A DNA stretch of 17,302 bases from Deinococcaceae bacterium (GCA_040256005.1 JBDZWC010000061.1:1-17302); one strand, 5' to 3'; shown: positions 1-17,302, numbered from the stretch's first letter. Notes: generated from the letters alone by a model not told the origin. A program made the numbers and translations.

Positions 1-11
1 CCGGAGCGACC

Positions 12-2105
12 TTGGCGTTGGCGGCGTTCGCCGTTGGAGCCCTCAGGCACGAGCTGTGGGAGGCGAGGTCCGACCCGGCGGCGCCGTTCCTCGAGCAAGA
101 GACGCGGTGGGTCGGGACCTACGACGGGGAGTGGTTCAGCGCTACGGAGCCGGTGGTGGCGCGGCTGGCGCCGGTCTTCCGTGAGCCGCTGCGGCCGGGG
201 ACACTCACCCTGATCGGTACCGCCACGCGGCCCCCTGGCAAGAGGAACCCTGGCGGCTTCGACTACGCTGCCTACCTGCAGCGGCGCGGCGTGACCGCTC
301 AGCTGTTCGTGGCCGAGGTCGTGGATGCCAGCCCGCGGTCCGGAGCCAGGCAGCGCCTGGCCAGGGGGGTCGCCGCCGGTCTTCCCAGCGAGGTCGCAGG
401 ACTGCAGCTGGCCATGACGCTGGGGCTGCGCGACGACCTCACCAGCGAGGACCGCGACGCGTTCCGCCGGTCCGGCCTGGCGCACGTGCTGGCCTTGTCC
501 GGGCTCCACTTCGGGGTGCTGCTGGCTGCAGCCGGGCGGGCGCTCAAGCCGCTCGGTCGCCATAGGCGTCCGGTGCTACTGGCGCTGATCGTGGGCTTCG
601 TCGCCCTGGTCGGCCCCGCTCCCAGCGTCGTGCGCGCCGCGGCGATGGCGCTGTCGAGCCTCCTCGCCCTGACGAGCGGAGTGGGCCGGCTCGAAGCGTG
701 GCCTGTGCTGGCGCTCTCTGCGTGCGTCTCGCTGTTGCTGCAGCCGCAGATGCTCTTCGACCTCTCCTGCCAGCTCTCGTACCTGGCGTTGGCGGGCCTC
801 CTGGCGTTCTCCGGGCCCATCGCCAGGGCGCTCGGCGTGCGGGACGCAGTCGCCGACCCGCTCCTACCGTCTCTGCCAGGCACGGCCAGCGCCGGCAGCG
901 GGGGCCGGCTGCGGCGCTACGCCGCGCTGGCGCTGGGGGCCAGCATCGCGGCGCAGCTCCCGAGCCTGTCCCTGGTGGCGGGCACCTTCGGCTCGGTCCC
1001 GGTGTTCTCGCCGCTCGTGAACCTGCTCGGCGTGCCGCTCTCGGCCCTGCTCGTCCCGCTGGGGTTCCTTGCCGGCCTGGTCGGCCTGGCGTGGGAGCCG
1101 CTCGCGGTGGCGGTGAACGCCTTCGTCCTGCCCATCGCACGTGCGCTCATCGGCCTGGCAGGCATGGGCGCGCGGCTGCCTGCTATCGGTTGGCCGCACG
1201 TCGAGTGGCTAGGGCACGTGTGCTGGGCAGCGTTCGTCGTGGGCCTATGGCTGGCAGCGCGCGGGCGCCTGCGCCCACGGCGCTTGATGGCGGTCACGCT
1301 GGTCGCTGTCGTCGTGCCCACGGCCGCGGGCAGCGCCCGGCCGCCGCCGGACGTGTGGTTCTTGGACGTGGGCCAGGGTGACGCCACACTGATCCGCTTG
1401 CGCGGCGGCTACGACGTGCTCATCGACGGCGGGGGCACCCCGTTCTCCGACTTCGACGTGGGTGAGCGCGTGGTGCTGCCGGCGCTACGAGCGCTCGGGG
1501 TCCGCGACCTCGACGTCGTCATCGCCACCCACCCGGACGCCGATCACGTCGAAGGGCTCATGAGCCTGCTGCGCGACTTGCCGGTCGGAACCCTGGTCAC
1601 AGGGCCGCCAACGCCCAGCATCCCGCTGGACACCCAGCTGCGTGACCTCGCGGCGGAGCTCGGGTTGAGCGTGCACGTCGCGGTCAGGGGTGAAGCGATC
1701 GTCCTCGGCCGTACCGGTGAGGCGCGCCTGGAGGTGCTGCACCCGCCGGCCGGCCCACCGGAGGAGCCGGGTAACGAGGCGTCGGTCGTGACGCTGCTCC
1801 GGTACCAGGGTCAGCCCGTCCTGTTGGCGATGGCCGACGCCGGCATGGTCACGGAGGACGACCTGGCGCTGGGGCGGGCGTACGCGTTGAAGGTGGGGCA
1901 CCACGGCTCGCGCTACAGCACGTCCGACGAGCTACTCGTCGCGACGCAACCTTCGTTGGCGGTCATATCGGTGGGTGAGAACCGCTACGGGCACCCGCAC
2001 CCCAGCGTGCTGGCACGGTTGGCGGAGCACGGCGTCCCGGTGATGACCACGCAGGCGAGCGGGGCAGTGAGGCTCGCCCTGGAGGGCACGCCCTGGAGCC
2101 GATGA
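12..2105 (+). CDS. comEC: DNA uptake channel ComEC/Rec2 (competence domain plus metallo-beta-lactamase domain); probably 5'-truncated by the window edge
   Basis: Motifs [31 protein letters not shown] and many TM segments. C-terminal MBL motifs [24 protein letters not shown] and NRYGHPH. The frame is open back to position 3, so the true start may lie upstream. Confidence 0.95.
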
Positions 2106-2111
2106 TAGATT
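2103..2111 (+). promoter_or_regulatory. Candidate extended -10 (TGaTAGATT) for a leaderless or near-leaderless kinase transcript
   Basis: TG-n-TAnnnT in an otherwise GC-rich context, 8 nt before ATG 2120. It overlaps the comEC stop codon. Confidence 0.45.
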
Positions 2112-2119
2112 GTTCACAG

Positions 2120-2872
2120 ATGCTCCTCACCGTGCGCGTCCTGTCGGAGCACGGACCGGTGCGGGTAGAGCTCGCCAGGTGGCGGAACCGACTGGTAGTG
2201 GTCAAGAGCCTCCGCGGGTTCCATCCCGTCTTCAGCCAGCGCCTCGAGCGTGAGGCGGCGGTCCTGGGCAAGCTGCGGCACGACAACATCGTGCCGTTGC
2301 TGGGCGCCGAGGGCACGTCGCTCATCTACGAGTACTGCCCGGGCGTCACTCTCGAGGAGGCCCTCGAGCACGGTCCGCTCAGGCCCAAGCGCAGCCTCAA
2401 GATCGTCGCCGACGTCCTCAAGGCGCTCGAGTACGCCCATGAGCAAGGCGTGATCCACCTCGACGTCAAGCCGGCCAACATCCTGGTCAAGGGCGAGCGC
2501 GCGCTTCTCACCGACTTCGGTTTCGCGAAGGACCTGGGCCTCACCGCGATCACCAGCCAGGACATGATGATGGGCACTCCCAGCTACATGGCGCCCGAGC
2601 AGTTCCAGGGGGTGAGGACCGACCAGCGGTCGGACCTCTACGCCGCGGCGGCGGTGCTCTACCACATGCTCACCGGAGAGCCGCCGTACGGCAGTCAGGT
2701 CGTCAGGTACCTCGCCGGCGACGACAGGGTTCCGCTCGCACCGCTGCCCTCACATGCCAGTCCCTTCGAGGACGTGCTCATGGCAGCGCTGTCCCGCGAT
2801 CCCGCCGCACGGCCGGCGTCGGCGCGCGCGTTCCGGGAGCAGCTCGACGCGGTCGCCGGCGCGCCGGCGTGA
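2120..2872 (+). CDS. Hanks-type Ser/Thr protein kinase, stand-alone cytoplasmic catalytic domain
   Basis: VVVK lysine, alphaC Glu (LEREA), HLDVKPAN catalytic loop, DFG, GTPSYMAPE, SDLY and RP..A motifs; no TM segment. Alternative start is ATG 2102, overlapping the comEC stop (ATGA). Confidence 0.92.
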   Translation: MLLTVRVLSEHGPVRVELARWRNRLVVVKSLRGFHPVFSQRLEREAAVLGKLRHDNIVPLLGAEGTSLIYEYCPGVTLEEALEHGPLRPKRSLKIVADVLKALEYAHEQGVIHLDVKPANILVKGERALLTDFGFAKDLGLTAITSQDMMMGTPSYMAPEQFQGVRTDQRSDLYAAAAVLYHMLTGEPPYGSQVVRYLAGDDRVPLAPLPSHASPFEDVLMAALSRDPAARPASARAFREQLDAVAGAPA

Positions 2873-3861
2873 TCCTCTCGTTCAGCGGCGACCCCTTCCT
2901 CGCCAGACGTGCGGCGAAGCGTGCCCTGGCAGAACAGGGCCTCACCACGCGCGACGTCACCGAGCTGGGAGAGGGCATGACGCCGGCGGACGTCGTCCAC
3001 CTCGCCGGCCAGGGTGGCCTGTTCGGTCAGGTCGCGCTGCTCCTCGACTTCGGGGCCGCCTTCACCGGCCAGGCCGGGGTCAAGCCGCGCGACGAGATGA
3101 TGGCGGCCCTCTCCGAGCTCGACGGTTCCGCGCTGGTCGTCGTCGTCGACCCCGACGCGACCCCCGCGCGCAGGAAGAAGTGGTCGGCGCTCGGTGAGCA
3201 TCAGGAGCTGCCCACGCCTCGCTACGACGCCCTGCAGCGCTGGGTGAGACGTGAGCTGGAGGACGCGTCGTTGCGATACAGGCCCGACGTGCCCGCTACG
3301 CTCGCCGAGCTCTTCGGGGAGGACCCGGCCGGCATCCTCTCGGAGGTCAACAAGCTCAAGGCGTTGGACGAGGAGCTCACCGCCGAGCGCGTCAGGCAGG
3401 TCGCCAACCGCGCCGCCGTGCACGACGCGTTCGACCTGTTGGACAGCATCACCGCGGGCGACGGTGCGGGAGCGTTCGCGACGGCACGTCAGCTGCTCGA
3501 CGAGGGCGAGGCCGCCCAGCGGGTGCTGGCCGCGCTGGCGTGGCAGTTCCTGCTGCTGGCCAAGGCGGTAGCGCTGCGTGAACGGGAGCCGGACCAGCGG
3601 GCCGTCGCGCAGATGGCTCCGCGGGTGCTCAAGGCCAAGCCCTTCGTGGTGCAGAAGACGCTCAAGCTGGCACAGGGTCTGAGCGAGGACGACGTCAGGG
3701 CGGCGCTGGCGGCGCTTCTCGAGGCCGACGTGGCGAGCAAGACGGGGCGCGACCCCGAGTGGGCGCTGGAGTCCGCGGTGTTGACGTTGGCGGGTAGGTT
3801 CGCGGCGCCTGTCTCGGACCGGGGGCGGGGCGGACGGGTAGGCGTGAAGGGGCCGCGGTAG
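2869..3861 (+). CDS. holA: DNA polymerase III delta subunit (clamp loader)
   Basis: N-terminal G.DPFL, GLFG motif, 'E..KL', 'FDLLDSI..GD', 'PFVVQK' and C-terminal 'L.EADVASKTG....ALE', all typical of HolA. comEC-holA linkage is common. GTGA overlap with the kinase stop. Confidence 0.9.
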   Translation: MILSFSGDPFLARRAAKRALAEQGLTTRDVTELGEGMTPADVVHLAGQGGLFGQVALLLDFGAAFTGQAGVKPRDEMMAALSELDGSALVVVVDPDATPARRKKWSALGEHQELPTPRYDALQRWVRRELEDASLRYRPDVPATLAELFGEDPAGILSEVNKLKALDEELTAERVRQVANRAAVHDAFDLLDSITAGDGAGAFATARQLLDEGEAAQRVLAALAWQFLLLAKAVALREREPDQRAVAQMAPRVLKAKPFVVQKTLKLAQGLSEDDVRAALAALLEADVASKTGRDPEWALESAVLTLAGRFAAPVSDRGRGGRVGVKGPR

Positions 3862-3864
3862 CCT
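3859..3864 (+). promoter_or_regulatory. Candidate -10 box (TAGCCT) for leaderless meaB
   Basis: TAnnnT 7 nt before GTG 3872 with no clear SD. Its first three bases are the holA stop codon. Confidence 0.45.
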
Positions 3865-3871
3865 CGCAGGC

Positions 3872-4816
3872 GTGACGCTCGACCTGGCAAGCGACGACCC
3901 TCTGTTGGCGGGCGTCAGCGCCCGAGACGAGAGGGCGTTGGCGCGCGTGATCTCGCTCGTCGAGAGAGGCGGGGAGCGCGGCGACGAGCTTCTCAGGCGG
4001 CTGCGCCCGGACACGGGCCGGGCGGCCGTGGTTGGTATCACCGGCGCCCCGGGCAGCGGAAAGTCGACCCTCACCGACGCCCTGATCGAACGGTGGCGCG
4101 CCGACGGTCGGACCGTGGGCGTCGTCGCCATAGACCCCAGCAGCCCGTTCTCTGGTGGCGCCATACTCGGTGACCGCATCCGTATGACGCGCTGGTACGC
4201 GGACGAGGGCGTGTTCATACGTTCGCTGGCCACGCGGGGGCATCTGGGGGGCCTGTCGGCGGCCACCCTGCGTGTCGCGGCCGTGCTGGACGCCGCCGCC
4301 TACGACGTCGTCGTCATCGAGACGGTCGGCGTCGGCCAGTCGGAGGTGGACGTGGCCGACGCTGCCGACACGACGGTCGTGGTCCTGACGCCGGCAGGCG
4401 GCGACGCGGTCCAGGCGTTCAAGGCCGGGATCATGGAGGTCGGGGACGTCTTCTGCGTGAACAAGGCGGACCTGCCGGGCGCCGACCGGGTACGGCGTGA
4501 GGTGCGCGCGGCGCTCGACCTGGCGATGCCGGCGGAAGGCGCGTGGCGGGCTCCCATCGTCTCGACGGTGGCCGCCACCGGTGAAGGGGTCCCTGACCTG
4601 GTCAAGCGCATCGACGCCCACCGCGACCACCTCGCTGAGCGGGGCCTGCTGGAGGACGCCAGGAGGCGGAGGGTGAGGTCGGAGGTGCTCGCTTTGCTCG
4701 GGGCGGCGCTGCGCCGTGCCTGGGAAGCCAGGCAGGAGAGGGCCGTCACCGACATCCTCGCTGGGGTGAGCACGCCGGCTGCAGAGGTAAGGCGCCTGTG
4801 GGGTGAGCGCGGGTGA
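3872..4816 (+). CDS. meaB: Methylmalonyl-CoA mutase-associated GTPase MeaB/ArgK
   Basis: ALAR.IS.VE, P-loop GAPGSGKST, DPSSPFSGGAILGDRIRM, FIRS..TRG.LGG, IETVGVGQSE, Q..KAGIME and NKAD motifs. Confidence 0.95.
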   Translation: MTLDLASDDPLLAGVSARDERALARVISLVERGGERGDELLRRLRPDTGRAAVVGITGAPGSGKSTLTDALIERWRADGRTVGVVAIDPSSPFSGGAILGDRIRMTRWYADEGVFIRSLATRGHLGGLSAATLRVAAVLDAAAYDVVVIETVGVGQSEVDVADAADTTVVVLTPAGGDAVQAFKAGIMEVGDVFCVNKADLPGADRVRREVRAALDLAMPAEGAWRAPIVSTVAATGEGVPDLVKRIDAHRDHLAERGLLEDARRRRVRSEVLALLGAALRRAWEARQERAVTDILAGVSTPAAEVRRLWGERG

Positions 4817-4871
4817 CCCCGCACCCTCGCCGAGCGGTCTCCCGCGACCCGCCTGGACCGGTCACCGGCGT

Positions 4872-4877
4872 TACACT
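4872..4877 (+). promoter_or_regulatory. Candidate -10 box (TACACT) for a leaderless coaD-hslO-eamA transcript
   Basis: TAnnnT exactly 6 nt before ATG 4884, with no SD. Confidence 0.6.
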
Positions 4878-4883
4878 CGCAGA

Positions 4884-5375
4884 ATGGTCCACGCCGTGTA
4901 CCCCGGCAGCTTCGACCCCTTGCACAACGGACATGTCGACATCATCAGACGCGCCGCGGGCATCTACGGCAGCCTGACCGTCGCGGTCCTGGACAACCCG
5001 CTGAAGGCCGGCGCGCTGCTCTCCACACAGGAGCGCGTGGCCATCATCCAGGACGTCGTCGCGGGCATGAAGGACGTCAAGGTCGACTCGTTCGACGGCC
5101 TGTTGGCCGAGTACGCCGGGCAGATCGGCGCCAAGGTGATCGTGAAGGGCCTCAGGGCGATATCCGACTTCGAGTACGAGCTCCAGATGGCTCACCTCAA
5201 CCGGCAGCTCAACCCCAACGTGGAGACCACGTTCATCATGACGGCTACGCGCTGGTCCTACGTGTCCAGCTCACGGGTCAAGGAGATCGCCAAGTACGGC
5301 GCCGACGTGTCCAAGCTGGTGCCGCGCGCCACGCTGCACAAGCTCAAGGAGCGCTTCGCTCAGGCGACGGTCTGA
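4884..5375 (+). CDS. coaD: Pantetheine-phosphate adenylyltransferase
   Basis: AVYPGSFDPLHNGHVDII (HxGH), KGLRAISDFEYELQMA and SSS.VKEIA motifs. Start moved from 4803 to ATG 4884, where the family homology begins. Confidence 0.97.
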   Translation: MVHAVYPGSFDPLHNGHVDIIRRAAGIYGSLTVAVLDNPLKAGALLSTQERVAIIQDVVAGMKDVKVDSFDGLLAEYAGQIGAKVIVKGLRAISDFEYELQMAHLNRQLNPNVETTFIMTATRWSYVSSSRVKEIAKYGADVSKLVPRATLHKLKERFAQATV

Positions 5376-6367
5376 TGGGCCCGCTCTACCGTGCCATGGC
5401 CGCCGACGGCGGCATCAGGGTCGTGGCTGCCGACACCACGGACGTGGTGCGCGAGGCCGTGATCCGCCAGGGAGCCAGCCCGACCGCCGGGGCCGCGACC
5501 GGGCGCACCATGACGGCCGCGCTGCTGCTGAGCCACGTGCTCCTCAAGTCGCCCCGCGACCGCGTCACCGTGCGCCTCGACGGCGGCGGGCCGCTCGGGC
5601 GGGTCACGGCCGAAGCGGGCCTGGATCACACGGTGCGCGGCTACTCGCAGAACCCTGAAGTCGTGCTCCCGCTGCGCACCGACGGGAAGCTCGACGTGGG
5701 TGGGGCGGTAGGCACCCAGGGGGAGATCCGTGTCGTGCGCTCACACGCCCCGTACGGCGACCCTTACACGGGCAGCATCGCCCTGACCTCAGGCGAGGTC
5801 GCCGAGGACGTCGCCACCTACCTGGCGGTGTCCGAGCAGATACCCTCCGCGGTGCTGCTGGGCGTGCACTTCGACGGCAGCGGACGGGTGCAGGCGGCCG
5901 GCGGCGTGATCCTGCAGGCGCTGCCTGACGCCGACCCCGCGGCGCTGACGCTGCTGGAGGCGAACGTCAGGGAGCTGGGACAGCTCACGGAGGCCATGCG
6001 GCGGTCCCCGCTCATCGCTGTCGTCGAGCAGGAGCTGTGCTGGGGCCTCGACTTCGATCTCATGACGGACGAGCCGTTGCAGGTGAGGTTCGAGTGTCGT
6101 TGCACCGACGAGAGGGCTCTCCAGGCGCTGGCGTTCTTCACCCCCGAGGAGAGGCGCGAGATGATCGAGGAGGACGGCGGCGCCGAGGTCGTGTGCCACT
6201 GGTGCGGCGAGCGCCGCTGGATCGGCGGGGAGAAGATCGCGACCCTGCAGGGAGACGAGGTCCGCTGCCCCGAGTGCGGCACGCTGTGGCACAGGGAGGG
6301 GCAGCCGGCGATCATGCGCCAGGGTGAGCTGTGCTCGTGCGGCCGGCCCGTGGAGCTGCCCGACTGA
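5375..6367 (+). CDS. hslO: Hsp33 redox-regulated chaperone with an extra C-terminal Cys-rich extension
   Basis: SPTA..A.GR..TA, GGPLG....A...VRGY, GEVAED...YL..SEQIPSA, AAGG...Q.LP and the zinc switch CRC...CHWC. TGATG coupling to coaD. Confidence 0.95.
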   Translation: MGPLYRAMAADGGIRVVAADTTDVVREAVIRQGASPTAGAATGRTMTAALLLSHVLLKSPRDRVTVRLDGGGPLGRVTAEAGLDHTVRGYSQNPEVVLPLRTDGKLDVGGAVGTQGEIRVVRSHAPYGDPYTGSIALTSGEVAEDVATYLAVSEQIPSAVLLGVHFDGSGRVQAAGGVILQALPDADPAALTLLEANVRELGQLTEAMRRSPLIAVVEQELCWGLDFDLMTDEPLQVRFECRCTDERALQALAFFTPEERREMIEEDGGAEVVCHWCGERRWIGGEKIATLQGDEVRCPECGTLWHREGQPAIMRQGELCSCGRPVELPD

Positions 6368-7284
6368 TGGCCGTGCCCGTCGGCATCGCCCTGCTCCTGC
6401 TCGTGCAGGCTGCCATCTGGGGCTCCGCCTTCCCGGCCATCAAAGTGGGCCTCGTCGACCTGAGCGCGCCCCACTTCACCCTCCTCAGGCACCTCGTCGC
6501 GTCCATCACGTTCGTGCCGTTGCTGCTGGCGTTCCGCGCCCGGCTAGCGCCGCGCCGGGAGCACGTGCCGGCCTTCCTGGGCCTGGGCGCCTGCGGCTTC
6601 CTCGTCTACCACCTGGCGCTCAACTACGGCTCGGAGCGGGTCTCGGCCGGAGCAGCCAGCCTGATCATCGCCACGGCCCCGGCCATGACGGCCGTGTTGG
6701 CGTCCCTCATCGAGAGGGACCGCCTCCCGGTGATGGGTTGGGCAGGGTCGGCTGTGTCGTTCGCCGGCGTGGCGCTCATCGTGCTCGCCGACGGCAGGCA
6801 GGCGGCGGTGCAGGGCTTCTCCCTCTACGCCTGGTTCATCGTCATCGCGGCGCTGGCCACGTCGTTCTACGCGATCTACCAGCGCCGCCTGTTCGCCCAC
6901 TACCGCCCCATAGAGGTCGCCGCGTTCGCGACCTGGGCCGGTACGCTGCCCATGCTGGCCCTGGCTGCCGGCGTGACCGCCGACGTGGCGGCGGCCGGCG
7001 CCGGCTCGCTCCTCGCCGTCCTCTACACGGGCGTCCTGCCGTCCGCGGTGGCGTACACGATCTTCGCCATAGCTCTCTCGAAGGCGAACGTCACGGTCGT
7101 GACGGCGTTCCTCTACCTGGTGCCGGTGTTCGCGATCTCCACGGCGTGGGTGCTGCTGGGCGAGGTGCCGCCGTTGCTCACCGTGTTCGGGGGCGCGCTC
7201 GTGATCGCGGGCCTCGTCGTCCTCAACCTTGCGAAGCAGGGGGCGGCTCGGCGGGCGCGGACGTTGGCTCGGGCGGCTGGTTGA
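6367..7284 (+). CDS. DMT/EamA family transporter
   Basis: WGSAF..IK, R..VA, A.SLII...P, second repeat ending 'L.PVFA...AW..LGE' and about 10 TM segments. ATG 6367 overlaps the hslO stop (TGATG). Confidence 0.9.
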   Translation: MAVPVGIALLLLVQAAIWGSAFPAIKVGLVDLSAPHFTLLRHLVASITFVPLLLAFRARLAPRREHVPAFLGLGACGFLVYHLALNYGSERVSAGAASLIIATAPAMTAVLASLIERDRLPVMGWAGSAVSFAGVALIVLADGRQAAVQGFSLYAWFIVIAALATSFYAIYQRRLFAHYRPIEVAAFATWAGTLPMLALAAGVTADVAAAGAGSLLAVLYTGVLPSAVAYTIFAIALSKANVTVVTAFLYLVPVFAISTAWVLLGEVPPLLTVFGGALVIAGLVVLNLAKQGAARRARTLARAAG

Positions 7285-7882
7285 TCTTCTGGCCCAGGCG
7301 CCGCTCGGTGCCGGCCATGAGCCGCATGACGTTCTCACGGTGTCGATAGGTGGTCAGTACCGCCAGCGCCACGGCGAGGAAGAGGTTGGCGGTCGAGAAC
7401 GCGCCGCCGGCTATGACGAACAGCGGTAGCGCGATCATCCCCACGATGGAGCCCAGGGAGACGTAGCGACTGACGAGGATCGTCAGGATGCCGAGCACGA
7501 TCGACAGGACGGCGGTCGCCGGGTCCACGACGAGGAAGACCCCGATGCTGGTGGCGATGCCCTTGCCGCCCCGCAGCTTGAGCATCACGTTGAAGCTGTT
7601 GCCGACGACGGCTGACAGCCCGGCGAGGGCGACCGTCCACGTGTCGGTGCCGAACGCCGTGGGCAGCAGGGCGGCCACGGCGCCCTTGAGCGGGTCGAGG
7701 ACCATGACGAGCAGCGCGGGCACGACCCCGAGAGTGCGCAGGACGTTCGTCGCGCCGATGTTCCCCGAGCCGACCTCCTGGATGTTGACGCCCCGCATCC
7801 TCGCCACCAGGTAGCCGGTCGGGATCGTGCCCAGCAGGTAGCCGACGACCATGAACAGCAAGACCAGCGCGACGTCGATCAA
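7223..7882 (-). CDS. plsY: Glycerol-3-phosphate 1-O-acyltransferase PlsY
   Basis: GYLLG.IP.G, GSGNIGATNV.R, D..KG, RGGKGIAT..G, YVSLGS and HRENV.RL..GTE motifs. Likely TTG start at 7882 with GGAGG 9 nt upstream; the ORF track starts at 7903. Confidence 0.95.
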   Translation of the reverse strand: MIDVALVLLFMVVGYLLGTIPTGYLVARMRGVNIQEVGSGNIGATNVLRTLGVVPALLVMVLDPLKGAVAALLPTAFGTDTWTVALAGLSAVVGNSFNVMLKLRGGKGIATSIGVFLVVDPATAVLSIVLGILTILVSRYVSLGSIVGMIALPLFVIAGGAFSTANLFLAVALAVLTTYRHRENVMRLMAGTERRLGQKINQPPEPTSAPAEPPPASQG

Positions 7883-7969
7883 CTCAAGAAGCCTCCGGTG
7901 CAACGCGGGGTCGAGCGGCCGCCATGGCGGCTCTACCGATACGACGGTACCCGCCGCCGCGCCGCCACG

Positions 7970-7975
7970 ATTCTA
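7970..7975 (-). promoter_or_regulatory. Candidate -10 box (TAGAAT) of plsY
   Basis: The minus strand reads cggTAGAATcgtgg, one mismatch from TATAAT, about 90 nt upstream of the plsY start. Confidence 0.5.
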
Positions 7976-8004
7976 CCGATGCGCCAGAACCGGCACTCAG
8001 CGGT

Positions 8005-8010
8005 TAGCAT
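8005..8010 (+). promoter_or_regulatory. Candidate -10 box (TAGCAT) for the leaderless rhomboid gene
   Basis: TAnnnT 7 nt before the in-frame GTG 8018. Confidence 0.45.
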
Positions 8011-8017
8011 CGCGGAC

Positions 8018-9589
8018 GTGACTCCGGCCGCCCTGGCACTCGTGTTGCTCTCTCTAGCGGGGGTCTCCGCCCTGCGTTGGGCCACCAGGCTCGCGCCACT
8101 GCTCACCGAGCTGCCCGCCAAGACCCTGATCGCGACATTCCTGGCGGTGCTCGCACTGGCCGGCGAGCTGGGATGGGCGGCGCCGGCCCGTGCGCTGACG
8201 GTGGCGGCCATCGTGCTGGCGCCCCTCTACGTGTTCGGCCCTGTCGCTCTGCTCGCCCTCGTGCGTGCCGGTCGGGCGCGTTGGGCAGCCGCGGGCATGC
8301 GACTGCTCTACTGGACGCCTCTCGGGAGGCGCGCCCTGGGCCGGTGGCTGGCGGTGGCGGCGCTTCACGAGGGCGACCCCGCCGGGGCGCTGGCGGTGGC
8401 ACCCGAGCCCGACGACCTGCTGGTCGCCCAGGCGGACCTGTTGCGAGGGAACTGGGCCGGCGCGGTCGAGCACGCCCGCAGGGTGGTGCAGGGTCCGTAC
8501 CCGGACGACGCCAAGGCCGTAGCCCGAGAGCTCGCCGTGGCGGCGCACCTCGAGCTGGGAGAGCTCGACGCCGCTGCCGCCGAGGCGCGGCTGTTGACGA
8601 ACGCGTTCGACCAACGCCGCGATGGGCCCATGAAGTACCGGGCCGTGACCTTGGCCAACGCGCGCGTGGCCGCGGCGAACGGGGACCTGATGCGGGTGAG
8701 GGAACTGCTCTCTCAGCCCTTGGCCGGCGTGCGTCCCGCGACGCTCTTCGCCGTGCTGGGCCGCGCCGCGGACAGGGCGGGCCAGGAGGAACTGGCCGTG
8801 GAGTCGTGGCGCAACGCCTTCGCCGACGCACGGGGCGTTCTCAAGGAGCGCTACGCCGAGGTACTGCGCTCCCGGGGGGCGGCGCCGGCCGCCACGGCGC
8901 CATCCGCCGTGCCCGTCGCGACGTACGCGCTCGTGGGGGCGATCGTCGTCGCCTACCTGGCTCAGAGCCTGCTCAACCGTGCACTGCCGCCCGTGCGCCT
9001 CATCGGCGTCTACCTCGACCCGAGCGACTTCCTTCTGGCCTACGCGCATGGGATCCCCGGCGTGCCGGCACAGGACGCGTGGTGGCGCTACCTCACGTAC
9101 GGGTTCCTGCACGCCAACCTGGTGCACATCGCGTTCAACGCCTGGGTGCTGCTGGACCTGGGTAGGGTCGTGGAGAGAAGACGCGGCTGGGGCGACGTCG
9201 TGGCGTCTTTCGTGGCCGGGGTCGCCGGCGGGGCGCTGCTCACGAGCGTCCTGGAGGCCGGCCGACCCATGCTGCTCGTCGGCGCCTCGGGCGGCGTCTT
9301 CGGGGTCGCGGCGGCTCTGATGCTCGACGCGCTGGCCCGCCGCTCGCGCACCGACATGGCCCTACTGCGCAGCATGGCCACGTTCCTGGCACTGAACCTG
9401 GTGTTCTCGCTGTTGCCGGGGGTCTCGCTCTGGGGCCACGTGGGTGGCCTGTTGGCGGGTGCGGCCTACATGGTCTTGCGTCGGGCGGTGCCGTGGAAGG
9501 TGGCCGGCCACGTGTTCGGCGCGTTGGGGGTCGGGGTGCTGGCGTTGGCGTTGGGGACGGCGCTGGTGACGGTAGTGCCGCTGCTGTGA
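8018..9589 (+). CDS. Rhomboid family intramembrane serine protease with N-terminal TM segments and a helical TPR-like region
   Basis: C-terminal WRYLTYGFLHANLVHIAFN, GASGG (catalytic Ser) and GHVGG (catalytic His). The start is uncertain: GTG 8018 is preferred, ATG 7979 is possible. Confidence 0.88.
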   Translation: MTPAALALVLLSLAGVSALRWATRLAPLLTELPAKTLIATFLAVLALAGELGWAAPARALTVAAIVLAPLYVFGPVALLALVRAGRARWAAAGMRLLYWTPLGRRALGRWLAVAALHEGDPAGALAVAPEPDDLLVAQADLLRGNWAGAVEHARRVVQGPYPDDAKAVARELAVAAHLELGELDAAAAEARLLTNAFDQRRDGPMKYRAVTLANARVAAANGDLMRVRELLSQPLAGVRPATLFAVLGRAADRAGQEELAVESWRNAFADARGVLKERYAEVLRSRGAAPAATAPSAVPVATYALVGAIVVAYLAQSLLNRALPPVRLIGVYLDPSDFLLAYAHGIPGVPAQDAWWRYLTYGFLHANLVHIAFNAWVLLDLGRVVERRRGWGDVVASFVAGVAGGALLTSVLEAGRPMLLVGASGGVFGVAAALMLDALARRSRTDMALLRSMATFLALNLVFSLLPGVSLWGHVGGLLAGAAYMVLRRAVPWKVAGHVFGALGVGVLALALGTALVTVVPLL

Positions 9590-9591
9590 CG

Positions 9592-9652
9592 TATCATCTG
9601 AGGTCATAGCGTTAGCTCGGAAGGCCGTTCTGGACCGGTGGGTCCCCGGAGG
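9592..9652 (+). promoter_or_regulatory. Candidate -10 (TATCAT 9592-9597) and SD (GGAGG 9648-9652) of the acyl-CoA dehydrogenase gene
   Basis: Near-consensus -10 just after the rhomboid stop; GGAGG 6 nt before GTG 9659. Confidence 0.5.
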
Positions 9653-9658
9653 GTAGAC

Positions 9659-11475
<1,817 letters not shown>

Positions 11476-11479
<4 letters not shown>

Positions 11480-12024
11480 AGCGGCTTGAACCGCTCGAAG
11501 GTCTCGCCGCAACCGGCGCAGGTGCGGATCTCGCGACACAGGGTGGAGCCGAAGGCGTTGCGGAGACGGGTGTCGGGGTGATCGCACCGCGGGCAACGGA
11601 CCGGGGCGTCCAGGGCGATCTCGATGAGCCCGTCGTGGCGGCCGGGCGGCGCGATCCCGAACTCGCGCAGCTTCGCGCGCACCTCGTCGGTCATGTCATC
11701 GGTGGTCCAGGGCGGGGAGAGCACGGTCTTGACGCTCACCTCGACGCCGATTACGCGCACCGCCTCGCCCACCGCGCGCTCGATCTCGCGCAGTGCAGGA
11801 CAGGCCGAGAAGGTGGGGGTGATCGTCACCTCGACCAGCGGCCCGGTCGAGCCGGCGAGCAGCGTCACCGACCTGACGACCCCCAGCTCGACCACGTCGA
11901 TGACGGGGATCTCGGGGTCCTTGACCGCCTTCAACGCGGTCCATACGCGTGGCAGGAGCGTGGCGGCCTCGCCCCCTATCGCCTCGGCGCGGGCTCGCGG
12001 CCGGCCGCCGCTGAGCGTCACCAT
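11476..12024 (-). CDS. paaD: 1,2-phenylacetyl-CoA epoxidase subunit PaaD (called PaaJ in some nomenclatures); DUF59 plus Cys ribbon
   Basis: V.DPEIPV....LG.V, TPTFSACPA, PPWTTD and CPRC...FGSTLC....C..C.E.F..FK motifs. Confidence 0.93.
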
Positions 12025-12776
12025 GCCACCGCCTCGGGGTCCTGGCGGGCCACCTCCTGCATGGTCGCCAGCAGCTCACGGCGGTGCTCTCTCACCACGT
12101 CTCGCTCGGCAGGGGCCGGGTCGGGATCGTGCCCCGGGTCGAGCTCGGCGGCCGCCAGGGCCGTGCGTGCCCTGTCGATGACGGCGCCGGACAGCGAGGC
12201 CCAGTCCCGCAGCACGTTGGCGTCCATGAGGAGCTGATCGCCGGGTAGTGGGGCGACCAGCCCGGCATAGAGCGGCCACAGCTCCTCGAGCGCGGCCAGC
12301 GACCGCCGGCGCGACTCGTCAGTACCGAGGCCCAACCTCTTCACCCACAGTCCGGTGTGGCGCAGGTGGAACAGCTCCTCCCGACGCGCCTTGTCCGCGG
12401 CCTCGGCCAGTGGCGCATGGGCGCTGCCCGCCAGGCGCGCCAGTGCCTCGGCCTCGTAGGTATCGAACAGGAACTGCCGCAGCAGCGTGAAGGCCCAGTC
12501 GCCGCGCGGTAGCTCGACGAAGCCGCAACTGAGGAAGCCTTGCGGCGCCCGCCCGAACGCCAGGGAGTCGGGGTCGGAGCCATCGAGCTGCGAGCGCACG
12601 CCGTACCACAGCACCGCGTGCCCGATCTCGTCCTGCGCGAGGTTCGCTAGCGCGATGTCCTCCTCGAGCAGCGGTCCATGTCCCGTCCATTCGGAGTCCC
12701 GATGCCCCAGCAGCAGCTCGTCGTCAGCCATGGCCGTGAGCCGCGAGATCAGCGCGCCGGTCACCTGCTCGTTCAC
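12018..12776 (-). CDS. paaC: 1,2-phenylacetyl-CoA epoxidase subunit PaaC
   Basis: ADDEL.LGHR.SEW..HGP.LEEDIA.AN.A.D..G.A, ELP.GDWA....RQ and W..RLG.GT.ES..R motifs. GTG 12776 overlaps the paaB stop (GTGA). Confidence 0.95.
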   Translation of the reverse strand: MNEQVTGALISRLTAMADDELLLGHRDSEWTGHGPLLEEDIALANLAQDEIGHAVLWYGVRSQLDGSDPDSLAFGRAPQGFLSCGFVELPRGDWAFTLLRQFLFDTYEAEALARLAGSAHAPLAEAADKARREELFHLRHTGLWVKRLGLGTDESRRRSLAALEELWPLYAGLVAPLPGDQLLMDANVLRDWASLSGAVIDRARTALAAAELDPGHDPDPAPAERDVVREHRRELLATMQEVARQDPEAVAW

Positions 12777-13288
12777 CCGGCCGCCCCTTCGTTTCGCTTG
12801 GCGGCGACGGTGCCGTACTGCGACTGCTGCTTGTACGTCTTGTCCTTGGCGGGCTCGAACCAGGACGCCGCTGCATCCGGGTCCGTGGCATGTACGTCGT
12901 TCGCGTCCACCACCCACCACGCCAGGCCGGGCTCAGCGCCCGCTCCGGCGAGCGCCACGGCCAGCGCTTCGCTTGGCCCGGCCGCGCGCACGTCCGTGAG
13001 GTGGTCGACGAACGTCATGGAGCGCCTGTGGCTGGCCTTGCGGAAGACGTGGTACGTGCCCTCGTTCCCGCTCGCAACGGGCGCCCGCGGCGCCTCCGCA
13101 GCCAGCTCCTCGGCCGTGCGCCCGTAGATCCTGTCGGCACGCACCACCCACATCGAGATCGCCGCTGGCCGCCGGCCGAAGACGTGGCGGGCGTTCAGGA
13201 GAGCGTGCTCGGCGTCGGCGCCGTGAACGCTGCCCACCGCCTGGTGCGGCTTGCTGGGCGCGTCCTGTTTGAACACCTCCCAGCGCAT
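12773..13288 (-). CDS. paaB: 1,2-phenylacetyl-CoA epoxidase subunit PaaB, long two-repeat form
   Basis: WEVF...H..VGSVH..D.E.AL..AR..F.RR....S.WVV and C-terminal F.PA..K.Y motifs; lies between paaA and paaC; GGAGG upstream. Confidence 0.88.
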   Translation of the reverse strand: MRWEVFKQDAPSKPHQAVGSVHGADAEHALLNARHVFGRRPAAISMWVVRADRIYGRTAEELAAEAPRAPVASGNEGTYHVFRKASHRRSMTFVDHLTDVRAAGPSEALAVALAGAGAEPGLAWWVVDANDVHATDPDAAASWFEPAKDKTYKQQSQYGTVAAKRNEGAAG

Positions 13289-14278
13289 CTAGGCCTCCAC
13301 CGCAGCGCGCGCGGTAGCGATCTCGTGCCTGGCGGCGTACGCCTCTAGGGCCTCCCGTACCCAGGCGCCGTCGGCGTGCGCCCGGTTGCGCGCCGCCAGC
13401 CGCTCGGTGTTGCAGGGACCGTCTCCCTTGACGACGCGCCAGAACTCGTCCCAATCGATGGGGCCGTGGACCCAGTGGCCGGTCTTGGCGTCGAAGCGCA
13501 TGTCGGGGTCCGGGATCCTCAGGCCGGCCTCCTGGAGCTCGGGAACGTGCTCGTCGATGAACTCCTGCCGCACCTCGTCGTTCGTCTTCGTCTTGATGCC
13601 CCACCTCACGAGCAGTGGGGTGTTGGGTGAGTCGGAGTCGTGCGGCCCGAGCATCTGGACCGACGGCCACCACCAGCGGTCCAGCGCGTCCTGGGCCATG
13701 CGCCGTTGCGCCGGCGTGCCCTGGGCGTAGGTGATGACCATCTCCTTGCCCTGCTTGTGGTGGAACGTCTCCTCCGAGCAGATCCTGACCATGGCCCGCG
13801 AGTAGGGCCCGTACGAGCACTGCGCGAGCATGAGCTGGTTCTTGATGGCCGCGCCGTCTACGAGCCAGCCGATCATGCCGACGTCGGCCCAGGTGAGGGT
13901 GGGGTAGTTGAAGACGCTCGAGTACTTCGCCTTGCCGGTCAGCAGGGCGTCCACCAGGTCGTCCCGGCTCGCGCCCAGCGTCTCGGCGGCGTGATAGAGG
14001 TACTGGCCGTGCCCGGCCTCGTCCTGCACCTTGGCGATCAGGACGAGCTTGCGTCGCAGGCTGGGAGCCCGAGTTATCCAGGCGCCCTCCGGCAGCATCC
14101 CCACGACCTCGCTGTGCGCGTGCTGCGAGATCATCCTGATCAGCTGCCGCCGGTACTCGTCCGGCATCCAGTCGCCGGGCTCGATCTTCTCGCCGGCCGC
14201 GATGCGTGCCTCGAACCTCGCCAGCAGGTCGGCTTCGGCCGCCGGCGTCGCAGCTGGGCCATCCGTCACGGGGCTCAC
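13289..14278 (-). CDS. paaA: 1,2-phenylacetyl-CoA epoxidase catalytic diiron subunit PaaA
   Basis: [55 protein letters not shown] and CSYGPY.RAM.RIC.EE.FH motifs. Confidence 0.98.
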
Positions 14279-14886
14279 TCCTTCCCACCGGCCGCGGCGA
14301 GGTGCCGCGACCTGAGGCCGTCGAGCAACGTTCGTGCGTACGCTCGCGCCAACCGCTCAGGGTCCAGCGGTCCGGCGGCGTCGTACCACTGGTAGGAGAA
14401 GTTGAGGGCCGAGAGCACGATGAGCGTCGCCACTCCCGGGTCTTCGACCTGGAAGCTCCCGTCGGCGACGCCGTCCTCGACCGCGCGGCGGAACCGCTGC
14501 TGGTACTCGTCGCGCCGGGCCACCATCTCACGGCGGCGCTCCGTGGACAGGTGCACCCAGTCCTGGAAGAAGACGGCCGCGTGGTCGAGCTGCCTGAAGA
14601 TGACCCTCAGGTGGGCCGTGATCAGTCTCTCGAGGCGCTCTGCGGGCGGCAGGTCGTCAGGCACCTCGTCCGCGGCGGCGGTGAAGGCGGCTGCCGCCCT
14701 GTCCACGATCGCCCACAGCAGCTCCTCTTTGCCTTCGATGTGGGCGTAGAGGCTGCTGCCCCTCAGCTCCAACGCCTGCGCCAGTTCGCGCATACCCGTG
14801 GCGTGGTAGCCGCGCGAGCCGAAGAGCTCCCCCGCCGCTTTGAGTATCTCCTCGCGTCGGCCGGGCCGCAGGGCCTCCCTGGTCAT
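14275..14886 (-). CDS. paaR: TetR-family repressor of phenylacetate catabolism (PaaR type)
   Basis: TetR HTH ([21 protein letters not shown]......SLY.H..GKE.LL) and C-terminal 'LN..YQWY...G.L'. First gene of the paa operon, with a PaaR-consensus operator upstream. ATG 14886 is preferred over GTG 14901. Confidence 0.85.
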
Positions 14887-14892
14887 GCTCAG

Positions 14893-14898
14893 ATGGTA
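14893..14898 (-). promoter_or_regulatory. Candidate -10 box (TACCAT) for the leaderless paaR-paaABCD transcript
   Basis: The minus strand reads TACCAT-ctgagc-ATG (6-nt spacer). Confidence 0.6.
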
Positions 14899-14899
14899 C

Positions 14900-14915
14900 A
14901 CGAACGACCGTTCGT
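14900..14915. promoter_or_regulatory. PaaR operator (inverted repeat ACGAACG-ac-CGTTCGT)
   Basis: Perfect 7-bp-arm inverted repeat. The core CGAACGACCGTTCG matches the Thermus thermophilus PaaR consensus CNAACGNNCGTTNG, recalled from the literature. Confidence 0.85.
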
Positions 14916-14934
14916 TAGTCCGATGCCGATGGTT

Positions 14935-14958
14935 TAGGATGGGCTACGAGTTCGGAGG
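14935..14958 (+). promoter_or_regulatory. Candidate -10 (TAGGAT 14935-14940) and SD (GGAGG 14954-14958) of the E1 alpha/beta operon
   Basis: TAnnnT followed by GGAGG 3 nt before ATG 14962. The implied -35 position (~14911-14917) overlaps the PaaR operator. Confidence 0.55.
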
Positions 14959-14961
14959 ACC

Positions 14962-15993
14962 ATGGACGACACCGTCAGGTACGTCAGCGAGAGCGGCGAG
15001 CGGCTCTCGGAGCTGCCGTTCGGTGTGGACGAGTTGGTGAGCGCTTACCGTGCCATGCGCCGCGCGCGGCACTTCGATGACAGGGCCGTGACCCTCCAGC
15101 GTCAGGGCAGGCTGGGCGTCTACCCGCTGTTCCGTGGCCAGGAGGCCGCCCAGGTGGGTGCGGCGCTGGCGCTCTCCGAGGGCGACTGGCTCGTCCCCAC
15201 CTACAGGGAGACCGCCGCCGCGATCACACACGGGATGCCGCTGTCCACGGCGCTCCTCTACTGGCGTGCTCATCCCGCCGGTTGGTCGTTCCCCGAGGAC
15301 CTGCGCATCCTGCCGTTCTACGTTCCCATCGCCACGCAGTTGCCGCACGCCGTGGGTCTGGCGCACGCCTCCGCCTTGCGCCGCGAAGGAGCTGTCGTCC
15401 TGGCCTTCGTGGGCGACGGCGGCACGTCGGAGGGCGACGCACACGAGGCACTCAACTTCGCTGCCGTGTTCATGGCGCCGGTCGTGTTCGTCGTCCAGAA
15501 CAACGGCTGGGCGATCAGCGTGCCTACCGAGAGGCAGATGCGCAACACGCGCATCGTCGACCGCGCCGTCGGCTACGGCATGCCGGGCGTCAGGGTCGAC
15601 GGCAACGACCTGGTGGCGATGCTGCAGGTGATGCGGGAGGCTGTCGACAGGGCGCGGACCGGCGGGGGCCCGACGCTCGTCGAGGCCATGACCTACCGCC
15701 TAGCCCCGCACACCACCAGCGACGACCCCGGCCGGTACCGGGACGGCGCTCAGACGGAAGAGCGCGAGCGCTCCGAGCCGGTGTCGCGCCTGCGTGCGCT
15801 GCTGACGTCACAGGGGGCGTGGTCCGAGGAGGCCGAGCAGGAGCTGCTGGAGGAGCTAAAGGCGGAGTTCGACGAGGCTGTCGCTCAGGCCGACGCGGCC
15901 CCTGAGCCGACGCCGGGATCCATCGTCGAGCACGTCTACGCCTCCATGGGCCCCGATCAGTCGCGCGCGTGGGAGGCACTCGGTGGCGAGTGA
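14962..15993 (+). CDS. pdhA: ThDP-dependent 2-oxoacid dehydrogenase E1 alpha subunit (PdhA/BkdA family)
   Basis: [23 protein letters not shown], ThDP motif GDG.TSEGD.HE..NFA......VF..QNN..AIS and [12 protein letters not shown]. The family is certain, but the substrate (pyruvate, branched-chain or aromatic) is not. Confidence 0.88.
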
Positions 15994-17008
15994 GGCACCC
16001 GCCGGCGCCGTTCAGGAGAACCCTGCGGTGGCCCAGCTGACGATGGTTCAGGCCATCAACCAGGCGCTGGACCAGGCTCTGGCGTCCGACGATCGGGTCC
16101 TGGTGTTCGGCGAGGACGTCGGCGTCATGGGCGGCGTCTTCAGGGCCACGGACGGCCTTCGTGACAGGCACGGCGCGCACCGCGTGTACGACACGCCGCT
16201 CGCCGAGTCCGGCATCATGGGCTACGGCGTCGGCTTGGCGTTGGCCGGCATGCGGCCAGTGGCCGAGATCCAGTTCGCCGGTTTCCTGTACCCAGCCCTA
16301 GACCAAGTGCTCTCGCACGTGGGCCGCTACCGGCACCGGACCCGCGGGCGGTTCACCGTGCCGCTGGTCGTGCGCGCGGCGTACGGGGGAGGGGTGCACA
16401 CGCCCGAGCAGCACGCCGACTCCCCCGAGGCGATCCTCGCTCAAGCACCGGGCGTCAAGGTCGTCGTTCCTGCGGGGCCCGAGCGGGCCAAGGGCCTGCT
16501 CTTGGCGGCGATCGACGACCCCGACCCCGTGTTCTTCCTCGAGGCGATCAAGCTCTACCGCTCCAGCCGCGAACCCGTTCCCGCCGAGCCGTATCGCCAC
16601 GCGATCGGCAAGGCGCGCGTGGTGCGTGAGGGTGACGCCCTCACGCTGGTCTGCTACGGCGGGATGGTCGAGGTGTGCCTGAAGGCCGCGGACGTGGCGG
16701 CACGCGACGGCGTCAGCCTCGAGGTCGTCGACGTCGAGACGCTGGTGCCGTTCGACGAGGAGACCGTGCTGGGTTCGGTCAGGAAGACGGGGAGAGCTGT
16801 CGTCGTGCACGAGGCCGCCCGTACCGGAGGCTTCGGCGGCGAGATCGCCGCGCGCATCGCCGAGCACGCGTTCTACGACCTGCTGGCGCCGGTCGCCCGC
16901 GTAGCGGGTTGGGACGCACCCTACCCGCCCTTCACCTCGGTCGAGCACCACTACCGGCCGGACGCGGCGAGGGTGCTCGCAGCGGTGCGCCAGGCCCTGT
17001 TGTCCTGA
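15983..17008 (+). CDS. pdhB: 2-oxoacid dehydrogenase E1 beta subunit (PdhB/BkdB family)
   Basis: A.N.AL.......V...[33 protein letters not shown]....E.H..SPE, DPV.F.E and SV.KTGR..VVHEA motifs. GGAGG upstream; 11-nt overlap with the alpha gene. Confidence 0.9.
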
Positions 17009-17106
17009 CGCTACCGGCGTATCCCGCTCGCCTCCCCCTGCCGCCGCCGACACGCCGCCGGCCCGTCGCTCTAGGCCGTTGCCCACCACCTGTAGTCATC
17101 AGCACG

Positions 17107-17136
17107 TTGCGTTCGCGCCGTCTATGCCCTTATTAT
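17107..17136 (+). promoter_or_regulatory. Candidate sigma-A promoter of recA (TTGCGT-N18-TATTAT)
   Basis: Near-consensus -35 (17107-17112) and -10 (17131-17136) in an AT-rich patch upstream of recA. SD GGAGG at 17177-17181. Confidence 0.6.
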
Positions 17137-17155
17137 TTGAGGTAACTTTGAGGTA
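17136..17155 (+). repeat. Perfect 9-bp direct repeat TTTGAGGTA-ac-TTTGAGGTA
   Basis: Copies at 17136-17144 and 17147-17155, giving an 11-bp period. Confidence 0.9.
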
Positions 17156-17187
17156 GCCAGCTGGTGCCCAAGGGGCGGAGGTCGACC

Positions 17188-17302
17188 GTGAACAAGGACG
17201 TGGCGGTTAGCGAGAAGCTCGACAAGGAACGGGCCCAGGCCATCAACACCGCGGTCTCTCAGATCGAGAGGCAGTTCGGTAAGGGCGCGATCATGCGTTT
17301 GG
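17188..17302 (+). CDS. recA: Recombinase RecA, 5' fragment running off the window; not in the ORF track
   Basis: GTG 17188 after GGAGG translates to MNKDVAVSEKLDKERAQAINTAVSQIERQFGKGAIMRL, the classic RecA 'A..QIE..FGKG..M.L' N-terminus with a Deinococcus-like extension. Confidence 0.93.
   Translation, partial: MNKDVAVSEKLDKERAQAINTAVSQIERQFGKGAIMRL

Follow-up and report, generated by a model that had tools for sequence, protein, structure and literature searches.

A candidate phenylpyruvate dehydrogenase E1 pair linked to phenylacetate degradation genes in Deinococcota

Phenylacetyl-CoA can be made from phenylpyruvate without the ligase PaaK by indolepyruvate:ferredoxin oxidoreductase (IOR). 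Aerobes are usually depicted as reaching phenylacetyl-CoA from phenylalanine by way of a decarboxylase or an amine oxidase, followed by an aldehyde dehydrogenase (ALDH) and PaaK, as drawn for S. coelicolor (PMC9239090), and a survey from 2026 devoted to the paa pathway makes no mention of phenylpyruvate or pyruvate (PMC13186573). An E1 alpha/beta pair proposed to convert phenylpyruvate to phenylacetyl-CoA is PglB/PglC of Streptomyces pristinaespiralis; the conversion is given as suggested in the accessible part of PMC7089894, and the pair is named phenylpyruvate dehydrogenase in that of PMC10685826. In actinobacteria, a paaN-bkdA synteny has been noted as a possible link, with no mechanism offered in the sections available (PMC13118837), and the bkd clusters are treated as branched-chain in the available text of two papers (PMC13033682, PMC9151331), the second of which gives a 48% fall in yield on silencing one bkd cluster and 8% on silencing the other. 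In the pyruvate dehydrogenase (PDH) E1 of G. stearothermophilus, alpha His271 and beta His128 serve reductive acylation; E1s require the beta histidine, which some other ThDP enzymes do without (PMC2663715, accessible part). A full-text search that covered few subscription journals found no paper giving a Deinococcota pair the role considered here.

The window analysed is a 17,302-nt contig (C240) of a 3.1-Mb genome, G000, which is 96.8% complete in 250 contigs. Its E1 alpha gene (343 aa; 14962..15993, plus strand) is intact, follows a GGAGG ribosome-binding site (14954..14958, plus strand) and encodes the ThDP motif GDGGTSEGD...NN, His250 and Val53. The E1 beta gene (341 aa; 15983..17008, plus strand), also intact, starts with a GTG overlapping the alpha stop codon, has GGGAGG upstream and encodes its catalytic histidine within PEQH. 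The start of recA follows on the same strand (17188..17302), cut by the contig end to 38 codons and too short for a family match; the gene at the equivalent position in the orthologous locus L045 encodes RecA. Because recA begins there, no E2 lies 3' of the pair, and the 17,302-nt window holds no E2 or E3 gene. On the minus strand lies a TetR regulator gene (14275..14886, ATG at 14886), taken as paaR from its position and its product's 48% identity to the regulator at the head of a paa cluster in a Thermus-type genome (locus L219). The phenylacetyl-CoA epoxidase subunit gene paaA (13289..14278), paaB (12773..13288), paaC (12018..12773) and paaD (11476..12024) are on the same strand; paaA, paaC and paaD score above their profile cut-offs, and the 171-aa PaaB, about twice the profile length, falls just below (84.6 versus 85.45). 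The preliminary description had reported an E1 pair followed by recA, with neither E2 nor E3 beside it and divergent from paaR-ABCD across a PaaR operator, and the intact reading frames, gene order and exact box bear this out. Its remark that paaK is missing is right for the window; the genome carries paaK on contig C231 (579 bits, below the 646 cut-off like most paaK in the phylum), where paaH-like, paaJ-like, paaK and thioesterase genes adjoin hpa genes. Since G000 has paaK, any bypass of PaaK would be optional in this genome.

Within the 75-bp spacer between paaR and E1, the PaaR consensus CNAACGNNCGTTNG, as printed in the available part of PMC6651687, is matched exactly. The predicted operator, CGAACGACCGTTCG, occupies 14901-14914 and overlaps a one-mismatch copy at 14905-14918. 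A -10-like hexamer for paaR, recognised by eye (TACCAT, 14893..14898, minus strand), lies 6 nt before the paaR ATG, and the paaR transcript is likely leaderless; a second such hexamer (TAGGAT, 14935..14940, plus strand) could serve the E1 genes. The box lies 2 nt from the former and 20 nt before the latter, and the -35 position of an E1 promoter would overlap the operator. A sigma-70 scan found no full promoter and no terminator. In shuffled windows, 14 of 200 reach two matches at one mismatch, and the window-wide box count is not striking; the chance of a perfect box inside one 75-bp spacer is about 7e-5. The significance of the box resides in its place and conservation and not in rarity, because two perfect sites are seen in the genome against about three expected. 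The second exact site (C52:10495) lies inside a coding region and was dropped. A contig from an RNA run (X1; 14065-16338) repeats the paaA-paaR-E1 junction and may represent DNA.

Orthologous loci were searched for the box up to 400 bp upstream of the estimated E1 alpha start, in 60 of about 156 loci picked for spread and long contigs. Perfect boxes precede E1 alpha in 15 of the 60. The 1.1 Mb of sequence contains 24 perfect sites including these 15, and the remaining sites lie mostly 5' of paaR, paaZ or ALDH genes. The box stands at the same place in 6/16 Trueperaceae loci, and six of the 15 box-bearing E1 loci adjoin paaR. Seven of the 15 boxes belong to Deinococcus loci without any tested paa gene nearby; at L065 and L068 the box is 26 bp upstream of the E1 start and paaZ several kilobases downstream. 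The box thus travels with E1 and not only with paaR. A second set of 30 loci chosen by another motif, four of them shared with the 60, has a perfect box in 17. The orthologues therefore do carry PaaR boxes, and control of E1 by PaaR, as proposed beforehand, may apply at some loci but is not general: a perfect box is lacking in 45 of the 60, including all 11 Thermus-type loci (L071-L081). Two loci (L045, L048) have neither paaR nor box, and the T. thermophilus PaaR regulon table, in the part available, contains no E1 gene. At the window's own box, PaaR would presumably bind and exert feedback.

By sequence, the pair is of the PdhA type. Alpha reaches 252 bits against G. stearothermophilus PdhA and 217 against Thermus BCKDH, beta reaches 344 against PdhB and 317 against the Thermus branched-chain E1, alpha exceeds the cut-off of TIGR03181 (PDH E1 alpha, Bacillus type; 438 versus 411), and the GRQMP loop present in 6/6 aligned Bkd paralogues is absent. 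The segments LGVYPLF and FYVPIATQ singled out earlier are indeed there, but the view that they bring alpha closer to Bkd than to Bacillus PdhA was rejected on these grounds. The TIGR03181 match counts against a role on phenylpyruvate, as do the source names shown for homologues, which are all PDH; actinobacterial E1s called bkd also pass this profile (L104, 443 bits; L151, 417). The pair shows the features of the alpha2beta2 E1 class, namely the GDG-x-NN ThDP motif and the alpha and beta folds. It lacks the marks of a branched-chain E1 (GRQMP loop, Phe66, grouping with PDB 1UM9) and those of an operonic PDH, in which E2 and E3 share the operon and the complex is the cell's PDH: E2 is absent from 59 of the 60 loci, and AceE is present. 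His250 and Asp254/255 of alpha are conserved in 60/60 sequences and the beta PEQH histidine in 20/20. Alpha position 53, which we take from work on 1UM9 to line the substrate pocket, is valine in 60/60, versus phenylalanine in PdhA (Phe74) and in 6/6 Bkd paralogues. The docking segment of beta resembles that of the Thermus Bkd beta subunit.

Elsewhere in G000, AceE is encoded together with an E2 (C221) and Bkd alpha/beta with another (C216); contig C41 carries an OGDH-type E2 and an E3, and contig C55 a further E3. The genome thus has three E2 and two E3 in total. The window pair is therefore a spare E1, and the possibility raised beforehand that it might be the genome's only PDH or BCKDH E1 is set aside. 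Among 18 other genomes, 13 have three E2 matches, four have four and one has two. With only three E2 domains in G000, any E2-dependent role of the spare E1 would require sharing a core. Six members of the clade (L098, L107, L208-L211; L098 and L208 are near copies) form an E1-thioesterase-E2 unit, four beside paaK or paaA. E2 adjoins the pair in one of the 60 orthologue loci. The thioesterase of these units has matches in PDB 2CWZ and in the gene that follows paaK in G000, and their E2 is 43-44% identical to Bkd E2 versus 35-37% to AceF. Four genomes have E1 and no Bkd E1 match; three of them carry the E2-bearing form, and the fourth is 91% complete. As the clade's E2 is nearest to Bkd E2 and the E2-bearing form appears in genomes with no Bkd E1 match, the Bkd E2 at C216 is the likely partner.

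Across the phylum, the pair follows the paa genes. A search of 200 other genomes gave E1 matches that split at ≤1e-104 versus ≥1e-68; two genomes with intermediate matches (G188, 1e-91; G193, 1e-93) were left out of all tables. Of 198 genomes, 146 have both E1 and paaA, 10 have E1 only, one has paaA only and 41 have neither (phi 0.85); the corresponding Trueperaceae counts are 15, 1, 0 and 24. The genomes are related and not independent samples, and joint loss in Trueperaceae can be a single deletion. No p value is given because of this kinship. The control gene hutU, adopted because the intended control, hpaE, tracks paa, gives a phi of 0.26 and occurs in 12/24 E1-less Trueperaceae. Family names throughout are inferred from the names of homologues, those closest to the window's genes being labelled Trueperaceae, and from near-identity to Thermus PDB entries. 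The 147 paaA genomes comprise 133 with both E1 and paaK, 13 with E1 and no paaK, and one with paaK and no E1 (G037), so that E1 is present in 146 and paaK in 134. All 13 paaK-less paaA genomes thus carry E1, three of them being single-contig assemblies; for two of these three, the search covered all but 16-24 kb. A looser paaK search (E 1e-3) in five of the 13 yielded either no match or distant ligases only (1e-36 and 1e-41). Retention of E1 in these 13 genomes, together with clade members that have their own E2, strengthens the case for a direct step to CoA. Counting against a role on phenylpyruvate are G037, with its paa genes and no E1, and five of the ten E1+/paaA- genomes, which have neither paaA nor hpaE; the other five have hpaE.

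Neighbouring genes add to the paa linkage of the orthologues that co-occurrence in 146 of 147 paaA genomes indicates. Within 9 kb of E1, paaA is found in 11/16 Trueperaceae and 2/20 Deinococcaceae loci. Near E1, paaZ occurs in 9/21 Thermaceae loci, an aminotransferase gene in 19/21 Thermaceae and 1/3 Marinithermaceae, and ALDH in 4/20 Deinococcaceae. The Thermaceae aminotransferase scores 690 bits against PDB 1V2D, the T. thermophilus glutamine:phenylpyruvate aminotransferase (GlnAT; PMC6698932, available part). Three different neighbourhoods (paaA, GlnAT and paaZ) therefore point to phenylalanine. By contrast, the GlnAT-E1 genes of 12/21 Thermaceae loci lie after tpiA in a gap-pgk-tpiA series, a context that suits a PDH and in which the GlnAT link could be incidental. 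No GlnAT orthologue was found in G000 (best 35-37%), and paaZ was found neither there nor in 7/10 family genomes tested; these absences, with the presence of paaK, were counted against a role on phenylpyruvate. ALDH was considered as a replacement for PaaZ and rejected, 3/4 genomes with the ALDH-E1 arrangement having paaZ. Other enzymes for aromatic 2-oxoacids were also sought. A marker that we take to denote the fused form of IOR, PF20169, is found in 0/19 genomes and 4HPPD in 0/12. No phenylpyruvate decarboxylase was found in G000, whose two PF02776 proteins are acetolactate synthase and one that we read as IolD-like. A KorA-type oxoacid oxidoreductase in G000 might also act on aromatic substrates, as a possible side route, and counts against the proposed role.

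We conclude that the pair very probably encodes an E1 that acts on phenylpyruvate to feed the paa pathway. It probably does so as a phenylpyruvate dehydrogenase E1 that borrows a shared (Bkd) E2 and yields phenylacetyl-CoA directly, without PaaK. Phenylalanine would be transaminated to phenylpyruvate, in Thermaceae by the adjacent GlnAT orthologue and in G000 by another aminotransferase. Judging from its conserved catalytic residues, the E1 would then form the ThDP adduct and acylate the lipoyl arm, after which the E2 would hand the phenylacetyl group to CoA and a shared E3 would yield NADH. Phenylacetyl-CoA would feed the PaaABCD epoxidase. If PaaR behaves as in the available parts of the T. 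thermophilus papers, phenylacetyl-CoA would also lift it from the shared operator and induce transcription in both directions. A likely second substrate is 4-hydroxyphenylpyruvate from tyrosine, with a thioesterase possibly releasing the product into the hpa pathway; tyrosine is hinted at by hpaE in 5/10 of the E1+/paaA- genomes together with the missing 4HPPD.

Other activities would account for parts of this evidence. Were the E1 to work alone as a phenylpyruvate decarboxylase, phenylacetaldehyde would reach phenylacetyl-CoA through an ALDH and PaaK. The missing E2 at 59/60 loci would suit such an enzyme, as would paaK in 134/147 paaA genomes and in G000, and the ALDH gene that precedes E1 in four loci, in three of which a box matching 9/10 or 10/10 stands in front. 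That ALDH has StyD phenylacetaldehyde dehydrogenase as its top or joint-top NCBIfam match (553-561 bits, cut-off 850), level with betaine-aldehyde dehydrogenase. However, it occurs in only 12/201 genomes and is absent from G000 (seven candidates scored per genome), and the 13 genomes with paaA and E1 but no paaK, the clade members with their own E2 and the invariant lipoyl-step histidines all make a free-standing decarboxylase unlikely. We judge it very improbable that the pair is an additional PDH E1 of the PdhAB type seen in Bacillus, with a paa link that is incidental or serves to supply acetyl-CoA. Such an enzyme would fit the TIGR03181 score, the best PDB matches (G. stearothermophilus PdhA/PdhB) and the position 3' of gap-pgk-tpiA in many Thermaceae. 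Yet AceE with its E2 is already present, TIGR03181 also passes actinobacterial E1s called bkd, 41 of the 42 E1-less genomes lack paaA, boxes stand upstream of E1 where no paa gene is near, and the Phe74 of PdhA is replaced by valine in 60/60.

The third alternative is a broad E1 for hydrophobic 2-oxoacids (branched-chain, methionine-derived and aromatic), in effect a Bkd isoenzyme with phenylpyruvate as one substrate among several. Related actinobacterial E1s are described as branched-chain, including S. coelicolor bkdA2B2C2 (PMC13033682, available text); one of them by grouping, L104, lies beside ilvBNC. The five E1+ genomes without paaA and hpaE would also be consistent with a generalist, and the E2-bearing form could replace Bkd where Bkd is missing. 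Set against these points are the true Bkd E1 in G000 and most genomes, the absent GRQMP loop and a tight tracking of paaA and PaaR boxes that would be unexpected for a generalist; we consider this alternative decidedly unlikely.

The phylogeny that had been suggested as a check, built on concatenated alpha and beta sequences (29 rows), places the window pair in a Deinococcota E1 clade (support 100/99) that has paa linkage, includes the E2-bearing members and is separate from Bkd. Relatives outside the phylum were sampled through plasmid matches and one PglB-type scan of 23 of the 64 parts of the genome collection. Among the best 80 relatives from that scan, many of them Streptomyces with one inherited gene order, 46 carry epoxidase genes or paaZ no more than 9 kb away, and the figure is 64 with paaH plus a TetR gene or paaJ; the actinobacterial loci were matched to bkdA2 by gene order and a SCO3833 match. 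A single clade of Deinococcota and actinobacterial paa-linked E1s was rejected (AU p 1e-5, with only four other TIGR03181-type rows sampled, three of them on long branches). Rejection of the two groups alone as a clade implies that the paa link arose either twice or once, in the latter case with a reversal.

A wider reading, which we would call possible and offer tentatively, is that a dedicated aromatic 2-oxoacid dehydrogenase forms an additional class alongside those acting on pyruvate, 2-oxoglutarate, branched-chain substrates and 2-oxoadipate. It would be the main aerobic entry for phenylalanine (and tyrosine) in Deinococcota, docking to the E2 of the branched-chain complex, whose core would then serve two E1s, and making PaaK dispensable. 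Its control would lie with PaaR and, in Deinococcus, also with an RLLNQRRAP-stop leader peptide that may stall ribosomes on an aromatic metabolite. On this reading, the 'bkdA2' complexes of actinobacteria that are linked to paa would have arisen separately as a second version, from which PglB/C would derive. If the proposed role is correct, roughly three in four of the Deinococcota genomes searched use one NAD-linked complex, by a little-recognised aerobic route for phenylalanine, under genes labelled PDH, and many actinomycetes may also use such a route. A phylum-wide gene pair would then be re-annotated, and paa clusters without paaK would be explained. The pair would also offer a case of two E1s on one E2 and a thermostable catalyst from phenylpyruvate to the CoA ester.

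Compared with the systems already described, the window pair appears to be of a known kind: it would work like PglB/PglC, as a member of the alpha2beta2 E1 family, and is neither Bkd, nor an operonic PDH, nor part of a pgl cluster. IOR would give the same product without PaaK, but it is an Fe-S enzyme unrelated to this E1. The T. thermophilus branched-chain E1 (PDB 1UM9; L116 is a near-identical orthologue) has the same fold and chemistry, and its E2 is the likely partner; it is a separate paralogue with 38% identity, a GRQMP loop and Phe66, both of which the window alpha lacks. The closest solved structure, the G. stearothermophilus PDH E1 (PDB 1W85), shares the short loop, the ThDP motif and the His271/His128 equivalents. 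It differs in having Phe74 (Val in the window pair), Gln141 (Tyr), Ile142 (Val) and beta Phe83 (Ala), and, unlike it, the window pair has no operonic E2 or E3 and a host with AceE. The actinobacterial paa-linked E1s of the S. coelicolor bkdA2B2C2 type, printed as branched-chain dehydrogenases, have valine at the same site as the window alpha in 73/82 but, unlike the window pair, their own E2 in 77/80. PglB/PglC, for which the same reaction was proposed, is biosynthetic, supplying phenylglycine from inside an NRPS cluster, whereas the window pair has no pgl genes around it and belongs to a separate clade. A pgl-type homologue on an S. virginiae plasmid (L103), standing in for PglB itself, is likewise an E2-less pair, is 44% identical to the window pair and has V-Y-P and P-x-A-T-Q in common with it.

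Many Deinococcaceae carry a short leader ORF (17-41 codons) upstream of the E1 alpha gene, with the C-terminus RLLNQRRAP-stop; this ORF is absent from the window and was recorded at loci L224-L253, L083, L087-L093, L095-L097, L100 and L102. A motif search recovered one copy per genome in 52 of the 92 genomes of this family (f2, family name inferred) and none in the other families, while a reversed-motif control gave no matches. The distance from the leader motif to the E1 alpha match is 84-333 bp in all 52 of 52 cases. The coding sequence of the motif varies synonymously between copies, with TGA or TAA as the stop codon, and the arrest-peptide query motifs in PMC10987492 include RAP-stop. The leader is a candidate ribosome-stalling regulator.

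The window contains no paaE, and paaZ was not found in the whole of its source genome (G000), nor in G161, G141, G171, G173, G186 and G167; these paaABCD-bearing genomes include one that is a single contig. PaaB (12773-13288) is 171 aa long, about twice the profile length, with a second half that looks PaaB-like, and the PaaB proteins of relatives likewise show this length and an apparent second PaaB-like half. Converging on paaD is a FadE-type acyl-CoA dehydrogenase gene (9638-11479; NF058590 above cut-off), which is also close to E1 in L044, L048, L057 and L058. Elsewhere in G000, a single contig (C231:1677-15690) carries hpa genes (HpaE match) together with paaH-like, paaJ-like, paaK and 2CWZ-type thioesterase genes; two stretches scanned on C231 contain no PaaR box. 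A divergent paa cluster in G179 (L218; PaaA identity 46%) also holds an ALDH, an enoyl-CoA hydratase-like gene and a thioesterase, and that genome is without paaK and paaZ.

Among the other window genes, Hsp33 (HslO; 5375-6367) has a C-terminal extension of ~35 residues containing two additional Cys pairs. A 563-aa membrane protein (7898-9589), with no NCBIfam match at 1e-8, combines a long N-terminal helical region with a C-terminal part that appears rhomboid-like by eye.

A further E1 alpha/beta pair without E2, on a Haloferax mediterranei plasmid (L106:2609-8033), falls outside the Deinococcota clade and is preceded by an aminotransferase and a sodium-dependent transporter. In Actinomycetota, PglB-related E1 alpha/beta/E2 clusters (L126-L207) adjoin paa genes in most loci. 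These clusters are probably of the S. coelicolor bkdA2B2C2 type and possibly represent a second phenylpyruvate dehydrogenase family.
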